From: Rhodosorus marinus CCMP1338
Lineage: Eukaryota; Plantae; Rhodophyta
Direction of reading: 5' to 3'
DNA: 64,000 nt
NCBI GenBank assembly: GCA_029953675.1
Contig: JAMWBK010000002.1
Coordinates: 2,666,001-2,730,000 of the forward strand
Shown here: one piece after another, positions 1-64,000 of the stretch
Layout of the letters: every line of letters starts with the position of its first letter
Numbering within the stretch: position 1 is the first letter of the stretch
Made by a program: the position numbers and the translations under genes
The notes under the pieces: generated by a model
Told to the model about the DNA's origin: nothing
Seen by the model: only the letters and a program-made list of their open reading frames with translations
The model's database searches: none

Positions 1-2296
1 GAGTCGAGGTGTAGCTTCTGCATGGCCTTTCCTAGCACACGCTCTTCCAGAGTATTCTCGCTAATAAGCCGATACACATTCACTGGTTTTTTTTGTCCAA
101 TACGATGCGCCCTATCCATAGCTTGAAGATCCGCCTATTGAAGCATTATGCGCGATAAAGTTAAATATCTTGTGACCTGCTCAGTCATAATGGAGATTCT
201 CATACCTGAGGGTTCCAATCCGAGTCGTACAGAATCACAGTATCCGCGGTAGCCAAATTAATCCCCAATCCACCGGCTCTTGTGGATAGCAAGAATACGA
301 ACTTGTCCGAACCGGGTCTGTTGAACTCTTCGATCTGAGCGTCACGGGATTCGCTGTCCGTCGAACCATCAATTCTGCAGTACTTGAAGCCCCTCATTCT
401 GTCGCAACAGTAGTCCTCCAGAATGTCCAGGACACGGGTCATCTGACTGAAGACTAGGACACGATGTCCAAGCGGCTTGAGGCGGGTCAAAAGCTTGTCC
501 AGGAAATTCAACTTTCCGCAGCCCTCAACTAGATGTTCTCCGAAAGGATCCAAGGATCTGTTTTCGCAGGGGGAAGGTACAGCGACGACAAGTAAGGACA
601 CGATCAAAAGGGGGTCTCCACTTTGGATTCCATACCTGTCTTCGACGCCATCGAAAAGGTAAGGATGGTTGCAACACTTTCTAAGCTGCATAAGAATGTT
701 CAGAAGGCGGACGCGGTCACCTCCGGTGAAATTGATCGCATCTACATCCTTCTTCAAGATGTTTCTGTAGAGGTCCTCTTGGAGCTTAGTCAGCTTCAAA
801 TAGAGCACGGTCTCCTTTTTCGGTGGAAGGTCAGTCTCCACATCAGATTTCAAGCGCCGGATCAAGAACGGTCGAAGTACAGCGTGTAACTGGTGCACAA
901 GCTGCTCAGAGCGACGGGGTACAAGACTTCAGCTTCCAAACCAAAAACTCATCCATGCTCAAGGAGGAAATTTTATCGGCGCACGAGCTTACCTCGTTTT
1001 TAGGCTCTGTTCTATCAGTCCCGGGAGGACCACCTTCAACCGACGAGAACAAGCTGTCAAAGTCGGCGGACGAGGAAAATATGTCTGGCAGTAAGAAGTT
1101 CAGCAAGGCCCACAATTCGCGGAGATTGTTCTGTAGTGGGGTTCCAGTAATCAGAAGGCGGTTCTCGCTCTCAAACATGCGGACCATTTGGGATAGTATC
1201 TAGAGGTAGAAAAGCGAAGCAAATTAGTATGATCATGTGCCCAAGGCCGGCTCAGAGCATTTGAAAGATGTGCGCACTGAATTCTCGTTTTTGATTCTGT
1301 GCGCCTCATCAATAATCAAATACTTCCATACGAACTTCGAGAGAAGGTTCTTTTCCTTCGTAACCATTTCATAAGAAGTTAGGCACACGTCAAACTTGCC
1401 AGGCATCATCCTGTTCTCCCGCAGGTCCTTCCGCTCTTCCTGATTCCCGTGGAAACGGACAACGCTAATTTCCGGGCACCACCTCTCTATTTCCTTCTCC
1501 CAGTTGCCAAGAGTGCTTTTCGGAACAATAACGAGATGAGGCCCTACACAAAAACGCAAAAGGCATTTCTTCAGGAGATTGTGTGTGGCTACTAGACGAA
1601 AATTCGCTCAAGCGCGATCCCTCCTCGTCGAGCGTTCAGAGATCGGGAGAAACGACCTGGCTCGTTCTCAGGCCGGAACCTCAGGTTTTGATAACGTGCA
1701 CAGCCCAAGCTGGTATGCTGATTAGGCGAACAGCATACCGTTAATTTTCTTATGGAGCCTCAGGAATCCCAGCAGCGAAATGGTTTGCAGAGTTTTCCCC
1801 AACCCCATTTCGTCCGCCAGGATACCGTTCAGGCCTCTTTCGTATAGGCCAATCAGGAAGTTCAACCCCTCAACTTGATAGTTTCTCATCTTTCCTTCGA
1901 TGTTCGCGGGCTGTTCATTAAGCCTGGTAACCTCATCAGTCGATGCTTCGGCCTCGAGTAAAAGCGCATCCTCTTCAGCTTCTGTCATTCGACGGGGTGC
2001 CTGTGAGCATGAGGAGTGTAGATCATTTAGCGAATCCTTGTCAAGAAGCCCCTTACACTTGAGTACAAGCTGTCCAGATTTTGGGGTTCCACTCACCCCG
2101 GTACCTTCATCCACTAGCGATTTTCCCATGAAATGTCCGAATATCTTGGATTGAGACAGTAGATACTTAACCTTGTCCATCTACGAAAACGATTGAATAA
2201 ATTCTTCAGATACAATAATACCTCCTCGAACGGGCCATCTGAACATCTGCTCACCTTCGGATCGTCCAATTTGATTCTGTCATGCTCGACACCCAT
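1..2296 (-). CDS. ISWI: ISWI/SMARCA5-type SNF2 chromatin-remodelling ATPase (multi-exon; 3' end runs off the window start)
   Basis: Exons give [123 protein letters not shown] and, at 131-1, [18 protein letters not shown]-terminal [13 protein letters not shown] matches ISWI. Start at 2296 is approximate. Confidence 0.95.
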
Positions 2297-3036
2297 GTTG
2301 CTGGCTCTTGCTTGCAGCCCTGCGCAAAACTTCAATTCACGGCTTGACAATCCAGCCTGAGCGATGCCCTCAAGCTTAGACCATAAAAAACCTAGAATAT
2401 CAAGCGAAAGCTCCCGGCGGCGCTAAGTATAACAGCCAAGTCCCGTACCGCCAACTAAGTCCGGCACTCCCTTCCTCCCCCAACAGAGTCCAGCTTCAGC
2501 ACAAACGAGTGTATGGACCGCGGCAGCCCCCCAGTGCCTCTTTGATACTCTTTTATTATAAAATTCGTAAGCACAAAGCAAAGTCACTGAGATGCCTTCC
2601 ATGCGCTGTAGCTCCCGCTTCCCCACCCAGCGCTCTTCTACAAGAACTTAACCCACGCCCCGCTCTTCTTTGCAGGTGTTGAGCAGAAAGAGGTGCTTAA
2701 GAAGAAGACCCACCAACATGAGAGAATGAGACGGGTGTCAAAACATAATTTGATAGTATTCCGTATAGGACACGTATCTTCTGATAATTGGTTATATTTG
2801 CCGGGAGTTCGCAGCCGGTACGACTCCGTGAATGGAGAGAAGTTGGGACAGGCGTGCGTACATGGTTTGTTGCAAAACTGTAGCAGTTAGATCTAATTTG
2901 TCGAGGACGAGTACGGACAGGTGGTGTATATTTCTTGGATGGTCTTGACGTTTGGAGGGTAATAATTTGTCTAGAGCAGGTTTAATCATTTTTAGGAGGT
3001 TGGGGCCTTGTATGTAGTAGGCTGACTCTAGAGGGC

Positions 3037-4893
3037 CTATCTCCGCTTTCTTCCCTTGTCGCGCTTTTGTCCATGGGGTCCCCGATTGTTCCGAGAATCA
3101 AACTGCTTTCCACCACCTGGGTTAACGTCCTTTTTGCCATATTTGAAGTCCTTCACCTGCGCGATTGAACGAGGATAGTCCTTACCCAGGCGGACGCCGT
3201 ATTCCTCCAACTCGGAATCATCCATCTTGAATATTTGATGGCACATTCCCCCTGGAATCTGCTTCAACTCCGGGCACCACAGTTTCGTGAAAGTAGCGTC
3301 TCCATCGTACGTTTGGGCTTGCAGCACCATGTTGAATCGTCTCCCCCCTTGAGGATCACTTCCAACACCAGCGATGTACGCCCAATTTCCGTAGTTGGCA
3401 GCAACGTCGTGGTCTATCAGAGCGCTCTCAAAGTACTCCGCTCCTGCTCTCCAGTCCGGAAACGCGAGGTCGTGGATTAGGAAGGACGCCACGTTCTGAC
3501 GTAAGCGATTGCTCATGAAACCAGTGGCCCTCAGTTCTCTCATGCCCGCGTCCACAAAAGGAACACCGGTTTCGCCTTTAATCCATTTAGCAAGGTTTTG
3601 GATATCCTCATCCGAAGCGGGAACCTTCGCAAAATCGAGGTCTCGAGCAGCGCCCCAACTGGTCCCGCCGGAGGAACCACCTCTGTGTCGCTGTCCGAGG
3701 TTGGCTAGTTGCGAGTACCCTTTCCAAGCGAATAGACGAGTGTCCTCCTTCACCATCATCCAGCGGAAAAAATCTCTGGTAATCAGCTCAAATATCAACC
3801 AGTACGTGTTCTCGTCAGCTACACGTTCTTCCTCGTACTTCTTCACATTTGCGTGCACTCGTCGAGGAGAAATACAACCCAGGGCCAACCATGAAGACAA
3901 TTTCGAAGAGAATTCGGCTGTTCCAGATCCATTGCGGATTTCTTTGTACTTTCTTAGGAGATCTTGCTTCCAAATCCAGTTATCAATTCTTTCCAAAGCG
4001 GCATCTTCCCCACCCTTGAACTTTAGGACACTTCTTTCATCTTCTGGAGGTTGAACCTCATCAGTCAGAGAGTCGAGCGTCGGCATCGTACCAGCGTCAA
4101 CCTCCACGGAAGGTAGAGGTTTCAACTTCGTCAAAGATGGCAACTCTGGCCGAACGGATGCACTAACTTCGATTATTTTCCTGTACTGTGTGAACACTGG
4201 TGGCGTAGTGTTCTTTGGATTGAACGGTAAATCGCGCAGGTGGTGCAGTGTTCCTTCCCAAGCTAGTTTTAGTTCCGGAGGCCCCGATGGCCCTTCAATC
4301 TCGAGCAGGTTCCTCGTCAGCCTGTGCTCCACCCTGCGCTCCTCAAATGCAGCTTCCTTTGACGCCATTACTGTAACTGGGTTGTTTTCAGACTGGACAG
4401 AGCGTGCTAGCTCGGCGATCACTTCCTCGGGCTTCCCTACGCGAACAATAAGCTTGGACTGCAGCGACATCAGATTTTTTCTCAAATTTTCAACGGACTC
4501 TACCAGAAATCGAGTTCGTATGGGGCCGGTTTTGCTGAAACCCCAGAGCTGAGACTTCCCCGACTCGCTTCCAAAGAGCCTTGGATCAAACACGTAGACC
4601 GGAAGCAAAGCCGAGCCCGTGTTGGCCATTGTGAGTGTAGCATTGTCATGTAGTCGCAAGTCGTTCCGGAACCAAAGGATCACCGTTCCCTTTCCTTCAA
4701 GATCCTCTGCAGTCCTATCTCGCGGCAGGAGCATTTTTCTGTACATGCCCAATGCCCTGCGGAAGCTCCTCCGACCACAGGGATGCAAGGCGGAGACAAA
4801 GCATGCAAAAGGTGCTCGACCACTAACTACGGCAAGGCTCATTCTCTCCCACTTTGTATCGTTGCAAAGCGATACAGATTTGACCCTCGTCAA
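3037..4893 (-). CDS. CRY-DASH: Cryptochrome DASH (photolyase/cryptochrome family), intronless, with N-terminal extension
   Basis: ILWFRNDLRLHDN, SKLSSWLALGCISPR, FELITRDFF, GFMSNRLRQNVASFL, W..GAEYFES.LIDHDVAANYGNWAYIAGVGSDP..RRFN; the GVGSDP..R.FN pattern is the DASH-type signature. Confidence 0.9.
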   Translation of the reverse strand: MTRVKSVSLCNDTKWERMSLAVVSGRAPFACFVSALHPCGRRSFRRALGMYRKMLLPRDRTAEDLEGKGTVILWFRNDLRLHDNATLTMANTGSALLPVYVFDPRLFGSESGKSQLWGFSKTGPIRTRFLVESVENLRKNLMSLQSKLIVRVGKPEEVIAELARSVQSENNPVTVMASKEAAFEERRVEHRLTRNLLEIEGPSGPPELKLAWEGTLHHLRDLPFNPKNTTPPVFTQYRKIIEVSASVRPELPSLTKLKPLPSVEVDAGTMPTLDSLTDEVQPPEDERSVLKFKGGEDAALERIDNWIWKQDLLRKYKEIRNGSGTAEFSSKLSSWLALGCISPRRVHANVKKYEEERVADENTYWLIFELITRDFFRWMMVKEDTRLFAWKGYSQLANLGQRHRGGSSGGTSWGAARDLDFAKVPASDEDIQNLAKWIKGETGVPFVDAGMRELRATGFMSNRLRQNVASFLIHDLAFPDWRAGAEYFESALIDHDVAANYGNWAYIAGVGSDPQGGRRFNMVLQAQTYDGDATFTKLWCPELKQIPGGMCHQIFKMDDSELEEYGVRLGKDYPRSIAQVKDFKYGKKDVNPGGGKQFDSRNNRGPHGQKRDKGRKRR

Positions 4894-5813
4894 TCTTCAT
4901 TACCGTCCAAAGCGTCCAGCAATCATTTTTGAACCATGTCCAACCTTCCCAGAGCTTCCCAAGCCTTCGAGATGTCTATCGATTTCCTGCATACCATTCG
5001 TTTCGCTGCTACTGAAAACTTCCCGTCCTATATTGACTGACTATAATATATGATTGGCCAACAACGATGAGGCATCAATCATTTTCAAGCTATTGTACTT
5101 GAGCAGAATCGATGGTCGAAAACCTTCTCCTTCCCTTTTGCTGGTTGTAATCGGGACTATGGAAGAGGCATCAGAGATACGACACAGACCTAAGGATGGC
5201 GGGTCTGCATCCTACATGTCCGCTTTTGAAGCAGCAGAATGTGGTACAGTGTGATGGACAGAAGAAGCCTGTTTGGTCGTGTTCATTTTGTTTGAACGAG
5301 GAGAAGCCTGCGTATTCACGGTTCCTGCACGCTGTTTGTTTTGAATTCTACATATTGGAACAGTAGTCTGTCCTTCAGAGATTAGACTGACCCACGATGA
5401 AGCCGTCCCTCATGCATGTATTCCCAGTTAATACTCGCAGTAGCTCCTTTTATAAGAATCCTTTGCATCTGTGAGACATCCACGAACAGAATAAGTGAGG
5501 GATTTCAACAGGAACAGGACGTGGTACCTCTTGACTTTCTCCGCCACCACACCCGCGCTAGGCTACCTTACAACTGCTTTCGGAATAATGAACAGTTTAG
5601 GAAACTTCAACCAATAATTGCTTGAAAATTGATTTTGTTTTTCCTATTTTGGTCAAATTTAGGACTCTAGTCCGTTTTACGCTAAGTGCGGACCTAATTT
5701 CATGAACATGTTGGCGATGTTGAAGTGGTTGGAATCTGCGACTTGGGGGAAGCTTTTGCTATGCAGATTGCGGACGAGATGTTTGCTGAAGCTTCTGAAT
5801 GTCTGATAGAATA

Positions 5814-8260
5814 ATGGATATTCAGAGGGCTGTCACGACATACGCGCAGCAGATGCTGACTTCGATTGATGGAATCAAGGCATTGCTGCTCGACGACGAA
5901 ACGGTGAGAGAATCAGCTAACATCTTCTGTGGTTCCCTCGTGGAATCTACGTGTAGACCAGGTGTTCTCCGTTCTTTTTCCTGATAAGCAACGATCTGGA
6001 TTCGAACTCCAAGAACCATCAGTCAACTACTTTTCGCCATGAGTCCGCCGAACGGATTTTGAACCACGATCGTCTGGAAAACGACTGTTGCTAACTGGGC
6101 ACTCTCTGACCATCTGCAGGCTGGGATTATCGGACTGGTATCTTCCCAAACTGAGATTACTCAGCACGATGTTTATCTGGTCGAGCGGCTGAAGGCAAGA
6201 GAGAAGGGAGATGAATCGCAAAGACATATCAAGGCAATTGTATTCGTCAGACCCACTGCTGAGAACACCATACTATTAAGGAAGGAGCTGGCTAGCCCGT
6301 CGTTTGGTGAGTACTACATTTATTTTTCGAACACCATTCGACGGACACTGCTCGAGGACCTGGCAGATGCAGACGTCCACTCCAAAGTGGTTGAGGTGAA
6401 AGAGTACTTTGCGGATGTGTACTCCCTAATGCCACATCTCTTCCATCTAAAAGTTAATCCTTGCGTCGGGGCATCAAGAGTACGCTGTCATTTAAGATCT
6501 ATCGTTGTAACCCTTGCTCTCGGCATCTCACCTCGTTCATTCTTCGGTTCTCCCGGATGCGCAGTCTATGTCCCAGAGTTCTCAATTCGAACGAGTAATT
6601 GACGGCTTGTTCGCAGTATTGCTTGCGCTCAAGAAACAACCAGTGATACGCTTTGACGAATCTAGTCCGCTGTGTCGGTATCTCTTTCCCAATTTTTTCG
6701 AGAGTTTGAAAACTTCCATCGCCTCCCTAACAGTTGTCCCCTGGCTTTAGGAACATCGCGGAGCGTCTCAGCGTTAGAATCGACCAGGAGCGAAACCTTT
6801 TCAACTTTCAAGGCTCAAGTCAAGCGCCATTGCTTTTACTTCTTGATCGGAAAGAGGATCCTGTGACGCCTCTCCTAAACCAGTGGACATACGAGGCAAT
6901 GGCTCATGAGCTTTTGACCTTGAAAAACAACAGAGTAGTCCTGAATGAGAGCACTGGAGTGGGAAGCGGCGACGTCCGCGAAGTAGTACTCGACCAGCGA
7001 ATCGATGATTTCTACCGCCGCAACATGTTCCTGAACTTTGGAGAGCTGGGAGACAACGTAAAGCATCTGGTCGATTCTTTTCAGGTAGTTTGATACCACC
7101 TCAGTGGATGATTCCATTCACTCGTTCTGTTCGGTCCAAAATGAATGTCCACTCTAAGTTTTCACAACTCGATACGGATTTTAGGTTCAGCACAGATCGA
7201 CTGATCGACTTGACACTATCGATGACATGATGAAGTTCGTAGAAAACTATCCGGAGTTCAAGAAAACCAGTCACAACGTGTCGAAACATGTTACCTTGCT
7301 AAGCGAACTGAGCAAGATCGTCGACCGCAATCGGCTTTTAGATGTCAGCGAACTTGAGCAGGATATCGCATGCCGTGAAAGTGCGGTAGAGCACAAGGCG
7401 CAGGTTTGATTTTGCATAACATTAGCACGTCCGTTTTGAAGCAGACATCTAATATATCTTGATGCATCTTAATTGCAGGTTCTGAATTTCCTCAAAAGCT
7501 ACAAGGTGACAAAGGAGGACAAGCTCAAGCTCGTCCTTCTATACTCCCTTCGGTATGAGCGAGCAGGGGATATGCCCCTCGGCGCCCTGATTCAAGGTTT
7601 ATACTCAGCTGTAGGTTGACTCGCGAACCCAAAATCAGTGTTCTTGTCTAGAGTCGCTCATGGTAATCTGTTTTCCGCCTGCTCTGGAAATAGGGCCTGG
7701 GCTCGGATAAAGTTTCGCTAGTGAACGCCGTCACACAACAGGCAGGGGCATCTGCACGGCGAGGAGACGTGTTCAACAATCAATCCTTTCTTGCCAAGGC
7801 TAGAAGCTCGGTTAAACGCGGATTCGGTGGAGTCACCAATGTATATACACAACATGAACCGCTTCTTGCGTCAATTCTGGACGACACCATCAGGGGAAGA
7901 CTGAGGTTGGATGAATATCCAGTTGTACATGGAACACCAGCACAAACTTGCAGAGAAGTAAGTTCTCTCCTTAGCATACGGCAGGTTTGTTGACACCAGT
8001 GACTGATCCGTCTTTTAATGTGGGTGTTGAAGGTCGTTGTGTTCATCGCCGGAGGAGCAACTTACGAAGAGTCAAAATGTGTAGCGGAAATCAACGGATA
8101 TATTTCGGCAACGGCACAAGAGAACTCGTTCACGGCATCTGCAAGAGCAGCCTCGAAGATGAACGGAACCCGGATCATTTTAGGCGGTTCAACGATCCAC
8201 AACTCTGCCAGCTATTTGGAAGAAATCGCCAAGAAGCAGACCATGATGTCAACTAGCTGA
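5814..8260 (+). CDS. VPS45: Sec1/Munc18 family vacuolar sorting protein VPS45 (multi-exon)
   Basis: MDIQRAV..YAQQML..IDGIKALLLDDET, KAIVFVRPT, LLLLDRKEDPVTPLLNQWTYEAMAHELL, NMFLNFGELG, MMKFVENYPEFKK.S.NVSKHVTLLSELS, LLDVSELEQDIAC, VYTQHEPLL, VVFIAGGATYEE, ILGGSTIHNS. Confidence 0.95.
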
Positions 8261-10124
8261 TATGCACATGTACATAAAACTGCTCAGCTTGTTAATTACC
8301 AAACTATCTTTTGATGGCGCTGGCAACCCGACAGTCGGCTGGAATCTAAAATGGTGTCAAAACAGTTCGAACTTCGGATGACCATCCGCGGGTTCAATTC
8401 TCAATTCAATGCAAAGGATGGCCTCCAACAACGAGATGTGACCCTGGGCGCGACCCCGCTCGAATCCGTGAATTCTGTCCTCAACGCTCCTCCCTCGGAA
8501 GTGGATCAAATGCCAGTCAACGTTCTGGAGCGCCTGCCTTGACAACAGACTCGCTTCAACACGACAAGAACAAATACTTAAAAAAAAGAAGCTATTCAAG
8601 CTCTGAACCAATCCGGGACAACCCTGGCTCCTCTGTTCGAGACTAATTCAGTGAGGAAATGTTCTCAAATCTAAGTTGCCCATCCCTATTAATCTGTTCG
8701 GGAGACATATTTTCCTGATCAAATTCTTGATAATAGAAATATGATCATATTGTGAAACTCCTACAGTCTAAACCTAATCCGCCAGATAAAAAAAATAAAA
8801 ATGAACCGGAACACTCAGTACGAGGGAAATCCACATGGCCATTATTCCGAGAAGACTTGAAAGAAAATAATTGTTTCCGGGCCTTTTTGGAAGCGTCCCC
8901 TTTTTCGTGTACCTAAAAAGCAGCTTCATCATATTTAATTAATAAATTATTGTCCCGCCACTCCGCGAGGGACGAAGGTTCCGTGTTTTTTCTATCCTTT
9001 TTCAAATACGCCGGGCTAACCCTCGCAAAAATATCGTTTTTATTTTAAGAAATTCTAGTGTGAGAGATAGAATATGCTTTCCAATACTCGATGTTGGCCA
9101 CTTTCACGAAAGGGCCAATTCATCCTATACATGGCAATGCTTTCAAATATTTCATTAATTTATTTAAATATATGAAAAGAAATAGCGAATCAGTATCGTT
9201 ACAGGAGATTAATTTGAAAAAAAAAAGAGATATACCAATTGAATATCCTTCGAAGACATGTTACAAAAAACGAAGGTGAGTTGCTCTAGCAGAACTGATG
9301 ACTGCCTTGATTCGTCAAGGGGGTTGGATATAGATTAGCTATTCAGATTGGGACTTCTTCAACAAATTAACCGGGGTATATGTTTTCGAGGATAAAAAGG
9401 GTAAACTGATTTTATTTATCAAAATTGAATCAAATGAAATATGATATTTAATTTTTGATGCCCCTAAATTTTGGGTTTACTTGAGAACTGATAAAGAGGC
9501 GAGGAGGAGGAAAGGGGGGGATAAGAGGATGAGGGTAGCTGCTGCTTCTTGGGTTTGAAAAACGTGATGGCTCATTGGGATGGTGTTTTAACTTCATTTG
9601 AAAAAATTCTGCAAAGTGGAGAAGAAAAAACATTTCTCTTCTTTCAATTATACAGAGATTTCTTGTTTGTGAGGGGAAGGGGGGTTGGGGAGAGAGGGAG
9701 GTTAAGGCTTATAGATCTGCCGAGGTTGAAGGAATAGGTTTGCGTTGAGTTTCGAGTTGTTGTAGCAGTAAGAGAGGACGGGGGAAAAAAAGGCGCACTC
9801 TCTTTGTTTTTCTTTTTCTCGGGAACGTAGGGGTTTGTGTGGGGGTGCTTCACATCTTTTACGTGTCTTTTTTTTTTTTTTTCGTGGGGTCATCTTTTCG
9901 TCTGTTTTTCTTCAGGTTTGGGGCTGCCTTTTGTAGTTGTCATTTTCATGTTGATGTTCCAGGTTTTCGCTGAGAGCGAGCTTCGCATTTCCAGTTGAGA
10001 ACCTGGAGCAGAAGCGTTCGGCGTTGCTACTTTTTATTTGCGGTGATCGCTGTGGGACTTCCCCGCAGCGGTGCTTGGGTTGTGTAGGATTGTAAGAAGA
10101 AACCAGCCGATTGTTCATACAGAA

Positions 10125-11910
10125 ATGATTAGGGTAAGCTCACCCGAAGCTTTCACGCCGAACTACTCCAACTGACTGTTGCCCTAAACTGCTTGTCCTA
10201 CCACTGTTTTCCTGTTCCTCTTTCAATTGGGAAGAGTGACATGTACAGGGGTCCTAGATCCGATTCAGTAGCGGACGCGGAAGCATTTCGTCTTGAAAGC
10301 TTCGGCTCTGCTGTCAATACAATTCTCGTTGCTGCTAAGTCTAGCTCTCGCATCACAGGCTGGCAAGGTGAGCAGCGATTGAGCTCAGTTCTATCTCCGG
10401 TGGGAACTCCGAATACGGATCCCAGGGTCTTCAAAGACGGGGAAGGACACCAATGGGCGGACTCAGTCCCATCCCCGCTGGAAACGCCAAAGCTGGGCTC
10501 AAGGATCTTCACAGACGCGGAGCAACAGATACTCAAGGAGACTTTTCGACAGGACCCATACCCACCGCGAAAGAGGCTTCGAGAGCTTTCTGACAATTTC
10601 GAGAAGCCCTTGTACAAGGTGAAAACCTGGTTTAACAATCGTAGAGCGAAAGTTAGGAGATTGGCGAGTGCAGACAGGGGGGACGGCCAGGTGCCCAATA
10701 ACACGGTTCACAGAGAGATGGTCGATGGTGGCGCAGTGGTCGGGAAGAAACCGATCACGGGGGCTGGTTCAGTCGTCAAACCTGACCCATCTTCCCTGGG
10801 ATCGCCTTTCACTCCAGCAAATACAACGACTTCAACCCCGCTGCTCATTCCTAATAACCGACGACAACGACTAGTGCCGGATAAGACACCACCCCCAACA
10901 ATACTGAAAGGGTCAAGCCTATCTATTGGGAATTGGACTTGTACCGGTTGTGAGGGAAAGGGTGCGACTACTTCTCTCGCTAATCCTTCTACACGAGAAC
11001 TGAAATGGCTCTTTGGTGTGACTGTGTCAATTTGCAGACAGCGAAGCTCTAGGCGATGGCCTCGAGGTAAAGTTCCTCTACGGAAGAAGAAGGGTTGTCT
11101 ATGAATTCTGTAGCGCCGAGAGCTTAGATGTTGCTCTGGAGCGCGGGGGCCCATTCAGCAAGGTCGATGTCCTTTTTGATAACATTGAGAAGCTCAGCGT
11201 TGAGACCAAGACCCCGAATACTGGAATTAGGTTAACGCTGAAATCCGATCCTGACATTTACGCGCAAGAACCCAGTAACTTCGCCGCGTACAAGTCTCGC
11301 AAGAAGCAGCGACAATACATAAGGAGCCAAGATGCGACTCTACTAAGCATATTTAGCCATGCTAATGAACATTTCATATCAATGGATCAATCCCGAGGGG
11401 AGGCGATCAGAGAAAAGCTCGTACAACTGGAGCCAAGATTTTCGAGGATGATCTCGCAGGTGGCCCCTAGCACTGGCATAGTATGTTGGTCCCCGTCAAC
11501 TTACTCAGAAAAGGGGTTTTGGACGCGAGAGACTAACTATCATGCTACTGGCTTCTTTTTAGGCGCCCACTTTGGAATGTATTACCCCGCGTAGCACTCA
11601 GGACCGAAACTCACTTCCAAGATTTGCCCTCGAGCCCCAAGACGATGTCCGGGCTCGAAGGACTTTGGACTTTGCGGAAACTCCGGACGGTCGAGGTTAT
11701 TCAGTTTTGGCGAAACTCCCGCCACTTCCCCAAGAGTCTGCTGGCTCCGCTGCAAGTATTTATTCGACTAGGAGCGCGCCTTCTTTTTCGCGCATGCCCC
11801 TGCTTCCGCCTCTGACCCCACTGATCGCTTTGACCTCGTCCGCGCTGAAACAGAACGAGAATCAAAGCCGACCTGGCCAAGTACCTTTCATGCTGAACCA
11901 CCTTGACTGA
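10125..11910 (+). CDS. Homeodomain protein with a downstream PH-like region resembling fungal HOY1/Yox1-type factors
   Basis: RIFTDAEQQILKETFRQDPYP....LRELS......YKVKTWFNNRRAK is a homeodomain. After an intron near 11016-11126 the frame continues DVALERGGPFSKVDVLFDNIEKLSV...IRLTLKSDPDIYAQEP...EKLVQLEPRF. A short first exon ATG ATT AGG|gtaag at 10125 is inferred. Confidence 0.8.
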
Positions 11911-12118
11911 AAAGTTCGGAGGGTTGGCGCGCTACGTCATGCCTTATTGGATCTGATGAACAGTCTCCTCCTGCGTGGTTTGCTTGTGGTGCTTTTCATT
12001 TGCGGAGATCGGTTCGTGCTATGTATGATCAACATAATATCAAATCCCCGCAGCCGGGACTCCATAAAGACTTTACTGTAAATGTCCAATTTCGCTGTTT
12101 CCGCGCTCTTGCTGATCA

Positions 12119-12844
12119 TCATCGTCCCTCGTCAATATTCTCTTCCAAGTGCTCAAGTGTAGTGCCAACATTGCCCTCGGCCAGCCGTTTCTTAAACAAC
12201 TCAGTAGCTTCCTGCAGAACCTGCCCCGCAGGTTTCCAGCGCTCATTCCTGCCCTCCACGGTGCTCAAGTCTATTGGTTCTTCGTCATCAAATATCCGTG
12301 AACACCATGACACAGTTCCACTGGGAGATTTTTTCTTCAGCGTGAGCCGAACAACCCGCTGATCTACAAGATCATCGTCATCCTCGATACTCCAGTCCAA
12401 AAATTCATCCTCCGGGTCCTCAGGAGTAAACGCCAGGTCATCATCAACGAGGGCTTCCCCATCGATACTCAAAACAAGGTGATTTTCATCGCCGATTTCG
12501 AGTCTGACAGTATTCGCCTTTGTACCCGCAGGTACATAGAAAAATATTTCAACTTGGCTTTTATCTTGCCTCCAGTAGTACGTGCTGGTAGTCCCTCCGT
12601 TCTGCCGATTGTTTCTCTTCTGCTTCTTGGAAAGTTCAACGACTTCCACTTTCCCACGCTCAGGTATATCGACCTGGCCACTGGGCTCAATTCTCACTCC
12701 GTGGTGGGATTCGGAGTTTCCTGGAATCGTAACGGATTGCGCTTTTGCGTACTTGGTAACCACTGGTTTGCTTCTCTCGCCCTCGTCAGTTACATCATCA
12801 TCATCGTCATCCACCAAATTGTCCCACTTCGAATAATCCACCAT
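12119..12844 (-). CDS. CS/p23 (NudC-like) domain co-chaperone with MVDYSKWD N-terminus
   Basis: YYWRQDKSQVEIFFYVP..TKA..VRLEIG..HLVLSI..G..L.....PED.....W.IEDD...RVVRLTLKK....W.SRIF matches the CS domain. Confidence 0.8.
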   Translation of the reverse strand: MVDYSKWDNLVDDDDDDVTDEGERSKPVVTKYAKAQSVTIPGNSESHHGVRIEPSGQVDIPERGKVEVVELSKKQKRNNRQNGGTTSTYYWRQDKSQVEIFFYVPAGTKANTVRLEIGDENHLVLSIDGEALVDDDLAFTPEDPEDEFLDWSIEDDDDLVDQRVVRLTLKKKSPSGTVSWCSRIFDDEEPIDLSTVEGRNERWKPAGQVLQEATELFKKRLAEGNVGTTLEHLEENIDEGR

Positions 12845-13558
12845 ACTCGAAACAGGCTCTCAGCACCGCTCAGCACCGTCCCAAAACAACCACGAAAGTA
12901 TCCTCGACGAACAAAAACAGCCACTAGCCACCTCTCACTGCCCCACAAGGGCAGAGACAATTCAACCACCTAATAGAAGACAATAGAAGACAACGCAGCA
13001 TCCAGTCCAGTTTTCCAGGAATCAAACCAGTTTCAACCTTCGTGCTTATACTCCTCAGCAATTGCAATCCAGCTGCTCATCATCACAGCCCAGCCCAGCA
13101 GCTCCGACCGCTACGCTCACAAACCTCAGCTTCTCAAACCAAACATTCCCAAGCGGGACCTCTTGTCCCAAAAAAAAATTTCAAAACACCTGGGACAAGC
13201 GCTTCAGAAATAATCTTAATAATATCGACGATTGTCCCATTTCCAGTATCTCACCATTGTCTGGCCATTCTAGAAACATTTAGACAATTATTGTTATAAA
13301 TTAGTTTCTTAGATAAATAATTTTGAGTTATTAATAATATTAGTGCTAGTTTTGTGATAATACGTTCTAGTCTAGATTTTAGTTTTTCCGCCGTAGCGTT
13401 CGGGGAGCGGCTTGTTGAGAAGATTCTGACCGTACTCGAGTTAGGGCGGGTGTACGGATGTGAGCAAGCGTGTGGCAGTGGACAAAACGAATGTCTTTAT
13501 TCACGTCCATATGCGAACTGCATTTTTGTGTACGACAGTACGATACTTTAACTTAAGG

Positions 13559-16386
13559 ATGGGAGAGACGCCGTTGAAGTTGTTCAACTCTTTTTCAAAG
13601 GAGAAGGATGTGTTTAAGACGGTTGTGCCCAGGCAGATAGGATGGTAAGTCGATTGTCCCGCCTGTAATCTCAAGAGCTTAGTACCATTTGGAGGGCAGA
13701 ACAGACAACCGTTATGTTTTTCTTTGTCGTTGACCGACCTGTGGGGACTAAGGTATGGGTCTTCGTCTTGTTCAGGTACATTTGTGGCCCAACCGTTTAC
13801 GACTCAGCGCACATGGGTCACGCCAGGAATTATGTCAATTTTGACATCCTGCGTAGGGTCCTCACAGGCTACTTTGGGTATTCAGCAACTTACGTCATGA
13901 ACGTCACGGATATCGACGATAAGATTATTCTGCGCACCCACCTGCTCAGACTGAAGGAAGTTATTGATGTGGCACGCACCGCAAATCATCAGGGCGATGC
14001 GTTCAAAGCAGCTGAAAAAACTCTAATTGAAAGTGAAAAGGATCTCGTAGCCCTGAAAGCAGCTCATGAAGCATTGGCCCAGGAAGTGAATGCTCCAGGT
14101 TTGCCGAGCCTATCCTTTTCTCCATATTGTGCCTACTCCTCTCTCTCTGCATTGGTATTTATCAGCCGCTCCTACCCATCCTACGGATCCTTTTTTGCCT
14201 TTCCGAAACATTCAGAATTCGACGTCCAGACAAACTTTCAACGCATTGCGAGAAAATATGAACTGGAGTTCTTTGAGGATATGAAGGCGCTCGGTGTACG
14301 TCCTCCAGACGTTTTAACGAGGGTCAGCGAGTACGTGGAGGAGGTTAAGTCCTTTATTGATGGTGTTATTAGCAAAGGATACGCGTATGCGAGCAATGGT
14401 AGTGTTTACTTTGATACACAAGCGTTTATCAAGTCGACTGGGAAACGATACGGAAAGCTCGAGCCGGGGGCGGTTGGAAATGCTACGCTTTTGGCTGAGG
14501 TAGGATTTATCCCTTGTTTTCTCAGGATTGCTTGATCCTTGACTGGTTTCTGACCAAGTAAAAGTTCTGCTGTCCCCACACAGGGTGAGGGAGCACTCAC
14601 GCAAGACGATGAGAAACGTTCTCCAATGGATTTCGTTTTGTGGAAGTCTAGCAAGGAAGGAGAACCCACATGGGAATCCCAATGGGGAGCTGGGAGACCA
14701 GGTGCGCGTTTTGGAATACGGCTTGCTTCTAATTGAAACGGGTTTGAGTTATTCTGAGGCTTGAGCTTTTGGTTTTTTGCTACGCTCAGGATGGCATGTT
14801 GAGTGCTCGGCGATGTGTTCAGATATTCTAGGATGCAGGGTGGATATAAACTGTGGTGGCGTTGATTTGTCGTTTCCCCACCATGAAAACCAGCTTGCGC
14901 AGAGCGAGGCGTACTGGGACTGCTCACAATGGGTGAACTACTTTGTTCATTCCGGGCACCTTCATATTGATGGGCTGAAGATGAGCAAGTCTCTGAAGAA
15001 CTTCATTACGATAAATGCCGCGATGTCATTGTATACTGCGAGACAAGTACGGGAGAAGTTTCTTGGAAAGTTTGTGCCCGGAGCTCTACTTTCTCACTCG
15101 CGGTCTTTGCTCCTTTGAAATCAGATTCGCTTCCTTTTCTTGCTCCATCTTTGGAGCGAACCCATGGACTTGACACCGACACTGAAAGCGGACGGTGGAG
15201 GCCTTGAGGGCTTTGTACAGATGGAACAAGCGATCGCAGCAGAGTCATCTTTTGCCGAATTTTTCTTCATGGTCAAGGTAGGCAAAGCGGAGCCCGGTCA
15301 AATTTTCGAAAGACCTTGAGATCCGTACCCTGATCCCGCTGTCTAAACCTGTTTTTGGGTGGTTTCTCCTTGAAGGCTCTGAACCGGGAGGCGGCGTCAA
15401 ACACCGAAACCGCGGAGACTTTCTGGACGGAAGTGGAGAAAAATCTGCACCAGGAACTTCTCCAAACGCAATTAAAGGTCGATGCAGCTCTTCGTGACAG
15501 CGTCGACACGCCTGTAGCAGTAAAAACCTTGCTCGAGTTGGTGCGTAGTGTTAACAAGTACACTACCCGTAATCCAGAAGCACGCGTCCACCTGGTGCTA
15601 ACGATTGCAAGGTAAAAAATCTGGTCCAATGCTCCTCCGTTCGCGGACTAGTACAAGCCTTCTGATTCGCCCTTATGCGTAATTGGAGCAGGTACATCGG
15701 CCAAATTTTGAAAGTGTTTGGAGTTGGATCTTCGGATGATGAAATCGGATTTGGATCGGATCGTGGTGAAGGACGAGGCGTAGAGGAGATCCTTACCCCA
15801 CATCTGGATGCATTCGTACAGTTCAGAGACGAGATTAGGTCGCTGGCGAAGGAAAAAGCAGAACCAAAAGTATTTTTATCCTCTTGCGACAATCTCCGAG
15901 ACGTGACGCTGCCGAAGCTTGGAGTAAGAGATGGTTTTCTGCTTCCCTGTGGAACTCGCCAGGTTTCAGAAGTTCTCTCGAGTTTAACATCTAACCGCTG
16001 CTGCTGCTCGTGTTCATTGCTAGGTGGTGATTGGCGATTCCGACGCTTCCGGAACTTGGAAACTCTATGACCAAAAGGAATTGGAGCTGATGATGGAACG
16101 AGAAAGGCAAGAGAAAGCCAGAAATGAGGAGGAGAAGAGAAGAAAACAGGAAGAGGCGGAACTGGCTAATAGGGAGAGAGACTTAAAGGCCAGTATCCTG
16201 CCCTCAGAGTTCTTCAGGACTGGCGAGTACGAGGGAAACTTTTCAACATACGACGAGGCTGGGATTCCCCTCACAGACAACCAGCACAACGAGCTCACGA
16301 AGAGCAAGCGAAAAAATCTTACTAAGATTCATACAGCGCACGTTAAGAATCATGAGAAGTGGAAGAGGCGAAGCGCTGCCCAATGA
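13559..16386 (+). CDS. CARS1: Cytosolic cysteinyl-tRNA synthetase (multi-exon)
   Basis: [34 protein letters not shown] (HIGH-like), [106 protein letters not shown]. Confidence 0.97.
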
Positions 16387-17128
16387 ACTATTGGGACGGC
16401 TCTGTGAAGACTCGTCTCACCAGGCGATGCTCCGGGTCCTATTTTTGTTTTGTTTTATAGCGCTCTTGGAATGCGATTCAGTAAAGATCTCACGGACACT
16501 GAATCAGGACCAATCCCAGAAGCCTCCCGCACCGATGGTAAATAGGTCATGGGCCGTCGCGCACCGTCGTCGGACCTGATTGTGGATATGTGAAGCACAG
16601 TGGTAGTAAGCCTGATTAAAGATCTGGAGCCACAGGAGGCTTCTTGTCAACAAAGATCGACCTCCTCATTGCAGTTCCCAGTTAAGGCGATACTCTGGTC
16701 ATTCGATTTCGTAGCTCTTTAGCTCCAAATGCCTCACTTTTTTTTTACGTTGCCTTCGCTTTTCTGGTTTTCACTGCTCTTCATCAGCATCCATCGTACG
16801 TGAATAACCCAGAGCAGCTTCATATCGGACTTCATGGTGCCCTGTGTAGCTAGTAGACAAAAATGACTTTGGTACTATTTAATCGTCATACGACTCTTCG
16901 GATTTTATAAACAAGTATATTGTTTAAAAGGTTCATTATTTCTATGTAAACCGTTATTTCAATTGATGACAATTAAACTGATCATCAAAATGGGACCCGA
17001 CTATGTCGTTGTGAAAGAGGTCTTGCGAGGAGAGGGCGGCTTCTGTGTTTGTAGTCGAAGGGGATCATTTGAAACTTTTGGGGGAGGTTTATCACTTTGG
17101 AAAGTTATTAAAGAGGAAGGAATTTCAG

Positions 17129-18114
17129 ATGTCAACCGAAGCAGCTTCTGTCGTTTTGAGCAGAAAACTTGAAGATGGATCGACCGATGGCGAGGTGCTT
17201 GAGCTGCTTCGATTGGCCCCCCTGCGCAGACCAGAGGTTGTGTTGTCAATGAGGAAAGAGTGGCGCGGTCGGAGGGACCGCCAGAAGCTTAGATTCTGGG
17301 ATAAGTTGGAGCAGGTGCGGTTCTTTGTCAACTCGAGGTCTGTCTACTGAATCTGGCAATTGACGTCGAAATTGGATGTTTTCGTCGTTTTCGCAAATAG
17401 GCTGCTTTTGCCGCACTGGACCGGGCCTCTTTTGATGATATGGACTGGTACACCTTCCCAGAAACATATCATATTGCTTAAAATTGATAATTGACTCCAA
17501 AAACTGTAAAAACGCGCAAACGCTACAGGGCTGCTAGAATGATATTCTCTACGTTCGGATCTTCCTGGCGTCTAAACAGACTCATTGGCATGAAGCGGGA
17601 GGCAATCGGTGACATAGAAGAGTCCATGGTGGTGTACGAGAACATGCTTGAAAAGGATCCAAATAATAGAGCCGCTTTGAAGAGGTATGGAGGGCACTCT
17701 TTTCCCACCTCTTGGTTTAAGGCTCGCAGACCTTGAATACTCACCCGTCGTCCTCCGCATCGACTCTTTAGACAAGTAACCGTTTTGAGAACATCTGGAA
17801 AACTCTCAGAAGCCACTGCTCATCTTTGTTGGTACCTGAAAATCTATCTGAGCGACGTCGATGCGTGGTGTGAACTCGCCGATCTGTACATCTCCGCGGG
17901 AAGTTACCCACAGGTACAATATCTCTCTTCGGTTTCGGAAACAAAAGTATACATGTTACGTGACAATCCGAACGCTTTCTCGATTTCATTTCAGGCCATC
18001 TACTGTTATAATGAAGCTCTACTTTACGAGAAAAGCAACTGGGCTCTGTACTTGCGTCTTGGTGATATATACTACACTCTCGCTGACGAGAGCAGCATGT
18101 TGACCGCGAGGTAA
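17129..18114 (+). CDS. EMC2: ER membrane protein complex subunit 2 (TTC35-type TPR protein); 3' end uncertain
   Basis: LRRPEVV, EQV, FGSSWRLNRLIGMKREAIG..EE..VVYE..LEKDPNN.AALKR, YL..YLSDVDAWCELADLY, AIYCYNEALL. Confidence 0.8.
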
Positions 18115-19451
18115 TAGAGCCAGAATTTCAAGATATATAGAACATTACTAGCGAAGAAAGGTGGAACGGGAGAGTAACTAGGTCCTCATTTGACTTATCC
18201 CGCTGAGCTTGAGCCTTTGTCATATACATCCAAGCTCGGTGAGCGCGATAAGTCCAATTGAGCACAGCCCTTGTGACTGAGCTTGATGGGCTCATCTTCT
18301 GATGAGCCCTTGGAGATGAGGTCACTTCTTCACTGAGCTAGACCATGCTGAGCACACTCAGCTGTACTAGCATTGAAGTCTTGCTGAAGCTTGTACAAGA
18401 CCAGGCCCACTGTTGTGGTTGGCTTCAGTTGTAGGACACCTTGCTGAACTTTGTGATTGCTTCTGTCTTTCGATTAGGCATTACTATTCGAAGAGCTTAA
18501 CACTGAATTCAAAGCACAACGTTCGTGCTATGTATGGTAAAAGATGACCATGCCAACGGGCCGAAGCTCCTATCGTGGGACTTCAGTTGATCGAAAATCC
18601 GCTCACATCGCTTTTGCCTGTCTCTTCTTTTTGCCGTGGAAACTCTTAGGACTCCTCCTGTCTTCGCAAGCGCTAGAGTCCGGCCCACGAGCTCAGGAAC
18701 TGAAGAACAAGAACCTGAAAAACTGGGTTCAGGAGGCGCTGAAAACTGTTTATAAGGTACCGACATCTTTGCTGGACACAAAACGAAACAAACTTTTGAC
18801 TCAGACAGCTGCTTTCCACACAATCTTTTCCCATTTCGTCTTCGGTTCTGCAGGATAAGTGTCCTTCCAAGCTTTCATTACTACCGTTGCAATAGTCGTG
18901 AGACATGGACAATGTCGTGACGAGTGTGCGGAAGAGATCAAGACGCAGAAATCTCTAACCGGGATGTTCATCCACGATCAGAGATTTCTGCAAGTTATTA
19001 CTGAAGGTTCCTTCTGTAGCAACTCGCGGAAGACCTGATGGACGGGGAGGGTTAAGTTCCATCGTTACTAGCCCAGTGCCAAGCTGGGCCTTCCGCACTG
19101 AGCAGCGGGGTTGGAACAGGACGACAATCTCTGTTCGGACGTCTGAAGACCTACAGATGTACAGAGCGCTGTTCAAGGGAGCCCAACAACAGCAGCTTCC
19201 TGAAAATGTCTGTTTCGAGAAAGGAAGTAGAGAGGGCAGCGCAGTTTTGTCTAGGCGTTCCTGATATCGCCTGTTTCTAGATTCATCAAGTCTTCCCAAG
19301 TTTCGTCCGTCACAAGAGTTTGACGTAACGAACTCTTCGTCTGCTTCAACTAGATCTTCGCGCCTTACTTAACTTCCTGATAGAAGAGATTTATATTCTT
19401 CCAGTAAACAGGAGAAGACGAGAATAGCTTTCGGATCGAAAAGTTGGCGAG

Positions 19452-20380
19452 TGTGTTCTTGCACAGCGAGTAGTCACACGCTGGCGGGTCTACAGTTCAG
19501 TGATCCCTGTCGTAATTGTATGTGACCGGTAGGTACTAGTTGCTGGTGTGTTCTTGTTGTCAAAATTCAGGTACTTTGCGCTTCTAGTATGATTCCTCAA
19601 TCTCCCGATTGGAACCCGCTTGGAGTCGAATCATCCTTTATTGTCCGGGTATATCTTGGTTTTTTTTCACAACCGGAAGCGCTAGAACAAAGCCAACACT
19701 GATATGCCACGGCATTGAGCAGGTGAGATTAGACTCTGAGCTGGTACTATGGGAAGAATGAAGTATCGTTCTTCGCAATGCGAACGCCTTACTTCATCCT
19801 TAGAATACAAGACAATGTACAGATCTTGAGTGTCGTGCAACCTTCAGGGTTGCGTTGACTAGTTGCGGGGATGTTGCAAAGCTCGCTGATCCTTGCAAAT
19901 ACTTGTGAGCAAGTAGTCACACGCTTGTGGCTCTCCCTTTCAAATGTCCAAGACTTGAACTGCTTCTGGATCGATCCAGTCGTTATCGCGTGTACCTCCC
20001 AAGTCCTAAATTGCAAGTATGTGTTCTTGTACGCAACTAGACACGAACTTGTGGCTGTCTACCTTTCAATGTCCCAAAGAACTGGAATGCCTCTGGATCG
20101 ATCCTGCCGTTATCGTATTTGCCGTAACTCCCAAGTCTTAGGTGCGGAGGTGTTCTTGTTGCAACTAGTCACAGTGGCTCTCCCCGTTCAACGCCCTAAA
20201 GACGTGAATCGCTTCTAGATCAAGCCTGCCGTTATGCAATTCCTCAAGTCATATGTTGCGGAGGTGTTCTTGTTGTCAACTAGTCACTCTCTTCTCTGCC
20301 TCTCCCTTTCAATGTCCAAAGGACATGACTTGCTTCTGGGATCGACCCTGTCGCTCTTGCATATGACCGGTAGGTCTTTG
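19452..20380. repeat. Degenerate 115-128 nt tandem repeat (4 contiguous copies at 19909-20380 plus a partial copy at 19452-19571)
   Basis: Recurrent blocks GTGTTCTTG, CAA(C/G)TAG(T/A)CAC and (C/G)(T/C)TTCT(G/A)GATC. Units start near 19909, 20033, 20161 and 20276; GTAGTCACACGCT and TGACCGGTAGGT are also present at 19470-19535. Confidence 0.8.
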
Positions 20381-21010
20381 CTCGCGAGTACAGGAAGTGG
20401 TTAACATCAATACTGCCTCCCGTTCCTCACGTTTCAAGGTCAGGTTTTAATGTTCGTTGTATGTTGAGAACGATTATGTGCGTTCGACCTTGTTTGGAGA
20501 GGTGACACAGGTGGCGCTCTTGCTTGAAAGGTGAGGAGAGCGGTGGCCTGCTAAGCATTCCGTTTTTTTTTCGTTTTTTCCTGCTATTTCGGAAGAAGAC
20601 GAGAACTGATTGTCGACCGATCCTGTTCGTTACTGTTTGGGGCAGGTCTGTTTGTGTTTGTGTGTGGGTCATTTGGTTGTTGTTTGGTATTTGGAGAGAG
20701 CTGGGGGTGGTGATCTCTGGTCGAAAGGTGAGAGCTTGAGTTGAGCATTTCTGGTGTGCTTTTCGATCGATCGTTTTTTTTGTGTGTGAGCGTGTGATTT
20801 GGTTTTTGTTTGGTGGTGCGGAAGTGCGGGGGTGGTCTTGATTGAAAGGTGAGAACCTGGCCTTTTGGACTGAGATCCGCTTTTGTTTACTTCGTTTCTG
20901 GTTTTCGGTTTTGTTTTGGGAAGGTCCCTTGTGGGATAACTTTTGAGTAGTTTTTGGAGGGGGAAGGGGGTTTCATAATCTTCTAGAGGGGAGAAAAAAA
21001 ATTTTGAAGG

Positions 21011-21698
21011 ATGAGAAGGAGTTTGATTCGTTTGAGCTCATCGGAGATAGGTCGTGGTATCTGGGAGGATATTAAGAAGAGGGTTACCACTGGGAAGTTT
21101 CTTCGTCCGGATGATGTCGATGACATATCGAAATCGCCGGCCAAGGAACACTTGTGGCGGTATCCATCTCCTGGGTAGGCATTTTTAACCAGTGAAGAGA
21201 AAGCCCGAGAGGGTTTGGCTTGGATTGTTACTCATAGACGCTTTCTATACACTCCCTGGAATGCCTTCTCATACTGTAGAGATCAACCTGAAGCCAGCGT
21301 CCCCCAAGGAGATTATGAGAAGGTTTTCAATATTTCCTACTACGACAGGGATGCCCGTCGACACCATGCAAAGGAGAACGTTGCTGTTGAGGTCAAGGTG
21401 AGTTTGGTTGCTTTTCCTCTCAAGTTCATCTCAGAGAGAAGCAAATCTATCCATCCTCGGTCGCGAGGGCAATTGCCGCAAGTTGTTGTTCGTTCTCATG
21501 GCAAAGTGCTCGGCTGTTCCTCACACTGGCCGTCTGTTGTCCGCGGTTTTTGCTTAGGTGAACAGTGAACTTCCCCCCACTCCTGGTGCACCTTACGTGC
21601 AGGGCGAAGGGATTAAGGGAGACGACTTTCACGCAGAAGAGAGAAAGAGAAGGGCAGCACATTTAAGCGCACTTGAGACGAAAGGCACCAAAGAATAA
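21011..21698 (+). CDS. NDUFA7: Mitochondrial complex I accessory subunit NDUFA7/B14.5a (3 exons)
   Basis: Exon 1 ends WRYPSPG|gtaggc; exon 2 VPQGDYEKVFNISYYDRDARRHH resembles plant B14.5a V..SDPE.VYNI.Y..RDQRRN; exon 3 contains LPPTPG, typical of NDUFA7 C-termini. Confidence 0.75.
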
Positions 21699-21963
21699 AC
21701 TTTTCTTTTTGAGTTTTACTTATTTTAGAGGAAAGGCAGAGAAAAAAGCGTTTCTGATCAGAAAAAAGGACCGCAGAAAAGACCTACGGCACCAAAACCA
21801 GGTTTACCTCAAAGCCTCCGGTTGGTACCCGAGTGAGATCAAGCTGATCATCGTCAAAGGAACCAGGATCAGCAAGAGCCAGGACTTTGGTATTAGTCAC
21901 ACCTTGTTTGACTTTCTCCGTAAAATGCTCGAGCAGCCTTCTGATTCGGGAATCCTTGTAGGA

Positions 21964-22892
21964 CTACCTCTTCTTCCTATTTAACTTACGATATAAGTCT
22001 GGATCCTTTCGTTTGAGCTCAAGCAATCGGTGCTTCACCTGAAACATGATGTGTCGTAGTGTTTTCCATCTATGAGTACTCTGGCTAGTAGGCAGGGAGA
22101 CAGGAGGTGGAGGGACGGAGACCAGTTGAATGTACACTTACTGTCGATGGTAACCTTCCAGGAAGCATTTTTGCGATTTTGTCCCACTTCTTTCCGTGGC
22201 TCCGGTGCCCTCTAACTAGCGTCCTAAGCTCATTTTCTGACCAAACTGCGCCGTAGCTGCTAGAACAAAACCCGGAACCTAAGTTTAGGAAGTTGTCGTC
22301 CCTTTGTACCTGTTTGTGCGTGTCAGGAGGATACGAAGATTAGGAATGCAGTCTGAGAAATCCTCTGAGGCCCTATCAACGAGTTATCATCCATAGCGCT
22401 CCTCTGATGTGCAAATTCCCGAGTTCAGCATGTAAGCCTAGAGAAGGAATAGGCTTGCCTCTCTCCGTTCCGGTGGGCACAGTGTCAGGATCTGGGAAGA
22501 TCTGTGGACTCTGCGCTGCCTGATGTCAATGTGGATTGGTGTGCTAGGTTTACCGTCTTAACCTTCGAGGAATCAGCTTTGTGGTCGGAATCAGCTCGAC
22601 TTCCGCTGGGACGCGGTTCATGTATTGTTCTCACCTTCTTCTTTTTCTGGATCACGGGAGCTTTCTGGTTTTGGTCTTTGGATGGTTCCGCCTCGCCGTC
22701 CTCCGAGAAGCTTGAATTCAGAATATCCTGCTCCTTCGCAAACCGGTTTCGATACCTATTCAGGATCTCCTCCTTTCGTTCCAGTAGATCCTCCAGATCC
22801 ACAATCCTTGCCGCCAGCAAATGATTCGACCGCTTCAAGTCCAGAACTCTACTTCTCAGGTTCTGATACTCATCATCACTTACAGATTTCAT
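21964..22892 (-). CDS. Coiled-coil plus single C-terminal Myb/SANT domain protein
   Basis: N-terminal heptad region YQNLRSRVLDLKRSNHLLAARIVDLEDLLERKEE; spliced C-terminus AVWSENELRTLVRGHRSHGKKWDKIAKMLPGRLPST|VKHRLLELKRK has Myb-like tryptophan spacing. Confidence 0.75.
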
Positions 22893-23179
22893 CTTGTCTC
22901 CTAGTTCCTGATCTGGCAACCACAGAAATACCCACACTGTCCTTTCCACAGCCGCTTCCTCTCCTAGTTCACATCCGTCTCGTCCCAAAAACTCCAGCTC
23001 GCTACAAGAAGCACTGACTAACAAAGATACATACCCTGTTTCAGAGGTCGTAAAAACCTACGCTGGGGCTAAAAAGCTCTCGAGAAGGTCAGCTTGTCCT
23101 TCAGCAAAATGCTGGCCTGACTAACCCTCCCCGTGCCCCCCCTCTTCCCGTCCTCTTTCCCACTATGTTTCCCAGACCT

Positions 23180-24000
23180 GAGGCAAAGCCCTAGTCAAAG
23201 CTGTTGGTTTCTTAGAAACGTTGTCGACTTGAAAACCTCTGTTCGAAGAAGGTGGGTTGCTCCTCTAACAGAGTACTGGCGTTACTAACCTTCCCCTGTC
23301 TCACAATGTATTCTCGGATGTCGATCTTCTTGATGGAGCCCCTAAAACGCTAGCAGTCAATACTCTCTACAGGACAACGTCAGACCCTTAGCAAAGCTCT
23401 AGTCACAACTGCCTTTGTTTGAGAGATGTTGCGCAACTCAAAAACGGTCTACAATGAAGCTGAGTCTGTTCTTTTAGTAAAGAGGTGGGCTTTTTTAGCA
23501 TCCCTAGCTTCTCTCAGCTCTCTCTTATGTCAGTCCCCGTCCTCAAGGACCTGATTAAGCAACTGGAACGAAATGTCGACCAAGAGAACGCCCTTTTCGC
23601 TCGATCGGATGCCGTGTATGCGCTTAAGATGGTTGAGAAGGAATATGGACAGATACAGCGGGGACAGGCTGCTGCGAGCTGCTAGATGATGAGCATTCTC
23701 CCTGGCAGGCTGTGCAAATATGCAAGCTCGGTTGAAGCGATTACGAATTACTTTTTGCCCATGGCCTTTGGGGGTGAGTCGTCTGCTTTGAACAACGGCG
23801 GCGAGTTGTCTGCTTGCTGACGAACTGATGCGAACATGAGAGAGATTCGGTTTGGCCACCTGAACGAGTCGTTCACTGACCCTGCAAGGTCTGCTTTGGG
23901 GAAGCTCCGTACAGCGAACACAGACGGCGTCGGCAATGGAGTTCACAGCTGCATTGGTCCGCGTTTGATCTGGAACAAGCTTAATACTCTGTATTCTTCT
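23180..24000 (+). CDS. Possible hypothetical multi-exon gene
   Basis: Several GT..AG pairs and open exon-like segments such as DLIKQLERNVDQENALFARSDAVYALKMVEKEY; no consistent gene model or family recognised. Confidence 0.25.
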
Positions 24001-24085
24001 CATAGGGGGTCTATCCAGCTCTTTTCCCTACTTAGTTTTCTCTCACACTGGTACACGGTTTGCTTAGGCGCCGGCGGGTTTCCGC

Positions 24086-27000
24086 TCATGTCTTTCGAAC
24101 CTTTGCTTCTGGAGCCCTCATCTTCCTCAACACTTTCAACTTGAGCTTATTGGAGATTGCACACTCTCTGTTCGGATTAAGCTGCAAAGCCCTGTTCAAC
24201 ATGTGTTCCGCTTCATCAAGGCGTCCTGCGGGCAATCGGGACGGACATTCACAGTTGTTAGAAACAAGTCAAGTCCATCTGAATCAAGAGCTTTTCCATA
24301 CCTATTGAGATATATAATAAGGCAAGATTATTGTACACGACTGAATGCGCCCCTCCGGCAAGCAAACTTTTGTCGTAGGCATCCTGGGCTTCATCAAACT
24401 TCGTCCCCTCCTGTCTCCACAGGTTGCCGAGGTTGTTCCAAATAGTTGCGGCACTGGTAAGTCCTGAGTAGCTCACTTCCTTCCTGTCCATATCCTATGG
24501 TTCCCGCAAGCACAACAAGGAAGTCAGGTATATGGATTGCCTAGCGTGACGGAATTTCAGACTAGTCCTCCCCCTGCTCAGCAACTCACATTCAACCCCT
24601 CCCCGTCCATGATATAGCTCTCTCTGGCCAAAGCAGCCCCCAGCGCCTTGATGTAAGCCTTTTCAGCATCCTCCAATTCGTCGACGAGTTGCGAAGTAAC
24701 GCCCAACGTATTCCAGGCAGCAGGAAGGGTTTCATTACGCGCACAGGCTTGAAGCGCAAACTCCCTAGCAGAGGAATACTCCCCGGAACCAATCTAGGTT
24801 AAATTTCACGAAGCAACCGAGAGCGGAGTATCAGAAGCTGCCCCTCCCCGAAGCGCTCTAGTCTGTTTTCCGCCTAGTCTCCCGATGAAGCTTACCTGCA
24901 GCAGTGAGAGTTGTGACCAAGCCGAAGCGTCGCCTTGACTCTTCTCCAAGGCTTCTACTAATCTTTCCGCCGCTTCCGCTCCGAACGATCGGTTCCCAGT
25001 CTCCTCAATGCTATTCTCATGTCGTAACCTCAGCGCCATACCGAGGGCTGTGCTCGCCGGCGCAGTGCTTAGTTCCCTGGACAACCCACGAAGCCTTGAA
25101 ACAGCGACGTCCAGGGTATTCCTCGCGTTCTGCATGTGTGAAAAAGTTCGATCTCAGCCGCTGGCCAGATGGACAGCAACGAGGTTAAGCCTGGATGGGA
25201 AATGCTACGTACCTTGGCGGATACAGCCTCTGCAACTTTGCTGTTCTCCACGTTCTCCAGGGATACTTGGGAATCAGTGGGGTCAGAGGCGCTCTTCACG
25301 GCTCTAGTCTGAGGACGTCTCGGCGGGGTTTGAGAAGCTGATTCGCTCACGGCCCCGGACGATTCCAATCTTTGTATGTTCTCGTCAGCTCCCCGGCGAG
25401 CCATTATTGACTGTACCAACATAGACATTCTCAACCTATCTCGCGGCACCTACAACATGTTCAATCACACTCTGGCACTTAGGACGGCGGAGAAAAAAAA
25501 ACAAACTTTCTGCGGATTGCACAGGTATCGGTACTAACCACCGCGGTCCTTTCCGCCTCTCTAGCAGCATTTTCCGCCTCTTCGAGCTGGCCTAAACCCG
25601 CCCTCGCGATCGCCAATCTATATCCAAGGTCAAAAGCGCGGTGAGATCGCAGACACAACGAGCAAGCGGTGAGTACATAGAAGAGAACGACGCAACCCAA
25701 GGGAATTCGAGCTGAGTGCACGCACCCACACAGAGCAAACGGCAGACCTCGAGATTCCTTCGTCCCGGATAGAGCATCTTGGAAGAGGCTCGCTGCGTGC
25801 TCAAACATTCCATGTTGCACAAGCAGTACCCCGTAGTTTGATAATGCCTCGACATGTCCTCGGTCTCTGAAATGGACGGCGCAACGCAAAGTGTGCACTT
25901 CAAAATCAGCCTGGGCCGGATACGAAATCTGAGCACAGGCGTTGGAGACTTCTTGACTCACCTTAGCACAACTTCTTGAAAGCAGCGTCTAGCTTCCTTC
26001 TCATTCCCCAAAGCGGACTCAGCCAGACCGAGATTGTTCAGACCGTCGAGATAGTCTGGAAACGATTCTAGAATACTTTTCAAAATTTCTCTGGAGCCCA
26101 TTTCCCCTCCTAGTTCACATACGTAGTTGTGCACGATCGTTGAGGAAGGCCCCTTGGATGCGGAGGACAGCATCCTCAGGGCGTCGTATAGATCAACATA
26201 TACACATACCCTCTAACAAGTGGAGCAATGCCAAAGAATTCCACACGTCTGGCCTTGTCGCGTCTTTGTTGGTCGCCTCCAGGAGCAGCTCCTGGAGGTC
26301 TTTCAGGAGTTTCGATTTTTCATCTGCGCTCGTAAGATTTTCGGCCTGTTATGAGAGCGTTGAACGGATAGCGTGTTCGTGTTTAAGCAATTGGTGAGAT
26401 AGGGCTCAACTGACTACTCCCTCAAATGGCAGTCTTCGTTCGCTTGGTAGGTTAATTAACAAATTGGTTTCCTTACGTCAAGAGAAGATGCGAGGGCTAT
26501 GTGAGTCTGTAATCTCGCAATGTTTCGCTGAAGACCCCTCGGTGGCTCCTCGTGCTTGTAGGAACTGAAACTTTCATTGTACAACCTAGTCCAAAAGCGA
26601 ATAGGAACGGTTGGAATTCGCCTCGGGCACATGAGAAATTATCCCAGCACAGCTAGGTGCACGGATGCGCTTATGAACTTCATGAATTCATTACGGAATT
26701 AACAAGAAAGATGCCATACAAAGCATTTGAAAATATGCTTTCGTTTTGCCTTACCTCATACAATGCTGAAAGGCTTTCAGGGCCTCTGTTCCCTTTCCGT
26801 TTCGGAGAAACATCAAGCCCAGGTGAAAATGTGCTTCCGTGTTCCGCGGCATTCTAGACAAGAATAGCAGTAAAATACACATCCAAAGTCAGTGCAAATG
26901 ACCAACGCATCCTTCATGTGCAAACTCCAGCGTGAGCATAACGAGAGTACCTTTTGCAAGCTCCAATAAGCGCAGACTTCAGTTGCTTGTTCCTCAAGTC

Positions 27001-27126
27001 AGTCCCTAACACAATGCAAAAGGCAAATGATTCAGAGGTTTCCACCATCCCAAAAACCAAACGGACCCTAGATCAGTACTCACATCCATATACGATATCC
27101 TCGTCGGATGGCGGCAGGTCAACCAT
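24086..27126 (-). CDS. Large multi-exon TPR protein
   Basis: TPR motifs MPRNTEAHFHLGLMFL, FPDYLDGLNNLGLAESALG..KEARRCFQEVV, HVEALSNYGVLL, IWNNLGNLWRQ, VVYNNLALLYISIG, GRLDEAEHMLNRALQLNP; stop at 24086-24088. Confidence 0.85.
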
Positions 27127-27200
27127 ATCCTCATAGACATTCTAAGCAAACGACCCAAAAAGAACCTTTAGAACACTTCGATGCAGCCAAAAACAGTACT

Positions 27201-27990
27201 CTATCCTCTTTCGCGAGCCCATTTCAAACGCACATAGTTAATGACATCTACATCGTCGACGTCAGATTCATCACTGGATTCCTTCCTTTCTAAATCTTCT
27301 CCCTCCTGCATGTTTTGCGAGGCTCGAAACGCTATCTAATGAGTCCCTCTTTAAACCAAGACCCTCCCTCGCCTTTCCCTGCCGGAAAATAGAAGCCGGC
27401 TACCTCATCGGGCAGTTCATGGATCCAACAGGACGGAAAACCCTTCCACGGAGGCTCAAGGAAAGGCAACCCGTCGGAAACCCCGGAGAGCACGCACGTG
27501 AACAAAGATATCCTCCCACCTCCGAAAACACTCAAAATCACCTACCAAACCCCACAGGAGCAAATAGCATCGGACACAGAAAACCAAAAGGCAAACTACT
27601 ACTCGGCGGCAGCTCAGCACCTCAAAAACCACAACACCTCCGAAAACGATCTGCCTCACAGTCTTCTTCTCTAGGTCAGATCTAATCACCCCTTCTTCGC
27701 TCACGCCACGGCTCACCTCTTCCCGAATACAGTTACCATCAACAGAGGAGCTTGCAGAAACACCACCAAGCTCTCCTTAAAAGCTACACTTGCGACCCCC
27801 ACTTTTGCCCACAAATCAGAACGTAACATACCCGAAAATCCGTGCTTTCTATTACACAGGCCCGCCTCACTTCCATGTGCTCCAAACCAATTCCATCCTG
27901 AAGCTCTTTCAAACCCCTGCCTTCCATTGAGCATCGACCATCCTCCTCAACGCTTCTCCTACACAATCCCACCTTATAAAAACTTGTCCT
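27201..27990 (-). CDS. Hypothetical spliced protein with acidic C-terminus
   Basis: GT-AG introns; terminal exon reads EGEDLERKESSDESDVDDVDVINYVRLKWARERG*; no family recognised. Confidence 0.3.
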
Positions 27991-28000
27991 GTTGCTCACA

Positions 28001-28052
28001 AAACCCTTTCCATCCAGAGCTCCTTAACAAACCCTTTCCATCCAAAGCTCCT
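28001..28052. repeat. 28-nt period tandem duplication
   Basis: AAACCCTTTCCATCCAGAGCTCCT at 28001 and AAACCCTTTCCATCCAAAGCTCCT at 28029. Confidence 0.85.
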
Positions 28053-28128
28053 CAGCAACCTCTCAATGTCATTCAGAGATGCACTGACAACCCTCACCTC
28101 CTTCACCGAGCAGAGAGGCTGATGCTCG

Positions 28129-28824
28129 GTGAACGTTTTCGCTTATGAAAAACAGGTTCTGGGAGGGAGAAGAGGGATAGGCGTCAATGAAAAACCCGAT
28201 CGATCCCCGGATGTGGTTTTGAGCAACCTCATCACCAACAGATTTCAAAATGTTCGATCAACAGGTGTGAACTACGTCCAGCTTTCTCTTCCAGTTCAGA
28301 TAGGCTCGTCGGAATGGTTTTCGGACCCTTTCTGTTTATTTTTTTTTGGGTCATGTCAGCTTTTTTTTAGGCTCGGGGCGGATGAATTGATTCTCTCCCT
28401 GGAAATCACAAACAGCGATCTAAAGTTCCGTTGGATAGTACAAAAGGCTCTTGGACTAACTGATGGACCAGGTGCTCCTTGGGATGTAAGGTGTGTGTGG
28501 GTGGAGGGGAAGGTTGATGCTGTGGTGCCCCAGGCCGGCGGGGGTTTGATAACGACCATGATAGAGATAAAATGCTCATGGGTCTACGTGGTTCGTTAGA
28601 CGAGCGTATGCCAGGGGCTATGCAGGTACAGACTCGCGAACTTTCGAGTCTAGTCCAGACTAAGTCAGTCCCTCTAGTAGAACGAAGATAACGGTTTCAA
28701 GCGTTTACAAACTAGGACACTGCTATCCGAGTTCTTGTTCGACTATGAAAGGCAACCTTTTCAGCTCCAATATGGCTTTGGGGTCCGAGGATCTCAATCG
28801 ATCCTGAAGGCGTATTTTAGGTGA
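28129..28824 (+). CDS. Hypothetical spliced protein
   Basis: Exon-like segments ELILSLEITNSDLKFRWIVQKALGL, FDNDHDRDKMLMGLRGSLDERMPGAMQ|gtacag and NEDNGFKRLQTRTLLSEFLFDYERQPFQLQYGFG..AYFR*; start uncertain. Confidence 0.35.
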
Positions 28825-28938
28825 TTTACTGCAATATTATTTCCAGATAATGCTAAACTGGAAACGAGTTTTTGTTATTTAGAAAATATTTGAAGATTCA
28901 GGGAAAAGGTTGTCGTTAATCTGTAAATATGGCCAGAT

Positions 28939-29547
28939 TTAGTCATAGTGATCCATGATTGCATTGACTGCTTCCTCCCAGGTGGTCACTCTACGCACAA
29001 GCGGTGGAAGAGGGGAGTCAGTCTGGTTCCATCTGTACAAACCTTTAAGGTCGAATAGAAGCGTTTTGAACCCTGCTTCAGCGCATTGACGAGAGTAGGA
29101 AAGTGAGTCGTCGATCATAAACGATGCTCCAACTTGGCGACAGAGATCGGGCTTGGAGGTCTTCGTCCCGGTCGCCGACCAATTATTTCCGAAGCGAATA
29201 TCACTGAACGTGTTTGGAAAATTCGCATCGATCCACTGCTTTGTCTGCCTCTCAATCACAGTTTGTCTGGAGGTCACGACCACCAGTTGGAAACCGGAGT
29301 CGAGCAACTTCTGTACTCCCTCGTGCGCACCCTCGATCGGTTTGATATTATCAAAATGCCGGCTCTGAAAGAATTCATTCACCTTCTTCTTGCTCTCCTC
29401 CTCCGTTCCACCCCATACTTCCCGAAAGGTGTAGCTGAAGAAGTCGGACGTCTGAAGAAAACTTCCATACGCTTCGTTGTGAAACAAGATCAGCGCCTCA
29501 ACGAATCCTCCCAGTACTTCGTCCAGATCAATTGCGATCGTTATCAT
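28939..29547 (-). CDS. HAD-superfamily 5'(3')-deoxyribonucleotidase-like protein (NT5C family)
   Basis: Motif I IAIDLDEVL, motif II VVTSR, motif IV MIDDS, and K...C..VGA. Possible upstream exons to about 29830. Confidence 0.85.
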   Translation of the reverse strand: MITIAIDLDEVLGGFVEALILFHNEAYGSFLQTSDFFSYTFREVWGGTEEESKKKVNEFFQSRHFDNIKPIEGAHEGVQKLLDSGFQLVVVTSRQTVIERQTKQWIDANFPNTFSDIRFGNNWSATGTKTSKPDLCRQVGASFMIDDSLSYSRQCAEAGFKTLLFDLKGLYRWNQTDSPLPPLVRRVTTWEEAVNAIMDHYD

Positions 29548-30338
29548 ATCACCATCAAGAAAGCTCGTACAATATCAAAACCGCGCTAGCTCACTCAGAA
29601 CTGAAGCAGAATGCAAACCCTCCAGCTCTGCCCTCGATCTCCCAATGCTTTGTGCTTGCCGTTTGCTTGCAGAGAAGGAGATCCGATGGAGGAGGCTGGG
29701 GCTGTGGATGGAATTTTGAACCATCTCCGACTAGCGCGTATAATACACTGAACTGAGTAGAACATAAGGACCTGTAGGGTCCACCCGGCGGACGCGTTAA
29801 CGCTGCTTAAGCTACGTACCTCCATCCATTGGATGGACGGCGGGTCCTCTTAAGCTTGGTTGCCCTTGGCTGGGAGCCCATTATAATCAGAGACGAAGGT
29901 CTGGCTAAAAGCCCCAGCAAGACCGTCGATCTCGTAAGCGCGCGCTTCAATTATTGATAGTGCCGGGTGCACGTCGAAATGTGAGCGATTTTCAATGTTC
30001 CGAATGACTGTTTGTACTGTTGGCAAGGAATTGAGAGAAACTATAAACTCCGCGTGGATTCTTCTGATGAAGTATCCGGCGCTTCGCCTTCTCCTGCTGT
30101 CAGACTGTTCTTTCCTGGGAAATCCACTTCCGTACTAGACGCGTCTGCTCGAGATTTCGTCGCAGCAACCTCAGCCGCGGCCCTTTGTGCGCGGCTGGAG
30201 TGGCTGGGTTGCTGTTTGGGCATCAAGCTCGTGGGTGTTCCTCGTCTGCCGGAAGCTTCTGTAGACCACCGCGGTGTGTGAATCATTTCAGTACAAGATA
30301 TCAGCGCGAAGAGCACGGAGAAAGGAAACCATGGAACC

Positions 30339-31621
30339 TCAAGACTTACGCTCAACCGGACTTGCACCAGCGCTCGCGGGCACTTGACCGGTTCCTGATT
30401 TCGAAGCCGCCGAGGACTGAGTCATCGATTTCCCTGTGTTCGCTTCTACCGTAGGCGTGGCCTGCACGGGCTGCGGTTGCTTTGCTGCTGCCATGTCATG
30501 AGCTGCCTTCTGTATGGTTCTACGGTCAGCTGGTCTCAGCGTCATACTTCCGGTAGTGTTGGCTCGCGCCTTGGGTGATTCTGGAGTTGCTTGTACCGCT
30601 GGGGCCTCGGCGGTCGGTGATATATACGCATATTTCTGTCCCGTAACAGCGCTCTCCACATACCAGACCAGGGCTGGTGCGTGTCCGGGGGGGACCGTAC
30701 CTCCAGGCGCAGGATTCGTAACCCTCGGAAAACTCGGGGTGTCCGCACGAGCTGTATTCGTGGAAGCCCTCATCTGAGAATTCCCCTGGGTTGTCTCCGA
30801 AGGTTTCGCGGTCGCAGCAGACTCTGATTCTTGAATCTCCCTGTGATCCACGCAGTGCATCTTGCTTTGCACGGCGTTCACCGAGCATGACGCTTTCGAC
30901 AAGCACGCGAAATGGTAAATCTTCTCGCAGTTTTCCCGAGCGCATTCCACGGATGCTCGCGGCTCAAGACATTCCTTGCAAATCTATATCAAAGAATAAT
31001 TTGCCGCAAGACGGAGAATACTAGTTAGTCATCGAGGGCTAGAGTTATAGTCGAACACATCAACAACGGGACATGCATTCGTACCTGTCCTGAAGATTTT
31101 TTCACGCTTCCGTCTGTGGTATAAACATCCGAGGACCAAAATAAGCACTGGTCATGAAAATAGTAGGGGTTGGGTGATCCACTCCCTCCATTCTGAAGAG
31201 AAGGACCCAAGAATCGACCGACTTCTTTGCTCTTAGCTGTGCTTGAAGGACATAGCACGCACTCTACGCCTTCTTGAGGACTTGGAGAAGCTGCATGGTC
31301 ATCGTAGAGACTTTCTATAACCTTTACTCTCTGCTTTCGTTCTTCTGCGTTTAGGATCTGCTTCCCAGACCGAGTCCTTCGAAACTGACCACGCTTGTCC
31401 CGCAAATTGTGATAAAAGTTGTCAGATTTTGGATGCGCTTGTAATTCTGGTAGCATGAATCGCACCCTTTCAATGTGAAGCGGGCCCAATTTCACACGTT
31501 TTGCGGGGTTGGCAGGAAGGATATCACCAAGCAACGAATGTGATCTTCCAACTAGCTTGAAAAAGTCCTCCTCACATTGATCCAGCACAACGGACGTAGC
31601 AGAGTCCGGGTTGGTTGTCAT
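30339..31621 (-). CDS. Extended PHD (zf-HC5HC2H) finger protein with low-complexity C-terminus
   Basis: CVLC....RFLGP...YYFHDQCLFWSSDVY, then after an intron ICKECLEPRASVECARENCEKIYHFACL...MHCVDH, giving the C2HC pre-PHD plus PHD pattern of PHF6/PHF7/G2E3-type domains. Confidence 0.8.
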
Positions 31622-32329
31622 CGTCGCTGTTTGCCACTAAAAACAGTGGCGAGCTCGTATCAATCACCAATCCCACTAAAGGTCCGGCGCGATCTGGAAC
31701 CCACCCGAAATTCCTTCAAACGTCGCATCCCATCCACGAGAACACCTGTCCAAACTCACCAGCCAGGCTGACTAAATTCGTCAAATCATACCTTACCAGC
31801 AATTCCCCCCCTGGGCCATCTCCACTTAACCCTCAAATTTCCCTTTTGCCTCTTCACCCTTGTCCTGGATCCCTTATCCTGGATCGCTCCCGGTGATCTC
31901 ACCGCAAAGCCATCGGACAACAACTAAACGAAACTTTGCTCAGATTCAAACTAAACAGCTTTCTTCTACCGATATACATACAGCGCTAGAGTTTAGGACT
32001 TCCAAGCTTGCTGATCGATTCTGATAATTCTGGTCCGTCTTCGAAACTATGTGAGCAAACTTTCCATCCCCAACCCAACGTCAGCATCTTTGGCATCTCT
32101 GATTTGCCCTTCTGAGAATCTAGCCACTCTTCGCTATTATTGTATCTAAATTTGGTTATACTATTGTATTTATAGGGTATATTTACACAAAACTACTCAG
32201 AGAAGGGTTTTAAGGACATAGACGGATTAAAAAGTATACTTTAGGGATCGAACGGGAAGCTCATCTTTCGCGAGTTTCTTTTCAATGTGATTTTGTTTTC
32301 AAGGAACAATTCACTGCTGGTTGGGACGT

Positions 32330-33990
32330 TTTGCTTAGTAAAAGCGGCAGCGCGATGGGTTAGATGTTTGTCTTAGCGGCTGCGAGATGAGGGGTTGTTT
32401 CAACAGCGGTTATCGGCTACCACTTGGAGACTTACCGCAGGAACATGGTCATCTGCTGAAGCATCAGCCTCGCCCAGCGTTTTTGCTTTTTTCTTGGTGA
32501 CGTAGTTTCCTAACATCCATAGAGTTTGCGCTGCTTTCTGAGCCACGGCATGAGGTTCGCGCCAGAAACCCCCTGGGTGCAGCTGCTCTCATCAACGGAT
32601 AGTACGAGACTGAAAACGGTCAACGTTGTGATTAGGAAATGTCTTATGATGGAGGAGCCTTGTACATATCAATTTTGGATGTAGCGCTGAGTTGACACTG
32701 CTTTCGGAAGTGCGATTTGTATTGACCCATTGTGGAGAAGTCAACTCCGAAGTTTCGTACAGGCGTTGAAAGACACTGAAATTCAAGGTTTTTCGTCGAA
32801 AAACGCTGCTCGAGCAGTCCGCAATCACCGGCCCCCCACCTTATCATTCCCTCCCTTTTTGTTGGATGTGCCGTGCTGCTCTACATTGGACGAGCCAGCT
32901 CATGCTCAGATGAGGAAAAGGCTTACTGGAAAACTGTCTCAGAGCCTTTGACCTCTTCAACCAGCCAAAAATGAGAGCAGGGGAAGATATTTTGGAACAT
33001 ATCTTCTGATATAAAGTTTTACGTCGCTTTTTCCTATTCCACGAATTTCTCGATACTTTCCCTTTGCGCATTATTTGCTTTGGTACAGTTAGCCTAGCAA
33101 CGGGAGTATTTCTACCTGGTACAGCCAAGTCACTGAGTCTCTCGGATTCACCGAAGTCTTGGCGAGAGCACGTACTAGTTTTCACATGAGGCCACCTATT
33201 AAGCCAGCCATGAAGTGGCTGTGAAAAGCAGGACGGCTGACTAACTAGGCCGCCGATGATCACAGCCGATTCACCTCGTGCCTTGACAACGTCCCGAAAA
33301 CGAGCAAGCCGGGTTTCTCAAGGGTCCCGCACTTCCTGTTTCTATTTCAGAGCGGGAGGTTTCATTATCGCCAGAGACGAAACCTCTCGCAGCTGCTCGA
33401 GCGACTGTCCCTTGCCTTGATCAACGCCGCTCTCGTTCAAAACGACGCCCCCCAAACTCGTACATCCGGCTGAGGACATGGCTGCTATGCTTTTCCACAT
33501 TATGTTTCCAAGCCATACTGATGATATGCACTGTTCCAAATCCTCACTAGAGCAAACAGTCTACTCCTGTTTACGTAGAGCATAGCTAGGACGGAGTCTA
33601 ACTGTCCCGAACAGTATAGGCCGAACTCCATAAAAAATATCCCAGGGGTGGTGACAGAATTGCTCACGTCCTGTTTTCCGGTCAATTTTCGGCCTGTCTC
33701 GAAACATGTCAAAACTCCTGGCAAGTGAAGAATTGATGAAACTGAAGACACGCAGCACAAGTTACGGATGGCAGGTTTGATATGGAGTATGTGGATAGCG
33801 TCAGGCTGCTGTTCTTACCAGAACGAGTATCGAGGATATGGTGAGTTTTGAGCAGCAATACCGTGGACTTTGATAACCGAGGTCAGGGCTGCCGAACTCA
33901 GATCTTCTTTAGGCATTTCTAGCCTAACGGATTCAAACAAGGGTCTTGAAGGACAGCTTCCCATTGTCTACGAACACTAGGAATGTATCG
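32330..33990 (-). CDS. Possible hypothetical multi-exon gene
   Basis: Open exon-like segments (e.g. EPHAVAQKAAQTLWMLGNYVTKKKAK) and splice-site-like ends; no family recognised. Confidence 0.25.
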
Positions 33991-34152
33991 CTTTGTGAAT
34001 CTTAGGGACTCTACCAGTGGCCTTTTCGGAAAATCTGAGGTTCAGAGCGGACGGAAAACATTACAATAATAATCAAGTTTTAGTTGTCTTGCTCAACTAG
34101 CAGATCTCGGGTCAGTATGAATAGTTAGATTGTGGCTATATATCAACGCTAT

Positions 34153-34764
34153 CTACTCCGGTATTCCACTCAGAATCTTGTCGATCCAGTTTACCGAAGG
34201 TTGCTCGAATACGAGCCCGTAGGCTTCTTCATCTAGTGCGGTGCTCATTTCCGTATAACTCATAGGAGAATGCTCAACTGCATCAGGAATTGTAAAGATG
34301 CCGTTCAAGGATAACGGTCCCGAAATGCCGTCAAGGCTCGGTTGCCAGAGGTCCATTGTTTCGGACATCATGGGGGTCACACATCCCTCGACAGGTTTCA
34401 CAGCCTTGCGAGCTCTTTTCTTGGCCTGAGGTTTCTTTCCGTTTCCAGTAATTCCCTTCTCCCTCACAAGTGCTTGAAACTCATGTGAGCGCTTGTGGGC
34501 TGACATGCTCGACCTCCATTTGAATTGTCGATCGCAGTGGGGCACTGGGCACTTGTACAAATTCAGGGAAGTGTGCAATCTCTCATGTTCTCGCAGAATA
34601 CGGGCACTCGCGAAGTTTTTCTTACATTCTCCACACTTTTGCACATTGACTTTTTTGGGGTGGTGATTGTTCGACGCCTTCGCAACCGGCGCTTGTTCAG
34701 AGCTTTGCGATAGGCTGCTGCTTGACAGCTCGCTTGACCAAGATCTACAATGCTCCTCATCCAT
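34153..34764 (-). CDS. C2H2 zinc-finger transcription factor (two fingers)
   Basis: CGECKKNFASARILREHERLH and YKCPVPHCDRQFKWRSSMSAHKRSH, followed by a basic NLS-like stretch. Confidence 0.92.
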   Translation of the reverse strand: MDEEHCRSWSSELSSSSLSQSSEQAPVAKASNNHHPKKVNVQKCGECKKNFASARILREHERLHTSLNLYKCPVPHCDRQFKWRSSMSAHKRSHEFQALVREKGITGNGKKPQAKKRARKAVKPVEGCVTPMMSETMDLWQPSLDGISGPLSLNGIFTIPDAVEHSPMSYTEMSTALDEEAYGLVFEQPSVNWIDKILSGIPE

Positions 34765-37559
34765 GACTTTCCTTCGTAATCACCTCACGCCTCAACTCAA
34801 TGTCCTCTTCCGTCCGTCCCGAGCAGCTCAACGTTTCAACTCGTTCCTTTCAAGCTCAACCGTAGGCAGATCATCTGTACAAACTTTGTTCACAGCAGTA
34901 TTCAAATTTGCCTTTGCTCAGCAGACTCCCTCTAGCTCTCCAATGTATCTATATATGTATATGTAGACTAGCTCACACTTGGAGTAGCTTTCCCACCACA
35001 TGCAAAACTACCTTTACAGCTCTCCCCAACTTGTCGCCAACATCCCAGCACGGACGCCACAAAGCGAAAACAAATAATTTTTGTTCAAAAGCAGGAAAAT
35101 GACTTCAGTCGAAAACGGACAATGACCCCCCGTGAAATATTGTTACATACAAGACCAATAGACTTTCCGTTCTTATTCCAATATACTTTCTCTTCAAGCA
35201 AAATGAATACATATTTCAATAATATTTTGAAATTCCCAAAATTCGTAACACCTTCAAAAACACCCTGTTTAACGCGAGTGGGGTCGAGCCTTATAAAAAT
35301 AAATGAAAAACGCCAAGGTCCGGTATCTATTTTCAAGAAAATTAGCTTCGAAATGGAGGCAGTATTTTGATTGAGTTTTTAAACAAAAACGAGAAACAAT
35401 AATTTAGGACGTACCGCTTCCAGGGGCCTATCGAAAAAAGTCCATGCCGCTCGCCGTCAGTATCCTTGAACTGTGAAATAATAACCCTCTCTCATCGTTT
35501 TTTAGGTACCGACTCTAAGGGGTTGGGATAGTCTCCGCAGGAAGCCCACAATAACAACCAGAGCGGGGAGTAATTATTTTGAAAATTAGAGCATATTTTA
35601 CAATGCTTACAGCACCCCCTTGATTTCCTGCATTGAAAGGTGTAAAATTGGATTTTGTGTTTGAAAACAAACTAATTGACAACACAGATCATTGAACGAA
35701 ATGGGGGGGAGGGACGACTCAACTTATTACTAGCTTTCGAAAAACTACCCCGGCCTGGCGGGATAGTTTTTTTTTTGTGGAAATAGGTTAGTCGTACTGT
35801 TCAATCTCTGGAGTCGGGTGAAGAACGACAGATACTCCTTATCGATTCAGCGTTGGTGAGTAAAAGTACCTTCCAGTTTCCTTTTCGTTTCTTGTTTTTA
35901 TTTATTATTTGGTCACTTTCCAAGTCCTTCTCTGCAATCGGGATCATTGGGTTTCCTCCATAAAGTCAATTGTAACCACATTTTCGTGCATATTTCTTTG
36001 TTGTCAGGCTGAGCAAACCACCGCCAATTATCGGCATTTTTATTCTTCTCAAACAAGAATTGTTAAATGAAAAAACTATCTTTTGGTCGGGCTGTCTTTC
36101 TCCTTTTTTGCCGACATCGGTCATAAATGTCCGATAAACGAACGGAGCATGATATAGAATAAACGATTAAAAGTGCTTCGTATCTGAAAAAAAACTCTGA
36201 AAAAGCCATCCGATGCAGAATCCGCAACTTAACAGATTTTTTAGATATTCTGCAAACGACCGATTTTCCTTCGTTTTTTATATTATATGAGATAATATTT
36301 GTACTAGGATTTTTATTGGACAAAAGGTGCGACCTAGCGCGATTCTTCTTAGAAAAAAAAAAAGAACATATTTGGATAGGCACGTTGGCGATAGGCGAGG
36401 TTGAGTGAGCAAAAAACCAGGAGGTTTGAGTACAATTCAATTATATTCAAATTTCTCGTACTTGGACCCCGCCTGGGATTGGAAGGACGACCTCGGAAGA
36501 GTAATCAAACAACGGCCTCTAGCTAATGGCTGGTCAAGATCGAGATTCTACGCAATTCAACATTTACTTTGCAAAATAGGCTCCAACCATGCTTTCCTGT
36601 TTCGACTTTTCGTTAGACCGCTGTGCTGGAAGGGGTAACCTGACCAAAAAACAAACGAAATATTTGGATGGCAACGGCAGGTGGGTGAGAGAAGGAGCAG
36701 CAGGGGTTTCATAGCTACATGTAGAGTGTCCCAAGAAAAAATGGGACATTGACAATCAAAGTCAACGAAGCTTATCGATGAACAAAAATTATTTATGACC
36801 AACAGTCAACAAGTAGAATTGATTGAGACTACTGGAGGGTTTTACTTGAATTGCAAAACTAGTTACACCTCAGTTGGACAAGAAGTCAGTCGGTCTACGA
36901 CTTGAAATGATTGCGAATTGTAACGATTTGGAGCTGTTCAATCAAATTCAACCGCGATGGGCTGGCAGAGTGAGCTTGGACAGGAATCTTTTTGTCCCAG
37001 CTCTTTTCAGCGTAGCTCGAAATGTGTGGTTTCTTCTTCCCCCCTTAGCAAGAAGGCAAATCAGGGACCCACGTGATTTCCTGACCTACCCCTCGAAGAG
37101 AGCAACTTTTCTTTCCCCAAATCCATGAATGTATTACAATTTATTGCGACACTAAACTGTTTAGACAGTGTGGATTCAGCTCACAAAATAGATTGATTTT
37201 ATTTTCAATATTTTTAGCACAGAGGAATTTGCTCGAGATCAGTAAGCTATTTGGGGTGTGGCAAAGAATGATCGGCTTTAACTTGATGGATTTTCTTTGT
37301 CACTGTTAACGGACATACAAGCTTGCAAGTGAACAGTTGAGAAGCGAAATATATGTTTGATGGGAGGTCGGGGGGGGGGGGGGTTTTGTAATTCTCTGCC
37401 ATCCTCGCTGTGAAAATGGGTTTCGTGTTTTCGAAATTTATCTGGGGGAGGTGGGGGGAAGGGGCGGAGGATTCGGATTGGTATAATGCCGCTTTTTAGG
37501 CAGGAATTGAATACCAGCAAAAGGGCGTGTTGCATGTCTTCGAACTAGTTTCTTCAATA

Positions 37560-38200
37560 TTCCGAACCCTTCGGGTAAAGCCGAAGGTGGCTTGGGAGCT
37601 GCAAGACGTGCAATCCACCGGCGGTTGACATTTGGTCTTCTTCCTTTCTCTCTTTAGCGCGGAACGCATTATTCTGAATCGGTCATTCGATCTAGAACAG
37701 GCCAAGGCTTTTCCAGATGAACAGCGAAGTTTCGATTCCTCGTCTTGTTCATAGCATGCAGCAAGTCAAATCCACAGCGCTCCGGTAGATTTCGGACTGA
37801 ACGAAAGGCGAGAAAATGGTTCATGCACAGCAAGGCTTGCTAATTCATTCTTTGCACGAATTTTTGCGTAGGGACAGGTTTCAAGGTACCCCGTGATGCC
37901 AAACGCAGTGAGTCACAGAGCAACCAAACTAACCACCGTCCCCCAGCGCCAGGAAGAGGCCAACACAGCTCTGTTTTCTAGCTAGCTGCTCGCAATACAT
38001 GCGCGCTGGTTGCAACCCGACCACATCAGATCCCCCCAAGGAAGGATGATCAACTCCAAACCGATTTTTGTTTTTAAACATCGGCGAAGTCCTTCAGGAA
38101 GTTTCACAAGCTCAGTATGACTTCGTGTCTACGAAACTCACACATCGCCAAGTCCATGAAGCTTTCCTACCTGGCGATCCAACGCTAATCAGGGTTAAAG
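37560..38200 (+). mobile_element. Possible very decayed Ty3/gypsy integrase remnant
   Basis: Broken-frame pieces in plausible order: PKVAWE..., SNPQRSG..TER, YD....HRQ..FLPGDPTLIR. Many stops; weak similarity only. Confidence 0.2.
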
Positions 38201-40399
38201 CGGAATAGGATCCATTGTCGGCGACTGACTCTTCTTCGATAAACCCTGCCAGAATCCGGGCTCTCACGTCTGTTCCCTAATGATCGACAGCCAAAAGTAC
38301 CTTTTTACCCCTGAGAGACAGTAACGATGGTATCCTGGTCATACACTTGTCTGAGCCCCTTTCATCTAGCATAATGCGTTCTCCCCTTTCCCTGTCGCAA
38401 GCACACCTCAGCCCGGGTTTGTTGGTCTTCCAGTAACCCATAACTCGCTTGTGTCACGACCAGAAAGACGCCAGCGATCAAGCGATGTAATACAATCAAC
38501 AAGATATGTAGATCCACCCCGGGAAGCCGAAAGAGATTTTGAGCAATCTCATATTCGTGCTAGCCGATCTAAACCGAATCCTCAATACACGAATGATAAT
38601 CAATCTTCTCCTGGAATAAAAAAAAAGAGAGAACATCAAAAATCGTCTATTTTTTTCCGCAAGACTAGCAACGCAAGTATGTTACATCGATTCACTAAAA
38701 AAAATCGTTATTCTTTGTGCACAACCACATCCTCTTTTATAAGAACAAATAAACAAGATATCACTACACAAAGAAACGGAATTGAGTTGTCAATAAACTA
38801 GAACGACGATTTTCCCGCGTGTGGCGAGAACCCGTTCTCGCTTTTTTGAAAATAAAAAGCTAGACTGTGAAGTCCTCTGAATAACAAGGAAAAGACGCAC
38901 TCCAGCATATATGGTTAAACTTTTTGTTAATACGATTTATCCTCACATGAAAAACATGAATTTTACGAGCGTTTTGTTGGTTTTTGATTACTAATTTTCG
39001 TTTTTCGCGGATACTAGGGCAGGCTTATTTTGACTACATTCTCGACGTTTCCTGTTAATGTGTAGAATTGTGGAGACTAGTAAAACAAAAAAAGCCTCAA
39101 AGACTACTGGAGGTGGTGGAAATATCGTGCCTCCAGCATCGCGATGTTTAGAGTCGCGTCGTGGTAAGCCAAGATGGTGGAAAACAAGACAAAAAGATTG
39201 AACAAAAATGGATCCTGCCGATTTTGACGGGGCCCGAGCACCGCGTCATTGCGGAAATAGAAATTCTGGCGAGGAGACGCTCATCCCGATATGCAGAGGG
39301 CTCGGCACGCTGGTCGGCGTAATATGATATGAAAAATCTCCCGCAAAGAGCCCATGGGGAAGGCTGATTCCGGGTATATACCCAAGGTGTTCTCTGCACG
39401 GTTATGGCCGTCCTTTGTCATGCGCTGAGCATTGTTCCGTTTTCAGCTGATGGAGATTCGGCGTTTCTGTTGGGGGGATCCCCTTATCGGCGGTCTGAGA
39501 CCGTCTCTTGAATGATTTCCTTATTTTCTAAATAAAATTGATGTTGATCCGCGCGAGCCGAGGCCGCAGTTCTTTCCGCTTCAGCCTATCTGTCCTCTGA
39601 AGTCACGCCATCCTGCTGGAACGTAGTGTTGGGTAAAGATTAACAAGCACTTCAACGAATTCCATTCGCCACTCTCCTCCATTCTAATGAGCTATGCTTG
39701 CGCGTTTTAACCATGTATCTCGGCGGTGTCTTTGCAAAGAAATCTATTTGGTCCAATGAAATTGCGCTGGCGGGGATAACTTACTTGACGACTAACCGAA
39801 TTAAACGTTCGGTAGCGAATGGCAACTTTTCGCACCATCGCTGGGGACGTATTGGACAAGTTTGTAACCGGTGTGGAATTTAATAGAAAACACAATGGTC
39901 GGTTTAGAGAATTACGGCAGGATTTAAGACACAAGGCCGCACCACCCAATGGACAAGACTACGCCCCGATGGGTATTGAAAGGTAGTCATTTTCGCTTCC
40001 CTCTATCAAGGATAGTTTTGATGTGATCGCCTTGATTCAGCTGCGAGTTATTTAGAAAAACAGCGACTATTTTGAATATGTGCTTTAGGCGTGGTTGTAG
40101 TGGGAGGAGCTGGCTCAAGGGTTAGGATCACGAGAATACCTGAGAGGCAAGAACCGCTACACTACCGGCTGGCCTCAAAGGAGAGAAGCTGTTGCAAGCA
40201 AATCTGTTCTCAAAAATACAACACTAAAACGTGCCTCTCAAAAGTTTCAGAGCAATGACACACAACTTGCATTCTAGACTTTTCAATGATTGTGGCATCA
40301 TTCAATCCGATAAAGATGCCCGTATGACTTTACCTATCCGGAAGCGACACCCAGCATATCCCGTCATTCTGTAGTCCTCGTCACGGACTAGGGAGTGCC

Positions 40400-41100
40400 C
40401 CCTCCCAGCTCAATAAAGCTCAAAGCTAGAAAAACCTCCGGACGAGGCACTTGTACCTCTGAGGAGAGGCACCGGCATTGAGACTGCCTCGTGCATGGAG
40501 GGATCCCAGTTCCACGGCGACTGCAACTCTCCATTCCTCCGCGTACGGGTCGCCCAATTGTGGCTCTGTGAGGAGGCTGTCAAGACGACCGGGGCATGCG
40601 AACAACACGACGAAGCCAGGGAGAAGCAGCACTGTCTCAAAAACCATAGCACTGGATAATCAGCAGCACAAGGGCAGATGAGACAGCGCCGAGTCCCGAA
40701 AGGTTGGATGAGCCATCGCGTCAGCGCACTGAGACTCCTTCAGCCGTCCGGTTGAACCAGAGGAGCACCACAACGTTGTGCAGACTTGGACGAGATTGCT
40801 CAGCCTGAGGACTAGGAATAGACAATTCAAGATACTCACTCCCGCGAGCAGGCAGGTCAGTGACCACCAACTCCGCCACACGCTGGATAACAAGTGTCTA
40901 ATCATCAGCATCAAGGGGCCGGAGCTACGGGAATTGTTTTCCTGCCAATTCGAGTTCAAAAAGGTTGACTTGCACTACTTTCCTTCTTCTTTTTTTTCCT
41001 TCAGGAGTCTGGGGCCAGTCTTTGGACCAATATCAGAGAGAAGAGAGAAGAAGTTTCTCACCGAAAATCCTGGACGGAATAGCCATCGTCTGCAAGCGTC
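40400..41100 (-). mobile_element. Decayed 3' part of a CRE-clade non-LTR retrotransposon (Cys/His knuckle and RLE region)
   Basis: LFLVLRLSNL (cf. F..LLRLRLG), DSALSHLPLCC (cf. D..GDH...C), PGRLDSLL (cf. RPADIL) and VAVAV...SLH in the expected order. Confidence 0.4.
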
Positions 41101-41539
41101 TGGGATGTGTACAATGCCGCTGATTCGTCCTCGCAGGGGGCCGCGGTCAATATCATTATAGCCGGTTCTTTGGAATAACCAAACTTCGTATTTAACGGCG
41201 CCAAGCATCGCTTGATGGTGATGGTCGCATCCAAGAAATGCTGCTTTTCTCGGCCATCAACACTCTGTCCCTCGAAAACAAGAATTCCGAGAATCGTGGT
41301 TCACATGGACTCTTTTATGTACTGCGACCTAGCCGTGAGCAAGAAAGTGGGACGATTTAAGAGGCACCTTCAGATTTGCTCTGATTACCTGAGTGCAGAA
41401 TCCTCTCCACGAGCAGATCCGCTTCTGCTCCTGAGTCTGTTCGTTTATCATCATCATCCGTTTATTCAGAGCCTAACTACCCCGAGAAGCGATAAAAAAG
41501 ACGCTGATGACGCGCGTCCAACAATAAAGCAGCGTTTGA

Positions 41540-42900
41540 ACGCCAGAGACTCAATCTCACGATGCACAGGGGAGTACAACAAGGAGAACCATTGGGTCCG
41601 ATCCTGCACGCGCTAGCTCTGTTTCCTGTTCTTGATCACCTCGGAGGCAGTTCCCCGAATTCACTGTACTGCCGTTTCATGACGACACCTCACTCCTGGC
41701 CCCCGATCAACAACTGTTCTCGGTTCTCAATGGAACCACGACCACCTGCAACGGATTGGGGCGAAACTACAACCCGAAAAGTGTACCGTCTCGCACCACC
41801 CGGCGGTTAACGTCGAACTAAACTAACAAAACGAATCTTGCTGGACTTACCGGACAACGGAGGGATTGTACATTCACGGCGTTCCTATCGGCACCTCGAA
41901 CAACGTTTTGCAGCAGACTCGGCGGCTCCTGCTTGAACACGAACGGCTGGTTGAAGGTATCATCCGCCTACCATCAGATTCCTTACCTCAGCAGCTCTGT
42001 CAGTTCCGGTATTGCGCGAGTGACCACTTGACGTATCTTCTCCGAGTTGTGGATGCTGCCGCCGGGGCAGTGTCGGCGCGAGAGGTGGACGCGTGTTCTC
42101 CTCAGGCGTTCAACCGTCTTCGCGGCCCACTTCATGACCACCGCTCCTGTCCGCTGGCCATGCCAACGTGGTTCTGTCGCAGATACGACTCCATTGCCGC
42201 TGGGGTTGCCTGGGATTTTCCTCGGAGGCGTCAATACAACCAGCTGCCGCCGTCGACTCCTGGCTGAAACTGTTCCGAGGCCCGCTCACAGGTTTTCCGC
42301 TACGGTTCCAATGCAACAACCACTCACGAGACCCAGCTGCCGCCTCTACGCCTGCCAGTAGCCTGATCCCACTCGCTGACGAGATCCGGACCCTGTTGAG
42401 CACCATCTCCGGGAAGTTACCAGCAGGTTGTTCCCCTACGATCGCCCGGGCCGCCCAATAGGACGGGATGATCCGGACCCTGTTGAGCACAATCTCGAGA
42501 AGCTACCAGCAGATTGATCCGGACCCTGTCGAGCACTATCTCGAGAAGCTACCAGCAGATTGTTCCCCCTACGGTCACCCATGCCGCCGACTGGGACGGA
42601 CTCCTCAACCCGAGCCAAGTGCGAGTGGCTGTGCCGTGAGCTCCACTACAAGGACAAACTCCCAAGGTTTCTAGCCCATGTGCAAAAGCGCCTTCTCCAA
42701 CGCAGTACATCGATCGGCGTACCTTGCCATAGTCGACGAGCCGACGGTCTCAGTCCAAGCGAGAGCACGTCTTCGTTCAGCCGCGGGTGTAACGGCACCT
42801 GGCTTCGTGACATTCCAGCTGCCCGCACAACCTTTGTCAAACCGGTAGTAGCTCATCGCAAACATTCGACAACTCCTCGGAGTACCGCTCACTGATCAAC
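41540..42900 (+). mobile_element. Decayed CRE/SLACS/Cnl1-clade non-LTR retrotransposon reverse transcriptase
   Basis: GVQQGEPLGPILHALAL (RT4), frameshifted FHDDTSLL (YxDD), GL..NPK, HGVPIG, RYCASDHLTYLLRVV, QIRLHCRWGCLG and GTWLRDIP, in order, with several frameshifts. Confidence 0.8.
42383..42571. repeat. Three-copy 46-nt core repeat inside the retroelement
   Basis: GATCCGGACCCTGT(T/C)GAGCAC.ATCTC..GAAG.TACCAGCAG at 42383, 42470 and 42516. Confidence 0.92.
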
Positions 42901-42979
42901 CGTCGTCTGCACCCTGCCTTTCCTGCCAAGCCACCAAATTTTTTTTCTACGGTTATCAGCTGCTTCACCGCTGCCCCCT

Positions 42980-43500
42980 TTCTACGCGAACGCGCATTCA
43001 CCGACAGCTTGTGAAGACCATAGCTCGACTACTAAGAGAATGGGGTTAGGAGGACGTTGTAGTGGAACGAGGACCCATGAATGAGGAACTGCCTCATCGA
43101 GCACCAGATATCCGGGTGGAGCACCCTCGGACGACCGGACGCTATTCTTCAATGTCGTAGTCAAGAGCCCGTTTAAGACACAGCACCTGCGACGTACAGC
43201 TAGCCGTACTGGTTGTGCTGCGAGCAGTACCGCCCAGCTCAAAATCAACAAATACCGACCCACCGTTGCAGACCCAGAGGACTTTTTCCCGATGGCTTTC
43301 GAAACATACAGACGACTTGCAGTTAACAACCGCAAGCAAATCATAGCAGGAACTCCAGTGGTAGCTGACACTCCTATTGTTCCCGCTAAAGGGTGGGGCA
43401 CGTTGTTCACGAGACTTGAACTCCTATATATCGTCTCTATTTCTCACCCGTCCAGCCAAGTAGTCGAAGGCTTCCGCTCTGAATAGGCTGACCTGTGGCA
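42980..43500 (-). mobile_element. Second decayed CRE-like 3' fragment
   Basis: CKSSVCFESHREKVLWVCNGG (cf. C...D..G.H..VC..GG), then RALDYDIEE and LLVVELW; frames broken. Confidence 0.3.
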
Positions 43501-45458
43501 ACTTCCGCGACATGGGGATCCTCGTTGTCAACGGTTATGTAGAGAAACCTCCTGCTCTCCCAGGCCCTTGCTCAGGTCAACAGGAACTATGTCGACTCGC
43601 TAGTTAACTCTCACTTCTTTCGCCAGTCTGAATCCAGAAAAGAGAACCACGAATGTCCGGGACACAGACATCTAGTTTCGCGAAGCTAATCCGGCAATCT
43701 TCCCTCCCCAACACATCAGTCCTTCCCGAAATCCTCATTCTATTTGCTGCCCGTACAGTTTTTTACTTGTTCCACTCAAAAAACCAAGCCATATGAATCC
43801 TCTCCCTCACCGGAGCCTGGGTACACATCAAAGACCATTAACCGTATGTCCCAGCCGCAAATCCCTACCAACCATCTATCCAAGAGTGTCCCTCTAACCA
43901 CCTACGTGTATTACCAAACGATCCATCCGAAAATAGAAAAATTTGAAAACTTTCAATTCCGTTTCTTCATTGCCGAATCAATTAAACTCCACGAGTCTCC
44001 ACGATTTCGGTAGTGTGCACTTTGGATGGCTGAACTGCTAAAAATAGTGTTTTTAATATTCAATCAAAATATTTGGGATTTTTGGGGGTTTTGAGGATTC
44101 TTCTATTGTTTTTGACTGAACGGCGTTCTGGAGCGAACCATCGGATGAAAACAGCTCGCAGAGCCCAGGCGGTGGCAATGAATTGCCCAGACGTTGTTGT
44201 TTAGGTGGTAGGCGCGATGCCTATCGTCGGGGCCTGGTATTCTTACCCTCTGCTTCCATCCGTCACAGGTAACCCCTTCTCTCGGCTGCGTATCATCTTA
44301 ACTCCCGGAGAACACCACATGCACACCCAGTCATCGCACCTTTACCCTTACAAGTACTAAAATAGGCAGCGTTAGAAAGAATTTTCATCACCTACAGGGA
44401 TCAACCAACTAACCCCAGTAAGGTACCCGGTTAGGCATAAAGGGCTTGCTGGCTGCTTGGAATGGATTTGCAGGGTTGAAAACATGTGTTTTGAAGCGCG
44501 CAATTAGGCGCTGGCGCTTAATGCGGGGATAAGGGACATTTATGCATGATCCGATATCTGGGAATTTTGACTGGGCCTTGTTTCCATTGTCCGCCATCGC
44601 AAAATTAGTGTGGGGGTTTCAGAGTTTCTCAAGGCCGATTATGTGTGCGCTTGAGCGCCAAGCTAGTACTGCAAAAGAGCGAATCTGTGTGAAGCCTGAG
44701 GGAGGAATTCTTCTTCCTTTTTTTCTTGTGTTACTCTATCGAGTAACTAATGCCACAATCCGCCAAAGTCTGTCCAAATCATGCGTCTAATGTTTATGGG
44801 CTGCGTTCGTAGGAGCTTTTCATGACTTGTGGCACTGAGAAAGATCTGTAAACCGCGCCAAACCCGTGCTTTATCATTCCGCTTCATGGAAAAACCCAGT
44901 CACGGATTCATCACAGCGCCAAATGGACTTGGCTGGAGCTCCTTAATCTGCCTCACGAAGCACAGCACCCCTTGGTGCCCTTCCACCGCGTGCCTGTACC
45001 ACACCAGGTTCCGAATCCACAAAGCTCTCGCGAATCAATTATTGTCAAAAGCCACGAACGACACCTTCCATCCATTCCATCAATATCCGCTTCAGTCCTG
45101 TCCCCTGTTCTCACCAATAACGGACCATCATTATTGAGAATAAACACAACCACACCCTCTTCCAGTTGTTCTCCTCCCTCCAATCCCAAGTCCTTATCCC
45201 AAAGCCTAACAGTAACGCCATCCTACCCCAGCGTACACTCCCGACACTGTCGGATCGCTCTCAGATTCCGAAATAAATATTTCACAAAATAATTCAAGGA
45301 GATGAATTCTGTTCATCTATTCCTTAAAAAACGTAGAACTTTCTTAGTTTCTAAGTAGATCATCGTATTTTTTAGTATCTAACAGGAAATCATGATTAGC
45401 GCTGGGAAATTGAAAAATGGTATTAATTGGATGAAGAGAAGGATTCGTATTGGATTTG

Positions 45459-46624
45459 ATGGGAATGAGGAGTTGGCAAAGTGGGATTGACAGCGTTTGG
45501 GGGAGGCGGGGTGCGGGTGTGAGGGGGATTAGATCGATGCGACTTGGAACCTTGAGGGGGACAGAGTAAGGGCATAAAATATGGGAGCATTCTGTGTACC
45601 AATTGTAGTAGATGAGGATCATGTTCCTGGATCCGAGGGGTTTTCGAAAGGTGGACGGCATTGGGGTCGGAATCGGCTGTCAAGGATGCAGCTGAACAGA
45701 AGCCGGCCGACGGGATCGGAGAAAGCTGCGTCGCTGGTTGTGGATAAGATCCTGGAAATGAGGAGCTATGAGAGGCTTATTATTGGAATTGTGGGAGCGC
45801 CTGGATCCGGGAAGACAACAACCGCGAGGGATATCAAGAAACGGCTTCAAAGGAAAGGTCTAAAGTGCGTGCCGCTCCCGATGGATGGATTCCATTTCTA
45901 TAGAAACCAACTAGATCTTTTCGAGAATCCTGTTGAGGCACATAAGAGACGTGGTGCTCCCTTTACATTTGATGCTGAACGGTGAGGAACTGTTCCACAG
46001 GGTTTTTTTTTTTTTTGAGCGCATCGTGCTTTGCGTTCGTCTTTGTCGTCTTTCTGAACGTGTACACTCCGCTTAGGTTCATATCGGTTCTTTCCAAAAT
46101 ACGACGGGCGAAAGGACCTGTTCTGGCTCCCGACTTTAACCACAGGAAGAAAGATCCTCGAGAAGATGCCATCTGCATTGACGAGCAAGCTGAGGTATAG
46201 TCTGGGCTGCCGAAGAGATTACAAGAACTTTTCGCACACCCTAATCATATTCCTCTGCTAAGGTGGTCATTGTGGAGGGTAACTATTTGCTCTTGGAAGA
46301 GCATCCTTGGAGCAACGTACGCCCTCTTCTTGACGCTTCGATTTTTCTTGACGTTGATCTCGAAACTTCGATGCAGAGGGTAGTGAACAGGCACGTTGAA
46401 CAACTAGGTTCGCCCCGCAATCATGTCAAAAACCCCTCCTTAAGATTCTTACTGCAGCTCTGAATTCGGTGCTGTCAGGGCTGACGAGGGAAGATGCTCT
46501 GATGAGGGTGAACTCGAACGATCGTCCTAATGCTGTCCTAATTCAAAATAGCGTTTCCAGAGCGGACTTCATCATCAAGGGAAAACGAATCTTTGAAAAC
46601 AAATTCGATAAGGGAAACTGTTGA
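45459..46624 (+). CDS. YFH7-like P-loop kinase (uridine kinase/phosphoribulokinase/pantothenate kinase superfamily), multi-exon
   Basis: IIGIVGAPGSGKTT, PMDGFHFYR..LD.FE....AHKRRGAPFTFDA, PDFNHRKKDP.ED.I, VIVEGNYLLL, W..V, RV.SNDRPNA; N-terminal extension resembles a transit peptide. Start approximate. Confidence 0.88.
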
Positions 46625-49600
46625 ACCGGGAACCTCCCAGTCCCTCGATTATCCGCATAACAAGGGCACGGTCTGCAGAAACCCACGAGGCAGATCCTTG
46701 TGGCGTGGTAGATCTTGGTGTATGATTTAGCGCGTATGGAAGCTGTCTTCCACTAGCCAAAGTATAATTATCTAATATGGAAAGGACTCGTTCATGAAGC
46801 TTGTCCTATGCTAGCCATGGCAATTTCTTAAGCCTGGGAAAAAGTGTGGGAGATTGGGAAGCAAGCATTGACGCGGAAGGATGCCTAATTGCGATTGCTA
46901 GCTCATCTGCATGAGGTGCAGGGACGTAAAGCTGAACGTCACAACTTTCACAGCTTTTACGACGTCAACAGGAAAGTTGCAGTGCATATGTAGGTATGAC
47001 GTGTCAAGGGGAGCGACGGGGACGCGTTTGAATGGCTGGGGTCCAAAGATTCAAAACCAGCAGTGCTCTACGCTGAACACCTGAATACATATTGAAATAC
47101 CTACTTCAGACTCTGATAAGGTGTTATAGAATGAGTCCTGAAGCCTACGGCGAGGATCCCAAAGTTGAAGTGCGAGATTTCTACGCGGAGCTTTCTATAA
47201 GCGCCGGGATGGACTTCTGGGAGTGTGTTCTAGTTGTACTTAAAGAGCAAAACCGACCCTGACATACATGGGAGGTAGCACCGATACCTCGAGGCTCGGT
47301 TTGTTCGCCGCACAGTCGAGATGGAGACGCAACTTACTCCGCTGGTGTGCTTTGGCTGACTGGTCATAACCTGTTTGATGTCAGCATCACACTCCAACTG
47401 CACTAAAGACGTTTCTCTGTTATTGGTTCTGACTTTTCGAGCTGGTCTGGGTCTAGGGCTGCGCGCTCTTCTTTGTTTATCCTGTGGACCGAGCAGTGCA
47501 CGCCTCCAGACGCCAGACCAGATCCAAAACCCAGCAGCCTAGCGCTGTGAGATTCAGAAAAGTCGGCAAATTAAATCATTTGATACCCACCCACACCTAT
47601 GCTTCTCATCCCAAGTATCCCAAGTCAACGCTAATCTTGTGCGATGTGTCGGGTTGGAGATCACTACCTCAAAGACTGGGAGATCAGGTTCGTGGTGCTT
47701 TCGCTGAGCCTTTCCAACAAAGTGAAAGCAGGTCGTGGTTGCCTCTGCAGCGTTTGCGAAGCTTGTTCGACCCTGGGATCGCTTGTCTAGGCACGGAAGT
47801 GGGACTATCCAACAAACCACCCCCCCCCCGGTACGTGGTAGATCCCCCCGGGATCTACCACGTACATATTATGCGTTTTTGGGTAGTCTCAACTATATGA
47901 ATAGAGAAGGACATACGAACGACCAGAAACATCAGCCATACGTTATCTATCCGTATGTAAATCGGAAAATATTTTGTTCGCGTGAAATACCTCTTTGAGA
48001 AAGGACAGCCTGTCAACGGAACCCTCGATGGCTGTCGTTGGGATGAATGACTAAGAGAGCTACTCAGTACGCCTCCTCCGTTGGAACCGTTAAACGATCA
48101 CCGCCGGAGATCCGCGCCTTTGCGCGACAATTTGGAGGGAGTTTATCGCACAGATCAGGGATGAGTATGTAGTCCGGAGGAGAGGTGGAAGTTTTTCTGA
48201 CGACAAGGGTGGGGAGTCCGGGGCGATATTTTACGACCTTCAGCGATCCCACACTTGCACACAAGATCGCTGATGCCAGTCTCTCGCACCGATCACATAC
48301 GTGAACGTCCGCGGGGGACGAGACGTTTGCCTTTCGACGGATTTCGCGGGGGGCAAAACCCACATGACGTAACCTCCACTCGTCACAGATACCAAACAGC
48401 CAAACAGGTTCCTGTTCGCACATAATATATAGATTCCACCAACCAACCTATGTCGGCAGGCACCCTCACTTCCGCCTTCGCGCCTGGCGACGTCGAGGAC
48501 CAGAGCTTCCCGATTAGAAATATCCGGAAAAAAGCCTCGTTTCTCACAATAAATTGAATTTCCCGCCTAAAATTCAATAATTATAGGCGGGTAATTCCCC
48601 GATCGCAGCCGACACACTTTCCTGAAGTAGTCCGACAACGACAAAACTAGCCCCTGAATAACTGCAAGAAAACAACTTCCGAATCAGCAGATGTACTTCT
48701 ACCCCCCCTACCGGGATATCAACCTCATCTCTATCTTGACTGACCTCAATCAAGTTGTTTTCTGCTCCTCCGGCACCATCCGGTGACGGGCTTCATTTTC
48801 CTCCTATTTGAAGGGTTTCCGAATGCGCTTCACCCACCTATCAGATATTACAAAATTCAAATATTTCCTAACACCCTCCCCCTCTCCGCCGGGGGCACGA
48901 GAAAAAATGCCCGGCTGACCGCGCTCGAGGGTTTTCGTCAACGGGGTCCACTGATTGAATATATCTAACGGACTTGCTTCCAAATTACATTCAAAATTTA
49001 AATTTGGTTTGTGAAGGGGGGTACGCAGTAACAACGCCATTTATCTCGTGTCCGGTACTTTTTCCATACTGGACAGCAAAAGAAAATAGAAATTTCGTCA
49101 ACCCTAGCTTCTTTCTTCCCTACCCTTTGCTCGAAGGTACAAAAGCAAATATACAATCATGTAGATATTTTTGACCCCCTATTGTTTTTATGACTTCGCA
49201 CCATTTTTTCCGTCCCTCGCTAAGTCCCCCGCACAACCCCCCCGGGATTTTCTGTTAACTTTACTATTTGCGTTTCTCAGGCAACCGCATCCACAAGTTT
49301 CAATTCTTGCAATTCTTCTTCCACCAATCACAAAGCAACAACCCTAGCAAAACAAAACTGATTGAATCAGTCCACGATGGACTCCGTGTCTAATCACAAC
49401 CCTACATCTTAGCGGGGACTTAATGGTTAGCTCAATCCAGAAACGCATGCCGAAACCCCCCCCCTCAACTTCTACCAAAAAATCGAGTTTCATTGACTGA
49501 ATGTAGTCATTTTTCACAATCTCGTCTGTTTTGAGGTGTTATCGAATCTTTTCTGCGATTGAGACGGCGGTCGAGCGGTTTAAGCTGCGATGGGGGTTTT

Positions 49601-49765
49601 TGAGGGTTTGGGAAGAGTACAAGCTGGCGCGTATAATATGATGTGGATGTGTAGGAAGCTGTCGGGGGTAGCGGCGGGGTTAGCTGGTTGATCCCTGTAG
49701 GTTGTGAAAGTTCTTTCTCAGGCTGCCTAATTTAGTAGTTGTAAGGGTAAATAGTTGAAGGTGCG

Positions 49766-50370
49766 ATGATTGGGTTTGTAGGTGGTGTTGCTCCGGGAGT
49801 TAAGCCCGACACGCAACCGAGAGAAGGAGTGACCTGTGACGGATGGAAGAAGAGGGTAAGAATACCAGGCTCCGACGAGAGGCATCGAAGCCTACCTACG
49901 AGCTAGACCTGAGGGTTTTCATGACCAGTGTAAATATGAGATCGCTGACGATCGGGTTCCTCTTCGTTGATTTTTTCCGTAAATAGGCCAAGTGGAAGCA
50001 GGGCAAGGATTCCGGCGCTACTATGCCAGGAACTTTGCCAAGTGATATCCCCACTCTTCAAGCTGGCGCCGGAGCCGGAGCCGGACCCGCGAGCGTGAGC
50101 ACCTATTCACCAGGACGTACCGCAGCAGCCCCCTCTGCGCCGATGGACTACGGCCGTGCCCCTCCCATGGGCGGCAACGTAACCAGCGGCAAGAGCGAAG
50201 TCCCCCTGTTTGAGCTGTGGAAGGGTGTCAGCGAGGAGATCATCGAGAAGATGAAGGCCGTCAAGATGGAATCTGACAGATCGGTTGTTCAGCAGCATGA
50301 GGAAGACATCAGCTACCTGAATACCGTAAAAAACAAGGCGGCCTCGAAATTAGACAGCGCTGCCAGGTAG
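49766..50370 (+). CDS. Small uncharacterised, probably plastid-targeted helical protein, paralogue A (157 aa, 2 exons)
   Basis: Exon 1 49766-49855 (MIGFVGGVAPG...TCDGWKKR), intron 49856-49986 (GTAAG..AATAG), exon 2 AKWKQGKDSGATMPG...ELWKGVSEEIIEKMK...KLDSAAR*. The splice is supported by the uninterrupted paralogue B sequence. Confidence 0.85.
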
Positions 50371-50595
50371 TCAGCGACCCGTTGACTGTCGTGAAGGCGA
50401 ACTCTTCGAATAAAATTCCGTTTACCAATTATCTAACCGTTCCTTAATCGATGAAGAGTAGGTCACCCCGGGGGATGACCTAAGGCCTTGCAAACTGAAT
50501 ATCTCCGGCAGGTGCTCAGTCGCTTGTCGCAAAGGGCGCTGAGGCCTCAAGCCTAAGAATCTCTTTTGGTCGTTTCTCGCCGTTCACTCTATTTC

Positions 50596-52440
50596 TTAGA
50601 ATGAGTGCGATACCGGTTCTTGACCTTGTGGTGAAGGAGGTGGGAAAACCTCAGTCTTCTTTACGTGCCGCGAAGCTGCTGGTTTTGTGGTTCTCATGGG
50701 AGGTGCTTTGTCTGGCATCTCTCGCCGGGAAACCCTACTTGTGGTCATTGTCCAATGTGGATCACGCCAACATGGATAATGTGGCGGAAGTTTTGAAAGA
50801 GTAGTCTGATCCTGAAGTGGTGAAGCTACTGTGTACTTCTGCAGTATCCGCACATGCACGTGTTCGAACGAGAGCTCAACGCCCTCGCTCAGGACAGATA
50901 GCATCGACGAAACGCTTTCGCCACGTTCCGTTCAGGGCTTGTCATTGCCTAGTTTTTCGTCACTCCGGGGACCCGGCATTCGGAGATGCTGGTCGCCTCC
51001 AGTAGTCTAGCAATCTAAAGATCTTTTGGGTCGCATTGAAACTTGTATTGTGTAAATCCCCGATTCTGTCAGCAGCTTTAGCATCGACAAGGATAAATTT
51101 CCACTGAGATGGACGCAGCGATAGCGGTGAGGATCAGCGCGTATTTCCCAAACACTACTATTGAGTGCCTTGACTAGCATCGACAATCGAAAATGGAGTC
51201 TAGCTTCTGGTCGACCATGGCCTATACATGATTTTCCTGTAGAAATGTATACGGTCTCGGGGTCCTCATGTATGCCCGAGATACGCTCTATTGAAATGCT
51301 CCGGTGTGAGTGTTCATTCTCCTCCAAAGTTTGTAGTCTGCTTTTCCGCCGAACTTTTGGAACTCTTCGTCTTGACGTGGGAAAAATCTGATCCCGTAAC
51401 AGCTAATGTCAAAGCCTTCTCGATGGTGGTCAAAGCAGTTGCAGTCCTGCCCAGGAAACAGCATCAGGTGTGCTAAGCTACTTTGAGATGGGATGGCGTG
51501 CACCGTTCCTTTCGCGAGGATGATCATGAAGTGACAAAACTGAAGTGCACAGATTATGGAATGGCGCAGCGATAGGGGATGTCGTGCTTGACGACGGGGA
51601 AGACTATGCACACGAAATGGAGTGGTAGAAGCCAAATTGTTTTAAAAAAATGGTGAAAAGGGGCTACAGATTCAGACGGACATCCAAATCTTTGGGAATG
51701 CGTGCACCACCAATAGGTTGAGCAGAAGTCTCCGATCTTTGAAAACGTCATGTGGATCAAGGTACCACCTCGGTTAATAACGACGAAAACGCCTCCACGC
51801 CACTGACAACATCCATCTGACAGATCAAAACGAAGCATTGGCAATGCAGTTTACTTTCCCTGCATCTTTAATTACCCTGCTTTGAAGACCACTACAGAGC
51901 TCGCAAACCCCGACGAGCTACGTGCTGGGACTTCCGTTTATTGCGGCTCACGCCGCAGCCTTGTTTCCCAATGAACCGTATCTCTGATCCAGGTTATTAC
52001 ATTGCACTCAAGTCCAGACAAGAGTTTCCTGCTCCTGTTGTTTGGACACCTAAACATATCTGTACAGCGGATCTTGTCCCGCGACGAACTGGGATGAAAA
52101 GAGGTTCTCGAAAATTTCGGCGAAGCATCCGCCTACATTGAAATGTTCTGTGATGGTGGTTGCCACGTCGATTGCTGGATCGGTAGCGGCACGAGGCGGA
52201 ATGTTTTAGCAGCAGGGTCCAGCCCGGGATCGCTTCCAAGGGACAATCAGAATAAGTCTAACAGACTGATAGTCCGTCGGCGGAAATGACCAGTTGCTAC
52301 AAGGCTAGTCAGAACTCCTCGGTAATTAAATTGGATACATTTCTATCCTTCTAACCGCATGCTGCTGTAGTCGAGTCTTGTCCAACCATCTACTGCACTA
52401 AATCAACTTCTCCACCGTTAGGATTCCTCCAACAGCAACT
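50596..52440 (-). mobile_element. Decayed Ty3/gypsy integrase region
   Basis: In the right order on the minus strand: GNHHHRTF..RMLRRNFREP...VQICLGVQ (HHCC-like), RFDLSDG...GVFVVINR..LIHM...RFGCPSES (core-like), STGKSCIGHGRPEAR, and EHVHVRILQKY (cf. VFHVSLLK.Y). Confidence 0.5.
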
Positions 52441-55174
52441 CAAACAAGAGTACTTGACTTATGCACATCAATCAGTTTGGTCCACTTTGTCCCATTTCTT
52501 TTTGGACAAATCATTGGAATTGATTTACCCCTTGCTACGATTTTGCAAAAAAACCCTGCCGTCGTACCACCCGCAAACTACCGCTCTCTCTCCCCCCCCC
52601 CAAACCCGCTTGTCAACCCATGGCTCAAATTTATTCTGTAATAGTAAAAGTCATATCGCTTGTAGCAATAGTTTTAGAAGGCATCTATAAATAATAAAAT
52701 AATTCAAGGAAATCTACAGCTATAAGTAACGTTTTTTGGAATCAACTGAAAAAAATATTGGAAAGACTAAACTACGCGAAATATATAAAATGTAAACAAT
52801 GTTACCGGTATGTTGACCAACAGGCTTTTCAGGTTTCCACCGTAGAACGCTTTTAGTACGGAGTACATTGATGTTCTAAGTAGACAAAAAAAGGAACGAT
52901 ATCCTATTTTATTGTTTGATTTAGGAACCCTAGAGGGCTGTATCTACACAAAGTTGACTGAATCTATGTGCTCTTTCCATCAGGCGCAATCGATTGAACT
53001 TATGCTGTGTACTATTTTTTTGGACATTTTGGATTTCCCAAGCTGAGGTGAGCGGTTATGCGGGCCGAGGACCGTCGGGTTCCAGTCTGCACGAGGAGTG
53101 TCGATAAAAGTGTAGAATCGTGTGCTGTGCAACATGGGGGATGGTTGAAATCATCCAAAATGAGACGAGGAACATTTGGCTCGTTTCTTCTGCTGTGTGA
53201 CTTGTTCACGCACGGCTTTGCTGTTTTTGCATTCTTCCTTTAGTTCGATAGTTCCATAGATCACTCATATATTGACACCAGTGCGGAGGACGATCAATCG
53301 TGTTGGTCCAGTAGCACGACTCTGAAAATAGATCAATGTGAAGAGAAGGGGTGAAAGTTTGCAGCGGTTGACTCGATCAAAGAAAGACACGACAACCCGT
53401 CTCCCTTGTCACCATCCGCAATGAATAGATAGATCCAACAACATCTGCAGGAAGAATAAAATCATCCAGTTGGGAAAAAGGCCTATCTCGACCAACATTT
53501 TTTCATCCGGGGAAGGTCTACAAGAGAATGGTGGGTTGTTCTTAGACGAAGGGACTTTAGGGCTCACTCCGTAAACTGCGAGGCGACGGGTCTCCAGTGA
53601 AAAGGCGCTTCCTGTTATGGCAAAATAGCCCAGCGATAATTCGCTCAATCATTATGAAATTGTACGAAGCACTATAATATAGACTGGACTTTATACCGTA
53701 AAACTCGATCGGAAAATTCGTGAGCGAACCCTACCGTTTCTTGTAGGCTCGGACGCCGATTGGACAGAACAAATACAGACTAGCGGCGTGCGGACTGGAA
53801 CTCCGGGTAAATTGAGTGCACCATTTGTCCTCAAACCCCACTTCTTCGCTCACAAAGGAAAATCGAAACCCCCAAAAACAACCCCCCCCCCTCGCTCGCA
53901 GCACCCACGTTTCTCTTTCCCCCATCTCCCCGAAAACCCATGTTCTAACATTAACTTTTCATATTTTGGTAGTTTTGTGTCATTGTCGAACTTCCTCGTT
54001 GGCACGACTGAATCCGCAACTTCATCAGACAGCGAGTGCGACATTTTCTAGTAAATTCAACTAAGTCAAATTTTATCTTGAAACAAACAGTCACACGCAA
54101 ATTTTTTTCCGGCGTCACTTAAAAAAACTCGAAACCGTAAGCCTCCGAATCCTACCGTTGAAGACTTTGATCGTTTTTACTGTCGATGACATTTTTCCAT
54201 ACATAATTAGACGATATTACAGAGCGGAAAACCTGGGCTGACAAAGATATAAATAGGTTCAAAGACCGCGACCGATGGGCGGTATAAGCGATAAAAATGG
54301 AAAGAGAATAGAAGCTGGAAGACGCACCACGACATATGGAGTCCCAAAAAAATTAAGGACAAATCCCAACCCCTAGCCCCGCCCTCTCTTAGCTAACCCC
54401 CCCTGGCGAAAAAAAGCGGAATGGACGACAGCCGACCGTTTTGCTTTTATTGCGTTTTGTCCGGAACCGGAAAACTATCGACTTGGGACTTATCCAAAAA
54501 GTATCTAAAAGTTCTCTTCTAAACGTGGGTTCCTATTTGCGGAAACTTTTTCTGGGGGTAGAGTAAGGCCTGGACAAACACAGCAGCGGCAGGGTTTGAC
54601 CGTTAAAGATGGGGGGGGGGAGGGGAGCTTGGTCATCCATTTCTTTCTGGCCACCTGTTCCATTATTGTTAAAACTTAAATCCATTCTAGTTTTGCCGGC
54701 CCAATGTCACCGTCTCCCTAACATGCAATCCAGTCCACTCAAACATTGCAATTCTCATTCAGCAAATCAGAACCCTACAAATTAACCAATCGTAGCTCTT
54801 CATTTTTTTTCCAATCACAACCCTACATCTCATCAAATCACAACCCTACATCAAAACCCAGACTTTTTGGTGCGGGAAAGTCCCATCCCCTAACGTAACC
54901 CTACTGTAGAAAGTGAGTAGTCAATCCAAGAAAGCGGGGATAGAGTTCATATTTTTATACTGAATCTTGGTTCTAAATAGTGTCTAGTCATTATCAGTAT
55001 CTCCTCGGTGGAGGTCAAAGTCGAATCTTTCCGCGCATGATGTTGCGCTTCGGGAAGCTATATAATCGCCTGGGGGCAGTGATGAGGAACAGCCGGAGTG
55101 GAGAGACCATCCCATCAAGGAGTTTTCGTGAACAGGACAATTTTGTGGGATTAAGTATATACTAATAAGGAAGA

Positions 55175-55621
55175 ATGGTTGTTGGGTTTGTTCCTGGAGC
55201 GCCTGGAAAGGCAACTGAGCAGAAGAGGGATGAGTCCACCTGCTCTGGCTGGAAGAGACGTGCCAAGTGGAAGCAGGGCAAGTCCTCGGGCGCCGTGAGA
55301 CCGGGAACTCCGGTCACGATGCCGACCCAGACACTCCCTGATATTGCCCAGGGAAGCTCTTTCCAGCAGCTCCGAATCTCCAGCAGGGACCGCCCGCAGT
55401 ACGACTCCTACGACTCGTCGTACGACTCTGCCCCGAGCACTGGATCTGAGATTACCACATGGCATTTGTGGAAGGGAGCCGCTGATGAGAACATCGCTTT
55501 GATGAAGAAGATTCAGATCGAGAGAGACAACCAGATCGTTCGGGTGCTCGAGCAGGATTTGCAATACGTATCCACGTTGAAGAGGAACGTGTCCATGAAG
55601 TTGGACAACTCCCTGAGGTAA
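55175..55621 (+). CDS. Small uncharacterised, probably plastid-targeted helical protein, paralogue B (148 aa, intronless)
   Basis: MVVGFVPGAPG...TCSGWKRRAKWKQGK...HLWKGAADENIALMKK...KLDNSLR*; aligns with paralogue A. Confidence 0.88.
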   Translation: MVVGFVPGAPGKATEQKRDESTCSGWKRRAKWKQGKSSGAVRPGTPVTMPTQTLPDIAQGSSFQQLRISSRDRPQYDSYDSSYDSAPSTGSEITTWHLWKGAADENIALMKKIQIERDNQIVRVLEQDLQYVSTLKRNVSMKLDNSLR

Positions 55622-55849
55622 AAATCTTTTGAGGGAGTAACTTACTTCCCGTTTGTTTTTCAAATTAGTTAAGACTTACGAATAAAATTCCTTTCATCAT
55701 CGAAATCCGCTCATTATCGAGGCCGAACAATTTGTGGAGAATTTTCACCCGACTCTTGTCCGGCTTTTGTCCCTCAAGTCACCTCAAGAGCCAGTTGTTT
55801 CTAGAGCACATGTGCTGTCTATCATACAGTAGTTGGGGTCTCATATGAA

Positions 55850-56500
55850 ATTCTCCTACAGCAGTGCAACACGACGACGACGGAGACCTTTACCATCCAA
55901 GTTGAATCGCGAGACAGCGTTCAAGGAAATGGACTTAGTTCATCATGTGCGTGTGGGAAAGGCATTGCTATTTAAAAACATGCAAACGGTGTCTCCACAA
56001 ACCAGGATGGGACTTTATGCGGTAAGATGCTCTGGTATCAACTACCAATTCCGTCTCTTTCGCTGGATTGTTTAATTTCTAGTACCCCCGTCTTGGCCGC
56101 ACATTCAGAAGCCGACGTATACCAGAACAAGGTATCATAACAACGGGCCATGCTTACGACGGATTATTACTGCAAGTCACGCGGAACCTGCCCGCACCCA
56201 TACGTAGATGGCCAACGACCGCGCACACATTGGAACTCGTATACTCTACAGAACAAAATCTCTTCTTTAGCGGCGTCTGTCACCCACACGGAAGCAGAGA
56301 AAATGTCGAGGCACCATCCTCTGGTGGGAGCAAAAACAGTATGATTTCAGGTGCTATAGAGAGCCGAAAAATAGGAAAACCCAAAGGCAAACTGTGCCAA
56401 TGCACTCATCCGGTAATTTTGGGGGTAGTAGAGGTTACAACTTTCAGCGATCGCCCTTCGCGAATGAGGAAGAGCCAGACTTGACAATCTATAAACTCGA
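55850..56500 (+). mobile_element. Possible decayed gypsy integrase remnant
   Basis: HHVRVGKAL...YAVRC and QLPIPSLSLDCL (cf. PLPIP..SMDF) in different frames; weak. Confidence 0.2.
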
Positions 56501-57513
56501 GACCGGGACTGCAGATGATGCTTTCCTGAAGACCCCGGACCCCATGAGATAGTCAGAAGCCAGGCCGTCTCTTAGCGGCTAAGCCAATCCGTCGCCCGCA
56601 CCGCCTAACCGTCACATCCCATCCCCCCCAAAATTCCGCATACAACATCACTCTAAAACGGGCATACTACCTCAAGCTCCCAAGAAACTTCCAAAATTCA
56701 CCCGCAAATTACCATATGAAATTACATCGAAACTACGTTAAATTCCGTCGTAATTACGCCGCAAAATTTCGTTTCCTAGCGTTTTTTTACAACAAATCGA
56801 GAATACTCTAGAGTGGTCATGAGCCCCAGGGGTTTTCTCGGAGGTCTTCCTGATAAGTTTCTAACACAGTAGGGGGGGGGTGGGGGAGGGGAGGTTGAGT
56901 TTGTGGTGGCGGAATATTGGTTGTTTTATAACATATAAATTGAAATTTTTGAGGTAGAGGCGGAGGCGCGGTGTGAAGTTTGTTTCATGAAAAGGCTAGG
57001 GAAGCGAAGGGGAGAGGGGGGGGGGGGAAAGGGAAGGGCAGAAGGAAGGCACAGGGGGAATTATTGGAGAGTTGTGAGAGTGAGAGACGTGGTTGGGGAG
57101 GGCCTGTGCAGGTGAGGGAAGACGTTTGCAGCTCAGCTGCACATGTTCGGATACGTTCTTGTTTTATTTTTTGTCTTGGTATTTGAGATGGTATGTGAGG
57201 GAAGCGACTGTGTACAGTTTTTAGCGTGAGTGTATTTGTTCCGCTGTTTTTAGGTAGTGGTTAAGAACATGGTTGTGGTGAGGGAGCTTTGAAGTATCTG
57301 GTTGAGTAGTGTGTATCTTTTTGTCGGGAGGGAGGAACAAGAGAGATGTTGTGGGTGGAGTGAGTGGGGGCGTATTTTGTTTCATGATAACGGCTTGGAG
57401 ACAGGCCGTGAGTGAGTATGCAGAGGGGAGTGATAGTGCCGCAAATTTGGTTCGGTTGTTGATTAGTATAGACGAGGGCGGGTTTTAAATGCACGGTTTG
57501 GAGTAGAACTCCC

Positions 57514-60301
57514 ATGGTGAGGATGGGAAGAAGCGACAGAATGACGGCCACGCCTGCGTCCAGCAGAAAACGGGGCCGTTCTCCCGCGGGAAGTGAGGAT
57601 GACGACAACTCTAGAGCAAGCAAAGAGCTGACTTGGTAAGGAAGCGAAGTCAAGGCACAGCGGCTCCGCTGTACTGGCGTCGTGGTCTAGACGAAGTGAA
57701 GCGTTGCTCCGTCTTCTTTACGTTGTTAACAACGTACTCATCCGCTCATTCGTTTTCTTCGAATAGTCCGATCTGCAGAGATCGATTCACCGCGCCCCAC
57801 GAGACTCCTTGCAACCATAGGTTTTGGTATGACACCTTCGGCACCTGCGCCTTTCTCCTGAACTAGTTTTGTTCTGACACTCGCTGCATTGCTGCTATCG
57901 ACAGTTTCAAGTGCATCGAGAGATCCCTTGAACGTGCCCCAGTTTGTCCCGTTCGAAATTGTGGAACTTATTTAACTTTAGAAAGCCTGAAGCCAGTTAC
58001 AATTGGTATGTGGGCACCCAAGCCTGAGACGTTCTGTTCTCGTTTTTCGATCGTATTGATTCACGAAGGGTTGGTAGGAACGCGTTGATCTCGAAATCGA
58101 AGATTGAGACTGACGGGAATCGTTGTATATTGTTTTGAAGATGACCGTCCGGAGAAGGGGAGCAATTCACGTATCCCCGATTCGCCTCAAAGTTCGGGTA
58201 GAATGGGTTCGCCTAAAGCGAGCGCCCTCGGCTGGCCTGGAAGTTCAATAGACGCAGTACATGGCAGAGACGGCATAGCTCCGGTGTCCGGTGACCGCGT
58301 AAGAGGTCTTTTGCAAGGCGACTTTATCCAGAACATGACGAAGGAGGAGCTTATGCAATTGAGACATGGGCTTGGCGAGGTGATAAAAAACAATGCCCTG
58401 AAAGCAGACAATGAACTGGTTCTACGGTCTCTTGAGAAATTTCGGGATGCGAGAATTGAAGAACTGAACAAGCTCCAGCGGGAAGTGGACATACTAAAGA
58501 AGGACGTCTCGATTCTTTCGAGCCGCACGCCATCCCGAAAAGAGGTGGCTGAAGACGATGCTTTCGTGAGAAAGCTCGACAAGATTCGCAACAACGTGGG
58601 GGACTTTGAGCATTTGTGGATCAACGAAGCTTATGGCCCGAATCGACAGAAGGCCTTGGACAGATTTTCCGTTCATGTAAATCATTTCACAAAGTACAAT
58701 CGCTTGGAGCTTATCGCCTCATGGAGACATAGGAGGAGAAACGATACGGATCATAGCTCTCTGTCTGGAGGTAAGCGTAAATTTGGAAGTGCAAATTGGA
58801 TATTCCTGTTGGTCGTGTGGCCTAATATTGACCAAGAGGTTGTGACATCTCTTGGGAAATCATCTATTTAGACACGTATACCCAGGCGAACATTGTATCA
58901 AGTATTGAGCTGGACAAGGAATGCAGAAGAGTCGCAACAGCTGGCGTGCTGAGGCAGATTAAAATTTTTGAAGTCGACAACCTCAGGGACAGGTCGGTCA
59001 AGATGCACTTTCCTATTCAGGAGTTTGCGACGAAAGCAAAATTGAGCAGCTTGAGTTGGAACAAGCATATTTCAAATCACCTCGTAAGCTGCTCTACATC
59101 TCCTGAGTACTTGGAACCAATCACAGCCAATTGTTCTAACGCTACAGTCCCCTCCTGCAGATAAGTGCCGACTACAACGGTGTCGTGAGTTTGTGGGATG
59201 CCGATCAGGGAGAGGTGTGTAGCGCTGAAGTTGAACTTGTGTAGATTGCCACTTTATTTGGTCTTTCTCAGCGTCTTGCATCTCTATTTGTGGTTCTCAA
59301 TAACTCAGATCGTACGGGAGTACGAGGAGCATACGAATAAGATTTGGAGCGTGGACTATGCCAAGGCAAGCAACATCTTTGCGTCGGTAAGTAGCTTTTT
59401 GTTTGCTTCCACCTTCTAGTAATACGCGTGCTCGGTTAGCTTATTTGCATATTCACACCCCTCCTGAATTATTTCTGTCAGGGCTCAAACGATACAAAGG
59501 TGATAATCTGGGATTCACTGCAGGAAGCATCAGTTCAGACGATTCCGTCTGAGGATAGCCCGGAGCAGAACAGGTAAGCAAGCTTGGTGGTCCCGTGCTC
59601 ACTTTTCGAATATTCTTAGGTTGTTTCTAACGCGATCTCATACGGTACTAAACCGGGCACTGCGAACAGGGCACAAGTTTGCTGCGTGAGATTTAGCCCA
59701 GAGAGCAACAGCCAGAAGATTGTTTTCGGATGCGCAGACAGCAGCGTACATTGCTATGACCTGCGCTATCCACGCGCTCCTCTGTTCTCCCTTCGGAAAC
59801 ACGACAACGCAGTGTCGTACGTGTCATTTATTAGCAGTCGCCAGCTAGTGACTGCCTCTACGGACTCCACCCTCAAGCTTTGGCAGATCGAGGACAACTC
59901 CCAGGAGCTAGTGCGGACCTTCACTGGCCACAAGAACCAAACAAATTTTGTTGGACTTTCTGTACACGATCAGTTCATATCCTGCGGAAGCGAAGACAAC
60001 AAGGTGTTTAATTACTACACGGGAATATCGAAACCCTGTTTCAGTTATTCGTAAGTGAACCACTGACATGATACGCTGTTTGCTTGATGTTGTTGACCTG
60101 ACCGTGCTCGTATCACGTCCATGTTCATGTCTGTTATCTTGACGCAGATTCGGAGGAAGCGAGCCAGGATCAGACGAGGATATGGAAGCTAGTGGAGCAC
60201 CCCACAAGCCATTCGTCAGCGCAGTATCCTGGCACCCAACGGAAAATCTCCTGTTCGCTGCCAACAGCCAAGGCAGCGTTCGCATGGTGAAAATGGTTTA
60301 A
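57514..60301 (+). CDS. COP1: COP1 E3 ubiquitin ligase (RING, coiled coil, WD40), multi-exon
   Basis: Spliced RING C|PICRDRF..PHETPCNHRFC..CI...CP; coiled coil at about 58350-58520; WD40 segments IELDK...ATAGVLRQIKIFE, KLSSLSWNK, DYNGVVSLWD, EYEEH..KIWSVDY, CCVRFSP, GCADSSVHCYDLR, H..AVSYV.F, TASTDSTLKLW, FTGHKNQTNFVGLS, CGSEDN.V, FVSAVSW, AANSQGSV. Confidence 0.95.
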
Positions 60302-61574
60302 CTTCACTGCGGGTCTGGAGTTTTCGCAACTGTACATTTTAGCGTTTAAGGGGTCTTTTCCAAGCGGCTCTGCGGCTGAGCACATCAAGGCCACTCCTAG
60401 GTACTTGAGATGCTGGCCAACGGTGGGGGCTTTCTGTACAGATTTTTTTGTCGATTTGAGTTGAGAAAGCCATAAACCCGAAAGGATTAATCGAATGGCA
60501 GGAACGGAGAGGCCAATCCTGACGTGCGCATGACTGGACAACCACATTTCGGTGATTGTCCAGTCATTGCTATGTTAGGTGAGAAAACAAGCACTTCGAT
60601 CGGCTGAAAACGTACATTACGAAGCAACTATGGCAGAGCACCTGTCACGTCAGCGCGAGCGCGACAACAGCCCCCGCAATAGGAGCAGCAATTGTTCCGC
60701 ATCGAACAAAAAAAGAACCTGCCGCGTTGTACAGCCTGGGCGGAATCCCCACCACTCGCAATTCTGACCTCCCTCTGATTGTCACGTAATACAGCTATTC
60801 TGGACTGTACAAAAATAATATTTCGTAAATAATTAATGCATATCAATATCATAATACTCAAAATACAGTGGCGACACTTAAAAAATTTAAAGCATCCTCA
60901 CCGAAAAAAAGGAATTACGCCTTTCTGTCCCTAATCAGTCTGAGATCAGCGTCCACATCTTCCAACACAACACGGTCTACCCTGCTTCCAAACCTACCAT
61001 TAAGCTGACAATTGTTCTAATTTTTAAACAATTTTCAGCGTTTCAATCATGTATATGTAACCCCGGGGGGGGGTGGGCGTTCTCGACATCCGGGAAAAAC
61101 TGAATCTGGACGGCGAAAAGTTCTTTATATGGTTTTACTGTGGTACTATTGGGTGATGTATGTTTTTGGGTTAAATTGTAAAAGCCGTTATTTGCGGAAC
61201 GAAGCGAGCATTTTGTGAAACTCCTGATTGGCTTAAGTAATATTGAAAATATATTGTTTTATGAAGAGTTTTGGGCTGGGCCCTTTTTTGAACGAATTTT
61301 GGTTTGAGTGTCTAAGGTTCTTCTACTGCGCGGGGGGTGGGAGTCGGGCGTGTCGGGTGAGGACGTGGGTATGATTTATTGGTGAATGTTGAGGCTGAGA
61401 GGGAGGCGAAGGAGGAGAGTTACAGATACGAACAAGAACGTTTTATTGATAATGCGCTGTGTTAAGGAGTAGCTTGGTAGCAATACTTTAGTATTTCGTT
61501 TGGTATATTTTTAGAACGTTTGGGGAGGGTCCTGGTGTTGTTCCCGGTTGTACTCGCCGGGGTAGGTTTTCGAT

Positions 61575-62990
61575 ATGGGTAGCACCGGGAACCCCCTGGA
61601 GAAGTTGGTATGTTGTCTTTGAGGACGGGCTTGAGTCGATGAAATTCTCTTATCTGACTCCTTGATCTCTTTTGTGGGGCGGCTTTTGCTTTGCTTTGCT
61701 GGCTTTTTTGTCACGAAACCGCTAGCCCTTGCTTGATTGCAAGTATGAGAGCCGGGCGGAATCAAAAGCCAATAGGCGCAGAGCGGTGACGGGTATCGTT
61801 CTTATGTGTGCCGCGTCTGTGAGCTTCGCGGCGATGGCTACCACAGTGCGATGGGGGTCGACAAGTTTGTCCAGCCCGTACTTGGCGTTTACAAGAGCCC
61901 TCATGCAAGGGCTATTTGCGCTCCTGTATTGTGCGAAGTTCAGAATCAATCCCTTTGGGCCGAAGGAAGCACGTGCTGTCCTGGCGCTGCGAGGCGTTAC
62001 TGGGTTTATGGGTGCCACGAGCTACTACTTCACGCTTAGGTTTCTTCCGATTGGAGACGCCAACGGTAAGCACCCAGCCAGCAACACCCACACCTGCCCT
62101 GAGAAACAGCAGCTTACTTCCATTTTTTTGGATAGCATTGACCTTTACTGGTCCAATTATTACAATGGTCATGGCGTCTATATTCCTCGGCGAGAGCTTT
62201 CGTTCTTTCCATGTCTTCGGCGCAGCAGCGGCCTCGATTGGGGTACTTCTTGTTGCTGGCCCCAATGAAATTATTAAGAATCTTAGCAGCTCAGCAGGAG
62301 GGATGACGAGGCTCATTGGAGCATGCTGCGCGCTCAGTCAAGCAGTATGCAGTAGTATGTCTTATCTTGCGATTAGGACGGTCGGCAACAAGGCGAGCTT
62401 TGCCTGTAGCGTGTTTGCGTTTAGTCTGTACGTAGCCCCTCTGATGGCAGTGGAAGGCTGCATCTTGGGAACGCCCGTTTTTATGTTGCCCAGGAGCTCG
62501 AGGGAGTGGCTTGTTATCCTACTAGCCGGTTCGTTTGCACTGTTGGCTAACAGTTTGCTCTCGATGTCTCTGCAGATGGTGGAAGCGAGTAAGTCACCAT
62601 TTTCCGCGTTAATACCTCTAGATATAGATTTACTTCATTGCTCATGCCAACTTAAAGGGAATAGGGAAGCTCTCGCCCATGAGTAACCGGTCGTTAGTGG
62701 ACCGAACCTGTTTCTTCCGAAGGCTTGACTTTTTTTAGTATATATCCGGCTAACCGTTGTGTTGCTTCGCAGGCAAATCTGGACCCGCGAGGAATCTCCA
62801 GCTGCTCTTCGCGTTCCTTTTCGGATGGTTATTCTTGGGAGAAACGCCAAAGATCGAGTCGATTATCGGATCATGTATTATTCTGTCAGCAATATTGTAC
62901 ATTGGGTACAAAACTCTCGAAGAGGAGAGAAACGAGTATCCAGACACTCCATCCCCGTTTCCGCCTGAGACCCCAACCCCAGACATGTAG
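61575..62990 (+). CDS. EamA/DMT drug-metabolite transporter (SLC35G-like), multi-exon
   Basis: GIVL...ASVSFA.M, FTRALMQ, NPFGP....VLALRGVTGFMG...YYF.L.FLP.GDA, FTGPI.T..MA.IFLGE, GVLLVAGP, RNLQLLFAFLFGWLFLGETP...SIIG..II; two EamA repeats. Confidence 0.9.
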
Positions 62991-64000
62991 CGATGTGTGT
63001 AGTAGCTACCGGGTGGTTAGCTGGAGGCGATCCAGAACATTATTTACAGAGAAATGTCCTTAGCAAATTTCTTCATGTGATACTAGTAAATGCCAACTGC
63101 AACCAACAGGTTTTTCCGGGCAACAGTATGGTATGCAGACTCACCGGGCCACTCGACACAAAAAAAAAAAACCTCGTAAATCTCCGTCCATTCAGGTCCA
63201 TCCCGAATTCATTCACCCTTGTTACGGACCTGGCCTATCCAGGAAATGGAATAAACTTACACGACATAACCCGACCTTCATCTCACAACAACGACTCTTC
63301 CCCCATCCCCTCACCCCGTTCCCCCTCCCGGACCGATCCATCTCAAGCTGACACCCACGTCAGTCCAATCCAATAAGAATCCTAGTACCCAGTACGGACA
63401 ACCTGTCAAATATATTCTTTTGATATTAAACAATTTATTCCTCTAGGGGACGTCCAAATCTTCAACAAAAAGGAAAATCGATTCAAAATAATTTGTAATT
63501 CATCACATTTGAGATAGAACCCTTAACCAATCCCATGTGGAGGTTTCCGACGAATCGGCGATGAAACGACGTGGACAGTCTGTCCTGTCCGGTCGACGAA
63601 AGAATTTTTTATTATTGAATAGTATATAAAAAAATTAGCTCCGCGGTTGGGAATGATTAAAAAAACGAAAAGGATGATGTGGAGATTTGTCCGATAATTG
63701 TTTTTAAAATGAGAACAAATTCGTCTTGTATTTTGGGAAAAGGAACGTGAGATTTTCTGCGATTTTTTTGACATTTCTGTGTTTTTTTTTCCCCGAGGAT
63801 TTTGGATGTTACAGGCTGTCATGAAACTACCATTGGCCATTCGGGATTGGGTCCAGCAGGTGATGGTAAAAATCGGGGATTTCGTGGATTGACGGAAGAA
63901 AGTAGGATTTTTTTTTTTTGGCCGGGCGGGCGGCGGAGGAGGTTGAAGACGATGGAACCATTTGGAGACTCTGTCATGCTTTCTGCAGTTCAGTGAAGCA

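Follow-up and report, generated by a model that had tools for sequence, protein, structure and literature searches.

Proteins of the CAAD/CURT1 family are known only from the thylakoid membranes of cyanobacteria and chloroplasts (PMC4893482). The F-based plastid-targeting motif of red algae consists of a bulky aromatic residue, such as Phe, at the very N-terminus (PMC7038456) or within residues 1-10 (PMC4510345), and a Phe at the extreme N-terminus was found in 85% of the red-algal plastid presequences surveyed (PMC7038456, PMC4510345). The hallmarks of phycobilisome linkers are a Pfam00427 or Pfam01383 domain, a chromophore-binding gamma domain, or FAS1 (PMC12837069). The 'glue' proteins ApcG, LcpA and Lpp2 reach PSII through their disordered N-terminal region and the allophycocyanin core through their C-terminal helix (PMC11789067); binding to this core and to CP47 characterizes the class. 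Molecular knowledge of the organization of red-algal thylakoids and pyrenoids is poor (PMC13655443). Here we describe two small genes, A and B, in a 64,000-nt stretch of Rhodosorus marinus nuclear DNA (the window). Their first ~35 residues (the N-module) also open a CAAD/CURT1 protein of the same alga; this match is new and is the only informative one.

Both reading frames were found at the positions where they had been predicted; A needs splicing, while B is uninterrupted (Table 1). The intron of gene A is of the GT..AG type, and of the acceptors only the one at 49987 gives an open frame and restores GWKKR/AKWKQGK. The ATG of gene A is the first after an in-frame stop lying 5 codons upstream. 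The spliced product is 157 aa long and 100% identical to R. marinus NDN08_008140. Other strains transcribe both genes, as shown by the MMETSP proteins P0005 and P0006 and by P0001 and P0002 (the gene B orthologues, 90-92% identity), in which start, junction and stop are identical to those of A/B. The GC3-rich codon use noticed in the original prediction is present in A (0.63) and B (0.72), but the rise over ten other ORFs of the window (0.44-0.61) is modest. Between A and B, ten ORFs had no Pfam match, Rfam and tRNA searches returned nothing, and only trivial tandem repeats were found; the idea of hidden genes or RNAs in this interval was rejected.

Table 1. Features of the gene A and gene B locus (positions within the window).
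Feature	Position	Strand	Description or evidence
Dead inverted copy of the gene A 5' end	44207..44416	-	blastn E 7e-66, tblastn E 4e-7
Upstream block of gene A, common with B	49300..49427	+	Repeat families D2, D3
AATCACAACCCTACA, one copy in the upstream block of gene A	49392-49406	+	Motif search
Gene A exon 1	49766..49855	+	Encodes MIGFVGGVAPGVKPDTQPREGVTCDGWKKR, N-module residues 1-30; phase-0 GT donor at its end
Gene A intron, 131 nt, GTAAGA...AATAG	49856..49986	+	Junction matched by transcript-derived P0005, P0006
Gene A exon 2	49987..50370	+	End of N-module (AKWKQG), Pro/Ala/Gly/Ser linker, 58-residue C-terminal segment, stop
Gene A 58-residue C-terminal segment	50194-50367	+	Within exon 2
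3' element CGAATAAAATTCCGTTTACCA, contains AATAAA	50407..50427	+	37 nt past the gene A stop; family D9
Upstream block of gene B, common with A	54739..54871	+	Repeat families D2, D3 and motif search
AATCA[C/G]AACCCTACA, three copies upstream of gene B	54765, 54813, 54836	+	Motif search
Gene B CDS, intronless, 148 aa	55175..55621	+	Unbroken ATG-to-stop ORF
Gene B N-module	55175-55282	+	
Gene B linker	55283-55444	+	
Gene B C-terminal helix segment	55445-55618	+	
3' element CGAATAAAATTCCTTTCATCA	55679..55699	+	58 nt past the gene B stop; family D9

Genes A and B are tandem paralogues (BLASTP, 38% identity, E 1e-29), and conservation differs between their three segments. Identity is 62% in the N-module (residues 1-36), 28% in the linker and 38% in the last 58 residues, in agreement with the prediction that the linker is the variable part. 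The same order is seen between strains, where the N-module is 92-100% identical and the linkers 60-89%. The 58-residue C-terminal string aligns without gaps between A and B (22 of 58 residues identical), and the predicted pattern SE.....LWKG..(E/D)..I..MK....E.D...V...E.D..Y..T.K......KLD...R is kept in all six sequences. The predicted M-x-GFV start applies to A, which begins M-I-GFV, but not to B, which begins M-V-V-GFV. AlphaFold2 modelled a disordered N-terminus and linker in both proteins, followed by a single confident C-terminal helix of 53 residues (A residues 104-156, B residues 95-147, pLDDT >90 in both), so the long helix of the original prediction is also the predicted structure. 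A canonical coiled coil was rejected, since no heptad register has more than about half of its a/d positions hydrophobic. Because there is neither a consistent heptad register nor a detectable relative, the partner of the helix is a guess.

As had been stated, no known family was recognized. By hmmscan against Pfam-A at E<=10, gene A had no match and gene B only T7SS_EccB (E 0.11, far below the cut-off). Searches of the single sequences against PDB chains, which are blind to chains deposited as unknown residues, gave nothing significant (best E 0.17 and 1.6) and no phycobilisome protein; NDUFA13 (E 1.6) and sidekick-2 and TARBP2 (E 0.17-0.9) were treated as chance matches. The family profile had 0 matches at E<=10 among all PDB chain sequences, and Foldseek found nothing beyond one match at E 8.8, which, like T7SS_EccB, was taken as chance. 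An exhaustive profile search of 1.84 billion proteins matched only Rhodosorus members and P0007, the CAAD/CURT1 protein described below, and it detected no homologue in other red algae. On these searches the A/B family is confined to the genus Rhodosorus. A 983-aa repeat protein (P0008, E 1.7e-4) matched via a repeated VELWKG string, which looks like chance.

The original prediction proposed that A and B are phycobilisome linkers of the LRC4/LRC5 rod-core class; they might also be analogues of the ApcG/LcpA/Lpp2 'glue' proteins. We consider a role as phycobilisome-associated linkers rather improbable. The overall plan is similar to that of ApcG, LcpA and Lpp2, with ~120-160 aa, a conserved disordered N-terminal stretch, a flexible central part and an alpha-helix at the C-terminus that in A and B would dock on a partner (PMC11789067), but the middle of LcpA has a beta-sheet region, which A and B lack. 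LRC4 and LRC5 are likewise nuclear-encoded with extended alpha-helical regions (PMC12837069). The 53-residue helix predicted by AlphaFold2 gives A and B such a region, but this feature is not class-specific. Phycobilisome linkers are typically basic, and the whole-protein pI of A and B is 9.0 and 9.6. In contrast, LRC4/LRC5 of Neopyropia are acidic, with pI 5.0-5.7 (PMC12837069). Moreover, no Pfam00427, Pfam01383, gamma or FAS1 domain was detected in A or B by hmmscan against Pfam-A at E<=10, and the core-binding helix signature FxxMA (PMC11789067) is nowhere in either protein; the helices begin instead with FELWKG (A) and WHLWKG (B). Linker classes including LRC are common to red algae (PMC12837069), whereas the A/B family is confined to one genus, and no homology to LRC4/LRC5 or to other solved chains was detectable by profile against PDB chains or in the 1.84-billion-protein search. 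Since the Pfam, PDB sequence and profile, and Foldseek searches had no match and the family is found only in Rhodosorus, membership of the phycobilisome linkers, including the LRC4/LRC5 class, is not supported.

The informative match came from the N-module (consensus M-x(1,2)-GFV…TCxGWK[KR]R[AS]KWK), which also opens P0007 (NDN08_007971), a CAAD/CURT1 protein of R. marinus encoded on the same 3.48-Mb contig ~0.5 Mb from A/B. The CAAD domain of P0007 (PF14159) scored above the Pfam cut-off (E 1.9e-14), and in the full-length transcript protein P0009 the N-module and the CAAD domain are joined. Alignment of the A/B family with P0007 by hhalign gave 97.9% probability (E 3.9e-13) and was confined to residues 1-52, so that the first ~35-50 residues of A/B are homologous to those of the CAAD protein. 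The CAAD gene also has a phase-0 intron right after GWKRR, at the same codon as the intron of gene A. Each protein has a single copy of the motif, as GWKKRA in A, GWKRRA in B and GWKRRS in the CAAD protein, and the Phe, which is residue 4 of A and residue 5 of both B and the CAAD protein, is invariant among orthologues. Thus, the conserved basic motif of the original prediction is real, but it is not special to the pair, because the module heads a third, unrelated gene.

In all three pairs of A, B and the CAAD gene, the N-module had dN 0.20-0.32 and dS 1.6-2.0 (dN/dS ~0.13-0.17). With dS saturated and dN at 0.2-0.3, the peptide itself is under selection, and this selection is purifying. Recent gene conversion as the source of the similarity was rejected because the synonymous sites are saturated. 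Beyond the N-module, Smith-Waterman alignment of A/B with the CAAD protein showed no similarity above shuffled sequences. By eye, the A/B helix resembles the stretch just before the membrane part of the CAAD protein (SEV...KMK), but this resemblance was not significant against 500 shuffles, of which 31-40 scored as high for A and 242-269 for B. A and B lack the CAAD domain with its two transmembrane helices that defines CURT1/CAAD membership (PF14159, by Pfam) and have no hydrophobic segment; their mean hydrophobicity is negative.

The first 35 residues that A/B have in common with the CURT1/CAAD protein, together with the intron position in gene A, argue that A and B are probably imported into the plastid. 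The plastid-type idea of the original prediction gains indirect support from the CAAD/CURT1 N-terminus and the Phe at position 4 or 5; its phycobilisome linker part does not. We give about an even chance to the explanation that A and B are expressed paralogues of a nuclear family found only in Rhodosorus, with the N-module as plastid presequence and a helix that docks on a partner. The N-module (~35 residues) would be an F-type import presequence homologous to the N-terminus of NDN08_007971, and its Trp/Lys-rich end may be a short binding motif that the mature protein retains. It would be followed by a fast-evolving disordered linker of Pro, Ser, Gly, Ala and Tyr, and then by the conserved 53-residue hydrophilic amphipathic helix, the likely working part, which probably docks on a partner on the stromal side of the thylakoid. 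Gene structures, paralogy, transcription, confinement to Rhodosorus, the common module with its intron, purifying selection, the predicted helix and the common cis elements are shown by the data; import into the plastid, where the presequence is cut and the binding of a partner are inferences.

As in F-type transit peptides from red algae and glaucophytes, a Phe is found among the first five residues of A, B and the CAAD protein (PMC7038456, PMC4510345), the start of the module is uncharged and hydrophobic, and the net charge is positive. Unlike those peptides, the module is unusually conserved, as its dN/dS and strain identities indicate. Since the N-module is far better conserved than usual transit peptides, it may do more than import, or something else. 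Cleavage after the conserved Cys would leave a presequence of only 23-24 residues; the medians are 55-63 in Arabidopsis and Cyanophora (PMC4510345).

Two further features of the module speak against import. Three acidic residues are present among the first 25, which is unusual for transit peptides, and KRAK, part of the motif, conforms to K-[KR]-x-[KR], a simple nuclear-localization pattern. A and B might then be small nuclear or cytosolic helical proteins in which the basic cluster is a nuclear-localization or membrane-binding signal. We find this improbable, because the same module heads a protein of the CAAD/CURT1 family, which is confined to thylakoid membranes (PMC4893482), and because plastid targeting in red algae agrees with a Phe at position 4 or 5 (PMC7038456).

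The unusual constraint on the N-module also bears on a different plastid role, in which a short presequence is cut near the conserved Cys and GWK[KR]R[AS]KWK is retained as a common address or anchor for A, B and the CURT1-like protein. The N-module is as constrained as functional C-terminal domains and is common to otherwise unrelated putative plastid proteins, one of them membrane-bound, as are the short motifs with Trp and Lys/Arg in disordered regions that bind Rubisco in pyrenoids, namely the Trp-centred [D/N]W[R/K]xx[L/I/V/A] of Chlamydomonas pyrenoid proteins (PMC7673724) and the KWSP of diatom PYCO1, which binds red-type Rubisco (PMC10288592). The pyrenoid of R. marinus is stalked, and little is known of the molecular components of pyrenoids in red algae (PMC13655443). 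An acidic lipid or protein surface of the thylakoid, or the Rubisco matrix of the pyrenoid, could be the site addressed. We nevertheless regard a retained address as unlikely. Neither published pattern fits A, B or the CAAD protein: the Trp follows a Gly rather than Asp/Asn, the last residue of the CAAD copy is Ser, and KWSP is absent. There is one copy per protein rather than repeated stickers, and the published motifs come from other lineages with another Rubisco context; the comparison is purely a lead. In its fullest form, which has a similarly small chance of being correct, the motif would be a lineage-specific address that gathers the two helical proteins and the membrane-bending CURT1-like protein at one site in the plastid, for example where thylakoids meet the pyrenoid or on the thylakoid surface that bears phycobilisomes. 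If so, it would be a first molecular handle on the internal organization of red-algal plastids.

If instead the N-module is an ordinary transit peptide and nothing else, A and B would form a genus-specific orphan family, mainly of interest to red-algal genomics. If the presequence explanation of A and B holds, a plastid-targeting first exon can serve unrelated genes under strong selection, and a short peptide could be put to a direct test in a red alga, either as import signal or as intraplastid address. A motif common to a CURT1-like protein and two small helical proteins would then be a useful entry point to the organization of red-algal thylakoids and pyrenoids.

The similarity of A and B extends to their flanks, in line with the prediction of a duplication with common cis elements. 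Repeated blocks lie upstream of both genes, and the 15-nt motif within them has four matches against 0.19 expected, all four upstream of A or B; it is absent from the CAAD gene. The two 3' elements are 86% identical. A retroelement beside the inverted partial copy of gene A, suspected from an RT-like string, was not supported, as none of seven ORFs at 41.2-43.4 kb had a Pfam match. This copy takes in exon 1 of gene A together with ~100 nt of its leader and ~40 nt from the start of its intron. Its identity to gene A is 85%; it carries two 1-nt deletions and reads GCA in place of GFV, and no frame in it is open. On the presequence explanation, this dead copy 5 kb away from gene A would indicate that the exon has been copied repeatedly.

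The proteins of the tandem genes A and B are 38% identical (E 1e-29), and the observation in the original prediction of a duplicated pair with a gap-free C-terminal segment of 58 aa was confirmed: 22 of 58 residues (38%) are identical in this segment, compared with 62% over residues 1-36 and 28% in the linker. The rest of its sequence description also held, except that B starts with MVVGFV and not with M-x-GFV. Codon use had been described as GC3-rich; GC3 is indeed raised, but the excess is modest (0.63 in A and 0.72 in B vs 0.44-0.61 in ten other ORFs). In-frame stops lie 3-5 codons 5' of the ATG in both genes.

Positions of genes A and B, their common flanking blocks and the inverted copy
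Feature	Position	Strand	Remark
Upstream block common to A and B	49300-49427		before A
Gene A exon 1	49766-49855	+	terminates ...GGATGGAAGAAGAGG before donor GTAAGA
Gene A intron	between 49855 and 49987 (131 nt)	+	3' end ...AAATAG
Gene A exon 2	49987-50370	+	AKWKQGK restored by splicing; 157-aa product
Upstream block common to A and B	54739-54871		before B
Gene B CDS	55175-55621	+	uninterrupted ORF, 148 aa
3' block with AATAAA, common to A and B	50407 and 55679
Inverted copy of A's leader, exon 1 and first ~40 nt of intron	44207-44416	-	85% identical to gene A

Gene A corresponds, with 100% identity, to NDN08_008140 of the stylonematophycean red alga Rhodosorus marinus (3.48-Mb contig of GCA_029953675.1), in agreement with the red-algal origin that had been proposed. 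Both genes have counterparts among the proteins derived from transcriptomes of other R. marinus strains (90-92% identity for B, 82-90% for A), and the starts and ends of these proteins agree with our annotation. In the NCBI model of NDN08_008140 (224 aa), splicing bypasses the stop codon at 50368-50370 and adds an extra 3' exon (MSAIPVLDL..., 50601..; region 50368-50804), which is in none of the full-length transcript proteins. Since the transcript-derived proteins of other strains all terminate in ...SAAR, the 157-aa product, rather than the 224-aa model, appears to be correct. One EukProt entry from R. marinus MMETSP0011 (P0004) is a 234-aa version of A in which the whole AKWKQG...linker segment is present twice, and this duplication is probably a transcript-assembly artefact and not a genuine isoform.

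A and B are uncharacterised orphan proteins, already in databases as 'hypothetical'. That no family was recognised from the sequence was borne out: there was no Pfam match and no Foldseek match, the family profile had zero matches to PDB chain sequences at E<=10, and single-sequence phmmer searches of the same chains gave nothing significant (best E 0.17 and 1.6). When a family profile built from six sequences was searched against 1.84 billion representative proteins, five hits had E<=0.001, namely three Rhodosorus family members, one bacterial repeat protein and the R. marinus protein NDN08_007971. The bacterial protein was rejected as a relative, as its match runs through a repeated VELWKG string. 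Judged from these searches, the A/B family is confined to one genus, Rhodosorus.

The new element is a selected first-exon module common to A, B and the gene of NDN08_007971, which is on the same contig ~0.5 Mb away. NDN08_007971 carries a CAAD domain (PF14159, E 1.9e-14); this domain is that of the CURT1 family, whose members are integral to thylakoid membranes in cyanobacteria and chloroplasts (PMC4893482). Its likeness to A and B is limited to the first ~35-50 residues (NDN08_007971, MVVGFVTGVGAGKPATQKRSATTCSGWKRRSKWKE; B, MVVGFVPGAPGKATEQKRDESTCSGWKRRAKWKQ; A, MIGFVGGVAPGVKPDTQPREGVTCDGWKKRAKWKQ), with an hhalign probability of 97.9% (E 3.9e-13) against the A/B family, and the remainder is no more similar to A/B than shuffled sequence. 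Exon 1 of the CAAD gene terminates in ...TGGAAGAGACGG before GTAAGA and exon 2 opens with AGCAAGTGGAAA; this phase-0 intron is placed after the same codon as that of gene A, and gene B has lost the module intron. In another strain, the full-length transcript protein P0009 has the module and the CAAD domain in one chain. In all three gene pairs the module has dN of 0.20-0.32 and dS of 1.6-2.0; therefore, the module copies diverged long ago, and what is conserved is the peptide, not the DNA. The same dS values exclude recent gene conversion as the source of the likeness. Between strains, identity is 92-100% in the module, 90-100% in the helix, 99% in the CAAD membrane domain and 60-89% in the linkers; residues 37-150 of NDN08_007971, after the module, differ between strains and are rich in Lys, Glu and Asp. 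The CAAD gene (4001-5085 of L001, a separate stretch of JAMWBK010000002.1) has several introns. Some CAAD proteins from other strains (P0010-P0013) lack the module and start with MDNAVG..., and other transcript-derived ones seem to continue beyond exon ends into unrelated sequence, which suggests partial or alternative transcripts.

A Phe at the very N-terminus marks red-algal plastid presequences (PMC7038456), in 85% of cases according to Patron and Waller as cited in PMC4510345. Since a CAAD protein has to reach the thylakoid and the module is its only N-terminal extension, and given this Phe mark, we infer that the module descends from a common first exon and serves as a plastid presequence, and that A and B are imported into plastids. 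Its unusual conservation suggests a function beyond ordinary import. Cleavage may occur after the invariant Cys, in which case the mature proteins would retain GWK[KR]R[AS]KWK as a putative binding motif. V-T-C at this candidate point in A fits the plant-type preference for V/I at -3 and A/C at -1 (PMC4510345), but the presequence would then have only 23-24 residues, against medians of 55-63 (PMC4510345). Trp-centred motifs serve as pyrenoid addresses in Chlamydomonas (PMC7673724) and as binding motifs for red-type Rubisco in a diatom (PMC10288592), and the A/B/CAAD motif matches neither of these patterns. In R. marinus the pyrenoid is stalked, and the components of red-algal pyrenoids are mostly unknown (PMC13655443); a pyrenoid link, by analogy, is only a lead.

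The original interpretation is partly supported: a plastid-type pair is plausible, with new indirect support from the module heading a CAAD protein, but a phycobilisome linker of the LRC4/LRC5 type is not supported. AlphaFold2 predicts a single confident element per protein, the C-terminal helix (pLDDT >90; B residues 95-147, A residues 104-156), and low confidence elsewhere. Hydrophilic and of moderate amphipathicity, the helix shows no clean heptad register. A strongly basic stretch (residues 24/25-36, pI 10.5-12) contains two Trp, and the whole proteins have pI of 9.0 and 9.6. A and B resemble in plan (conserved N-terminal stretch, disordered linker, C-terminal helix) the phycobilisome-PSII linkers ApcG/LcpA/Lpp2, whose C-terminal helix docks (PMC11789067), but there is no sequence match and A and B lack the FxxMA signature of these linkers. 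LRC4 and LRC5 also have long helices, but they are conserved across red algae and acidic in Neopyropia (PMC12837069), whereas the A/B family is basic and of one genus.

Upstream of the genes, the 15-mer AATCA[C/G]AACCCTACA has one copy before A and three before B (expected 0.19 in 64 kb), with no further copy in the window, and the A/B upstream motif is absent at the CAAD gene. The inverted copy has two 1-nt deletions, two frameshifts, no open frame and no Phe codon, and no copy of exon 2 is nearby. The frameshifts and the lost Phe codon mark it as dead. It is a partial duplicate of the presequence exon and shows that DNA-level copying of the first exon is ongoing.

The 4.8-kb spacer between A and B (50371-55174), at a GC of 0.46 a little richer in AT than the genes, is long and empty for a gene-rich window: none of its ORFs matches Pfam, and it has neither Rfam families nor tRNAs. 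The telomere-like heptamer AACCCTA is present 10 times in the window, always on the + strand and always within 49100-54897 (5.8 kb), and in seven cases it precedes the ATG of A or B by no more than 700 nt; the number is ordinary (6 expected), while the clustering and strand bias are unusual. A GC-rich stretch at 42-44 kb has ORFs overlapping on both strands, a 46-nt tandem repeat (42469-42566; 2.1 copies, 94% matches) and an annotated 170-aa gene with no recognisable domain. Just upstream of A, an ORF of a PRK/uridine-kinase family gene (45581-45985, +) opens with MGAFCVP, with Phe at position 4, and is a possible further case of an F-type presequence in the window. Finally, an uninterrupted 618-aa ORF (3037-4893, -) has a ~60-residue N-terminal extension ahead of its conserved domain and, from WFRNDLRLHDN... 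read by eye, looks like a putative DASH-type cryptochrome/photolyase.
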